DNA of 64,000 nucleotides, taken from the NCBI GenBank assembly GCA_050575255.1, contig JBNZDD010013719.1, forward strand, positions 9,072,866-9,136,865, read 5' to 3'. The translations under genes were made by a program, and so were the position numbers. The notes under the pieces were generated by a model. The model ran no database searches and was not told the DNA's origin. It worked only from the letters and a program-made list of their open reading frames with translations. Numbering within the stretch: the first letter of the stretch is position 1; every line of letters starts with the position of its first letter. Positions 1 to 64,000 of this stretch are shown here, one piece after another. This DNA is from Harriotta raleighana (Eukaryota).

Positions 1-1231
1 TTGTTAGTGAGTGTTATTCTGCCCTTGGATGTGAGGAATATCCCCTGTTTCTAAGGATCACAAGGATTTGGAGTAAATAGCATCCCTACACATTGCTACA
101 CATTCAGTAAGATATCTTCAGATAACTGAATGAGGTGGTCATAGATACATTAATAATAAGACTTTATAATAATCTTGCATTTGGCATAGCTCCTTTCTGG
201 AGGATGTCCAGAAATGCATAACAGGATATATTGTGAAGTAGCGTGACTTTCTGGGGCGAACATCAACAGAAGCTCAAGCAGTTTCTGTCTGAAATTTCTT
301 TTGAGAGAAAAGATGTTCTAATATTTCCAAACACGGGAGCCTTACCTTATCCGTGGTGTGTGGACACTGGCCTTCAATTTAACATCTTCCCACATTGCTA
401 GTTATTTTTACTATGAGCCCAATTGTAGTTATGCAGTTTATGCAGGTGCATTTGTCATTTGCTCCTGAATTTTCTCCAGTTTTAATTGAGTACACAAATT
501 ATAGCTTGTGGTAATTGTGCCGTTCAGAACTTATTTAAGCACAATACTGTTCCGTACGTACAGGAACGCTTGACCTCAAATCAGGATCCAGTTTCCTGGA
601 GGTAGCTTGCATTCAAACTCTTTGCTCCATTATAGTGTGAGCATTGTTGTGCAATATTAAGCAGGCAGGTTGAAACGGTCAGGATTTGAGGTGGGAAGAG
701 CAAAGCTCATATGGAACACTTCTCTTAGCTTGTATTTGTGTGAAGAAACCAAATGCACAAAAAGGAAGGAGATGGCAGTGAAAAATTGAGCCATTGCTCT
801 GAAAATTGAGCATCCAGTCTTTAAGCTTAAAATCAAAGTTGTCCAAAGTTGTGTAAATGGAAGGTTTGATCAGGATGCCACTGTGTGGTGCTGTGTAAAC
901 GGAGCAGCTTAGCATTATTGTTGCTGGAACTTAGAGCAGTTTTAAATGAAGCCACTCCTCGTACGAATGAATTATATTATATGAATTCCAAATGCAGGAT
1001 TTCAGCTACTCCCGCTTCAAATGAATATTAGCAACATTCAAGTGATAGCATTAAGGGAACTAATGTGTCAACATCTAGGAAATGTAACTTTCCAATCCAG
1101 AGAGATCAAGTAATCAAATATTCTACAGTTTGTAAATCTAGAGTTCTGTTAAAACACTGAATTAAGCTGCAACTCTTCTGACCCAGCTACTCCCTTTACT
1201 TAAAATCCTGCTTAAAAGAAAAATAATAACA

Positions 1232-1404
1232 TGATCATTTCAAATCATGACTGTTTGTGCGATGCTGCTATGCGTAATTGGCTGCTGCATTTCGCCCACA
1301 TATTTACAGTCAATTCACTTAACAGTATATTCTGTGAAGCACTTTGAGACGTCTAGAAAATGTGGAAAGTGCTAAATCAAATCCAAGGTTATTATTATTA
1401 TTAT
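1232..1404 (+). mobile_element. Deu-domain-like SINE, 3' half
   Basis: Matches the 3' half of the copy at 13657-14002 (GACTGTTTGTG...AATTGGCTGC...TGTGAAGC..TTTGAGACG) and has an (ATT)n tail. Confidence 0.8.
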
Positions 1405-4400
1405 CTAGATTTTTCTTTTTTGCTCCCCACTGACAATATAGGTTAAATCAAATAAATTACACCTTTGATACAAGTGTGGAACAATTATTTATAATGCTGT
1501 CTGAAGGGAATTGTTGGTCTATGAGATCAGGAGATGTATTTATGACAAATGAATGTCATTAAAGCTGGGACAATTAAATAAAGTTTATGGTTTATTTTCA
1601 GTTTGGATATCTCTGCAGTCCCTTGACCTAGATTTCAGATGATTGGAGTAACCAAATTATTTGTTTACTCTAGCAGATTGTGAAAGATAATAGCATTTCC
1701 CCCCCCCTCCTCTGTTACTACAGGAAATGGGAATTTTTTGGAAGAGATTCTAAATAATCAGGAAAAAACTGATACTGGAGAGATCGGCGTTGTCATGGCA
1801 ACTGGAGGCAGACATCCAGAGAGATCCAGGTAAAAAAAACTGTTAGCCGCACAACCACCACATAAGTTTTTTTTTCCCCCCTTAATAGGAATTAACTGAG
1901 GATATATCATCTAGCTGCGATCTGTTGAGTTAAAATCTTTCGACTGCTGTTCATGTGTTATATGAACCCAGAATCTTACTTGATTTGGTGCTGTGTTTTC
2001 ACTGTCGAAAAACCAAAGAGACAGGAGGCAGTAGATCACAAGGCCATTCTGATATCCTTGGGTTTCCATGGTTACTAGAACGGCATTTATCAGTTCCTTA
2101 TGAGAAGAGGCAAAGCAAATCTGCATGCACATGGCAAGGTTCCAGCATTTCAATTGAAAAAGCACTTTGAACTGCTGCCAAGTTTATAAGAAGCAGAGCT
2201 GTCAGGACTGCTTAATGCTGGCAGTTTGTACTTGGCAAGGTTTCATTTCCCATCATTCTTCAGTTGGCAATTTTCCCTGTACTTAGCGGAAGCTAAAAAT
2301 TAACCCATGAAACTGATTGCAATTTTTAATTTGCTCCTGTGGCCATCCAGCACAGTTAACAAGATGGCCGAAAGGATACTGGTTTGAAATAAATTCTTTG
2401 ACAGAGATTTTGGTGTCTGTTCAATAATGGAAAGGATTGATCTCGGGCAATCTAACTCCCATCCATTATTACTCTTTGTGCTCTTTGTGGTCTAATGAGC
2501 GTAAAGGAATTGATGGTTTAAAATCTATTTCCTAAATGAATACATTTCTGAAAAGGTGTAGATTGCTATCTTTATTTGCCTTTCTTGTATTTAGTTGAAA
2601 CTACTGACACTGATATTGTGAGTCTGTTCAAAGTAGATGTAAATGAACTCTATCTTCCTTATTATGAACTTAGAGTCAAGGTTGCATTTTGGTGGACTGT
2701 GACAACAGAGGCTGAACACACAGGGGTTCATTATTGGGGGTTTACTGGCAAAAATATGCAAGGCTTTTCAAACAACCTAGAGATCAAGAGTGTCTACTTT
2801 TTCCTCCCTCAACTATTTGATAACTTTTGGTACAAATGGACTGAAAATTGCATGTTACTCAGGCAGCTGGAAAAGGTTGAACAGAATTGTGCCTGGCATG
2901 AACTGCAAAGAAATAGCTTGTATAAAACCAACTCCATTATCGATGGCAAAGTATTTCCTATTTTGTGCTGCACCATTAAAGAGTTGTTCATTGCTTTTTG
3001 CTGTTCTAATGAGCCTGAGTATATTAAGCAATCCTAAGCATGTTTACGACATTAGTTATTCAATGAACAATGCTGACCATGTTTTCATCCACTGCCTTTT
3101 TAATTATGCTGGCTATGCTTACTTTATCCATTGCCAAGTAGATGAAGCAAGCAGTTTTTCCAAACTCCAATGTGTAGATTTTAATTAAAAGAGGTTCAGA
3201 AATTGTCATGTTGTCCTTAAAAGATGAGTTAATCTTTTGCAGAAAAATCAGACACTATAATCATTGGCTTTGTTCTTTACTTTTTTTCTTTGCTCCTTGA
3301 TAAATATCTCTTTGGATTTGTACATTTTGATTTATCCAGTGTTTTACTTTAAATGTTATGTCCAGCATGTGCCGAATTGCTTTAAATCCTTCAACTACAG
3401 TGACTGCTACTTTACATTATGTGCATACAAGTAGAAAGCATGTATTTTTAAGATCGGATTGTAAACCATATAGCCATTTAACTCCTTGTTAATCATGAGA
3501 CTTGCGTGTATTCATTTTCCATGTTTTACAGCTTGCATTTTGGCCACATTCCTCTTGCCTTCATTTTTTTCTCTCCTTGTAAACACGATGAAATTGGAAC
3601 ATAGACGCTTTGGTAGGCTTTCAAATGTTGTCAATCTCTGCTAGAGGCCAGAAGCAGGGATACCGCTTTTGGCTGACTCCTTGCTAAATATTTGTCGAGT
3701 TCAGGGTGCGACTTGTTTGAACTTGGTTCAGTTTTGGCATCTTATAAATTAGAGCTCACAGGATTGGAAAATCGTACGCACTGGATTTGGAAATGGAGAT
3801 TGGAGATGCAGTGTTGTGTCAGAGTGACACGTGGAGATATCAATTATTTACTGCATGTGGAAGAGTAAATATATTTTGCTGTGGTTTTAAGGTTCAAGAA
3901 ATGACTTAAGTTTGCACCTCTTTCCTGTGCTTGTGGTGAAACATAAGGCTATTCATAGCAAGTTATGTTTCTTGATTTTATATAAATAATCTGTACAACC
4001 TCAACCATCAAATGCAGCTTCTACACTGCTCTCTACCTTAATAACATTTTAATATTTTTGTCATGCATAAGCATTTTACATATGAATAAATATATATCTT
4101 ATATTAATATTGTTAGTGCTGGGGCATGATCTTGGGAGAGGGGAGGGTAAGTGGGTTGGCAGTCCTTTCATCTCTGTGATCTGAGTTTGAATAGAGTCAA
4201 ATTGATGGAATTGTTTTTTACCGGAATTGACTGTAAGGGTCCTAGATGGGATGAGCTTTGATAGTTTCCATCCAATTCCAAATGGGCATTGTCTCCCCAT
4301 GCAAAACTGTCCATAATTTGCCTTCAAATAGGACTAGGTTTGCAATCTCGTTCCTATTATAAAAGTGACTGGAATATGAAGTGAAAAAAATAACTGTTGC

Positions 4401-4883
4401 TTTGGAAAGTATTTTTCTGGGTTTATTGTGGTAAAATAAATGGAGCTTTGTAATGTCTCTGACCCATACAACAATTGATTGTGATCCCTGGATCCTGATA
4501 TTTAGTTTAAAGTGGGAAAAAGTATTCCATTTCCCAGTACTGCCATCCATTATGTTTCCACAAATTCATTTCTCTCTTCTTTAAAAATGTATGTTAACAT
4601 TTGTAACGTTTTCATGTTGTTCATTCATTATAACTCAGCAGTAAAATGAGTACACCTTTTTTAATTACTTAATTGTGGTTTTAAAGATCAGCCTATCATC
4701 CTTAAAACCTTACATATCCAAACTGTACATACAATACTATGCTGAATTCCCAGCTCATTATTCTCCTACCATCTCCATGTGTTCCTTACTAAGTTAACTT
4801 TGTATCTATCTCCTTCATTCATTCACAGCCTTTTTTTTTGCCATCTGTTTTCATTCTCCATCTCTTGTGCATCCTTATACATA

Positions 4884-5854
4884 TTTGGGACACTGCCGTG
4901 TGCGATCAGCTGTTGCATTTCGCGCACAAAATACACAGTCAATCCACTTTATAATATATTCTGTGAAGCTCTTTGAGGTGTCTCAAAGACATGATAAGGT
5001 GCTATGTATATTTCTTCAGCTCAATGTCCGGAAAACCGAGGCCCTCCTGATTGGCTCGCGTCAGCGCCTCCGCAACTCGGCAGCATCAGCATCCAAGGCT
5101 GCACTCTCCACCTCGCAAAGCCAGTCAGGAACCTCGGTGTTCTATTTGACCCTGAGCTGTCCTTTCTCCCCCACATCCGCGCCACAACTGGCACTGCCTT
5201 CCACCACCTGCGGAACATCGCCAGGCTACGACACTGCCTCACCCCTCATGCTGCTGAAATACTAGTCCACGCCTTCATCACCTCAAGGCTGGACTATGGG
5301 AACTCTCTCCTNNNNNNNNNNTTTCGAGACCACATCACTCCCACCCTCGCCCGTCTCCACTGGCTCCCCATCCCCCAGAGGATCGAATTCAAGATCCTCA
5401 TCCTCACCTACAAGGCCATTCACGGCCTTGCTCCCTCCTACCTCTCCGACCTACTATCCCCCTATCTACCTGCCCGTACCCTCCGTTCCTCTGGCACTGG
5501 TCTGCTCCACAGCCCTTGCCCTAACCGTCCTACCATCGGCGGCCGGGCTTTCAGCCGCTCAGCCCCCAGACTCTGGAACTCCATCCCCCTGTGCCTTCGC
5601 CTCGCTCCCTCCCTTTCCTCTTTCAAGGCCGGTCTCAAGACCTTTCTCTTCGACCGTGCCTTCAACTCCACTCTCGACTCTCTAGCCCCTCCTTGCTCCT
5701 ACCCTTCCCCCCCTCGCCCTGAACATTTTCCCTTGCTCGGGTCCTGAACCAATCTGTCCAGCGCCTTGGGACGTCCTCCTGACGTGAAACGCGCTCTATA
5801 AGTGTAATTTTGTTGTTGTTGTTGTTGTATATCAAATGCCAGGATTATTATTAT
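4884..5854 (+). mobile_element. Deu-domain-like SINE 3' half (4884-5010 and 5827-5854) split by an L2 insertion
   Basis: The SINE body runs to ...AAGGTGCTATGTATA and resumes after the LINE tail with TATATCAAATGCCAGGATTATTATT. Confidence 0.8.
5011..5826 (+). mobile_element. L2-clade LINE, 5'-truncated (C-terminal ORF2, 3'UTR, (TTG)n tail); contains a 10-N gap at 5312-5321
   Basis: Encodes [14 protein letters not shown]...[38 protein letters not shown]...RLWNSIP, typical of the L2 ORF2 C-terminus. Closely similar to 46783-47675. Confidence 0.92.
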
Positions 5855-5886
5855 CTTTACCTTTGCCAGCTTCAGCCTCCACATAA

Positions 5887-6388
5887 TTTTTGCAAAATAC
5901 TACAGATGCTGGATATCTGAAACAAAAACAGAAGTCGCTGGGAACACTCAACATTTTGGGTTCACGATCCTTTGACAGAACTGGGGCATGTTAGGAGGGA
6001 GAGGCTTTTAAGGACTAACAAAGAGGTGGATTACCACATCATCTGGGTCCCAGACACACCTTTTCTCTCTGGTCTGCCTGTTCTGTTGCAATTTCTTCCT
6101 CCCCATTGTTTTATATTATTAATATCTCCTTTCTCCTGTTTTGTTGCAATCCCTCCCTTTGTTTTGCACCATTAACATTTCTTTAATAGATCATTTCCTG
6201 TCCTATATCCCATTTTCTCCTTTGTCTTCTTTACCCTGCCTCCCCACTCTTTCAGTTCTTAAAAGCCTCTCCCTCATAACATGCCCCAGTTCTAACGAAT
6301 GGTCATAGACCTGAAACATTGATTCACTTTCCTTTCTCCATAGATGCTGCCTGACCTGCTGAGTGTTCCCTGTGACATCTGTATTTGT
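5887..6388. mobile_element. Fold-back Penelope-like (pLTR-type) non-autonomous element with degraded hammerhead motifs
   Basis: The ends are homologous to 52295-52549 and are inverted relative to each other. Degenerate HHR CTAACGAATGGTCATAGACCTGAAAC at ~6293-6318. Flanked by the direct repeat TCCACATAA (5878-5886, 6389-6397). Confidence 0.7.
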
Positions 6389-6904
6389 TCCACATAACTC
6401 TTCTTGTTGTTTGTTTCCTGGTGGACTTTTGTGTCTCTTAAAGGCGCTATATAAATAAAATTTTGATTGGTTTGATTGATTATGTCATTGCAACAAGACC
6501 CACGCCTTCGACCATCCTCCTGCCCTCCAGTCTCCCGGTCCCATCCCCACCACTTGGGTGCAAATTCTTAGCTATCCAGTGCTTTGAGACGTCCTCCAGG
6601 CGTGAAAGATACTGTATGAATATAATTTTTGTGTTTGCATATGTAAACGTGTTTACTACATCTTTGAAACTGGTGACCAGAGCTAAACATATAGTGCACA
6701 TTTGTTCTGACATTTAGAGATTGTGGATACTTGTATTCCATGTTACAACAATGTGTTGCAGCGTTTGGTTTACTTTCTTTTAAATTGTTTTCCTACATTT
6801 TAGTGCTATTGTATCCCATATTTTAGTATATGTATCTGCTGTTGTATGTAATGGTTCTATTGTCACTCCCAGTCCTCTTTGCTTGATCTCAACTTGCAAA
6901 TTCA

Positions 6905-7225
6905 GAGGCTCAGTTTGTAGCACTCTCAACTCTGAAGTTGAGACTTTGCGACTTTGCAGCACCTTGGGACAACCTCTCAACGTGAAAGGTATAATGTTGT
7001 TGTGGTTGTTACTGTTGAAGAATAAGTCAGAAGTTATGAGTTCAAGCCCCATGTTAGTGATTTTGAGCTCATGGTCTAGACTGGGGGAGCACTGCATTGT
7101 CTGAGGTGTCGTCCTTTGGACAAAATATTCAACCACATGGAAGTTCCCATGGGACTATTAAAGAAAGAGTTTCTCGTAGTGTTCAAACTTTCTGAGCCAT
7201 CAATCAGGACCTTGAAGCAGTAGTG
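6905..7225 (+). mobile_element. Old SacSINE1/AmnSINE1-like (DeuSINE) relic interrupted by an L2 tail (~6950-7010)
   Basis: tRNA-like head GGCTCAGTTTGTAGCACTCTC...GAGTTCAAGCCCC, then GGGAGCACTGCATTGTCTGAGGTGTCGTCCTTTGGA. Similar to 12588-12810. Confidence 0.55.
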
Positions 7226-7269
7226 ACATTCTATTTGTAACACCAAAAATAACTCGCTTAACAAGAGGG

Positions 7270-7420
7270 ATTGGGTGGTAAAGCGGGTTAGATTCGCCAT
7301 TCACCTCAGGAGACTAAGTTTGAATACAGCACAGAGTAATTGGATAAAAGGCTTCAGTGTCTCTTTACTGTAAGAGTACTGTGAAATAGGCCATCTCAAT
7401 TCAGATTCCAGCCAGTAGCT
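7270..7420 (+). mobile_element. Ancient SINE relic, LF-SINE-like
   Basis: CCATTCACCTC...GTTTGAATACAGC...GTGAAAT...CTCAATTCAGATTCC is shared with 59195-59390. Family name from memory. Confidence 0.35.
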
Positions 7421-7574
7421 ATTGTGCAGATTGTATTCAGTGCTCTTGTTCTTGTAAATAAGGTAACACAGCAGAATACACCTAACCTATACATTGTAGT
7501 TATTATATAGGTCAAATAAGCATGTTGAGATGTCTCGAAGACATGGTACGGTGCTATGCCATAAGTTAAAGAAT

Positions 7575-7938
7575 CCTGCAGCTTAGTGGTTAGAGGCCTG
7601 CTTCGCAAGCAGGAAGCCTGGGTTTGATTCCAACCAGGGAGAAACATTGGGCAAGTTTCCTTACTCCATACGCCTCTGCTTACCTAGCAGGAACCTGGAT
7701 TGGCGGATTGTTTATCCAGGGGTAATAATTCTTTTTTTTTAAATTGTTCAATTAATCCATGACTGTTTGTGGGACACTGTCATGTACAATTGGTTGCCAT
7801 ATTTTGCCCAGAAAATATACAGTCAATTCACTTCACAGTTTATTCTATGAAGCGCTTTGAGATGTCTTGAAAAAGTGATAGGGCGCTATATCAAGTGCAA
7901 GTGTTATTATATCAAATGAAAGGATTATTATAATATAA
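7575..7938 (+). mobile_element. tRNA-derived SINE, long form (extra central segment)
   Basis: A-box-like GCTTAGTGG and B-box-like GTTTGATTCC, then GGGCAAGTTTCCTTACTCC..CGCCTCTGCTTACCTAGCAG, a Deu-like 3' part and a duplicated tail. Confidence 0.8.
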
Positions 7939-10900
7939 TTTGGTATACAGTAGCTCCTTTTCACATTGAAATGCCTCAAAGTACTTCAGAGTCTTTCGTA
8001 CAGATAACATTACAGATCGCACTCAGTACACTATATGGTTCAGTTTATTTACTAAATTAACCATCTTCGAAGAGGCTACTGATTGCTGTTGTGGGAGAAT
8101 GTTATGTATTAGGGGGTGAGGTTGGGCCTGAGGAACATTGCAGAGGAAACAAAATTTATTTTCCATGTACTGTACAGTATATGATCCTATGCATCTGGAG
8201 TGTCATGGTACTTATGGAAGAACAGAGAATGTCACTTTGTGAAGCTCAAGTTAATTGCTTACATTGAATTTGCTTACTGATGTGCGTACTCAATACAAGC
8301 TTGAGGAAGGTTGGATTTGTGGCTCCACTATCACAATTTACAGTATTTCAGTTTCTCGAGCCCTTTGCCAGTTGTTAGAGTTGGCACATTACTACCCTAT
8401 TTCAGAGCACCTTTTTAACTAAGGTTTACAGGAGGTGAGTTAAGTGAGCTGAGTTTGGATTTGGCAGCATTGTACAATACCAAGAATTTAGTGCCAAATT
8501 CATAATATGACACTATTAACTCTAACCTTAGAAGGGCACCTCCGAATACATCAGTCTCCTTTTTTTTTGCATTTCCCACAACACACCCACAGCCTATGAT
8601 CCCAGGGATTTATACATTTGTGTTGTTTTAAGCAGTTCAAAACTGGTTGAGACTGCCCAAACAAGTTTTATATAGGATATAGTACAGTCATCAGAGAAAG
8701 GAAACTTTCATTCCAACTGTCTGGTTTTCAATCCAGAAACCAAAAGTGAAAGGCCAACAAGCAACCTGCTACTTGACCCAATTTTTAGTTTGTGTTTCTT
8801 CAAGGACAAGCTTAATGCACGTACTCCAATACACAGTACACAGATAAAGTCTCCACTTGGGCTTTGTTCTGTTTTTATTTGGCACCTTTTTATCCAAGAG
8901 CCTCCGTGGTATTTTCCAATACACAATATGGAGCTGGCTATTCTGGGATAGTACCGGAGATAGATAACTTTTTTTGGCAACTCTGCAGGCAAATCTTTCA
9001 ATTTCCGGTGATTTTAATAAAAACAGGTGAAGAAATTAAAGTTAACCATGGCAAACAAAACTTAACAAAAGTGTTTGAGGGCAAAAACCTCTTCCCAACC
9101 CACCCTACATCTACGTGGGTGGACAATGCTATCACTACTCTGTGATCATAGTACTATTGAAATGCTTGGCAGTCCCAGTGTATCAGAAAGGCCACATCAA
9201 TCGACAATATAACAATATAGCTGACTGCACTTCCTTGATAAACTACAACAATATAAAAGAAAATACCGTCACTTGTAACATTTTATTCAGTCTTGCAAAT
9301 TTATTTTTGCCTAATTTAAAAAGTTTTATTTGCAAAGGAAAACAAAGGGTGATTTACAATGCAATTTAAAATGTACAGTAGACAGTAATGGCCACAGTAG
9401 ACAGTAATGGCCTCAGTATAGTGGTTAACACCATCTGTGTAATTGGAAATTTACACTTCATATTTATTTCTGGACATCAGTTAGATACTGAGTTCTATCT
9501 CGTCTACCAGTTCTTTCAACTAGAGCAACACTAGATAAAATATTACATTTGCCAAATCAGCAACAAGGAAACTACAATTATTTCTAAACAATGGAGAGAA
9601 AAGAGTTTGCACATTGTGCATTTTCTAAGTTAGATATTTTTCACATTTAATTTTGATTTTGAAAAAGTGATGCTTTTAAAAGGTGATGCTCTGTATATGT
9701 TCCTGATGGTATCCTTCATTATTAAAACATTGAGCAATGATTTTTTTGATTTTTTATATTTAAAGAAATAATTTGTTCTAATTTCAAATAATTCACAAGT
9801 GTTTAAGGCAAGTATACTGCAATTTGGTTGTGATCAATTGCAGGGAGAGCATAATCCATTCTAATTCTGCTGCTTTCTAAATTTGATTGAAAGATTTCCA
9901 GAAAGACCAGGCACTAATATAGTGAGCTGTAAATGCCAGTAAGTCAACAAAGTAACCATTGTAAGGATTCAATGAAGTCTTTAATGGTAGCCTTAGCAAA
10001 GGGAGTTGAACACTGATCATTTTCAATACAGCCTTTGGCAGAAGACTGAGAGAAATTAGCAACAAAATTAAAATGATAAATGAAAAATTTGATGAATAAA
10101 ATAAATCTGGAGGCTACGGTAACGACTGATGTAGAAAATAGAACATTTTATACTAATTCAATGGAGGGTTCTTTGCAGAGGCGGGTACATAGTGGGGTGA
10201 AATAGTTTAGATTTGGTAAGTACATGACTTTTCAGAGAGTATTTCCACTGTTACTGGCTGTTAAAATTTTTAAAAGTATTGCTTATTCTATACTCCTTTC
10301 AGAACTGGTACAAGTATATTTTGCTGTGTATTTCTAATCTGTCTCTAAAGAAGCCTGTTAGGAATGCATTGGGAATATAATAATGCTCAATCATGCCAAC
10401 TGTGATTAAAACCTTTTTTGACCCTGTCCAAGGACAGTTTCCCCTCACGTCAGCTCGGAATTGTGCTCTGCCACCATCAAGTGCTCTGGGATGAGGAGCG
10501 CTATATAAATGCAAGTTGTTTTTGTGTCTAGAAGCTCAAACCTCCTTTAACAGGAAGTATCAACTAGAATATTCTAAGTTTTTGAAGCATTTGCAAAAAC
10601 CTTTTACTTTACCTCGCAATGTACAGTTAAGGAAATCTTCAAAATGACGGTCAAAGAACTTCTGAGGGTGTGGCAAAAATAAATCCTATCCAAGCCACAA
10701 AATAACAAACTTTAAAGAATATTTCCTAGGGTTGAATTCTATGAAAGTGGCACTCTATGTTGGTTTGTCAGTGTTAAATTTAGCATTTGCCACTGAGTCT
10801 TTACAGATGATTATCTGTTGCACTGAACAGCAAGGGAGAGCTGATGGAGATGTTTTCTCTGTTGATATAAATGGAAGGAATCAATTTTCAGTGCAAACAC

Positions 10901-11394
10901 ACATACACGCACAGTAGGAAGGAGAGAAATAAATTAACACATACTTGAGAAAGCCGCTGTACTACCCAGTCCCATATTGGCTGCCAAACTCTGTTTCTTT
11001 TAAACCAAGTATTTCTCATTTCATAGCTTTAAATTCAGTCCTGGAGCAATAAACCTTTTTTTCTGTGTTTGGTGACCCATGGTAGTAAAATGTTCCCATT
11101 TTAAATGAGCTCCAAATATACCACATTTTGATTTAGAAATCTAGTCTTTTCTAAATTATCTCAAGGAACAATAACAACAACTTCCACTTACTGTATATAG
11201 CACCCTCCATGCCGCGTGGCGTCTCAGAACGCTTGAACAATAAATACTCAAATATTTAATAAACATTAGCTAACAATTATTTGTTACAATGTAATACTAT
11301 ATTGATTCACAGGTTTCCTTTTGGAGTTAAATATACAGCAGAAGCAGATTTTTACATGAACAGAGCAACCATTCAGTACACTAATACTTGTCCC

Positions 11395-11472
11395 GATCTG
11401 ACTGTTCAGCGCTTTGGAACATCTTCCCAACGTGAAAGGCACTATACAAGTGTAATTTTGTTGTTGTTGTTG
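11395..11472 (+). mobile_element. Short L2 3' tail insertion
   Basis: CAGCGCTTTGGAACATCTTCCCAACGTGAAAGGCACTATACAAGTGTAATTTTG(TTG)n, matching the 3' end of 5011-5826. Confidence 0.8.
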
Positions 11473-11616
11473 TATCTGATAAAGCTCCTTATCAAGACAT
11501 TGAGATGTATCAAAGTGCTTCACAGAATATACTGTAAAGTCAATTGACTATTTTGTAGGCAAAACGCAGCAGCTAATTGTGCAGAGCAATGTACCACAAC
11601 AAGCAACTACTGTATA

Positions 11617-11942
11617 TAATAATAATAATAATCCTTGCATTTGATCTAGTGCTTTTCACATCTTATCGACGTCCCAAAGCGCTTCACAGAATATACTGTA
11701 AAGTGAATTGACTGTATATTTGTGGGCGGAACGCGGCAGCCAATTGCGCACAGCAGTGTCCCACAAACAATCATGGATTGAAATGACCAATTTTATTATT
11801 GTAGTTTTTTGGGAGGGATTATTATTAGGCATGTGGAGTAAGGAAACTTGCCCAAGGTTTCGCCCTGATCTGCCTGGATTCGAACACAGTTCTCATGCTT
11901 GTAAGGCGAGTGCTCTAACCACTGAGCCACAGGAGCTCCACA
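11617..11942 (-). mobile_element. Young full-length tRNA-derived SINE (short form)
   Basis: Its reverse complement is highly similar to 13657-14002. A box TGGCTCAGTGG, B box GTTCGAATCC, (ATT)n tail. Confidence 0.92.
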
Positions 11943-12039
11943 ATGCAACATGTTTAAATTTTCCTTTATCCTGCTTTGCCACTGTTATTATTGAGTACCG
12001 TTCCAAGCAACACATTGGAATACAAGTGAAAGAAATTAA

Positions 12040-12337
12040 TAACAATAATACTCTTTGCATTTGATATAGCGCTTTTCATGTCTTCTAGACGTCTCAAAGT
12101 GCTTCACAGAATATACTGTAGTTAATTAACTATATTTGTGGGTGAAACGTGGCAGCCAATTGTGCACAGCAGTGTCCCACAAACGGTCATAGCTTGAGAG
12201 ATCCAATTTTTTTTGAGGGATTATTATTAGGTGTGTGAGTAAGGAAACTTGTCGAAAGTTATGCTCTATCTGGAATCAAACCCCATGTCTCTCGCTTGCA
12301 AAGTGAGTGCTCTAACCACTGATCTACAGAACTCCAC
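12040..12337 (-). mobile_element. Full-length tRNA-derived SINE (short form, more diverged)
   Basis: Colinear with 11617-11942 in the same orientation. Confidence 0.88.
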
Positions 12338-12587
12338 TTGGTATGATCCTGTTATTATTCACTGCGGGTTTGACACAGAGACATTCTCAGATTAACCACA
12401 AATCATCAGCAGTTGGTGGTTAACATTACTATAAGTTAAACTATTAAGCCATTTGTTGAAGGTTATCTTGATATTCCATGAAGGAAAATAATAATCAGTT
12501 AAAATAAATGCTAGACTCTTTTAAATGAGTATGTATCATCACTCCCTTGTGATGATTTCTATTTCTGGTTCCAAAAAACTTACATGG

Positions 12588-12810
12588 GAGTCAGCTTGGC
12601 TGAGTTGGTACCAGTGTTTCTTCTGAGTCAGAATGTTGTGAGTTCAAATCACATGTTTGGACTCTTAACTCTAAGCTGAAGTTCCCGATGCAGTACTGAA
12701 GCAGATGTATTGACAGAGGTACATCCTTCACATGAGACATTAAACAGAAGGGCTGTCTCTGCATGTTCAGGAGAACATTGAAAATCATGTGGCACTGTTC
12801 AAAGACAAAT
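12588..12810 (+). mobile_element. Old SacSINE1/AmnSINE1-like SINE, 5' half
   Basis: GTCAGCTTGGCTGAGTTGGTA...TCTGAGTCAGAA.GTTGTGAGTTCAAATC...TGCAGTACTGA...ATGAGACATTAAAC. Confidence 0.6.
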
Positions 12811-12824
12811 TTGACTTGCAAAAT

Positions 12825-14215
12825 ACAACAACAACAAAATTGCACTTATAAACCGCCTTTCACGTGGGGAGGACGTCCCAAAGTGCTGAACAGTCAGGTC
12901 AGGACCCGAGCGGGTGCAGGGGCGTTTGGGTTAGGGGGAAGAGTTAGTGGAGGCGGCCGAAGGCGTGATCGAAGAGGAAGGTCTTGAGACTTGCCTTGAA
13001 GGAGGAAAGGGAGGAAGCAAGGCGGAGGGGCTGTGGGATGGAGTTCCACAATGTGGGAGCAGAGAGGTTGAAAGCCCGGCCACCGAAGGTTGGGCGATTA
13101 GGGCGGTGGACACTGAGCAGGCCTGAGTCTGCTGAACGGAGGGTGCGGGCAGGCTGATAGGGAGACAGCGGATAAGAGAGATAGGCGGGGGCAAGACCAT
13201 TCATGGCCTTGAAGGTGAGAACGAGGATCTGGAATTCGATCTTCTGGGAGATGGGGAGCCAGTGAAGATGGGCGAGGGCAGGAGTTATGTGGTCACGGAG
13301 CCTAGTGCGGGAGAGTATACAAGCTGCAGAATTCTGAATGTTCTGCAGCCTGTGAAGGGAGGAGTTGGGAAGGCCGATGAGGAGAGTTCCCATAGTCAAG
13401 CTTAGATGTGACGAAGGCATGTATAAGTGTTTTGGTGGCGTGAGGTGTGAGGTAGTGACGGAGTCTGGTAATATTGCGGAGGTGGTGGAAAGCTCTACTG
13501 GTCTTGGAGCGGATAAGAGGGAGGAAGGACTGTTCGGGGTCAAACAAGAGCCCAGATTCTTGATTTCGAGAGGTGGAGAGAGCAGCCTTGAATGCTGATA
13601 TTATCAGAGCCTGAGGTGTGGAGGCGCTGACCCGAGCCAATCAGAAGGGCCTCCATGTGGAGCTCCTGTGGCTCAGTGGTAAGAGCACTTGCCTTATATG
13701 CCTTATAAGCATGAGACCTGTGTTCGAATCCAGGCAGATCAGGGCAAAACCTTGGGCAAGTTTCCTTACTCCACATGCCTAATAATAATCCCTCCCAAAA
13801 AAACCGCAATAATAAAATTGGTCATTTCAATCCTTGACTGTTTGTGGGACACTGCTGTGCGCAATTGGCTGCCGCGTTCCGCCCACAAATATACAGTCAA
13901 TTCACAACAGTGTATTCTGTGAAGCGCTTTGGGACGTTGATAAGATGTGAAAAGCGCTATATCAAATGCAAGGATTATTGTTATTATTATTATTATTATT
14001 ATCTTGTTAATGTTGAGATGGAGGAAGTTGGCCCTCGTTCAGGACTCAATGTCGGTCAAACATGCAGTCAGAATGCCAGTAGTCCTGAAGTCGAGGGTGG
14101 ACGCGGAAAGGTGGAGTTGGGTGTCATCCGCATACATGTGGAAATTTACACCATGTCTGCGGATGATGTCGCCTAGGGGGAGCATATAGAGGGTGAAGAG
14201 CAGGGGGCCAAGGAC
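12825..14215 (-). mobile_element. L2-clade LINE, 5'-truncated and degraded, interrupted by a SINE
   Basis: Minus-strand [34 protein letters not shown] (RT YADD motif) and [17 protein letters not shown]...; (CAA)n tail at ~12825. Confidence 0.92.
13657..14002 (+). mobile_element. Young full-length tRNA-derived SINE inserted in an L2
   Basis: GTGGAGCTCCTGTGGCTCAGTGG (A box), GTTCGAATCC (B box), Deu-like TGTGCGCAATTGGCTGCCGCGTT, L2-like 3' stem-loop and a long (ATT)n tail. Confidence 0.93.
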
Positions 14216-14369
14216 AAAATACACACTACATTTCATGGTGAAACAATGTGAAGAGCTTTGAAATGGTCTTTGGATATGAGCTTTTAGCTGGTAATTTATC
14301 TTAGTGCTATTATTTAGCATTTTAGATGTATATACACAAGAGTTATGGATTTAGATGGTTCTAAATGTG

Positions 14370-14437
14370 TATCCAGCGCCTTGGAACGTACTCCTGACAT
14401 GAAAGGCGCTCTATAAATGCAATTTTGTTGTTGTTGT
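14370..14437 (+). mobile_element. Short L2 3' tail insertion
   Basis: TCCAGCGCCTTGGAACGTACTCCTGACATGAAAGGCGCTCTATAAATGCAATTTTG(TTG)n. Confidence 0.85.
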
Positions 14438-14754
14438 ATTTTAGATGTAGTCCTCCATCTGAGCTAGAGCAATTCTTTTTGTAGAATTGTTAACCAGAAC
14501 ACTAGCAGAACTCCTTTCTCTTTTCAAATAGTTCCATAGGAGCTTTAATGCCTTTTATCTTTAAGGACAACGACTATTTAGACTGTTCAAACCACAGAAA
14601 TTTGCAGCACAGAAGGTCATTTGGCCCACAAGTGTGTGTATTGGGGAAGGGGGGAATATCCAAATCTTATTGCAAAAACTGAAACGCAGAGCAATCGAGA
14701 TAAACACTGGGGGTTTACCCGTTTGACCAATTTTTAGTGTGAAATTCTTAATAC

Positions 14755-14889
14755 ATCGAAATAACGCGCCTCACTACAGTACTGGCTTATCTCACTGCAC
14801 ATACGGGGTTAGGTGTTGAATTACTATAAACAAGGTTGCTATATAGTTGAACAGGTAAAGCTTTTATTTTCACTGTCATAACAATGCAG
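14755..14889. repeat. Left arm of ~135 bp inverted repeat
   Basis: ATCGAAATAACGCGCC...CATAACAATGCAG is the reverse complement of 16215-16348, with 2 mismatches and 1 indel. Confidence 0.95.
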
Positions 14890-16214
14890 TTGTGAGATTG
14901 TGCAAAATATTCTCTTGCAAAATATCGAGCGTTGTCAGGGTGTGTGCAAACGGGTGAGTGAGTGAATGCATACCGCGGATCAGGTTCTTCCTTTTATGTT
15001 CTGTTGTTGGTGGGGGTGGGGAGAGGAGGAGGGCGTATAGTGATTAATGTTGGATGTTATAAACATCGCAGAAATTACTTTTACTTTCGAAACTATTTCA
15101 AACCAAGCTGTACGCCGATGCAGCAGCAGGAGTGGATTGGGATTTAAATGCGAACCCGTCTTAATCCTTGGAATTCTCACAGAACAAGGCTGGTACTGTT
15201 AAATGAGAAACACCCAGCCTATTGTCCGCTCCCCATTCACACATATTGCTTCTGCTGTTGGTTAAGTGCGTTAATTTTTAAATTCCCAGTTCTGCACTCA
15301 TTACAAATTCCAGTTAAACTCCACCTTTTGGGTAAACAGTAACCAAATGGTTCTATTTATTTTACCGTCTGACGTACCCAGTGAGATATATGGCTCCACA
15401 TTCATATTAATGTGGGGGGAGAAAAACAAGCAATTTCCCCATTCCACTTCAAAACATATTACCCCCAACTTTTTTCGTGCAAATTATTCAATTAATCGTG
15501 TTAGTTAGTAGTGTGAACCCAACTACAAATTGCACAACAGGAAACTGAGTTGGAGGGAAGTTGCATAACCCCATTCTCATACTTTTCAATCAATGCACTT
15601 TCATGGAACTCCTCCCCCTCCCCCCTTCCTTTATTTTCAAATCGAGCTGTTTGAGGATTTGCTATTTCCTCATTAGTCCCACGCTTATACACTATGTGTC
15701 TTATAAATTAGGTACAGAACATTTTAGGGAGATGGAGGAAATGTGATCAGTGTTTGCTTAGGAGGACGATTTATGTTTTATATGTCGACTATCGCTTTTT
15801 TTTAATGAGTTTAAATCGACGAATGCAGAGGTCTCGTGATTAATGGATGTGTGCCAGGGCGCTGGAGTTCTCCGAAAACAGATGGGTTGCTTCAGTTGCG
15901 CATAAGCAGAGATTGGTCGGGAAAAGAGGAAAAAAAAATGTGGGCTCAGTCTGTTAAGTGACACGGCGCAGAAGCAAAGCGTTAGGGAGTTGCGACATTC
16001 AGAGAAGAACTGAAATAGATCGGGCCCCGCGTCACGGGGCGGGATTGGTGCCTTTGGTGGAAAGCTGCAGTTAAGAGGCTTCCTCAGGGAGCACAGGGGA
16101 GGCGGGGAAGAAAGATAGCATCGCCAAGGCACTGACAACATCCACACAGCGGGTGCATGTGGATTGCACACTGTAACTGACGCGCAGACGATACTTTTCC
16201 ATTATCATTTACAC

Positions 16215-16348
16215 CTGCATTGTTATGACAGTGAAAATAAAAGCTTTACCCGTTCAACTATTAGCAACCTTGTTTATAGTAATTCAACACCTAACCCTGT
16301 ATGTGCAGTGAGATAAGCCAGTACTGTAGTGAGGCGCGTTATTTCGAT
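16215..16348. repeat. Right arm of ~135 bp inverted repeat
   Basis: CTGCATTGTTATG...GGCGCGTTATTTCGAT; reverse complement of 14755-14889. Confidence 0.95.
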
Positions 16349-17039
16349 CACGGCGTGCGATTGAAATTTGATAGGAACTGGTTGTGGAATCTTGTATTTT
16401 TAATAGGAGGCTATCCCTCTCCCTCCCTCCCCCTCCCCACCCGTGTTGTACATTGTTGAAATATTTGCTCTGAATTCACTACGAAAGCAATTTTGCTCAT
16501 TCAGCACTGACTGGTCCGAATGCAGGTTTAAGCGTGGATTGTGTTAAGATTACAACTGTCCTTCCCATTGTTCGAACCGAGCGACCCCCGCATCACTAAC
16601 CATGGCCAACGAACCTTTAATAATACTGAATCCGAGTCCATCATGTGTAGCAAGGATTTTTTTGGGAGGGGAAAGTGGGGTGAGTTACCGAGCAAGTTAC
16701 CGAGATCAGCAAAAAAACAAATGTACCTGTTGACGTCGCCAAGCGCGCCGCTGGAAGTCATTTCAAAAATACGTTTTTTTCCTCCAGCCATGGAAACGCG
16801 TTGCATTTAACACAGTCGCTTAATAATGGTGCATCAGTAAAAGCCGGATATCATAAGAGACCTGAAGAAGGGGAAGAGATGTGGCTTTTAAGATGTTTAG
16901 GTGTACTATACAGATGTAACATTGGGCGGAGGAGGTGGGGGGGGGCTAGAGAGAAAGATGAAGAGTGGGGAGGGGAAAAATATAGTTTTGAAGATAACTA
17001 TTGTAAAATAATGTAAGGATTCTATAAATCTTGGTGTAT

Positions 17040-17146
17040 GTCGCTCACATGTATGCATTCAATTCACAGTAAATTTATTCTGCAAAGCGCTTTGAGACAG
17101 TGAAAAGCGCTATATCAAAATGCAAGGATGATGATGATTATTTATT
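17040..17146 (+). mobile_element. SINE 3' fragment just upstream of the IRF2BPL promoter
   Basis: CAATTCACAG...TTCTGCAAAGCGCTTTGAGAC..GTGAAAAGCGCTATATCAAAATGCAAGGATGATG. Confidence 0.75.
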
Positions 17147-17234
17147 ATTGTGTGGCACAGCCAACAGTGGAGGGTGGGAGGCGGTGTCGCTTTAAGATGA
17201 TTGTTGGTGTGTATCGCACACATGTAACATTGAA

Positions 17235-17400
17235 GAGGGGGGCGGTGGGGAGAGGAATGCGGCGGCGCGCATGCGCGGTAATCTGGCACTGTGTTCAGTG
17301 GCGCGGGTGACGTCACGGGCGGAGGAGCGCTGGTCGGCGGTGAAGCTGCTCAGAGCCTCCGAGAGAGAGAGAGAGGGAGAGAGAGACCGAGCCCGGGGAG
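17235..17400 (+). promoter_or_regulatory. IRF2BPL proximal promoter (CpG-rich, no evident TATA box)
   Basis: NRF1 palindrome GCGCATGCGC at 17267-17276, full CRE TGACGTCA at 17308-17315, GC box GGGCGG at 17317-17322 and a GA-repeat at ~17361-17386, all 190-300 bp upstream of the ATG. Confidence 0.75.
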
Positions 17401-17570
17401 CTACACCAACCACAAGCCGTGCCACCCTCACATAGCATAGCACAACACAACCACAGGCCTGCCCGTGCTCCCTCCTGTATCACAGAGCGAGGAACCACAC
17501 CGAGAGAGAGAGGAGAGAGATCGCAGCCTCGCTCTGTTCTTGTGCTGGGCTGTTACTCTCTTTTTGCGCC

Positions 17571-19541
17571 ATGTCTTCTGCACAAGTGTCTTCCTCTAGG
17601 AGACAGTCGTGCTACCTCTGTGATCTGCCCCGCATGCCGTGGGCTATGATCTGGGATTTTACCGAGCCCGTGTGCAGGGGATGTGTCAACTACGAAGGTG
17701 CCGATCGCATCGAATTCGTCATCGAGACGGCCCGGCAGTTGAAAAGGGCTCATGGCTTCCAGGATGGGAGATCCCCCGGTCCGCCGCCTGTCAAAGTTCA
17801 GTCTATGGCTGCAGGTAAAGAGACTGCTCAACTCAACCACGTTGACGGCTCGTCCAAACCGTCCCAGACGGTTCTCGACCGCTACTCCCTGGCCACGGAG
17901 AGACCTCGGTTCGAGTACCCAGGCATCACCCACGCTGGTAGGCTTCCCAACGGGTTGAATGGACCCAATGGATTCCCCAAACCCGAGGACATTCCTCCTG
18001 AACTCAACAGACAGAGCCCCAATTCTTCTCGCAGAAATCACGGGCTGGTGCCTCCAGGACCCGTCACTGTCCCTCCTAATTTGTTACCACAGACCACTCT
18101 GAACGGCCCGGTGACGGGAGCCCTCCCCCCGCACAGTCTGCTCGGCCGACCCCCTCCTTCCAACATCCTGGGATCCTCTCTGTCTGTTACCAGCCAGTCG
18201 TTGAGTGATGTAAACAAACGGCCCGGCTCCGTCTCCAGCACCGACCAGGAGAGGGAACTGAAAGAAAAACAACGCAATGCAGAGACCCTAGCGGAACTGA
18301 GCGAAAGTTTAAGGAATCGCTCGGAGGACTGGTCGAACAAACCCAAAATAGTGCGAGAGACTCTGATCACTCTTTCCAACTGCACGCCTTTCGATGTGCG
18401 CTTCAAGAAGGACCATTGTCTACTGGGCAGGGTGTTCGCTTTCGATGCCATTTCCAAGCCGGGCATGGACTACGAATTGAAAATCTACATCGAGTACCCG
18501 AGCGGATCTGCCAACGTGTTTTCCAGCGCCTCGGGGGTGGCCAAACAGATGTACCAGGACTGCATGAAGGACTTCGGCCGGGGGCTATCGTCCGGCTTCA
18601 AGTATTTAGAGTACGAGAAGAAGCACAGCTCGGGGGACTGGCGGCTGCTAGGCGACCTGCTGCCCGAGACGGTGCGTTTCTTCAAGGAGGTGGTAGCGGC
18701 TGAGATGCTGCCTCAGTCTTACATCGACGCCAATTGCCCCATTTTGCCAACCGCCCTGTGTAACCTGTCCCGCGCCTTGCCCAACAACTCCAGGACTGGC
18801 ATGCGCAAGAGGAAAGCCTCGCCGGAGCCCGACCAGGAGGCGGGCGGCGTGAAGCTGGAGGAGCGGCAGCAGCAGTGGCTGGCCGGACAGAACGAAGCCC
18901 TGAAGCTCACCCTGGCTGCGTCGGGCGCCTTTGGGCCGACCATGACCCCCAACCGAACCAGCCCCCCCGAGTCCAGCGGCGGCGGCAGCAGCCAGAACGG
19001 CCAGTCACCTATGGCCGCCCTCATGTCGGTGGCCGACACGCTAGGCAACGCGCACTCGCCAAAGGACAGCAGCGGCGGCAGCAACTCGGTGCATTCGACC
19101 ACCAGCACCAGGAGGAACAGCAACAGCCCCGTGTCACCGGCCTCCGGGGGCGGCCAGCGCCGCATGGCGTCCAGGAACGGGGACGTGGCTCTGTCGGCGG
19201 CGACGTCGGCGGCTCCAAACGCGCACGCCATGGAGGCCGCTCACCCGCCCAACATCCCGGACTCGCCCATGGCCAGTAACGGGCCTTTGTGCTGCACTAT
19301 TTGTCACGAACGTTTGGAGGACACTCACTTCGTGCAGTGCCCGTCGGTGCCCAACCACAAGTTCTGCTTCCCCTGCTCGCGGGAGAGCATCAAGGCCCAA
19401 GGCGCCAACGGCGAGGTTTACTGCCCCAGCGGCGAGAAGTGCCCGCTAGTCGGTTCCAACGTGCCCTGGGCATTCATGCAGGGAGAGATCGCTACCATTT
19501 TAGCAGGGGACGTTAAGGTCAAGAAAGAAAGAGACCCGTAA
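17571..19541 (+). CDS. IRF2BPL: Interferon regulatory factor 2-binding protein-like (EAP1), single-exon, 656 aa; N-terminal C4 zinc finger and C-terminal C3HC4 RING (E3 ligase / transcriptional regulator)
   Basis: The ORF starts [62 protein letters not shown] and ends [35 protein letters not shown]...VKVKKERDP. It has the central block (FDVRFKKDH...YLEYEKKH) and the [12 protein letters not shown]. The N-terminal residues and intronless structure favour IRF2BPL over IRF2BP1/2. Kozak-like context GCGCCATGT. Confidence 0.97.
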
Positions 19542-20290
19542 ACAAATTAAGATTTTTTTTTAAAAGAGCAAAAAAAAACTTCAAACTTCACACTGCATTT
19601 GAAGTTTTTTTTAAAAAAAGAAATGAAAGAAATGTGAATAAGAACTACAAAAACAAGTTAGTCTTATGTATAGACATTGTTCCCCCATTTTTTCGTCGTA
19701 TGTTTCTATATTTTGAAACAAGGTATGTGCTCTTCTTCATTTGAAGGATGAACCTGTTTTTTTCGTTTTTCAAAAAGGAATTAAGATATTACTGGTTACT
19801 GCTTAATACTGTTTTCACTTATTTGGTGGCAGTGTGTTGGCTAGGTACAGAATCATAGCACTTAGCGATTAACGCTGCTGGTGTATGTTTTTTTGTAAAT
19901 GTATGCACTTCGCTGAATTGCCAAGGCCAGTGTTGACGCCTGCAGAAATGCAAACAAATCGTTACAAAAAATGGTTACAGCTTGTTGTGTTACAAGCCCT
20001 GGGATAGTCTCCTACAGTGACTTTTTTTTAAAAAAAGGTGAGGGGTTCTTTTTATTAGTTTCCAAGGGCAAATCTTTCATTTATGATTCAGTGAACTGAA
20101 TTTTTTTTATATAACGTGTTTTCTTTTTTGCTTATGGATGCACGAATGCTTTAAATAGTAGAGCAAATTGCTGTACTGTATATGACAAAAAAATGCTCTG
20201 TTTGTTCTTTATACATTTCTGTAGTAACAGAAGACTGTAATGTGCCTTGGAGCTGAATAAATTGTAATAAATTCAATTAATAAGCTCCCT
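19542..20290 (+). other. IRF2BPL 3'UTR
   Basis: AT/U-rich, repeat-free stretch after the TAA stop, ending at two polyadenylation hexamers. The exact end is inferred. Confidence 0.65.
20256..20271 (+). terminator. Tandem polyadenylation signals AATAAA (20256-20261, 20266-20271)
   Basis: First canonical AATAAA pair seen downstream of the IRF2BPL stop, about 715 nt from it. Confidence 0.65.
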
Positions 20291-23200
20291 GACTAGTCAA
20301 TTTCTTTAAAGAACTATAAGAAATGCAGAACAAATGATATGTGGAGTATGGTTGAATTTCTTTTATAGTATTTCTGGAATACATTTCTACAGCCACTGTT
20401 AGAGATGTCGTTCTTATTAAGTAAATTATGTCATTGCTGTATTTACTCATCTTGGCAAAGAGCCCATATATTTGTGTCACCTGAGTTGATTTAAGAAACT
20501 GCTGACTCAGGATTTTTCTTTTTTTTAATGGACTCTGGACTGAGATTTGATGAGTTCCAGGTTGTACCTTTATTTCTGCTGAAACAAAATCTGTGGTAAC
20601 TATTGTTCCGCATTTAGAGGCACTTTAAAGTGATTGAATGTTACTGTGTAAAATCAGTGCTAGTTAACTGTAGTGGTCCAGGCAATAGCACGAAGTTTGA
20701 AGTAAAGACTTTTAAAAAAAAGAATATGGAATGCAATTGTCTGTCTAGATCGTGGACAGCACCAGAAATTGCTATTAGTATGCAGAACTGCATTCTTGTC
20801 TTTTATTCAGAAAACTTAATCACAAGACAATAATTGTGTAAAATATACCTCCCTCTACATGCTTTAAAACAAACGGTTCAATATTTAATATTTAGTGCAC
20901 CAAAATATTAATGGTTTCTTTACATATTTAAAAACGTTAATGCTGTTTTACTTTATATGAGACAAAACCTTCCAACTACCAGTTGTCTTTCAGTGATAAC
21001 ATTCCTGGTAGTTTTATCGTTAATTATGTTTATCATCACAATAGTAATAGTTGTACAGTTTTCATTAAACAAGGTTAATAAAGTACAGCGCTGCCAGTGG
21101 ACTGCTACAGTTAATTTTTGTTATATAGATTGTTGGGTTTCTATAATCTGAAAAAATGCACTTTCCCTGAACGTAAAATATTTGCAAGTTACTCATGTGA
21201 CTGGTGAAATGTTAACAGTGAAAACAATTGAGTGTTTGGTTCCAGTCCATCTTTACAACAAAAGTGAAGCTTTATGTGAACACTAATGTATTTGATGGAA
21301 ATGTGACGTGGGTTTGATATTTTTTGTTGTGTGTCTGTCCTAAAACACACCCTTTACACCCTGGAACAGATTATTCTGAAGCTAGTAATCAAATGTTGAT
21401 AGGGTACAGTGTATTGGAGCATATGCCTACAGTAATAGATTAGTTGAATGGGGGTAAATTCTATATTGTGGATAATTGATTAAAATCTAGTCTGGCTTTG
21501 TAGGGGTTTGATCATCAGATTATCAGTCCCATGTACTCCAATCTGACAATTGATGTTAATTTATTTCTCCTTTGTTGCTAGGCTAAATATTTAACCTGAT
21601 CTGTAGGTCAGCACAAATATAATTTCCCGAATGTGGCGAATGGTACAGTTTCAAAGTAAAACTGAGCAATATTTCATCTTTAATGCAGGGCTTGTGCATT
21701 CTGGAATTGCAACCCAAGACCTGTTTGTTTTTACAGCTGCTGATCATCTGCAGGTTTTGATTCTAAAGATACAATATTGGGGGTTATTTTTATATTTTAA
21801 TTACTCTGCCTTTTAATAGCTCTTGCTAACGTTTGGTAAGGCATTTTGTTTATAGCCTTGATCAGTACCCTGTGCCAAATTATATGTTCTCCCTAACTGA
21901 TCTGGATAATATGTTCTAGAAAGACTTGAAATAGCCACATAACCTATGTCATTCCCAGCCAGTGAGAACTGTACAGTAGAACGCCTTCTTCGCATTTCCT
22001 CAGAATGTAGAATAATTGATATTGATGTGGGGACAGAGCCAGATGAGGCAATGCCTGATTCTTTCTCTATTGTCCCAATATCAATAAAACTAATGGCTAA
22101 TAAAGTGTAGGGAGATGCTTGGATGCTAAGTACTGTTGCTTGTTGAATTGAATAGCCTTTTTATTTAATACCACATTCAATTAACTACTATGAACTATTT
22201 TTGACACACCAGGACAGGTGATTTGCTTTGCAAAAGCACTTAGTAATCGATTCCAATAAAAGCCAAAGTCAAACCGCCAGGTTTTTTTTTAAAAAGTACT
22301 TGAATGAAGAGACTAGACAACATCAACAATGTTTTTAATCTCAATTTGTGTAGACCAAGAAAAGTGACCAAGAAAAGTATCAGTGACCTTGACATTTCTA
22401 AAGCATTGTATTATAATTAAGGGAGAAAGAGAACACTACTGTATGGTTGACATAAACATTTAGGGTTTGGCTTATGAGTGGATGCTGTTAAGCATGGAAC
22501 ATAATGCATAAGATCTGTACTTGTTGCATGGATCTGCCTTCATTGAGTTGTATGTAATCTTATCCAGACAGAAAGTGGGTGGTTTATTATATTTTGTCCC
22601 AAATTCTAATTGTAAGTAAATAACAAAATTAACTTAAATGGCCACCTGTCACAGTCATACAAAACCCCCTTTCTGGAATGCCGTCTGGGATCCACATAAC
22701 GTGTATGTTGTAGAGGCTCTTATGTGTTCATCAGAGAGACAAAAAACAGACAATATTGTACCGAGACCTGGTAATGTAAGAAAGGAGTTACTGCATGTAA
22801 CTGAATGCCTTTGTGAAACTCTTTTTCTGTTGTTCCATACACATTAACCTAGTTCATTCATGATTTTTTTGCTCCTTCTCACTAATGGAGAAGCCATCAA
22901 TAATCCTCACTACAATACAAACATTAGAGTGGTTAGTGCAGTTATATGTGAGGGAGTCGAGACATTTATGTGTACAAATGTTTATTTGTTATGGCACTGC
23001 TTAAAGCTGAAAGAAGGAGTGGAACTCTTAATTGTACATGCATGTCTTGTTTTCTCTCACTTGTTTTTAGCTTCAATCTTTCCAAAATATGTTATTGGCA
23101 TTACTTAAGCTCTCCCCTATTTGCCCAGCATACTTGATTTTCACAACTAATTTCACTGACAAGTAAGTTGGCTGGAGTTCCTGATACATTACATCTTTTT

Positions 23201-26200
23201 ACCTGCTCACGTGGAAAACAAATGTGACTTTTGTCCAGATGTTACTATTAAGCAGAAACAATCCATGCAGATGTTAATTTAAACTAATTCCACCTGACGA
23301 AGCCTATGCTTTTGGGGCTTTATTTTTGGAATTAGCATATTTATTAATGTAATATATCTAAATAAAATGCTGCCTCAACTCAATCTTATTTCTGCATAAT
23401 TATGTGACATGCTTTTTTTTGGCACTCAAGCAGGTTTTTAACAATAACCATTTCAATATGGAAGGTAACATATTGCAGAGTCTCATCCTACCTTTATATT
23501 TTGCATCAATGATTTACAGCTGCCTTTCTTCTGTGTAGCTCCTCCCATCCGTGCTCTTCCCTCCCGATAGGGTTGTAATTTTTGTTTAACTGGCTAACAT
23601 TAAAGTTGCTCATGACGGTCATTAAAATATTTGCTTCGTGCATGGAGTTGTGAAACACAAGTGTCAAGAAACAAATTGCCCAGAAATCGTAAAGGAGAGT
23701 TTGCCTGTAGAAGAGGTCCTTTCTATGAAACATGATCTTTTGGGTCACCTACGATAAGTTTGTCCATAGGCTCCCACCTTTGAAGGGAGATCTCTGCAAA
23801 AGACCTCTCCACAGCTTCCAAGCAGACCGATATTTGACAAGCGCAAACATAAGTCCGTTCATATAACGGAGACTGTGCTTGTCAAATAGAGGAAGCACTA
23901 TTGATTTCCGCTGTTTCATTTTACAAGATGTGCTTTGTTTCCCAGCAATGAGGTGAGGCTGGTTCAGGAAATGGCACTCCTGTGACCCATTGCACAGCAC
24001 ACAGACTTACCTGCTGAATGGCTCTTGAGAAAACCAAGTCATACTAATTGAATCCCTTTCATAAAATATTGGTCTGTTTGAGGCATGTTAACCAGTTTAT
24101 CTTTTGCTAAAAGATTATTCTTTATAGTTGAGAGTAAATTAATAAACATTACCTGTGGGAGCTAGGAGAGCGGTAGGCTTTATATTGAAACTACCTCCCT
24201 ACAGGCAGATATTCCTTTAATCATGTTTTTTTGCTGAGAAGTGTACGTGATTACAATGTAAAGTCCTTGTATCTGTAATGTTCGTTTTTAAAAAGAATAA
24301 ATAATTCACAGAAATTGTCTTGTTTTTTTTGCTAAGGAGTATATTAGTTCAAAAATTGCAAACCATTTCACCCAGCAAACCATCCGTTCATGGACAGCCC
24401 TCCGGGAATACATCTGAACTCCTGCAATGCCTATAACTCTTGTTTCAGTGTTCAGCGAAGAAGTCGCCCATTTTGATTTTGTTCTTTAAGTAAGTAAAGC
24501 GTAGCAGCCCTGCTCTTTAAGTTGTGTGTTGTGACTTTTTTTTAACATATAATTTAAAACTAGTATTCCAGATTATTGAAATCGTCATGTTACTTTTATA
24601 CATCGCCTCATTCTCCAAATGACCACAAGCCATTTGGAGTTGGATTGTGCCCTATAATTTGGTTTCCAATAAAAGTGGCTGCTTGTACGTTTTGCCAAGT
24701 GCTATTGACCTGGTGACAAAATACTTTGCAGTACTGCAAAGTTATTGGAAACCTTTTGTTTTTCATCTGTACTTTTAACTAGTTATTTGTTATAAGAGCT
24801 CTCTTGATGGCCTAATTGTACAAGCACTGAACAATACTGGTCAGACGTTCCTGCTTCTGGAGACCCTAAATTTCAGCAAGTCTTATCTCGGAAAACCATT
24901 TTATCAAGGTGGCACAAAATTTAGAAACAATGATAGCACCTTTCACTTCATAGAAGAACCATCTTAAAGCACTTCACAGTATATGCTGTAATATGCAGTG
25001 ATTGTGTATCAGATCTCGCCTTCTGCTAAGTTAGTTGCCTTAAACTCTTGGGAAGGGCAAGTCAGCCATGGATCCTGGGGCCTAATTGTTATCCAGTGGT
25101 CCCTGCTAGCAGGTGAGTTTAAGTTGATGCTAGGTGATGATAGGATTTGGCTTGACTATAATGGGCTTCATTTCAAATTGTTTGCAACATTCATCATCAA
25201 GGTTGTCGCGTAAATAATGGAGGTTTTGGTAATGTGCCAGAAGCTGCTCACTCAAGTACCCCAAGACAGTAAACCTCACAAAAGCCGTAACAGTTGGGAC
25301 CATACATTTAATGTGACTTGTGCAAAGTGTGAGTTATCTGAAATGTTTAAATTATAGGAAATTCTATGGAACTTGGGCAGGTGGACAGACGATTCAGGTG
25401 ATTATATGATTTGTACAGATTAGACTTGTGTGCGTTTTACTGCAGAAGCAAAAAATGTCAGGGGAGGGGAGAGAATTGAGAGTGAAATGCTCCACCATGT
25501 AAATAGCATTGTAACAAATTTGCACATATGATGATACAGTAGATTTAGAGATTTCCTCTGTGTTTTGGAGCAATAACAGGAAGATAGTAGGTTTTCCCCC
25601 TTGGACTGTTCTTGGGTGAATCCTGGATGCTGCCTCTGTAGTTATGTCAGCCTGAAAGCAAATCACATTCTGTGCCAGAAATCAGCAGTCGGAGGACCCC
25701 CAAACGTATATTCTACGAATTACAATTTTTATGGTATAACATGTAGCAGATATGACATTCCCCTGTATCAATAAAATTAAACCTGGTATTGCTTCCTGTT
25801 GGAGTCCATAATACAGCTCAAACAATTTGATGCCATCAGCCATGATTCCCCCAGACATGAAATCACACAGTGCAGTACTCAAATGTGCTCCCAAGAAAGA
25901 GTTATGGTGAGGCAATAAATTTCTTGCTTTCCTGTTGCAATTTGTACTGTACTGTAATGTCATCTCAACCCCTCCATGTGTTGCTGTTTGTAGCGCACTG
26001 CAGACTACATTATCTTCATGTATCCCTTTCTGAAATTTTGTTGCTGTCCTTGTAACATTTGTTACAATTCAAGACTTGCTTGGATTTCAGTTTGTTACTT
26101 TTCAAGGACTCTGACTGAATGCTTGTGTTTGACAAATGTGATGCAACCCATTACCTGTGCTTCCTTTGTATTGGAATAACATATAAACCCTTCTTAAGTT

Positions 26201-26374
26201 ATTTTTAAAAATATGCCTCCCAAAGTTTTAGTTAATCAAGATAGTCCAATATTTGGCTGTTTGATGTGCACAAGATTGGCTGAATTCACCTACAAACTGT
26301 ATTTTCCCCAATTGGCAAGATAACATAATTGCAAACGTAAACCTATATGGTAGATCGTATCTTTGAAAAATAAA

Positions 26375-26533
26375 AAATGTGGTCATTCAATCTACAACTG
26401 TTTGTGGGTCACTGCTGTGTGCAATTGGCTGCTGTGTTTTGCCCACAAAAAACAGTCACTACGCATTACATTATTATCTGAAGTGTTTTGAGATGTCTCA
26501 GAGACTGGTGCTATATCAAATGCAAGGATTATT
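26375..26533 (+). mobile_element. Deu-like SINE 3' half
   Basis: ACTGTTTGTGGG.CACTGCTGTGTGCAATTGGCTGC...GCTATATCAAATGCAAGGATTATT. Confidence 0.8.
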
Positions 26534-27344
26534 ACACATACCACATTCACTGCACTTCACAGTAAAATACTGTGAAACACTTTGAGATGCTCAACTGTGT
26601 GTAAACCTACATTGCAAGTATTATTAGTATTATTTTGCTCTTTGAACATCTTATTTTAAAAGTCATGAATTTCAGTACTTTCTTGTCCAGCACTGCGGCT
26701 CGTGTTCTGAACATTTTTGCGGCTGTTTTGCATAGGTATCCAACTTGTAATGGAATTGTTTCAGCACTGGGGGCGAATGTCACTGCTTCACCTCTGCATA
26801 CTGTACTCTGGGAAGGTTCTCTTGCCAGCTCATTTTCTGTCAACTGACTATAAAACTTTCCAGAGACTTTTGGCTCACAAACAAAATTAAACTTGCTTCT
26901 TTGTGAGCCAGAACTCGGTGGAAAATGTTATAGCATAGCTCAAAGTACATGAGCAGCCAGCAGCGAAGGCTTCTTAGAGTGCACTGCAGGAAGAAGAGGT
27001 AGTGATATCCTCCTAGCGGTAATCAAATAGAACAACAATAATAAATGGTTGCAAAGACTACTGTTTGGTGTTTAAAACATTAAGATTTATTCTGTTAAAA
27101 TGAGAATGACACAGACCTGCTCGTTCTTCCCAATTGAAGCTTGTTTTACTTAATATGAATTTTATGTCCACAAACATGAGGGGCATTGAAGCTGGGAAAT
27201 AAAGCCATTCTATTTAAAAGGATGGAGGGGGGCTAGTTAACTTAAGGGTGTTGTTGGTATCAACATTCCCAGATTAACCAGAAGGAAAAGCTTCCCATTT
27301 GCTTTTCAACAATTTGCCTCAAGCTCGAACAGTTTCAATGTCTT

Positions 27345-28308
27345 GATGACATCATCCGCAGAGATGGGGTCAACTTCCACATGTATGCGGAGGACACCCA
27401 ACTCTATCTTTCTGCCTGTACCTTTGACTCCAGGACCACTGCTGTCCTGATAGACATCAAGTCCTACTTTCTACAGTTGAATATCTACAAGATTGAGGCC
27501 CTCCTGATTGGCAGTACCTTCACAAATCAGACACTGACAGCATCAACCTCCATGGTTGTACCTGCCACCTCACCAAGCCAGTCAAGAACCTAGATGTCTT
27601 GTTCGATCCTCAACTGTTTTTCCACCCCCACATCCAAGCCATGACCGCTCTGACTTCCCTCACCTCCACAATATTGCCCAACTTCTCCATTACCTCAGCC
27701 CTCAGGCCGCTGAAACCCTCATTCATGCCTTGATCACGTCCAACGCCTTGCTTGCCGGCCTTCCCAACTCTTCTCTCCATAGGTAGGCTGCAGATAAACC
27801 AGAACTCTGCAGCCCGTGTTCTCTACCACTCCGAAGCTCTATGATCTCATCTCTCCCATTCTCAACCGAAACCATTGGCTCCCCATTACCCAGAGGAATC
27901 CAAGATCCTGGTCCTCACCTTCAAAGCCCTCCATGGCCTCGCCCCACCCTAGCTCTGTGACCTCCTAATGCCCTACCAACCTGCCCATCCTCTCCGCTCA
28001 GCAGACTTCGGCCTGCTCCATGTCCCCCAACCTACCCGCCCCACCATCGGTGGGTGAGTCTTTAGCCAATATGCCCCTAACCTTTGGAATTCCATCCCAT
28101 AGTCCCTCTGCCTCATCCCCTCCCTGGCCTCTTTCAAGACCCGCCTCAAGATCCTCCTCTTCAACTGTCCCGTCGGTCACACAAATCCCCTCCTTTCCCT
28201 CTACCCTCCCCATTCCCGACCCCAACTCGTTTGAAACATTGACCGTCCCGTGCCTTGGGACGTACTCCTGACATGAAAGGAGCTATACAAATGTCATTTT
28301 GCTGTTGT
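27345..28308 (+). mobile_element. L2-clade LINE, 5'-truncated, degraded
   Basis: [16 protein letters not shown]...IEALLIG... homologous to 46231-47675 with many indels; L2 tail at ~28250-28308. Confidence 0.9.
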
Positions 28309-28435
28309 TCTCCACAGCACCAACCCAATGTTTTATACTTGTGCAAGTGCCTGAGGGCTTTGTGACCTCATCAATTGGTGCTGCGCTAAATGGCAATCTT
28401 CAAAATATTGGATTCGGGGTGGGTTGGGGAACATG

Positions 28436-28672
28436 GAGAATATACTGTAAAGTGAATTGACTGTATCTTCGTGGCCAAAACACGTCAGCTATTTGCCTAT
28501 AGCAGTATCCCACAAACAGTCGTTGATTGAAGGGACCAATTTACTATTGTTTTTGGTGAGAAATTGTTATCTGGTGGGTGGAGTAAGGAAATTTGCCCAT
28601 GGTTTTGCCCTGCCAGGAATCAAAACCAGGTCTCTCGCTTGTGAGGTGAGTGCTCGAACCACTGAGCTACAA
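28436..28672 (-). mobile_element. tRNA-derived SINE (short form), tail lost
   Basis: Colinear with 11690-11930. Confidence 0.8.
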
Positions 28673-30329
28673 TATTTGGATGTTATATAATGTTTCACAG
28701 CCCTTGAAGTCAATCATTGCATTTGCTAATCGTAGAGAATTTCAAATATTCTCAACAAGATTTTTATCAAACATACAGTACACAGTGTTTGTGAAAAGAT
28801 GGTATAAATATGGTTATATTGTATGTTCATTTTACAATAGATGGTTTGGAAAATATACCCAGATATGCATCTTTTGATTTAATAACACAAGAAGATTTAG
28901 ACTGTAAACTTTTGCAATTGTTCTTTTTTTATTACTCTGATGAGAAGGTTTTTGTATTGCATTATCCAAGTGCTTCACGAACAATTATTCTCAAATTTAG
29001 TGTCTTTTTTCTTAGCAAACACAGTAAGGTCCCACAAGTTGCTTTGTAATGAATAGCCAATATAATTTGGAGAGTTGTTGGTCAGGGCAACTCACCAATT
29101 TTTTGTTTTATTATCTCTAATTCTAACCTGAATAAGCAGAATGGATTGTGGTGCAACATTTCATTTCAAAGATGGCAAACCAGCACTCTTCCAGTACTGC
29201 ACTGGAGTGTCAGTCTGGAGACTATCAACTGTCTCAGGGCTTAAAGTCAACTTTCTGACCTAGAGGTAGGTGAGAGTGCTACCAGCTGACATGTAAATTG
29301 CAGTAAAATATTTGTCAGCTGGATTGATAATGCAAAAAAAAGTGTTGTACAGTTTTAAAGTCCATACATATTTCTCAAGGCAACAGAATTGGGATACCCC
29401 AGCTATCTTGGAAGGCAGCTGTGATATTTGTAAAAGGCAGCATCCATTAAATCCACAGGCACACTGTTCCAGAAAGTCAGAAGAACATGCATTCAATGTG
29501 ATTTATACAAATTTTGAGTGTTATTTGGATTTTAAATGCATTGAGTTTCATTTGAATAATCCTTGCATTTGCATTTTTATATTTTAAAACCACAACTTTG
29601 GGTCCACTTTTCTGGAATGGAAACAGCCTGCACCAGATTGAATTATTTTCTTTCTATTTAATCAACAACAACTTGCATTTATTTAGTGCCCTACATATGG
29701 GATAACCTCTCATAGCACTTAAGGATACAGTTGAACACTGAGAAGGGGAGCAGGGGTAAGGGGAGGTGATCTTAAACATGACATAATAATAATCAAATAA
29801 AGAATGAAGCTCACTTGTATTATGGCCCGGAATACTAGCTTTTTAACACACAATAGTTCTCATTTAAAAGTAGTAAAACAAAATTCTCTTTTATCTGCTC
29901 TTTAAGACACATCTTAACTGATCTAGTTAATCACCACAATATACATGCCTGATATAGATTTGGATACTTTTTACCGAGGAAGTGTGTTAAAGTAAAAGGC
30001 TTTATTACAGTACAACTAACATCAATGGATGGCTTTTAAAACATTGGAGGATTTTACGCCTCTGTAAATCGCTCAATGCTCTTTATGGGTTTCTGAACAT
30101 ATAAATTTTGTTTTGTTGAGAACTTAAGTGAATATTCAAGTCTGCAACTGAGTAGAGCACCAATATCTAGAAATGGCTTAGCAGAGAAAGCAAGATAGGT
30201 TAGGTGCCATCAAGCTTTTCTGCTACGTAGCCTTCACAAAATAATATCAAAACCAGATTGGCAGAGCAAAAACTTTCTTCATGAGTAATAAACTTTCAAT
30301 CAATCTTTTCACTAATAATAATCTGGAAA

Positions 30330-30565
30330 AAAATACCCTTCTTATTTTCAATAGTGCCATGGGTTCTTTCCATCCACATCAAGAGGCAAAAGTGACTCGA
30401 TTAGATAGTTAATCCAAAGGAGCACACCACTGACAATTCAGCACTTCTCCTACCCTTCACTGTGGTGGCAGCCTAGACTACAAGCTCAAAGCTCCCGTCG
30501 TGCGACTTGAACCCACAACCTTCGGACCCCAATGCTAGAGTGCTACCGACTGAGCAAGCTGACAA
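30330..30565 (-). mobile_element. Old SacSINE1-like SINE relic (a similar relic lies at ~29090-29290)
   Basis: Minus-strand tRNA head TGTCAGCTTGCTCAGTCGGTAGCACTCT...GAAGGTTGTGGGTTCAAGTC. Confidence 0.55.
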
Positions 30566-31869
30566 CATTTTTTTTTTACACTTATATAGTGCCTTCATAG
30601 GGAGCAAATGTCACAAAGTCACAGAGTTGATTGGCAGCCTGAGTGGAGTTAGGGGGAAGCTAATGTAGGAATGGGTAAAGGTGACTAAAAGCGTGGTCGA
30701 AAATAACCCATATATAAAAGATTGCATTTTCGGTGTACTGAAAATTGGGATGTACAGAATTTGAAGCGCTGCTTAAGAAAGTTGTCAAGTGTAGAACAAT
30801 ACTACCAGACTTGTCTGACATTTCAGGTCTAAACCAGTGCTTAACTACAAGTCAAAACCCCATGGCATTTATCAACTCTGCTATTTTGGAGCAGAAATGC
30901 AGCAGAAGATTAAGGATATTTAATGAAAACAAGCTTCTGGTGAGCAAAGCATTCCATTAACCAGGTTGTGCTTTCAGGCACTTTCGTATTTTGTGGGTAT
31001 AAATCAATATCCATCAACTCAATTCAAAGTCAATGCAATGCGCATGCAATGAACTGCACATGCTTATTTTTCTATTAATGCATCGTGTATTCATTGAGTC
31101 AGATTATTTTAGTGCTGGCAAATGTACCATTTGTTATTGCTTCCTACTTTCTGTCAGCACCAACCCATTCTAGGTCTGGTATAATTTAGCTGAGATTGGA
31201 TGTAGGGTAAAGATCTCTACAGCACAAACACAAGCAGTTTATACTGCGATCGCTTGCCCACTATCAATTGGGTTTTGCTGAGCACTTTAGCAGCTGTCAG
31301 AGATGACGTGATTCTGTCAATTAGGGCTGAATTTGCCTATTCTTCAACAGATAAATTTTACGATTTACCTTCTAACTTTAAAACTCCTTCATCCCACTCC
31401 ACGCCCCAGCTTCTGTTGCCTGGTGTATTTCTACTCTCCATACTGTGCGCTAACCCACACCCATTCCCTGTCTCATGTTCCCTACACCCTCCCATTGACA
31501 ATGAACATATAGCCACTTGCCCCCATATTCTGGAGTTCTTTCCCAAAACCTCTTTGCCTTGCAACTTCACTCATTTTATTTCAGAATCTTTTTAAGAACC
31601 TAGCTTTTTAATTGGGTCTATATTTTGGTCAGCTGGTCCACGTGCTTATAATTATCGAACCAGACGGAGAGTTCCATGCATATCACCTATTCAAAGACAT
31701 ATTCCTTTGTCCCGAGGAGTGCACCCTGCACCCTGTTTATTAGGTTGAGGAGAGTCAATTTGTGGTGCCAAGAAACCTCAAAAAGATAACATTTTACTAT
31801 AGCAATACTGGTTTTCTTTCAACTGTTTAAAATTAAAAGCTGACATGTGGTGTGGCACAGTGCAGAAAG

Positions 31870-32100
31870 GTCTCTGGTTCATTGAGTCGTCTTTTGCTGA
31901 ATTAGCTGATCTCAGCAAGAGTAGTGGCAAGCAAGCTACAATTAGCCTCAAGAATTCCAGTTTAGGAAGTGTTTTAAAATAAACTCAATGGAGTTCCAAG
32001 CCCTGATTGCCAATCCTACTTAAAAGTGGACGTGCATGATATTGAGTGAGGACAGCGTCAGACGTGGGTTGTGATGTATGTCAAGGCTTACTCGTCTTGG
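31870..32100 (+). mobile_element. Ancient SINE relic of a further family (other copies at ~25010-25200, 41770-41985, 57030-57260, 58995-59175)
   Basis: Motifs GCTGA.TTAGCTGATCTCAGC, ACAATT.GCCTCA, AAATCAGCC.G.GTTCCC.CTCCTGAT and TGAGGACAG recur across five loci. Confidence 0.6.
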
Positions 32101-33825
32101 ACACCATTGGAACTGCCTCCTAATATGAATCACTGTTTTCAGGATAGTTGGCAGAAGCAGAGACATTGTGGGAAAAATTAAACAATCCACTTTAAATTTG
32201 TATTTGGGAATTTTTAATAGCAACACAATGTCTTTACACTTCAGTGATGTGTACTATATATGGAAGGAGTGAATTCAGTTGTAAATGGAAGTCTATAATT
32301 AGGCTCCTAACTCCCAAAATGCAACATGGAGTCTGCAACCAACCCTGAGCAGAACCTGGGTATTTCTGTCTGAACCTGTTGCTATGGGAACTGTCAGTTC
32401 TTGGTTGGTCAGCAGCACAGCCAGAGAGCTCCCCTTATTAACTGATAAGCAAGTGTTCTGAATTGTTGCGGTTCAATTGTTGCGCACGATGGGTCTTTGT
32501 GCTGACGTTCTTGAGGTCTGCTGGCTCTGCCATATATACAGATACAAGCGATCTTGATCAATTAGCATTGAAGTCATGAATGTGATTTTCATGTGTGTGT
32601 GTAAATACTTTCAATGGTCAAATTACTTACAAAGTCCATCAAGCAACCTTTTAAGAACCTTCTTGGTTAAAATTATTAATTACACTTGCATTTAATTTAG
32701 CTCCTAATCACATCTCAAAAGTGCTTCACAATAGTTATTGATGAGTGGTAGGCACTGTATAATTATAAGGGAATATGATAGCCAATTTCAGCCAAAGTCT
32801 GAAATTGGGTCTTAATTTGACATCTGTTCTTTTTTAAGAACTGTGGGAAAGAGCCTTCCAAATTAAGACAGAACTCAAGCATTTTCCGCAGTTCTGCACA
32901 GTCTTACATTTTAGGATAAAATGAGTGGTCTTGTGAGCTAAGACTTAAGTGGAATTTCGGGCCTTAAGCCTTACAGTCAGGGCAAGCAAGCTGCTTCCTG
33001 CTCTCCCATAAATGTGGTTCTGTAAGTCAGCCAATCCGCTCTCCCAGCCTGCCAGCAGATAATGACCTGGTGTCAGCTGGGTTCCTCCTCTTGGGAAAGC
33101 AACAGAGATCAAAGTTCTTTCATTATGTGTGGATTTGTGAGCTCACAGCTTTCTTTCTACCACTCACTGGCACGTCACTGAACTGTTTGTTTAAAATCCA
33201 GCATCTAACAAAATGGGTGCTAGATATGAGGGCTTAAACAAGGAACTTTTTTTTGCCCACATATCCCAACAAATACAATCAACAAGTTCATACATTGAAC
33301 TTCTTTGATGCAGACCATTAATTAATGTCTACATTGAAGTTGTATTTACCATAGAAAGTGCTTTAATTTTTTTTAAATGTACCTACACCTTGCATGCATA
33401 TGGGTTTAAACATTTCATAAAGCATAAATAGTTTAAAAAAACACATTTATTCATTTGACTTAGCTTTCCTTAAGATGCTATGATAACCACTCTTGAAGCC
33501 TCTGTTTAAATCCATGGTAAACCTTGTCTCCACCTTGTCTTGACATCTCAAAAAGGGCATCACGGAATATACTGTAAAGTGAATTGATTATATTTTATAG
33601 GTGAAACGCAGCAGCTAACAGTATCCAACAAACAAATCTTTTTTTCCTTGCGGAGGAATGGAGAAAGGGCATAATGGTAATTTCAATTGGAATTTTTTTA
33701 AGTGATAAACTGACTGATAAACTGTGCCACACCACTTAAACTCTTACGTTGTACAACTAAAATGTATTTTAGGGGTACATGAGTTAAGCTACCAATGCTA
33801 TATACATGTTAGCTTTCGTGACCTA

Positions 33826-33893
33826 ACTGGTCAACGCCTTGAGATGTCTCCCCGACATGAAAGACGCCTATACAAATTAATTTTGTTGTTGTT
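33826..33893 (+). mobile_element. Short L2 3' tail insertion
   Basis: CAACGCCTTGAGATGTCTCCCCGACATGAAAGACGCCTATACAAATTAATTTTG(TTG)n. Confidence 0.75.
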
Positions 33894-36800
33894 GGTCCTC
33901 GACTTACATTTCATTATTATTGGTTTAAGGCAATTGTAATTCATCAAACATAAAGCACTAGCTTTGCATGATCATGTGCATGTGTAACAGTACCGTTGCA
34001 CAGCTGTGTGCAGTGGTATGACTGCTCTGACTTAAGTTTAGATGTTTTATTTTGCACAATCTACTCTCATTGCTGCATCATGAAGAATATAAGAACAAGG
34101 AAATATGGGAGCAGGCCAGTTTATTTCTGGTGCTGCTAACTACTTCCATCTCTGTGTCTCGTTTAGTTTGGCACTTTGGCATACTCCGCAAGGTGGTGTA
34201 TCCCTGGCCTAATTATACAGCCCACATCAGGTCGGTAAAGTTTTGATCTGTTCGTGGAATTTCTAGGTACAAGCTAGTGTGTCTGTAATGGGCACTTACT
34301 CACTACCAGTCCTCCGGTCCTCTTTAACAGCATTCCCTGTCACATAAACTGGAGGATCCTGAGCAGACTGTGCATGGGGAGTCAGGTTACAGTGTGGAAC
34401 AAGAGACTCGGTCGGTCAAAGAAAAAAAGTGTCTAGGATTTTTCCTGAAAAGATCCTCCTAGAACTGTTTTTTTCTAAAAAAAATTAAAGTTTTGCTTGC
34501 TTAAATCATAAGTTAAGTTGAGCTGAACTGAAACTGGCTGAAAATCTAACCCTTTCCATGTCTGGTTTGATTTAGGTTCCCTTCTGGAGCTTTGTGGCAA
34601 AAGCACAAAAATAAAGCATTTTTAACAAGAGAGTTAAGAGTCTGCTGGCCTGGTATTTCACATAGCAGTTAAAATCGAGCATGGTTTACTTTTTCAGTTA
34701 AATGAAAAGTTTTAAAATTATGCTTAAAACGTATGTTTGTCTGAACGGGTGGGTGTGCAGCGAATTCACAGATCCAAAGGCAAGGGACAGATGTGGAACA
34801 AATGTAATTCGATCGGAGCAGTCTTTCCTGCTCCTTGCACAGGCTATATACAGTTGCAGTCTTTCCTGCTCTCAGTTACTCTGACACATTCCACCAATAA
34901 TAATGCATGCATTAACCCTTCCCCTCCCCCATCCCCAACGCACACACAAAACAATACTTGTTTAAAAATATTTGTAATGTTTGCTGCTTTTTTCGTCACC
35001 GAGTTTTCTGATAGAACAAGATTTTATAGTAGTTCAGTAATTTTTTTTAAAAAAAAGGATGGATGTTTAATTCAGTTGTGCATGTTTTCCACGCCGAAAG
35101 CATGACTTTCTGCGTGATTGAGTACGCTCAGAGACAGCCAAAGGAATGTGGAGGCATGTGGACACAGATGGAATTAACTATGGTTGACTGATTACTGGAC
35201 CAGACAGTCATGTGATGCAGCTTTCAGTCCCAACTGCACAAACAGTTGAAGTCGGTACATGTTACACGCCTGTGATGCTGTAAGCCCCAGAAACAATCCT
35301 GTACTGTCATGCAATTCTCTCCCCCTCTCTCTATGGTGAAGCAATGAATGGCTCCTTGCAATCTCTGCATTGTACAGTAATCTACAAAAGTGTTTGCAAC
35401 AACTCTAGTCGGGAGAATTTGTTCCCAGGGGCTATTTCAATTAATGATCCTTGTTTGGCTGAGTATTTTGCGTCAGAGGAGTGCACTTCACAGGTTACAT
35501 TGTAAAGAACATTTTGCTGGAAAATCCATTATATCACTGATATTCAGAGTACTTACTCTTCTGTGACTGAGGGAGTGTACACCTATTGTGTGCTAATTTA
35601 AATATTGGGGCTGGGAATATGAAGTAGTCAGTAGTAACCTATTAGAGTATTAAAGACAATCACTCTGAGCAGCATTTACGTATGCATAGGTTTCTGAACT
35701 GCTTTATTTTAGGAGCGTAGTTCATGGATGATAACATAATTGCTGAATAAACCCTCCGAAGCATATGCAAGCTGTTTATAGCCTGAACAAATAGAAGGAA
35801 GTTGGTAAAGTGAATACAGTAGTTTGGAAATCCTACTGCAGCTGGTAAATGAGTTACCATTTTTCAGGTGTTATATTTGTTCCTGACCATTCCATGAGCA
35901 GCATTTTTTAGACAGCATATCTCTGGAACTCATTTATCTACCCCTCTGCCCACCCCCCCTCTCCCATCACCAGCCCAACCTCTATCAATCTTTAAGTCTT
36001 ACCTTAAACCTACCTTTTCGACTGTGCTAATCAGTCTCCATCACTCTGGAATGCTATGCTGCATGAGGAGGCGATATATAAATATAAGTTGTTGTCACTG
36101 TAAAGAGCACAGAAATGTGATTCCACATGAAGGATGCTATGTAAATGCGTAAACATCCATTGTACACCAGAGCTTTGACTTTTGCACCCAGTAACATTGA
36201 CAACAAATATCGACAATAAATGCAGGGAATTAGAGGCTTTTTAGACAGGCAGGAAAATGTGAATGCCTAGAGAGCTTTTAAATCCATTGGTCATCCTCTG
36301 CCCAACACAAGATATTATTTTTCTAGGAAAAAAATCACTTGTGAGTTTGTTTTTAAAAATCACAGCACAGAGCCATAAAGGACAGCCCATTTCAGAGCCC
36401 CGTGGGCTTTGGTCATTTGAGTTTGCATCAACAAAGATGAAAAGGCTTCCCATTTGGTTTCAAAGTATGCCCCCAAGTTGAGGTATTTAAAAGAGAACAC
36501 TTAATCGGGTTGAAAGTATTATTCACAAATTATATTTCTTTAGATAATTGATGCTTCGGATCAGTGACAGAAGAGAAGTGCAATAGCTGCTCCTTTGTGA
36601 CTGTCGTGCCGCAAAGGCTGATTCTGCTGTGCCTTTATTTTTAGCCGCTCTATATTCTGGCAGCTGCTGTGCCTCTCATATAAGTGGGCTTTTATTACCA
36701 TAGCATGTGCGCAGAATGCCACAGTCTGAGAAATGGATTATTCGGCAGAATAATGCAGTGAAGGTTTGGCAAGAGGATGGTCGACAGTTGGATTTAAAAA

Positions 36801-39800
36801 ATGCTTTGTGGAATTGGCACACAAATTTAATGACTGACCCTCCCCTGCTACTTTGCATCTCTTGACACAAGCTAAATATATCAAGTATGCATTTGCTAAT
36901 GGGGTTATCGGTTGGCAGAAAGGAATACTGTTGCATTGTTGGGAGGGGGGAAGAGAAGAAGGTGGGTGGAAGTTCTTGTAATAATACAACACTTTGGAAT
37001 GGAGCAATGCAGTCTGTGTAGGAGCAGAATTTACAACAATGTATGCTGTACATACATTGCACAGTGTTGACGATTGGGTCAGGGTTTGGATAGCTGTAAT
37101 GATCGAACGACTTCATGCAAATTTCTGCAGTCAGCAGCAGTAGAGTTTAACAATGTGATTATCAACACTTTCTGCCTTCCTTATGAGTATTATTGCTCAA
37201 TTAATAATCCTTGCATTTGATACAACGCTGTATCACTTCACATCTCAAAGTGCTTCACAGAATGTACTGTTTTGTTTATTCATAAAAAAATCTTAGTTCA
37301 ATATTCTGTAGGTTGACAAACATCCCATCTACACACATATCCACCCCCGCCCCCCCCATCCCTTAAGCATTTCTGTTGTGGTAAATGATGAGCATGGTGT
37401 CGATTTCCTCCCCCTGATCTGGATGTGTGATAGAGCAGGGGTTAAAAATGCCAGCACATTTCTGCTGTATCATATGCCAGCTGTGGAATCTAATCTGGGA
37501 GTGTGTGATTTGACTCCCTGGAGCTGCTGCAGTGGAAGACAGGCTCTTGCAGAGCAAATTCAGCCGTCCTTGTGTCTGAAAATTCTTTTTGAAAGTTGAA
37601 CATTATTGAATGCAGCTACAACCAATGATTCAGAGTACTTTGTTCAAGCAATAAAAGACGTTTCAGTAATTTTTTTACCCCTCCCCCGCCTTTGATTCAT
37701 GGTGTGACAGTGGAGAGGGGATTTTGAGAACAAAGAAAAGATGAACCACAGTAGTGAGGTGGGTTTATTTAGAATGATTCTTGGTCTCAGCTTTTAATGC
37801 TTTTCCACAAAAGGAAGCATTGAGAGGAATCAAAAAACAAAATGTCCTCTGAAGTGCTCCTCTTTATTCTTCCCCCTACTTCAGTGTGTATCAATTAGAG
37901 CTTGGTTAATACTATCTCCTTTCCTCCGAATTATTGTTTGACCATTTTCCATTGATTTTCATTTGCACACGGTTTATCAAGCACAAAATATGCACCCACT
38001 CATTCACACTGATCTTTTGAAGCACTAATTATCATGCCTAAGGGCTTTTTCTAGTGGAAATTTCATGGACTTGATGCACTGGTTCTAAGCAACCTGTCAA
38101 TATCTAGGCCTCTTAGATTTCTCCTCATTCTTGGTTGAGATTCTCACTTTACTGCGGCTGAATACCTTGAATCTTGGATTGTATGATTGCTCATTGATTG
38201 CCTTTCTCTTGCATCGGAGGTTTGTCATCAATTGGGACTTAGCTTTGTAACTGTTTCAGAATCGTAATTCAGTTTTATGCACAGCAAATCTGTTTGAGTT
38301 TATTTGTATCTTTGCTACAGTGTTTCTCACCTAACGTTTGTTTTCATTGCATGCAATTCAGAAATCCCCTAAATATATATAAATGGTAAATATAAATATT
38401 TACATACAAATATTGGAGCTCAAAATTCTATATGGTGTTCACAAAATTCTGTTACCCCCGTGTTTTTTTCACACAGTGCACAAGAACAAAACATGCAGAA
38501 GAATGCTGAGAATTGTATTTAGAAGTGCTTAACTGTATTCAGTTCTAGTGTTTAACTATATTTAGAAATCCAGAGGATCGGTGTGATGGCAAATCATGAT
38601 CTGTCACTATGCAGCAGACATTGTTACACAAGACATCTGCAACAGTAAATGAATTGTAAGAAGAAACACAGTTGTGGTTAACAGGACTTTAACAACCTGT
38701 GTTTGGGAATTAATGTTGCATTTAACACTGATGATTTGCTCTTTGCTTCAGAGTAAAAAATTGCTCTGCTGTTGATGTAGTGTTGATAAACTTTGATAGC
38801 ATTATGTACGAATTTTAAAAATACAGGGGGCTCTTCCAATTACATAACACTTTTCCCTTGAGGGTCGGATCCACGCAAGTATTATCATTATTATTATCCA
38901 CATTTGCTGCATTTTTCCCACGCTTGACCACAAAATGAGACAACATGAAAAATGCTATACAAATGTCATTTTGTTGTCGTTTTAAAAATGCTTCAGTAAT
39001 GCAGTGGGAAAATCTCAATCATTTAAATTTTAAAAATCATCATGTCACTCTTGTCCAAAGTTCATAACATCACCGCAGGTAGCACTCTGTATTTAAACAC
39101 CACCACAACAACAACTTAGATTTATATAGCGCCCTCCACGCCGGACGGTATCTTAGAGCATTTAAAAATCACACAAAGCAAAGACGACAAACTGGTAAAC
39201 CCAAATGATATTCAAACTTGCAAAAGCAATTATTTTATTGCATGAATTATATAGAATACTATTCAGGCTTGGTGGTTGAATGAAAACAAACAAAGTGTGT
39301 CGTTGGTGAATAACTGCACTAATACGCTTGAGCTCACCCTTTCAGGAGCAGCAGTATGCTTGAGCTTAATAGGTTATCAGAGCATTATTTTTGATAAATC
39401 ACAGTTCCCTGCGATGGGACCTCTCTTTCTTTGCTGATTTTATAGGCTGACCTGGTTGTTTTTACAGTATTACACATTTGAATCCCAGACTTAGAGGACA
39501 CTCATTCTGCCTGTTTTCATTCATCTAATATTCACTGAGTTGCAGTTTGGTGGCATCCCATATTTTTGTTTGTAGGCACAACCTTCTCTAAGTTCCGCCA
39601 GTTGCTCCACGTAGGTAATGTCACTCATTAAACAAAACACAAGACAAAAGCCGCTATGGGCAGTTGTGCGTGTACCATCATCTGCAGTGTGTGTATGCAT
39701 TGGCAGTTTGCAGCAAGGCAAATGCTTTTGACTGTCGGGAGGTCTGATTGTGTGCTCAGTGGAGGAGGGATTGAGTGTGTGCTGATTCAGACAAAAGGGA

Positions 39801-40095
39801 AGGGCGTAGATGTGAGGGTTACAATAGTGAGAAAGATGAAGTGAGTACATGATTGAATCAAAAGTGGAATTTGGGTGCCAGAGAGAAAAAAAAATTGTTT
39901 TCACATCGCTTATGTTGTGAGTGTTCTGTGCGGGAACTTGGCTTAACGCCAGGAAGATGATGAATTTAATTTGCTTTTCCTGCAAGGAAAGGGGAGGGGA
40001 AAGGGGGAAGGAAATCAACAGAATTTAGTTAGTTTACAGAAAGTTTATTTTCTCAGCTTTCTGATATGTTTTGTTTCTTAAATTCTGATTCTCTG

Positions 40096-40150
40096 CCCCC
40101 CCCCCCCNATTCTCCTCCCCCCCCCCCCCCCCTCCCCCCTACTGTTCCCC
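40096..40150. repeat. Poly-C / C-rich tract with an N at 40108 (probable contig junction)
   Basis: Long C runs flank a single N. Confidence 0.85.
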
Positions 40151-43100
40151 ACATCCCCTTCCCCATCCCATATACTCCAAAAATGTGTCAGATCCTGGAT
40201 TAAGGTTATACAACACAATGAGCCATAAAAATGGGGGGAGGAGGAAAGCAACTCAGTGGATAGTCATGCACTTAAAACACAGATTAAAATCACGACCATT
40301 TAAGTTTATGTTCGATCCCTTGATTGAAATAGAGAATTGCAACACAGGAACTCGTTTCCAGTCCCCAAGTATAAACTATTCTCCAGTTTGGGAGTTTCAT
40401 TGCCCTTCACCTAGGAGTCAAATTTCCTTGTGTTTACTCAGGCTAAAGTAAGCAAATAAATCGATAAGAGGCAGCCCCCAACCCCTGACCCCCCGATAGT
40501 ATGTGTATCATTGAAAGGTTTGGTTCAATCGGGAAAAAATAACACATAACTTTCATCCACAAAATTTAGTCAATTCACATTACAGTATACAGTATTCTGT
40601 GAATCACTTTGAGACGTCTCAATTATGTGATAAAACGCTATATCAAATGCAAGGATTATTATGACTATGCAAAAGGTGAGAGCAATATCAACACAGCAAG
40701 AACATGCTCATTGAATCAAAATAAAGCCTGGGTAAATTTGGTTAAAACATTTTTTAAAAATCTATCTGATTTTGTGGTCTCTGTCTATTCTTTTTAGCCA
40801 TCAGTAAAGATAATCATAAAGTTTTTAATGTCCTGACTCCAAACAGCCCCTTTTCTGATGCTCTTGGATCGTAAGCAACAACTGCGAATCATTCTGTCAC
40901 TGAGTAACTAGGAGACATTGGAATCATGTTACGTGCATTCATCACTGTGCTGAGGTCATCTGTGAGTGTACATATTGTACCTCAACAACAACTTGTATTC
41001 ACGTAGCGGCCCTCAGGCAGAGTAGCGGCCCAGAACGTTAGTGACAGTAATGTACCTCAATCGGCAGATCTAAAAAAGTCATACATAACTAGAAACTGGA
41101 AAAATATTAAATATTGAAGAATTTGGGGTTTCTTTGGACATCATTGTTGAGTTTCACCAAAAAAAGCTGACTTTAAAGGTCCCCAGCTTAACCCATGCTC
41201 CTCCTACCAAGCAAGTTTCTCATGTGCTTCAAAACGTCTGCTGATCCAAGCACAGCATTTCTTGGCAAACTGGTTCAGCATTTCACAAGGGTTGAACTAC
41301 GTTCAATGTAAACAGGCTGTTAATAATGGAGCTCCTATTACTGAGTTGTGCAGTGGTGCTATGCAAAAGGAATGACTGGGGACCAGGTGTTTGTTTCTAT
41401 CCTTCCTGCCTCCTCCATTTCAGTCCAAGTATCACTGGTAACTAACTGCTGGAGAGAGCAAGCAGCTGTGTTTACTGAAGGAAAATCATATTCAAGTAAA
41501 TAAATCGGGAAGGGGATGCTCAATATCCCCTCGTGAAATATGATTTTTATTTCCACAAGCAAGCCTGATTGTTACTGTAGCTCCTGAGTGCTGCAGACCT
41601 GAGTGCATTAGCCTGTTTCATGAATGGGAACAAAAAACATATTTGGGCTTTCAATTTCTCGTAGTCGGTGTGTTTTTAAAAAAAAGAATTTTGAGTTCCA
41701 AACAGGCTCCCCTGATCTCTCAGGCAAAAACTGACATCCCAGATTCGTTTGATTATTTTCCCACTTCCAGTCTGTTGGCTGTTAGTTAATCTCAACCAAG
41801 GCAGCAGTTGAGAGCCTTAATTGGCCTCAACCCTTATTCCCTGGGTTAGGGAAACAAAAATTAGCCAATATTCCCACTCCTGTTCATAATCCAATGATTC
41901 CCACTGGAGGTGCACCTGGTTGCATGTTGGTTGAGGACAGAATCAGGCTGGGATGCAATCACCCCCCCATGGTCAAATAGACAGCCAATTCACTTTCCAG
42001 TGTATTCCGTGAAGCGCTCTGTGACGTTTCGAAGGCATGATGAGGCACTATATTGAATGTGAGGATTATTAGTATTATTATGATCTCACATCCTCCTGAG
42101 AGTCAAAGCCTGGGTCAGATTTTTAAATTGTTGGCATTCACATCAGGTATTTTAGAGATGTTGTTAAATGCTTACAATTCTTATTAGGAAGCCAGTGAAG
42201 AAAATTAGACCCCGATGCGTAGGAACAAGATCTGCATCTTGCAGATTCTACCAGCTTACATTTTTCAAAGGGCAAAGTAGGTCACAATGGTTAATTAAGG
42301 CTCTCAGCTGCATGCTTGAAATATCTTACTGCTAATCCTTAGTGTTCAGTTTGGAACAATTTCCTGGCAGAGTAGATTCAGGAAAATGTCTAAGGCATGA
42401 TAATGAATGGTCTGATTGGAATGAGTTTATGCACAGTAGGTCAGTCAGTACCTGAAAAGGAGGATAGGTTAACATTTCAAGCGAGACCCTGCACTGCATC
42501 TATAATAGTAATAGTAATCCTTACATTTGATTTATCCTTATCACATCTTTGAAATATCTCGAGGAGCCTCACAAGGTTTCTGCAAGTATTGTGACAGTGT
42601 ATTATAGATGAACGCTGTGTCAATTTGCACTCAACGATGTCCCACAAGCAGCCAAGAGGCGAAACAACCAGTTTTATCTAGAGGATGGTTGCCCAGAGCA
42701 TTGGAAAAACTCCTTTAATATTTACAACATTCCTAGTATTTCATTTGTTTCTATGTATAATTATATGTGGCATCTTATAGTATTCAAAAAAAATTAAAAT
42801 CTGTGATTAATTTTGGCTGCCACTAATGTATTCACCAGCACACGTGAATACAGTAATGTACTGCCTACAAATTTAAAATCTCCAAATGTTAAATCATCTA
42901 ATTCTTTTGCGTGTCTATGTGTGCATGTGTGTGTCTGGCTTTAATGTTCTGTTTTTAAAATGCACAAAACAGAGCCGGCGATGAAGATTTGACTGCCGTA
43001 TCATTGAGCGTATTGTTGCTTCTGGCAACCAGTCTTTCAGAAAGAATTGATTCATTTACAAATCCAAGGATAGAACAGCGTCAGCAAGGGCATTGGGTAA

Positions 43101-46100
43101 TTAGCTTCTCGTACACGGGCATTTGTTTCCATCAGGCTCCTGAAAGTAGCATTTGCAGGATTCTGGGGTTTTAATTGCTTTAGAAGGTACCGATTCCAGT
43201 AATGGTCCACAATGGTTGGTGTTTTAGTGTAAGTGGATGATGGTGTATGTGTGCGTGTGTGTGTCTGTGCCTCCATTGAAAGCCGCAGTGTACTGTCTGG
43301 ATGATAGGGTTATTGCATTCCATTTGCATTAGCTGAGCTTTATGGAGAACCATTTACAGACAATGATGTCAGCAATATCTCTCAGTGCCTGGGGCCTCTT
43401 GACTGGTAATATGCAATCCGAAACATTCCTTTTTGGCAGATATTCTGCTCAGTGTTAAAGCAGTGCTTTCTAGCCTCTTTAAACCTAAACACAGGAAGCA
43501 AAGACTGCCCCCTCCCCATATCCCGTTTAAAAACTTGAATTAACAATCAGAGGACATATTTGTTTTTTTCTTTTGCTTCCATGATTCCTTCCACTCTTGG
43601 AGCGTTTGTAACATTTGAATATTTTACTAAGAAACCATAATCACGCTTGATTAGAGAAAGTGAGATTCATGGCATGTAAAATTGTGTTCTATTTGTGAAT
43701 ATAACCGATAAGAATACACAATCTATCTAATGCTGTATAAAAGAACAACTGAAGAATGACCATAATCTGCAGTTAAACATTAGTATTTCTGTTTGTGTAC
43801 TTCAGTCACAGATATAGAATTTGGAAATGTTATGACTAAATTTGTCTCGAAACCAATAAGCCCCAGTAAATATCTTAAAAATAACTTCTTTTGAACAGAA
43901 GTATACGGGTTGAAAATTTGCTGCACATTTCAGAATGGATACTGCACTATCGATGGGCTGAATTGTATTGCAAGTGGCTTGTTCAGTCCTCCTACTTTTG
44001 GCCCCAAGGTCGACGTTTTTCAGTTAGTACTGGGAGAAAAATTGAGTTTCTCAGACACTGGCTTGGGTCACTGAGTACTGACAACACAGCATTGTAGGTC
44101 AAACGTTACAGCTGAATGACAATCTCATTCAGACTAAGACACAAGCGGTAGGTTTTTTTTGCTGGAAAAATGTAAGTTACTTGGATCAGAAGATGCACTC
44201 TTATTAAATTTGTAAAAGGAATTTGATCTACGTGCTTCCACTGTCTTTCCAAATATAGAAAGCTTGTTAGGTTTTACATTGAGATTCTACCAAATACGTT
44301 CCATTCTTGGCACACTTCATATGTTTCATTGAATGTACAATGTCTCCCAGATCAAGCTTTGTACAGTACATCGCTCAAATATGGTTGGCATTTGGTAGGT
44401 TAGTTCGAACGTCAAAAGAAGTCCTAAAACATTACAACCCCTCACTTAGGTAACTGATGTTTATTAAGCAACAACTAGACATACAGTACAACTACATTAT
44501 AAAGTAATCCTTTGTAATACTGGCTCTCATATAAGGCAACCAGCTTCCAGTGAGATTAGAAAAAAGACAAACCTTCGGGTCATCGGTTAATTGCTGAAAT
44601 TGCTTCTTGCGGGCAGTGATATCAGCAGTGACCTGATGACTCTGAAAGTGGTCTTTTTTTAGAGCATGAAGCCAGCCTGTGGAGTGAATGCAGAAGTACT
44701 GACCAGCAATGGCACCACTTATAAAGTGGATTGAGATATTATAGACCACCCACTGCCTTCTTGTAATGGAGCTCCACTATGTAGTTCTGTTCCTGAGAGT
44801 TACGATGCATAGAGAATTCGACCTTAGCACGACACAGTGTTGTAACATAGAGTCCCATTTGTCTTCGCTCAACATATTCGGCTGTTCTAATGACTGCTAC
44901 AATTTTTTTAGGAATACAGCATTCAAAGCAATGCATTCCAATTGCAGAAGATTGCTATCCCTCCAAATTCAATCTAAAAGTGTGACTTACTAAATTTCAT
45001 ATTCTTCTCCTTCGAAAGAAGTTTATTGTTGCATAACTCAAAAACAGTGACATTTACAAAATTGTTTAGGGGAATGAGGGTAATAGGCAAACAAACTATT
45101 GTAGTGTGGTTCAGAGAAAACTACAGAGTGTTGCTTTAAAGCCACAGTGGTGCCATAATCTATAAAACATTGATGATTTGGCGACTTCACGCAACATTTT
45201 TTCATGAAGAAAAGATACATAATGTTAATAATTCAATCAAAAGCAACAGTTTAGGTGAAGGGTTACCACAGTATGTTAAGCATTCTATATTTCCCTTTAT
45301 AACTCAAGTGCTTTTTTTTCCTAGGGCATTCCCAGTTTCATGTTTCCATAGGGTTGAGCTGATAATTTTACTGTTAGGACCATGTAACAGAGCTTTGTGA
45401 AAATACAGCACAGCCGAAAGTGGGTGTTGTGCAGATATCGGAAACCACTTGTGCAATAATTATGGAATAGTGTTTGAATGCAACTCCATAGAAAAACAAC
45501 CAATTGCCCGAAAGCAGTATAGCCACCACCTGAACTCCTCAGGGTACTAATTCAAAGTTGCCTGTTACGCCAATTAGGTTGGCTTTTTGAGGAAGGTTAA
45601 CCTCATCTGAATACGTTTTTCATGTATCTTATTTAATTAAGGTAGTGTATTCTGGAAAAGTGTTTTGCAGGGCCACATTGCTGGTTTAGAGTGTTTTTGA
45701 TCACAATTAAGTTAGACTGCTTCAGAGTACTCTCCAGTGCAATACTGAACCTTCCCATGCTTTAAGACCTGAGAGCATCCTTTGGATAAAATGTAGTAAG
45801 TCAACATAAAAATGGGCTGGTTTAATGCACTTGTTACTTATACCCTGAGAGGGCCTGTCTCTCTGCATTTATTGTCAGTTGAGTAATTTGTTTTTTGGTT
45901 TATTAAATTCTCACTTTATTGTTCAACCGTGTTTATGACTCATGCAGTTGTTTAACTTTTAGAACACTCAATCAACATTTATTTGACAGGTTTTGAGCAT
46001 ATAGCATTGTATTTGAAGCATTTCATAGATATTCATGTGATAGGTTCACTGGTAAAAAGGTAGACGACGCCTGCTTTAGTCAAATGCCATTTACGTTATG

Positions 46101-46230
46101 ATTTTAATTCTATAACAATTCAATAACAAGTAGAATGCTGATGTGAATTGCATTTTTTGAAGAATGAAAGCAAGCTGTAAAGTTCAATAAAATGGCGGGT
46201 TATAATTCATAACAGAAATGCACTTTCTGG

Positions 46231-47675
46231 AAAGGTTCTGGAAAGAGTCGTCGCCTCCCAGCTGCGCTCTTTCCTCTCTACCCACTCACTCCTCGAACCC
46301 TTCCAGTCGGGTTTCCATGCTGCCCATAGCACGGAAACTGCCCTGGTCAAGGTCACCAATGACATCCTTACCATCTGTGACCAGGGCTCCCTCTGTCTCC
46401 TCGTCCTCCTTGACCTATCGGCCGCATTCGATACGGTCGACCACTCTATCCTCTTGCACCGCCTGTCCTCCCACCTCAACCTTCAAGGCCCTGTCCTTGA
46501 GTGGTTTACCTCTCCCATCGTTTTCATTTCATACACTCAAATGGCTTTTTCTCCAGCCCCCGCACTGTCTCGTGCGGCGTCCCTCAGGGCTCTGTCCTCG
46601 GTCCTCTCCTCTTCACCCTCTATATGCTCCCCCTTGGTGACATCAACCGCAGACATGGGGTTAACTTCCACATGTATGCGGATGACACCCAACTCTACCT
46701 TTCCTCCTTTATCCTCAACTCCACGACTACGGATGTCCTGACAGCCTGCCTGTCTGACATCGAGTCCTGGACGAGAGACAACTTTCTTCATCTCAATGTC
46801 CGGAAAACCGAGGCCCTCCTGATTGGCTCGCGTCAGCGCCTCCGCAACTCGGGTGCTGACAGCATCAGCATCCAAGGCTGCACTCTCCACCTCGCAAAGC
46901 CAGTCAGGAACCTCGGTGTTCTATTTGACCCTGAGCTGTCCTTTCTCCCCCACATCTGCGCCACAACTGGCACTGCCTTCCACCACCTCCGGAACATCGC
47001 CAGACTGTGACACTACCTCACCCCTCATGCTGCTGAAATACTAGTCCACGCCTTCATCACCTCAAGGCTAGACTATGGGAAATCTCTCCTCGTGGGCCTT
47101 CCCAGCTCCTCCATCCACAAGCTGCAGGTCATCCAGAACTCTGCAGCTCGTGTTCTCTCCCGCACCAGGCTTCGAGACCACATCACTCCCACCCTCGCCC
47201 GTCTCTACTGGCTCCCCATCCCCCAGAGGAATTGAATTCAAGATTCTCATCCTTACCTACAAGGCCATTCACAGCCTTGCTCCCTCCTACCTCTCCGACC
47301 TACTATCCCCCTATCTGCCCGTATTCTCCGTTCCTCTGACTCTGGTCTGCTCCACAGACCCTGTCCTAACCGTCCTACCATTGGCGGCCAGGCTTTCAGC
47401 CGCTCAGCCCCATGGCTCTGGAACTCCATCCCCCAGTGCCTTCATCTCGCTTCCTCCCTTTCCTCTTTCAAGGCTGGTCTCAAGACCTTTCTCTTCGACC
47501 GTGCCTTCAGCTCTCCTCTCGAGTCTCGAGTCTCTACCCCCTCCTTGCTCCCACCCTACCCCCCTCCTCGCCCTGAACATTTTCCCCTGCTCGGGTCTTA
47601 AACCAACTGTCCAGCGCCTTGGGACGTCCTCCTGACGTGAAACGCGCTCTATAAATGTAATTTTGTTGTTGTTGT
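46231..47675 (+). mobile_element. L2-clade LINE, 5'-truncated, covering most of the RT domain; pseudogenised
   Basis: [17 protein letters not shown]...[13 protein letters not shown]...[13 protein letters not shown]...YADDTQLY. Frameshifts near 46510 and 47230, a CGA>TGA stop at 47008-47010, and a (TTG)n tail. Confidence 0.95.
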
Positions 47676-48976
47676 TTCATCTTTCTAAGATTTTTAGGGG
47701 TAACAAGAAATAAACTGTAGCCATTTTACATGACTTGTTTCATTTTTCTAGTACTGTATAATTTTATTATACAGGGAAATAAGAAAACAGTGAACAGTGT
47801 CAATAAACTGCTGACATTTAAGCAGCAAGGGGCTTTTATAACACTTCTGGAACTATCAAGCACAGCTATTCCCAGTACATTCTTCTAAGGTGAAAGCGTA
47901 GACTTAGTTTTAGGCAGTTCCAGGAAAGCCTAATTCCTCAGTGACTCTCAGATACAATAAACAGTTAGAATTCTACCAGCATAGATTCACATTGGAATTC
48001 TGAACATCATCAGAGAATGTAGTCCAAAATCTACCAAGAAACCAAAGTGAGTGTTTGTGTTAGTTAGCTCTTCCTGTTTTTTTTCAGAAAATGGTTTTGT
48101 CATCTGATGTCTACAGTGTGATTCTGTAGGGATTATTATTATAATTTGAGTGACCAAGGGCAAAACTGCAACACAATCAAAGCTTTTGAAGGGTTCCTTG
48201 AATTAAACTGGAACAAGCTCCAAATGTGAAATTGAGCCAAATGCCATCCTGGTACTGAAAGTGTTAAACAAAGCAGGGCTTGTTGGAACATTCAGCCACA
48301 CATCAATGATCTTTATTTTCACACTTCAGTAAATGTCCATCAGCCAACTCAATTGGAAAGTCCAAATGGAAAAACAAGGAAATGGCTTGAAGGAACAACT
48401 TCTGGACAGAAGTCAGGCATGGTACTGAATTAAATTTAGCCAGAGTTGTGAATTTAATGAGCTGAATTTCCTTTCACAAAAACCTACAATGTCCTGCCTT
48501 AATAAATCGCAATACCCGGATTGACAAATTACACTCCCCCCAACGTATTTTGAAATGTGTTTTACGCCATAATTTTTTTTAGATTGACATATACTTTAAT
48601 AATTTAAAATCAAACCACTTTTGCCCTTTTTGAGTAGGCTATAACTCTTCTGAACAATCTCATATTTCTTAAAACCGTTATTCCTTTAAGCCACTGTCAA
48701 ATAATCAATTTAATCAGTTATTTCGACCCTTTGCATTTCTAAGGTGCTGCTCGATCGCGAGTGTTATTGAGAAACTATCATTTCTGCCAGTCGACCAGTC
48801 ATGTTATTAGAAGTGGGAAAATCAGACCATTTTGAGCTACATCTATTCCCACCCACCTACACACGGGACCTGCACAAGTCGTGTCACAAGACTTAATGGG
48901 GTGTGGGTTGGAGTGGGGCATGGCTGAGATTCAACCGTAACATTAAATCCTCTAAAGTCTACTGTAAAGGTTATAA

Positions 48977-49045
48977 AACAACAACAACAAAATTACATTT
49001 ATAGAGCTCCATTCACGTCGGAAGAATGTCCCAAGCCGTTGTACG
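48977..49045 (-). mobile_element. Short L2 3' tail insertion
   Basis: (AAC)nAAAATTACATTTATAGAGC...TCACGTCGGAAGAATGTCCCAAG is the reverse of the L2 3' end. Confidence 0.75.
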
Positions 49046-52000
49046 TTCAGATATGTATTCATTATTTTGATGGTGGGGGGGTTCTCTATTATTGTAAGAT
49101 TTTAATCAAAGTGATATCTGGACAATGCAGGCAGAAACATAAGTTCAGCTTTTACACAGAATTTTATGGTTAATGCTTTAGGAGTATGTACAGCAAGGGC
49201 AGAATTTATTGTGCCTCTTTGAATTGCAAAATATTCCTTTAACCTTTCCATAAAACCTGAGTTGTTTTTCTTGAAATTAATGAAAGGAATGGGTGGCAAC
49301 CCTGCTTGGCTGGCACTGTGTTGAACCTTTGAAATCTGGGACCATTAATCTATTTTATCCAAAATGCTGCAGTACAGCTCACAGATTCAATGCTTAGGTA
49401 CTGAAGTACAATTGTGCCTGACTTATTTTTTTTCTGCCTAATTTCTCAAATTCTCTGAATTTCCTAGTGTGCGTAGTTTGCTTTATCTTGGCTAGTAAAG
49501 GGGCCAGCTCCCCCTCCCAGCCAATTTCTGTACCAGCTTCTTGAGGTGTTCTTGCGGAGAGCAGAGCAAAATCTGCACCATTTGGATTCCTTCCAATTAA
49601 CAGGCAGTAATACAGAATGGCTTTGTAATGCTGTGTGGAATAAATGTAGCTTCAGCTGCTACAGATTCAACTCCTCACTGATGTTTACTCTTAAAATGTG
49701 GTGATTGATGGAACTTGAATCTATATTGCTGTGTAAGCAGAGTGAGTTCAATATGCTGACCACCGGGACGTCAAGATCTGCAGAGCTGTAGTTGCAATCT
49801 GCAAAGCATGCATAATGGCTTGTACAAATGTGAGGGGTCAGAAGGAACAGCAATTAACGCAACATAACAGAGAAAAGGTTGGGGGTGGGGGGGGAACATG
49901 AGAACCGCCTGAAAGAAATTGAAATGCGAGAATGAATGGAAGATGCATCAAAGCTGGGAAATCAAATGCAAAAATTAAAACTGGGAATAAGAAATCGCTT
50001 GGTAATGATGCACAATAACCGTGTGGGGTCACAGGGGTTTTTCCACAAGGTAAAGTTAAAGCTTTCATAATAATGAACTCAGTGTGTGGTAACCATGAAA
50101 AACAAAGGCACACAAGGAAGTAACTAAAGTTTTAAATTACTGTAGAAAAATTCCAGAAGGATTTTTAATTTAAAAAAATCTCCAAAGAAAAAAAATAACG
50201 ACAGCTAAAATGTGCAAAGGGCGCACAAAATGTTACCATTCTGACTGTAATTTGCAGAAAGCTTCCATATCTGTATCAAAGATCACAGCGCTGATATCAC
50301 TCGCTCCAGTATTTTCAGTTGGCTTATCAGTTTTTTTAAAAACACTTTCCTGATCAATGCTTAAACTTCATTGCAAGGGTAACAATGAGACCAATTCATG
50401 TTTGTTTAAAAGGAAATACACCAGGGCCCAACCATGTTACAAAGGTTTGTTCAGCAATTTGACTTCAGATGTTTTTGAACTCCCTTGATACGCCAACAAA
50501 AAGGAATGCAGGCGCTTTCATTATTTCAGACTTGTTTACATCAAAGGCTGGAAGCCATCTTGGCTTGGGGCGTTACAGACACAATTAGAGCATCAGATTT
50601 ACAGGAGCTGCCAGTTGCATCATGCAGGCTTTAGTGCTTTATCAGGCAGGGATGGGCATTGGCTTCTCCCTTTATCCCCTGCAGCATATGTAATTAAAGT
50701 CAAAGCCCTTCATACTGCTGCTTGTCATTCTAGTGGCTCATGTGGATCCTCTGCCTTTCGAATCGTATCATGTGACCACCTGTGAGACGGCTCACTCGAT
50801 TAATCTTTCATGAGAAGCAGGAGGCAGTAGGATGTGAAGCTGCAAGCTATGACAGGCAAAGAATTAGAATGACTGAAGGCAAGGTCAGAAATGGGCCAAT
50901 TCATTGTCCGCATTCAGGCTCACAACCACTTGCGTGGGGAAAGAGCGAGAGAGAGCGAGAAAGATTTGTATAAAAGAATTTCTTCATTCAGACCGAATCA
51001 AAATCTGCTGAATCATCATTATCTGACAAATTAGTCAACCGGATGGGGATGACCTGTGCTCTAGTAATTAAAGCTTATGATCTGCATTATACACATCTGG
51101 TTAGAGAAAGGAAATTACATGCTCTTGTCTTTACATACAGCAGCTATTTGTGTTTCCAAGGGCACATCAACACTGTTTACACTTGCACTGCCATTATTTG
51201 TTGTTGAATTTTTCTGGAAAACAATGCTGACCCCATTTCCTCTCGGTAGATGTATTATGCAAATGTGCAAATGAATCCTCACAAGGGTACCATTGTTCTT
51301 TATTGTGTGGTTTCAGGTTAGCTTGTGGGAAAGAATGTTCTACCTTGACTGGGGTAAAACCATCTACTAGAGAAACCTCAGTGGTAGCTCAGGGCGAGGG
51401 AGATTCTTTCATGTGAGTCATCCCCGAGGATTAACAATAAAGCCCCTCCCAGGAAGCCAAATGTGTCAAAAGCCTGTTTACATGCTTAGGGAGCACAAAG
51501 CTCCATTAAGGTGGATTTACAAAGTTTTTTCAGTATCTGAAGGCAAAGAATTGGTCCATGGATACAATGGTTAGGGCCCCAGATATGAATTTGCAATGCA
51601 ATCCAAGGTCCCAGTTTGTGGTACAACTCATTTGGCTCAGTGACTGGGGAATGCCCTGCTCACTACAAAACAAATCTAAAGGTCACCTTGAGTTTTAGTG
51701 GAAGGAAATTACGAAGCAGCTATATTTTGAGTGTTTGGTTTGTTTTATCTCCCCCACCACCCAAGAAAAATGCAAAGAAAACATAGTGCGGTTACGAAAA
51801 TCAAATAAGGGCTGATGTTGTTCCGTTGTGAACTCAGTCTCCCGCAATGCCTGAGCTGATGCTTGCTTTAAACAGGAATGGTTTCACTTGTCGTTGGGTG
51901 GATTTGGTTGTGGGCAGGTGTTCAACTGTATTCCGCTTGTGCTATGAATAGGCCAGGCAAAATGCCCTTGGTGGAAATGCACATAGTATTTCCATTTGGG

Positions 52001-52294
52001 TGTTGCCTTGCACTGCTGTTCTCCCCTGACAATACTGCACACTTGTCACTACATGTACTGAGTTATGCTGCAGTCCACTCCTGTCTCTTCAGGTGGAAAA
52101 ACTCCTAGGTGGAAAAGGGCAAGGGATTTGGGATTAGAGCAAGTAATTCCAGCAGAGGATACAGCCTCAGCCAAACAACTTCCTTCTGTAATTTCTATGA
52201 TTCTGTAGTTGAGGTTGAAGAGGTTCTATATTCACCGTCTCTTCTTTCTTGACATCAGCACTTTACTACACAGTAATAATCTCAGGTGGTGCTT

Positions 52295-52549
52295 ACTAAA
52301 ACAAAACACAAAATACTACAGATGCTGGGAATCTGAAACAAACACAGAAGTTACTGGGGAAACTCAGAAGGTCAGGCAGCATACATGGAGAAAGGAAAGT
52401 AAGTCAATCTTTCGGGTCCACGACCATTCGTCAGAACAGTCAGAACAGAACTTCTGATGAAGGGTCGTGGGCCCGAAACGTTGACTCACTTTTCTTTCTC
52501 CATGGATGTTGCCTGACCTGCTGAATTTCCCTAGTAAGTTCCGTGTTTT
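52295..52549. mobile_element. Fold-back Penelope-like non-autonomous element with a hammerhead motif in each arm
   Basis: The arms ~52335-52437 and ~52452-52549 are imperfect reverse complements. Flanked by TGGTGCTT (52287-52294, 52550-52557). Confidence 0.75.
52454..52485 (+). ncRNA. Minimal type I hammerhead ribozyme motif
   Basis: CTGATGA-A-GGGTC(GTG)GGCCC-GAAAC-GTT: both conserved core boxes, a 5-bp stem II and a palindromic AACGTT in place of stem III, as in minimal PLE-associated HHRs. Confidence 0.65.
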
Positions 52550-52835
52550 TGGTGCTTTGTTACTTCCTAGTCCCAGAGATTGCTACATATCCTTTTTTGA
52601 GCAACTTCTGTTCTTCCCATTATTTATTTAGGTTTCTCGGTAAAGGATGATCTAATCTCCTTAGCTAGGGATTTGGAACCAAGCTGGTAGTTGGGATCAG
52701 GAGGGGTGGAGGGGCGGGTGGCATAAGGAGGGTGATCTAAGGCATGGTTAAAGAGTATATTTTAAATTTAATATTTATATTTACGATAATACAAAATTAC
52801 ATTTGTATAGTGCCTTTGATGGTGGGAGAACATTC

Positions 52836-54920
52836 CAAGGTGCCAATATAAAATATTACAGGACTTTGGAGAGTGGGAATAGACGAGTTAGCTCTTGTGG
52901 GGAATAATGGCAGGTGGTCTGAATGCCTTGTTTCTGTATTGTAATCTTCTGCTACAAAGACAGATTCATTATTAAAGGTCTTTGGACCTTTAATACTTTT
53001 TTTTAATTTTAGATATGTTGTCCACATGTTTCTGCTTGTATTTCATGAATCATCAACGGAGCATAGGCCATTGCTCGCTGTGTTCCTGAACTCTTCTGAC
53101 CTCCTTTCATTTGTCACACGCAAAAAAAAGAGTTTTTATGAAGCACTGGACTTCAAAGCAACCCGACTGGTCAGTAAAACAAGTTTAAAACCACCAGAAA
53201 TAGTTATCAACATGAACCATTGAACTTTTGTTTATAACTTTTGACTGTGAGTGGAAGAGGTGAAGAACAGTTCAGAACATTAACGTTTTTAGATCTCAGC
53301 TCATTTCCCAGTAGTCAGACTAGTTGGTATGTCACAACGTTTTACCTGGAGTACCACAAAAACAAACACAAAGCAAATCGTTCCATTAAGTTCACCATGT
53401 GTGAAAGGAAATGCTTAGCACAGTACAATGACAGATCATTATTGAAAGCAGAGTACAGTACACCATAAATTGTATTTATGCAGCAACGTTCAGTTGGAAG
53501 GACATTACCAAGTGTTGGACAATCGAGGCTGTTGTACCCGAGCCAGGGTTGGAATTTGAGAGGTGTGGTGATAAACAGGGTGGGGGTGGTAAGATGACCA
53601 AAGGAAGCTCTTGAAATGAGGGAAGGCATGTGGGGAAAGGCATGAGGCAAAGGGCCTGTGGGATAGAGTTTGAGAGTGGGAACAACAAGGCTGACACCCA
53701 ACAGCATGGGAGTGGTTGGGAACTGCCACCGATGCCAAATAGTTGAGAGAGGAGAGCAAGTGTGGGAATAGTGCCAGCCCGGACAAGTTACAGGAGACTG
53801 CAATGTACCGGAAATTCTTTTGTTTTATTGGTTAGGGAAAGAGGCCTCAGAGAGTCCCTCCCATTCATTCATGGTCANCAAGGTGCCAATATAAAATATT
53901 ACAGGACTTTGGAGAGTGGGAATAGACGAGTTAGCTCTTGTGGGGAATAATGGCAGGTGGTCTGAATGCCTTGTTTCTGTATTGTAATCTTCTGCTACAA
54001 AGACAGATTCATTATTAAAGGTCTTTGGACCTTTAATACTTTTTTTTAATTTTAGATATGTTGTCCACATGTTTCTGCTTGTATTTCATGAATCATCAAC
54101 GGAGCATAGGCCATTGCTCGCTGTGTTCCTGAACTCTTCTGACCTCCTTTCATTTGTCACACGCAAAAAAAAGAGTTTTTATGAAGCACTGGACTTCAAA
54201 GCAACCCGACTGGTCAGTAAAACAAGTTTAAAACCACCAGAAATAGTTATCAACATGAACCATTGAACTTTTGTTTATAACTTTTGACTGTGAGTGGAAG
54301 AGGTGAAGAACAGTTCAGAACATTAACGTTTTTAGATCTCAGCTCATTTCCCAGTAGTCAGACTAGTTGGTATGTCACAACGTTTTACCTGGAGTACCAC
54401 AAAAACAAACACAAAGCAAATCGTTCCATTAAGTTCACCATGTGTGAAAGGAAATGCTTAGCACAGTACAATGACAGATCATTATTGAAAGCAGAGTACA
54501 GTACACCATAAATTGTATTTATGCAGCAACGTTCAGTTGGAAGGACATTACCAAGTGTTGGACAATCGAGGCTGTTGTACCCGAGCCAGGGTTGGAATTT
54601 GAGAGGTGTGGTGATAAACAGGGTGGGGGTGGTAAGATGACCAAAGGAAGCTCTTGAAATGAGGGAAGGCATGTGGGGAAAGGCATGAGGCAAAGGGCCT
54701 GTGGGATAGAGTTTGAGAGTGGGAACAACAAGGCTGACACCCAACAGCATGGGAGTGGTTGGGAACTGCCACCGATGCCAAATAGTTGAGAGAGGAGAGC
54801 AAGTGTGGGAATAGTGCCAGCCCGGACAAGTTACAGGAGACTGCAATGTACCGGAAATTCTTTTGTTTTATTGGTTAGGGAAAGAGGCCTCAGAGAGTCC
54901 CTCCCATTCATTCATGGTCA
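52836..54920. repeat. Apparently exact 1042 bp tandem duplication (52836-53877 / 53879-54920) separated by one N; probable assembly artefact
   Basis: The ORF translations are identical with a 1043 bp offset, and the junction is exactly the N at 53878. Confidence 0.95.
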
Positions 54921-55187
54921 TCCCCAACCCCATCATTGGCGGGAGAGCCTTCAGCCACTCTGCCCCCAAACTTTGTAATTCCAATCCTCAATACCTCCAC
55001 CTCGCTCCCTCCATAGCCTCCAAGTTCCTCCTCTTCAACCATGCCATCAGTCACCCCCTTTCCTCCTCTTTTCACTCTATCTTCCCTGATCCCAACCCTA
55101 GCTTGTGTCCAGAACACTGATTGCTCAGTGCCTTGGGACATGCTCCCGATGTGAAAGGCGCTATACAAATATTTTGTTGTTGTTGTT
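54920..55187 (+). mobile_element. L2 3' fragment with (TTG)n tail
   Basis: IIGGRAFSHSAPKL followed by the L2 3' stem-loop. Confidence 0.85.
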
Positions 55188-55547
55188 ATATGTCTGCTGT
55201 GGTGGACTGCCTAAACTACTATTGTTATCTTTGTGGATGTCTGTTGGCTGAGCTGCAATTTTCTCTCTACCGAGGAGGAACGCTTGCATAGAAGGGGGAA
55301 GGAAGATAATGAATACTGTATAATACAATCCCAAAAATCTTGTTTCTTAAGAATAAAAAGATTGATGCAAACTCTCTGTTATCCAATGCCAGGTGTTTAA
55401 CAGCCCACAGGCTATGGTTATTCATTCCTTTGAAGTTTAGATTGGGACTAGAATTCCTAATATTCTATTGTTCACTGTTGCAGTTACCAATAAATTAATA
55501 TTCAGTTACAAACACCTGAAAGCAATTTTATTTTCGCTGCTGAGATT

Positions 55548-55718
55548 CAACAACAACAATATTACATTTGTCAGGAGGACGCTGGACAGTTACTTCTTCA
55601 GACCCGAACTGAGGACACAGATGGTGGGTTAGGGGGGGTGGAGGGATAAAGAGTTACCGATGGGTCCATCGAAGAGGAGAGTCTTGAGGTGAGACTTCAA
55701 GGAGGCCAGGGAGGGGGC
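55548..55718 (-). mobile_element. L2 3' fragment
   Basis: (CAA)n tail, GTCAGGAGGAC, and GAAGAGGAGAGTCTTGAG..GAGACTTCAAGGAGG. Confidence 0.7.
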
Positions 55719-56280
55719 ACTATCGACAATTATAATCGAAACGTAAACAAATGGTGTGTTTATTCCCTTCCACAACACCCTGACACTTTGGAACACTCTC
55801 CCTCAATCCCTCTGCCTTGGCTTGACGGGAAAGCCTTCAGCCACTCTGCCCCCAAACTTTGTAATTCCAACCCTCAATGCCTCCACCTCGCTCCCTCTAT
55901 CACCTTTTTCAAGTCCCTCCCTAAAACCTTCCATTTTCACCCACCCCCGGCTCATCGTCAGGCTCCTCCATTATTGAGCGTTCTGAGATGCTGCTCTGCG
56001 TGGAGGGCTCGTTAAAACTGTTGTTTGTTTAACTGCAGACCCTGTTTACAATGTATTGTCAGAAATCCAATTTTCTTTTTGTTCTTATAAATCATAAGAC
56101 CCCAAGTTTTCCATTTATTTAGTTTCTCGAAATGCATGAAGCCAATTGCTTGTGCAAACCAAATTATGGCCAAAATTGTGATCGATTCCATTAGGTTATA
56201 CAATACAGTACAATACAATTTGCATTAATACTGCGCCTTTCTGGTCAGGAGAAAATCTCAGAATGTGTTTAAAGAGGACT

Positions 56281-56660
56281 AATAATAATCATCTTTGCAT
56301 TTGATGCAGCACTTTTCATGTCGGGATATCTCAGAGATACTTCACAGGGTTTATTGCAGTGGTTTCCAAACTGTGGGGCGTGCCTCCCTTGGGGGACACG
56401 TACCGTCGGCTGGGGGAGGGCGCGGAGCTTTAGAGTCTCGAGCCCCTAAGTGCATGTGGAGCCGATGACCTGAATGTGTGTGTGGAGTGGGGAGCAACAA
56501 ATTTTTTTGCTGAGTTAGGGGAAGGTGCCGCTATTTCAAGTTTGGAAGCCACTGGTTTACTGTAACATGCAGTGCTTATGTGTTTTGTAGATGAATGAGG
56601 CAGCCAATTTGCGAACAGCAATGTTCCACGAATAATGGAGCAGTCAATGACCAGTTTTAC
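56281..56660 (-). mobile_element. Deu-like SINE 3' half hosting a hAT MITE
   Basis: AATAATAATCATCTTTGCATTTGAT... resumes after the MITE with GGCAGCCAATTTGCGAACAGCAATGTTCCAC. Confidence 0.7.
56357..56554. mobile_element. hAT (Charlie-like) MITE, 198 bp
   Basis: TIRs CAGTGGTTTCCAAACT / AGTTTGGAAGCCACTG (15/16 match) and an 8-bp TSD GTTTATTG / GTTTACTG (7/8 match). Confidence 0.85.
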
Positions 56661-57699
56661 CTGGGGCGAGGGAGGGGGTGTTAGTCAGGACAACTCATGC
56701 CTGAGATGTAATGTAGCCTTTTGCCTCCAATGCCACCAGAAAACCAAATTCATAGCAGTGCCTTGGGATGTCCTCCTGACATGAAAGGCACCGTACAAAT
56801 GTAATTTGTGGTTGAGTTGGGAGATGAGATTCTAAGCTGCGTTTGTGGAACAGATTTGCTTCTGTTTCTCCCTCACTGTTACCACTGCAAAAGAAAGCAC
56901 CTTAAAAACATTAACCTGGTAGATTTCCTTGAAACAAAACTTGAAACACTTGAATGAGCTCCCTATGTGGGTCTGGTGAGTAGCTGAACCATACAGATCG
57001 GGTAAGATTCCCCCCTCCCCTCCCCCCAGACAGTGCTGAGTGAGCAACACAGCAGATGTGGGACAAACAGTTGCCTTTGTGCCCTGAGTCAGGCAAGAGA
57101 GAATCAGCCAGGGTTTCCGCTCTCAAGTGCTATCCAGCGACCTCTGCGCCTTTGTGGATACCGAATGAGGACAGGTTCGGGCTCAGCTGTGCTCTAGTCC
57201 CTGCAGTTGATTCTGCTGCCGGCACTCGCATGTTAATAACTTGACAGTTGGATGAAGAACCAGAGAGAGAGAGAGAGCACACTGCTCCCATGGATGGATT
57301 TGTAATCTTCGGGAGAAGCAAAAAAAAGGAATCAAATTCCTCCAAGAGGCGAGGAGTGGAGTAAATTGATGGAAAATGGGTCGGGTGACATACATTGCAT
57401 TTTAATATGCCACCATTTGTGAGGGATGCATCTAAAACATTCAGTCCTCAAGCACATGGCTTTTTTTATGCTTGTAAAATCTGGGCTTATTTGCATTTGT
57501 TTTTTTAAAATAGATTTTCTATTATTTGCAATGTGCCCCCACTTTCCACCCCCCCACCAATCCCACCACCAACATGTTTGAGACCTTGGTAATCCTACAG
57601 TGAATTATTAACAAATGCTAAGCAATCCAGGCTATTTTTGTCTGACTTCTAAATTGATGCGTGTCATACTTCCATATTTTGGAGTTTTCCCTGAGTGTT

Positions 57700-57723
57700 G
57701 AGAGAGAGAGAGAGAGAGAGAGA
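57700..57723. repeat. (GA)n microsatellite
   Basis: About 12 GA units. Confidence 0.9.
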
Positions 57724-60700
57724 ACACGCTTCCCCGGGAATCCTTACCACAGCTGCAAGGCTAGAAAATAAACACTTGGGGTGATAGTTTGACAGTGAAC
57801 TAAATTCCAATTCAGCCTTTCCGCATGTTAAAACCACACTCTGCTGCTTCTCTGCGGGATGAGGATATTATTCATGCTCTGCTGGCCATTTATTGAATGA
57901 GCAGGGGATGTGGTGTTTGTGGTGTGTGTGTGTGTGGGGTGGGGGGTGGGGGAGAGCTGGATTACTGCAAGAGGATTGAATGGCAGTTGTGATGAGAGAT
58001 CTTAAATGACGGGGCTGAAATATCGTCTCTGATGTTCTTATGGCTGGTCATCAGCCTGCAGAATCTCAGCTGTTCCCGCTGGTGTAAATCCTGGGTAAGG
58101 TTGCCTAGATACAGATGCATTTCATTAGCTCACTCTTCCCTCGGGATTGTGCGCCACCCTATTAATGGCAGACAGTTGCAACTGGAAAGTGAGAGGAATG
58201 GCCTCCCGTAAAATGTATTTTTGTCTTGAACTGAAATTGCGGCACGATGAAAAACACTGAAGCGCATCTCTCCTCCCCCCCTCTCCCCTCTCTTCCCCTC
58301 CCTCAGGCAATCTTTATTATTCCAAAACTGACATTGAGCATAAACAGTGGATGACTCATCACTCAGGCAACAAATGTCACTGTCAAAGGGTTATCTTTAA
58401 CCCAGAATTGTAAACACCCACTTGTCATCTGCTGCACGTACAGGATTATGAATTCATCATGTCTTTTTTACGCTCACACAAAGCGAACTGCACCTGGTTA
58501 AGATGTTTTTTCAAGAAAAATATTTTATATAATAAAGCGCAGAAAAAAAGTGAATTTAATGCAGAATAATTACTGCCCGAACTAGAGATGAGGGAGAATC
58601 TTTTCAAGTGAACAAAGAGGACACCATTTGCTTTGTAATGTAAAAATGTTGCAGAGTGGTTTGCAAAGGAGCCAGAAGTGCATTCAGTGATTCTCCTTCC
58701 GCGCGTTAACCTCTGCTCTCAAATCGAATACAGACCACTTCTTTACAATTCACAGTGTTGCCTTTGGAAATAATTTCTGTACATTTGCAATGCCACAGAT
58801 TCATTTTGTTGTGAAGAGTGTAGAAGCAGAACTGCAAGGGATTCAAAAGGGGGGAAGGAATTGACAAATCATGTTATTCGGTCATTAATGAGACCTGTAA
58901 AATGTTGAAAATGGGAGTGATTATTAATAATTTATCATTATAGAAGAAACAGAATGTATAAGCTCTTCCGATGATTCTGAGTTTATCTAACAAGTGCTCT
59001 GTGCTGAGCTAGTTGATCTTAGCTGGGCTGATATAATTAGAGTTTCTACACTTTATTGCCTCATTTCATCAAGATCAAAATCAGCCCGAGTTCCCACTCC
59101 TGATCAATATCCAAACGCCCTTTCCGGTTATGTGTGTAGATGCCAATTGCAAGGAAAGGATTGGGCTCCACTGTGAGACAAATTAATTAATATATTGACC
59201 TTTCACCTCTGGAATTGGGCCTTGATTCCAGAATGATGACATGAATGTCTCCACTTTTCACCAAGTAAAAGTGCCCTGCAGGAAATGAGTTTGCACAGAC
59301 TCAATTCAGATCCTGGTTGGCACCAGCACAACACAAAGCCGCAGATACTTTGGCTTAGATTGGTGCTAAATTGACTATTTCACTTTGAGGTGCAGGAGAG
59401 TTCACACTGGAATAAAAGGAAGGTGCTTTTTGAGGGCCTCATTAATGCACATTGTTGGGTGGAGTAAAGCGAGTGGTACGTGATCTAATGATGCATTTCA
59501 TCTGATGTCGGGAAGACAAAATGTTTTTAAAAATTCATCAACTTATTCAATGCATCGAATAATTCATTCCTAGCCATACTATAACATATTGTGATTTGAG
59601 AACTGAAGGAAATTACATTAATTGACACTCTGTATCTTTCTCACCTCCAAGCTTCCACTTCTCCCACACTTAGCATCTGCACCCTTCACCAGCTAAAATA
59701 ACACAAATTAATTATTCTTAAAATAAACTCTTATTCTTAGAATAACAACTGGCTGGCAAGGAGTTCAAAGCAGTAATTCAATCTCACGATCCTGTTTGTG
59801 CCCATAAACCTCTCAAACCTTTGCACTTGTGGCTTACGCCATTATCATAACTACTCAGTTGAATTTACTGCCAGTCCTCACAATGCATTGTTTTTAGTTG
59901 GTTTAAAATTTTTAAACTTGCATCTATGAAGTAGTGCATATCAATCAGGGTGGTCCACCTGGCGAGCTGATTTGATTCCCTCCCCCCACTCCATTTCATC
60001 TGTCTCACCCACTCATATTTATGGCTCATATAACCCATAAATGTTATGTTTCTGGAAACACAAAAATATTACTTATGCAGTCTGTGAAGGTTTGTTTCTT
60101 AAATGGGGCATCTGGCCCTCGGCAGCCAAAAGCTTGGACCACCCTGTTGTACATGCTCTTCTCAACGTGCCATCTGATCTCAAAACGGACCCTATAGTGG
60201 ACATAGTCTCCTGCTTCCGATCCTAAACACAAACCCATATGTGTGGAGATTGCAGCCGGCGATCCATCAACCAGGTGCACTGAAGCGAGTTACTTTTCCT
60301 TAGAGCTGGCTCTCCTACATGGCCTGTCACAAAGAGAAACGCTGGTCCTTCGCCTCACATTGTTGAAGTGATGCGGATCAGTTTGTCTACCAAGTGGGAG
60401 AGGAGTTTCCTCTGTTGTTGCGAGTGACCTAATTTCCCTGGAATTTCAATTTTGTACATTGAGAATCGGTGACACATCTGCTGGAGTGGATGCCCTTGAA
60501 AGATTAACCAAAGCGGGGACTCTTTTAAACTGTGGGGCACATCCCAGAAAAAATAACAAACAATTGGCCGTGGGTTTAAGACAGAAATTCAATCTGATGT
60601 TCGCAGGTTGCTCAAAGGTCTCGACTGCAGGATTCTGACCTCCCAAATTCTGCTTTTGCATTAAGCCAGTGGCATCTTGTAGGCTATTTAAAGATTCTTA

Positions 60701-61884
60701 AATTCAATAGGTACTTCAGTGAGGTTTCTTTTACGAATTTTCCCAAATCCGCACAGCCTTAGATTTGAAGGTAATGATATTAAGTCTAAGCCGTGTGCCA
60801 TAGGGCTTCATATTTCTGTAAAAAGGAATCCATTATGAGCTGTTTTGGAATTCCCTACATTTTGCTTGTGCTGCTTGCCGTATTATTCCATTTGGAGAAA
60901 TGCTATTGCACACTGTTTATTATTCATCACATGGGCCACTGTGGAGTCTTAGTTTAACATGAAATGTCAGAATGAACAACAATCTGGAATATCTATAACC
61001 AGTTTCCTAAAATGTCCCTCTCCCAGACACAAACCAGATGTTCAAATATCCTGCCCAGATTCTGAATCCATCCATCTTGAATTTTCATGTTTTCAGAGAT
61101 GTTTTGTTTCCCATCCCTCCCCCATTGGTAACCCCATGAATCCTGACACAGCAAAAATTGAATATATGCCACAGAACTGGCAATCCATTCACTGTTTGTC
61201 AGCAGACAGTTGCATTTCACACGAGTAACTTTAAAAGGCTTTATCGGGTTTTACCCAGATGTTATAAGTTACTTCATCTCATAGTTTTCACATGCCAGTG
61301 TTATTTTGTGTTGAAATCTCCTCCTCCATAGTTATTTCTGTCTCTTTTGATTTTCCATACTGTCATTAACCCAGGATGCTTAAGTTCTAAGCATGCTATT
61401 AATTCAGCTCCCTCACACTAACAGACTCAGTAGTAATGCTTCCAAGCCAATTCCCCAGATGATGTCATGAGCACTTAACTATTTAAAGGCAAGTGTTTTT
61501 AAGAAATTAACAGGGAAAGAGAAAGATGTTGAAATAATCCTTTGTCATTTAAAAAAAACAAATTCTGATTGTTCTGCTTTCTGTTTGGCATTCTGCATGA
61601 CAGGAGATTCTGTGTTTTTTTAAACAAAGTGAACATGAAAACTTTGGTGATGTTTGCTGGGCTGTGGAAGGTTTGTGCTTTGAATGCTGCAGGATGGAAG
61701 ATGGTTTTATCAGTACAATTTCTCGTGTTATAAAGAAGTATGTAACAAAAATGCTTTTGTGTATTATTTCATAAAATCCTCTTCATAGCTGTTTGTGGGA
61801 CATTGCTTCGTGCAAATTGTCTTACAGGTTCGCCTACAAAATACAAATAAAGACAACTCTCCGACATCAAATGCAACGATGATT

Positions 61885-62232
61885 GTGGAGTCCTGCAGCT
61901 CAGTAGTGAGAGACCTTGATTCAATTTCAGGCAGGGTGAAACCTTGGACAAGTTTCCTTACTCTAGATGCTTAATAATCATTCCTCAAATAAAACAATAA
62001 TAAATTGATCATTTCAATCCAAAACTGTTTGTAGGACACTGCTATGCTTGGGACATCCTCCCGATGTGGAAGGCGCTATATAATTGTAATTTTGATTGAT
62101 GGGCCATTGGCTGCCATGTTTTGCTCACAAATATACAGTCAATTCACTTAACAGTATACTGTATTCTGTGAAGCACTTTGAGATATCTAGAAAACGTGAA
62201 AAGCTCTATATCAAATGTAGAGATGATTATTC
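61885..62232 (+). mobile_element. tRNA-derived SINE with an L2 tail inserted at ~62045-62100
   Basis: GTGGAGTCCTGCAGCTCAGT head. The Deu-like part is split between GGACACTGCTATG and GGCCATTGGCTGCC by CTTGGGACATCCTCCCGATGTGGAAGGCGCTATATAATTGTAATTTTG. Confidence 0.8.
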
Positions 62233-62609
62233 TCCTACTTTATTTTATTCATTACACAGCTGGAAGGGTGAATATTGGTGTGCAACCATATCTGAGCTAC
62301 CCAACAAATTTTATCTATAAATTGCACTGCTTCCAGCTGCAGATCTTATTAAATCAAAATAAACCAAGTATTTATTTTGAAACATTTATATGAAAGTATT
62401 TGTCAGTTTACAATGTACACTAAAGTGATAAATCAATAATGTGTCCTCTACGGCACTATGAAATTAACACTTCTTATTGCAAATTATTGTATTTAGCGTC
62501 TGTTTCAGTATCCTGCTTTTTATTTCATATTACACTTCCGCACAAGCTGCTAGTATTCTTGCGTCAAAGAGATAAACCTAATTGAAAAATATTTTCACAA
62601 AATTTATGG

Positions 62610-62918
62610 TTAGAGCACATTGGTTAGACACTCACTTCACAAGCGAGAAACATGTGTTTGATTACCGGCAGAGTGAAATGTTAGGCAACTTTCCTTACTC
62701 CACACGCATCTGTTTATCTAGCATTAAGTAGGAACCCAGTTGTTAGTCAATTTGGGGAATACTTTTCCAGGAGTAATAATCCCTTAAAATAATAATAATT
62801 TGGTCACTCAATCTATGACTGTTTTTGGAACACTGTTGTACACAATTGGCTGTCACATTTCACCCAGAAAATATACAGTCAATTCACTTTACAGTATATT
62901 CTGTTAAGTGCTTTGACA
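62610..62918 (+). mobile_element. tRNA-derived SINE, long form
   Basis: Contains the extra central segment CACGCATCTGTTTATCTAGCATTAAGTAGGAACCCAG, like the copy at 7575-7938. Confidence 0.75.
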
Positions 62919-63871
62919 CTTTAGTAAGTATTTCTATTTATAAAAAGATTAAATATGATGGGAATTACTCTAGTTTGATTTGTTTCTAACCATAGTGGAA
63001 TTAATAATAAGTAATAATAATTCTTCCATTTGGTATAGGTTGTTTTATACCAGTTGAATGTGGCAAGGCATTTCAGAACATATACTGTCAGGTGCAATGA
63101 TTGCGTATTTTGTGGGAAAACATGGTAGCCAATTTACGCACAGCAATGTCCTACAATCAGCCATGAAGTGAATAATTAATTGTATTTGGGACATTGTGTT
63201 GTCAGGACTCCTTTCCCTTATTCTGCCTCATGTAGTACATTTGTTGGACTGAAAGCTATACTGCCCCAATTCTGTAAATCTCATCCACCCATCCCTGTGT
63301 GGCTATTAATAACTCACACAATTATAAATATCCAAATTAAAGTTTTCATTGTGACGTGCTGTTATTGATATTGAATTTTTGTTATTTATAAAAGAGCACA
63401 GGGGGCAAATTCTCAAAAGGCAAGGGCAGAACACAGGGCAGATTAACGTTACTACACAGGTTACATGGAACAACATAACCAAAAAGTTATACTTTTCCTG
63501 AAAAATTATAATCAGACAAAAGGAAGGAGTAGATCTGCTGTGTAATACTGTGGGTGTTGTTTTCCCCCTCTTGGGAAAATAACTAACATGTTCAGACTCA
63601 GATTTGTGTTCTAAGTGCAAGCTTGGTGTTGGCTTCAGTGGGATTCCTGCTGACTTCAGTGGTAATTCTGCTGCCTGTTTTGCAAATTGATGGAACAGCT
63701 GTACTTTGAGTTTGTTTGTGCAGGGTGTGCTCTCTGCACAAACTAACGCTTCTTTGTGGCACTGTGCCTGCGAATTACTGGAGTATCTTTCCAGCACGTT
63801 TGGGTAACCTGTGAAGAATATATCTGGGGTATTTTTTTTTAGCCAGCATTTTTTGCGAGTCAGTTTCATTT

Positions 63872-64000
63872 CCTTCAGCCATTATGCCCCAAATCTCTCC
63901 CTCAATCCCTTCGCCTTGCCCCTTCCTTCTCCATCTTCAGGTTGCTCCTGAAGACCTTCCTCTTCAACCGGTCACCTATCCCTGACTTGGCCTTGTGCTC
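63872..64000 (+). mobile_element. L2 3' fragment running off the window end
   Basis: CCTTCAGCCATTATGCCCC...CCCTTCGCCTTGCCCC...AAGACCTTCCTCTTCAACCG. Confidence 0.7.

Follow-up and report, generated by a model that had tools for sequence, protein, structure and literature searches.

A fold-back hairpin with two hammerhead motifs in Harriotta raleighana is the stub of an endonuclease-bearing Penelope-like element

The locus described here lies in a window of 64,000 nucleotides from the genome of Harriotta raleighana (NCBI GenBank assembly GCA_050575255.1, contig JBNZDD010013719.1, positions 9,072,866 to 9,136,865 of the forward strand). The plus strand of the window holds an intronless stop-to-stop frame of 701 amino acids (17436-19541), which we take to be IRF2BP-like (vertebrate), and fragments at 4998-5747, 12944-13640 and 46181-47635 presumably belong to L2/CR1-type LINE reverse transcriptases (RTs). 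A fold-back element is found 33 kb downstream of the 701-aa frame. Beyond it, two copies of 1042 bp (52836-53877 and 53879-54920), 100% identical and separated by a single N, likely represent an assembly overlap and not a real duplication.

We identify the fold-back as the stub of a Penelope-like element (PLE) of the H. raleighana genome that bears an endonuclease. It is bounded by an 8-bp target-site duplication (TSD), TGGTGCTT, with its left and right copies on the plus strand at 52287-52294 and 52550-52557. Numbering the PLE terminal unit from the C of CUGA as 0, and comparing with the family majority, we read, after 4 unassigned bases at 52295-52298, an inverted arm on the minus strand at 52299-52437 (unit -3 to about +136, 8 differences in 138 nt), a junction filler of 14 nt, AGTCAGAACAGAAC, at 52438-52451, which derives from the arm's own terminal bases and is unique in the genome, and a forward arm on the plus strand at 52452-52549 (-2 to +96, 8 differences in 99 nt). 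Both arms differ from this majority by 6-8%. The left arm exceeds the right by about 40 nt through a one-sided tail of about 36 nt (approximately 52299-52336) that the forward arm lacks. The hairpin of about 100 bp and the flanking repeat described in the initial annotation are both present, the arms at 52340-52436 and 52452-52548 spanning 97 nt with 86% complementarity, and the retroelement insertion that it proposed is supported. RNA folding gives the element -148.4 kcal/mol (z = -19; 0/200 shuffles as good). A second, longer head-to-head insertion of the same PLE family occupies 5878-6397 of the window, with a tailed inverted arm from 5893, an untailed forward arm to about 6388 and a 9-bp TSD, TCCACATAA, at 5878-5886 and 6389-6397. 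The window element itself is dead and ordinary.

Both of the opposite-strand hammerhead motifs noted earlier are real, CTGATGA-A-GGGTC-GTG-GGCCC-GAAA-CGTT on the plus strand (52454-52482) and CTGACGA-A-TGGTC-GTG-GACCC-GAAA-GATT on the minus strand (52434-52406), but they are one sequence in two inverted copies rather than independent features. Neither is intact. The plus core keeps its catalytic boxes and the ACGU palindrome, with a predicted cut after 52482, and has a stem I of only 2 bp through truncation of the forward arm; the minus core has lost the palindrome (GAAAGAUU for GAAACGUU) and one pair of stem II. The family majority keeps the core boxes and stem II, and with its stem I of AGUU/GACU, bulged A, 5-bp stem II and ACGU palindrome it agrees with the minimal type I hammerhead of Penelope type that had been suggested, whereas the suggested search with hammerhead models (Rfam, window 50000-55000) found no hammerhead family at E up to 10. 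For the 139-nt unit, the predicted fold of the family-majority hammerhead comes within 2.6 kcal/mol of the minimum. In the window element, forcing the hammerhead fold against the hairpin would cost 47 (plus) or 39 (minus) kcal/mol by the same kind of modelling, and the ribozymes of the window are damaged and, on these energies, predicted to be trapped in the hairpin. Each transcript would hold a single sense ribozyme and therefore no cis dimer. Across the family the CpG sites of the core have decayed by 16%, against 21% at other CpG sites, and the non-CpG A, C and G of the core mutate slightly less than the rest, a comparison in which many loci were picked by the hammerhead pattern itself. The family resembles the minimal hammerheads of metazoan PLEs, as defined in the accessible text of PMC4209133, in its short stem I, the bulged base before stem II, G10.1-C11.1 and the palindromic 15.2-16.2. 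The same text mentions dual minimal hammerheads on opposite strands 100-700 bp apart; here, in contrast, the cores are about 20 bp apart and stem II has 5 bp.

A DNA search of the animal's own genome, in which 40 of 5401 candidates were scored, matched both strands in 40/40 cases. The genome-wide copy count that the initial annotation recommended returned 657 occurrences of the exact hammerhead 26-mer; an exact 20-mer downstream of the hammerhead occurs 3562 times and the exact tight head-to-head pattern at 19 loci (reversed patterns, used as controls, gave 0 matches). Upstream of the terminal unit, a GIY-YIG-type frame (YIGETKR..RFAEH) is seen in loci L031, L043 and L045, and an RT frame in L045 and L103, with a CHCRRCNTC linker between RT and GIY-YIG. 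The Pfam matches lie below the curated cut-offs, at E 0.002-0.016 for RVT_1 in 3/9 fragments and E 3e-4 for GIY-YIG in 1/9; DKG, YIGE and CCHH-type motifs are visible in the translations, and a PDB sequence search with the RT fragment gave nothing useful. A protein search of the genome produced 150 matches among 227 candidates, and most of the 20 long loci fetched end at the PLE terminal unit. The ORFs examined are all broken. The terminal unit also directly precedes the N-terminus of the ORF, as expected of a pseudo-LTR (pLTR). L103, a 3.7-kb copy with a TSD (read by eye), combines an inverted tailed arm with a forward untailed arm carrying RT and endonuclease remnants. In the text available from PMC8557442 the CX2-5CxxC linker is assigned to Neptune and Nematis, and the CX4CxxC linker of this family, judged from the motif in L045 and L103, would make it Neptune/Nematis type.

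The 3' ends of the arms are bimodal, 38 of 83 being tailed and 34 lying at +84 to +108, with 11 elsewhere. Pairs chosen by their likeness to the window element, a biased choice, join a tailed and an untailed arm in 30/30 cases. Loci not chosen on tails gave 24 mixed pairs out of 33, with 1 untailed pair, 0 doubly tailed and 8 unclassifiable, meaning that an arm fitted neither class (pairs with fillers above 100 nt and duplicate flanks were dropped from this count), and 40 further loci gave 11 mixed pairs out of 15, none of like with like and 4 unclassifiable. Combined, 35/36 classifiable head-to-head pairs not selected on tails consist of one tailed and one untailed arm. TSDs of at least 8 bp flank 39/63 head-to-head pairs, compared with 1/400 controls with mismatched flanks. 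Over 54 pairs, 51 non-majority, non-CpG bases are common to both arms, where 2000 permutations give 12.4 +/- 3.2 (maximum 24); this excess implies that both arms come from one source, and it fits one RNA, two RNAs of one source locus or gene conversion between the arms equally well. All 36 tight junctions are distinct (36/36), and that of the window was found a single time genome-wide when up to 1 mismatch was allowed. Arm lengths vary continuously, reaching kilobases in copies with RT and GIY-YIG remnants. The fillers are partly templated from the first 41 nt of the element, 9/25 having a match of at least 6 nt (against a null mean of 2.2 and a maximum of 7). As their main source, telomerase-like repetition of the 5' end was rejected: one such repeat has 12 matches in the genome, set against about 1059 copies that end at -3, more than the 1-2 expected (an estimate) yet rare. 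At L042:1015-1537 a 6-base palindromic junction (GTCAGCTGTTC context) occurs at two nearby places, possibly by local duplication.

The stub is two short head-to-head copies of the PLE terminal unit, which we consider were probably made in one insertion event from two cDNAs primed on capped RNA. Alternatively, one cDNA might snap back, or an antisense RNA prime itself, into the second arm, which the endonuclease would then trim at the tail boundary. Such snap-back or self-priming is proposed for head-to-head PLE structures in the portion of PMC3846280 at hand, and the tail is ascribed to endonuclease resolution in that of PMC8557442; it would explain both the strict pairing of tail with no tail and the shared variants, and the near-palindrome TCAG-TT-CTGA, the common TC before AGTT and a few junctions that read GTCAGAACTGACG (L072) also speak for it. 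We nevertheless hold it unlikely. In some pairs one arm, in some the other, extends further 5' and holds sequence that its partner lacks (L038, L079, L257 and L265 as against L044, L052, L053 and L270), the untailed arm being the longer by tens to hundreds of bases in certain pairs, so neither arm was copied from the other. Moreover, both arms reach -2 or further in 17/36 tight junctions, both ends carry additions of their own in L074 and L021, the junctions all differ, and an extra G is found on the sense 5' end.

The 5' ends were mapped on the first 100 listed of the 3562 matches to the 20-mer, which lie on small contigs; 93 arms were mapped, of which 84 were kept after 3 at locus edges and 6 duplicates had been dropped. 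Some 42% (35/84) end within the 11 nt from -7 to +3, or 3.2 per nt, while 3/84 end at -60 to -8 (0.06 per nt), 12/84 further upstream and 34/84 between +4 and +43. Copies that hold the ORF start often begin at the same stop (L214, L219, L225, L229, L230), and others begin further up. The upstream consensus carries TTAAAA at -33 to -28 and CCAGTTC around A(-4), which may be read as TATA-like and initiator-like respectively. Motifs of these two kinds are described for other pLTRs in PMC2377424 and in the available sections of PMC3846280. The stop falls at -3 in more copies (1059) than at -4 (755), and in 623 copies C(-5) is preceded at -6 by a base other than C, mostly T, so the start is either dispersed or trimmed. 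Copies beginning TC-AGTT lack upstream homology (T in 63 of the first 100 listed of the 623); they may reflect either a second start at C(-5) with one base added or a cDNA end extended briefly on a template. Cleaved RNA was discarded as the template, there being no excess of 5' ends at +26 to +32: among the 84 genomic arms the predicted cut site has 1.0 ends per nt and its surroundings 1.05.

The pile-up of 5' ends could instead mark a 3' splice site (CCCCAG/TT), or a stall of the RT at the hammerhead, rather than a transcript start. A pyrimidine run and CAG do lie just upstream, the intron of D. virilis Penelope ends at helix I (PMC4209133, in the text accessible), and the mode is at -3 and not at -4. 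We find this improbable, for among 98 truncated arms no second consensus that might represent exon 1 can be made out 5' of -2, evidence against splicing of a first exon, and matches run on through the G, A and C of the would-be intron; nor would a stall account both for an end density that falls 20-fold past -7 and for a G at one specific position.

That G precedes A(-4). Where the base there is non-templated, it is G in 393 copies and A or T in 362 genome-wide (393/755), where about 25% G is expected at 40% G+C. One base up, at -6, G is found by eye in 10 of the first 100 listed of 623 copies, and at position -4, before the -3 starts, in 29 of the first 100 listed of 1059, which matches background. 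The fetched loci have G in 13/20 (p = 7e-4, uncorrected for the 5 positions tested). Among copies that continue upstream, 42/43 have C at -5 and none has G; of 20 more G copies, sampled at intervals along the first 100 listed, 19 are without the upstream promoter region, so the G is not a subfamily variant. The pattern suggests what a copied cap would give; an extra 5' G in SVA and L1 is read as a reverse-transcribed cap in the part of PMC2912911 available. The C(-5) class shows no cap-like G. T follows the extra G in 13/20, so bases are often added without a template, and the G may be no more than such a terminal addition; where copies stand head-to-head, its source can also be the other arm (L267, L270). 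No cap signature in PLEs was found in the main text of the open-access papers searched.

The initial annotation saw in the hairpin a non-autonomous fold-back retroelement bearing ribozymes, which would move as a unit and whose antisense arm would regulate cleavage or supply dsRNA; at least 40 near full-length look-alikes, the 19 loci matching the exact tight-junction pattern and a composite fold-back of about 550 nt at two loci with different flanks (L120 and L121, 80% identical) speak for it, yet we judge it highly improbable, given that the window junction is unique and no two tight junctions agree, that arm lengths run on to copies with RT and GIY-YIG, that the hairpin is predicted to be so much more stable than either hammerhead and the minus motif is damaged, that the core CpG sites have decayed nearly as the others have, and that the layout and the opposite-strand dual hammerheads are in print (passages of PMC8557442, PMC3846280 and PMC4209133). 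Among the 36 tight junctions, the same internal junction in different flanks, as in MITE- or SINE-like elements, was not found. The composites, with two fold-backs and a CT-rich spacer (L120:733-1227 and L121:322-869, G000 C13128; related are L104, L106 and L084), may have arisen when a fold-back was transcribed anew and inserted again, and come nearest to a non-autonomous element; a genome pattern search for a derivative of them gave no match.

Returning to two cDNAs primed on capped RNA, the element's protein would nick both target strands and each would prime a cDNA on its capped RNA, with starts at the tail site (about +134) for one and some 36 nt upstream (about +98) for the other. Because the terminal unit, directly before the ORF, also forms the 5' end of the transcript, internal priming on this 5' copy would yield run-off cDNAs of about 100-140 nt ending at the transcript start, which we place at the A four bases before the hammerhead core, presumably within TTAAAA (-33 to -28)...CCAGTTC. 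The free cDNA ends may then be joined through microhomology and short templated fillers, by host end-joining or RT jumps. The hammerhead would be a passenger copied from uncleaved RNA, and the hairpin a by-product. A PLE protein studied in vitro nicks both strands and extends them, its RT starting internally at two sites that bound the tail; it is a predicted dimer and uses uncleaved RNA (PMC11167929). More broadly, we see about an even chance that PLE integration is obligate double priming, in which a protein dimer nicks both strands and copies one capped RNA twice, with one subunit for each side of the tail, internal priming on the 5' copy of the unit giving strong-stop-like run-off cDNAs that include the cap. 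If so, a single reaction would yield the head-to-head stubs, the solo copies of 140 nt and, by a jump after run-off, the partial tandems, and thousands of fossil copies would locate the promoter, both start sites and the stagger of the nicks at single-base resolution and would show that the hammerhead was uncleaved in the copied RNA.

The layout itself is already known for PLEs, and what is new here is the counted pairing of tail with no tail, the 5' stop and the cap-like G. The Fig. 2 legend of PMC8557442 depicts the insertion unit of endonuclease-bearing (EN+) PLEs as a pLTR with an adjacent inverted 5'-truncated copy, a one-sided tail of 30-40 bp and a TSD; Pen2a_Av is an example of this layout in PMC3846280, and inverted pLTRs are listed as a known peculiarity in PMC8969392, as far as the accessible parts of these papers go. 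The present family has the head-to-head arms, a 30-40-bp tail on one arm only, a TSD of variable length (8-15 bp, as in the published insertions), the hammerhead in the terminal unit, the TATA-like and Inr-like pLTR motifs, an RT-GIY-YIG ORF ending at the terminal unit and the unit again before the ORF start. It differs from the published description in three respects: the ORF is absent from the window stub, where both arms stop at the start of the unit; the pairing is counted (35/36), the tail being given as 'often' on one end in the text seen of PMC8557442 and PMC3846280; and a position-specific extra G is found.

PAc, the Poseidon of Anolis studied in PMC11167929, likewise has two RT starts bounding the tail, internal priming near the ORF start, nicking and extension of both strands, and use of uncleaved RNA. 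PAc belongs to Penelope/Poseidon, whereas the linker here suggests Neptune/Nematis; it showed no strand bias between the two start sites, and joining of the second end was not studied, so the strict pairing here goes beyond that report. In L1 twin priming, too, two target ends prime on one RNA, the cDNAs are joined and an extra 5' G is read as a reverse-transcribed cap; there, to judge from the available text of PMC2912911, the second priming takes place deep within the RNA and leaves non-overlapping pieces inverted, whereas starts 36 nt apart would here give an inverted duplication. Non-LTR retrozymes (bioRxiv 10.64898/2026.07.22.740005, in its accessible portion) are similarly non-coding and PLE-derived with a type I hammerhead, but are head-to-tail tandem repeats; the present copies are head-to-head with one sense ribozyme per strand, and no tandem array of units with sense hammerheads lies at the element's locus.

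How the inverted and tandem ends of PLEs form is called unresolved in PMC11167929 and in the sections available of PMC8557442. The counted pairing and the cap-like G make this open integration mechanism testable, and the family offers counted predictions for the existing in vitro system: mixed pairs, a capped start at A(-4), copying of the cap and no cleaved RNA. Hairpins of this kind can also be misfiled as MITEs or as new ribozyme elements.

Two further observations concern the terminal unit. Partial tandems in L214-L241 consist of the unit (-4 to +134), 150-620 nt of the ORF start and the unit again, in a set whose query favoured pieces of such size; several of their joints lie near ORF position 263 at a common CCCAG, and they look like template jumps after run-off. 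Lastly, although no spliced copy came to light, unit positions +58 to +102 (52512-52549 and 52333-52376 in the window) resemble the 3' end of an intron, with a branch-point-like CTGAC, a U-rich run and TTTCAG, and the untailed start site falls inside that U-rich run.
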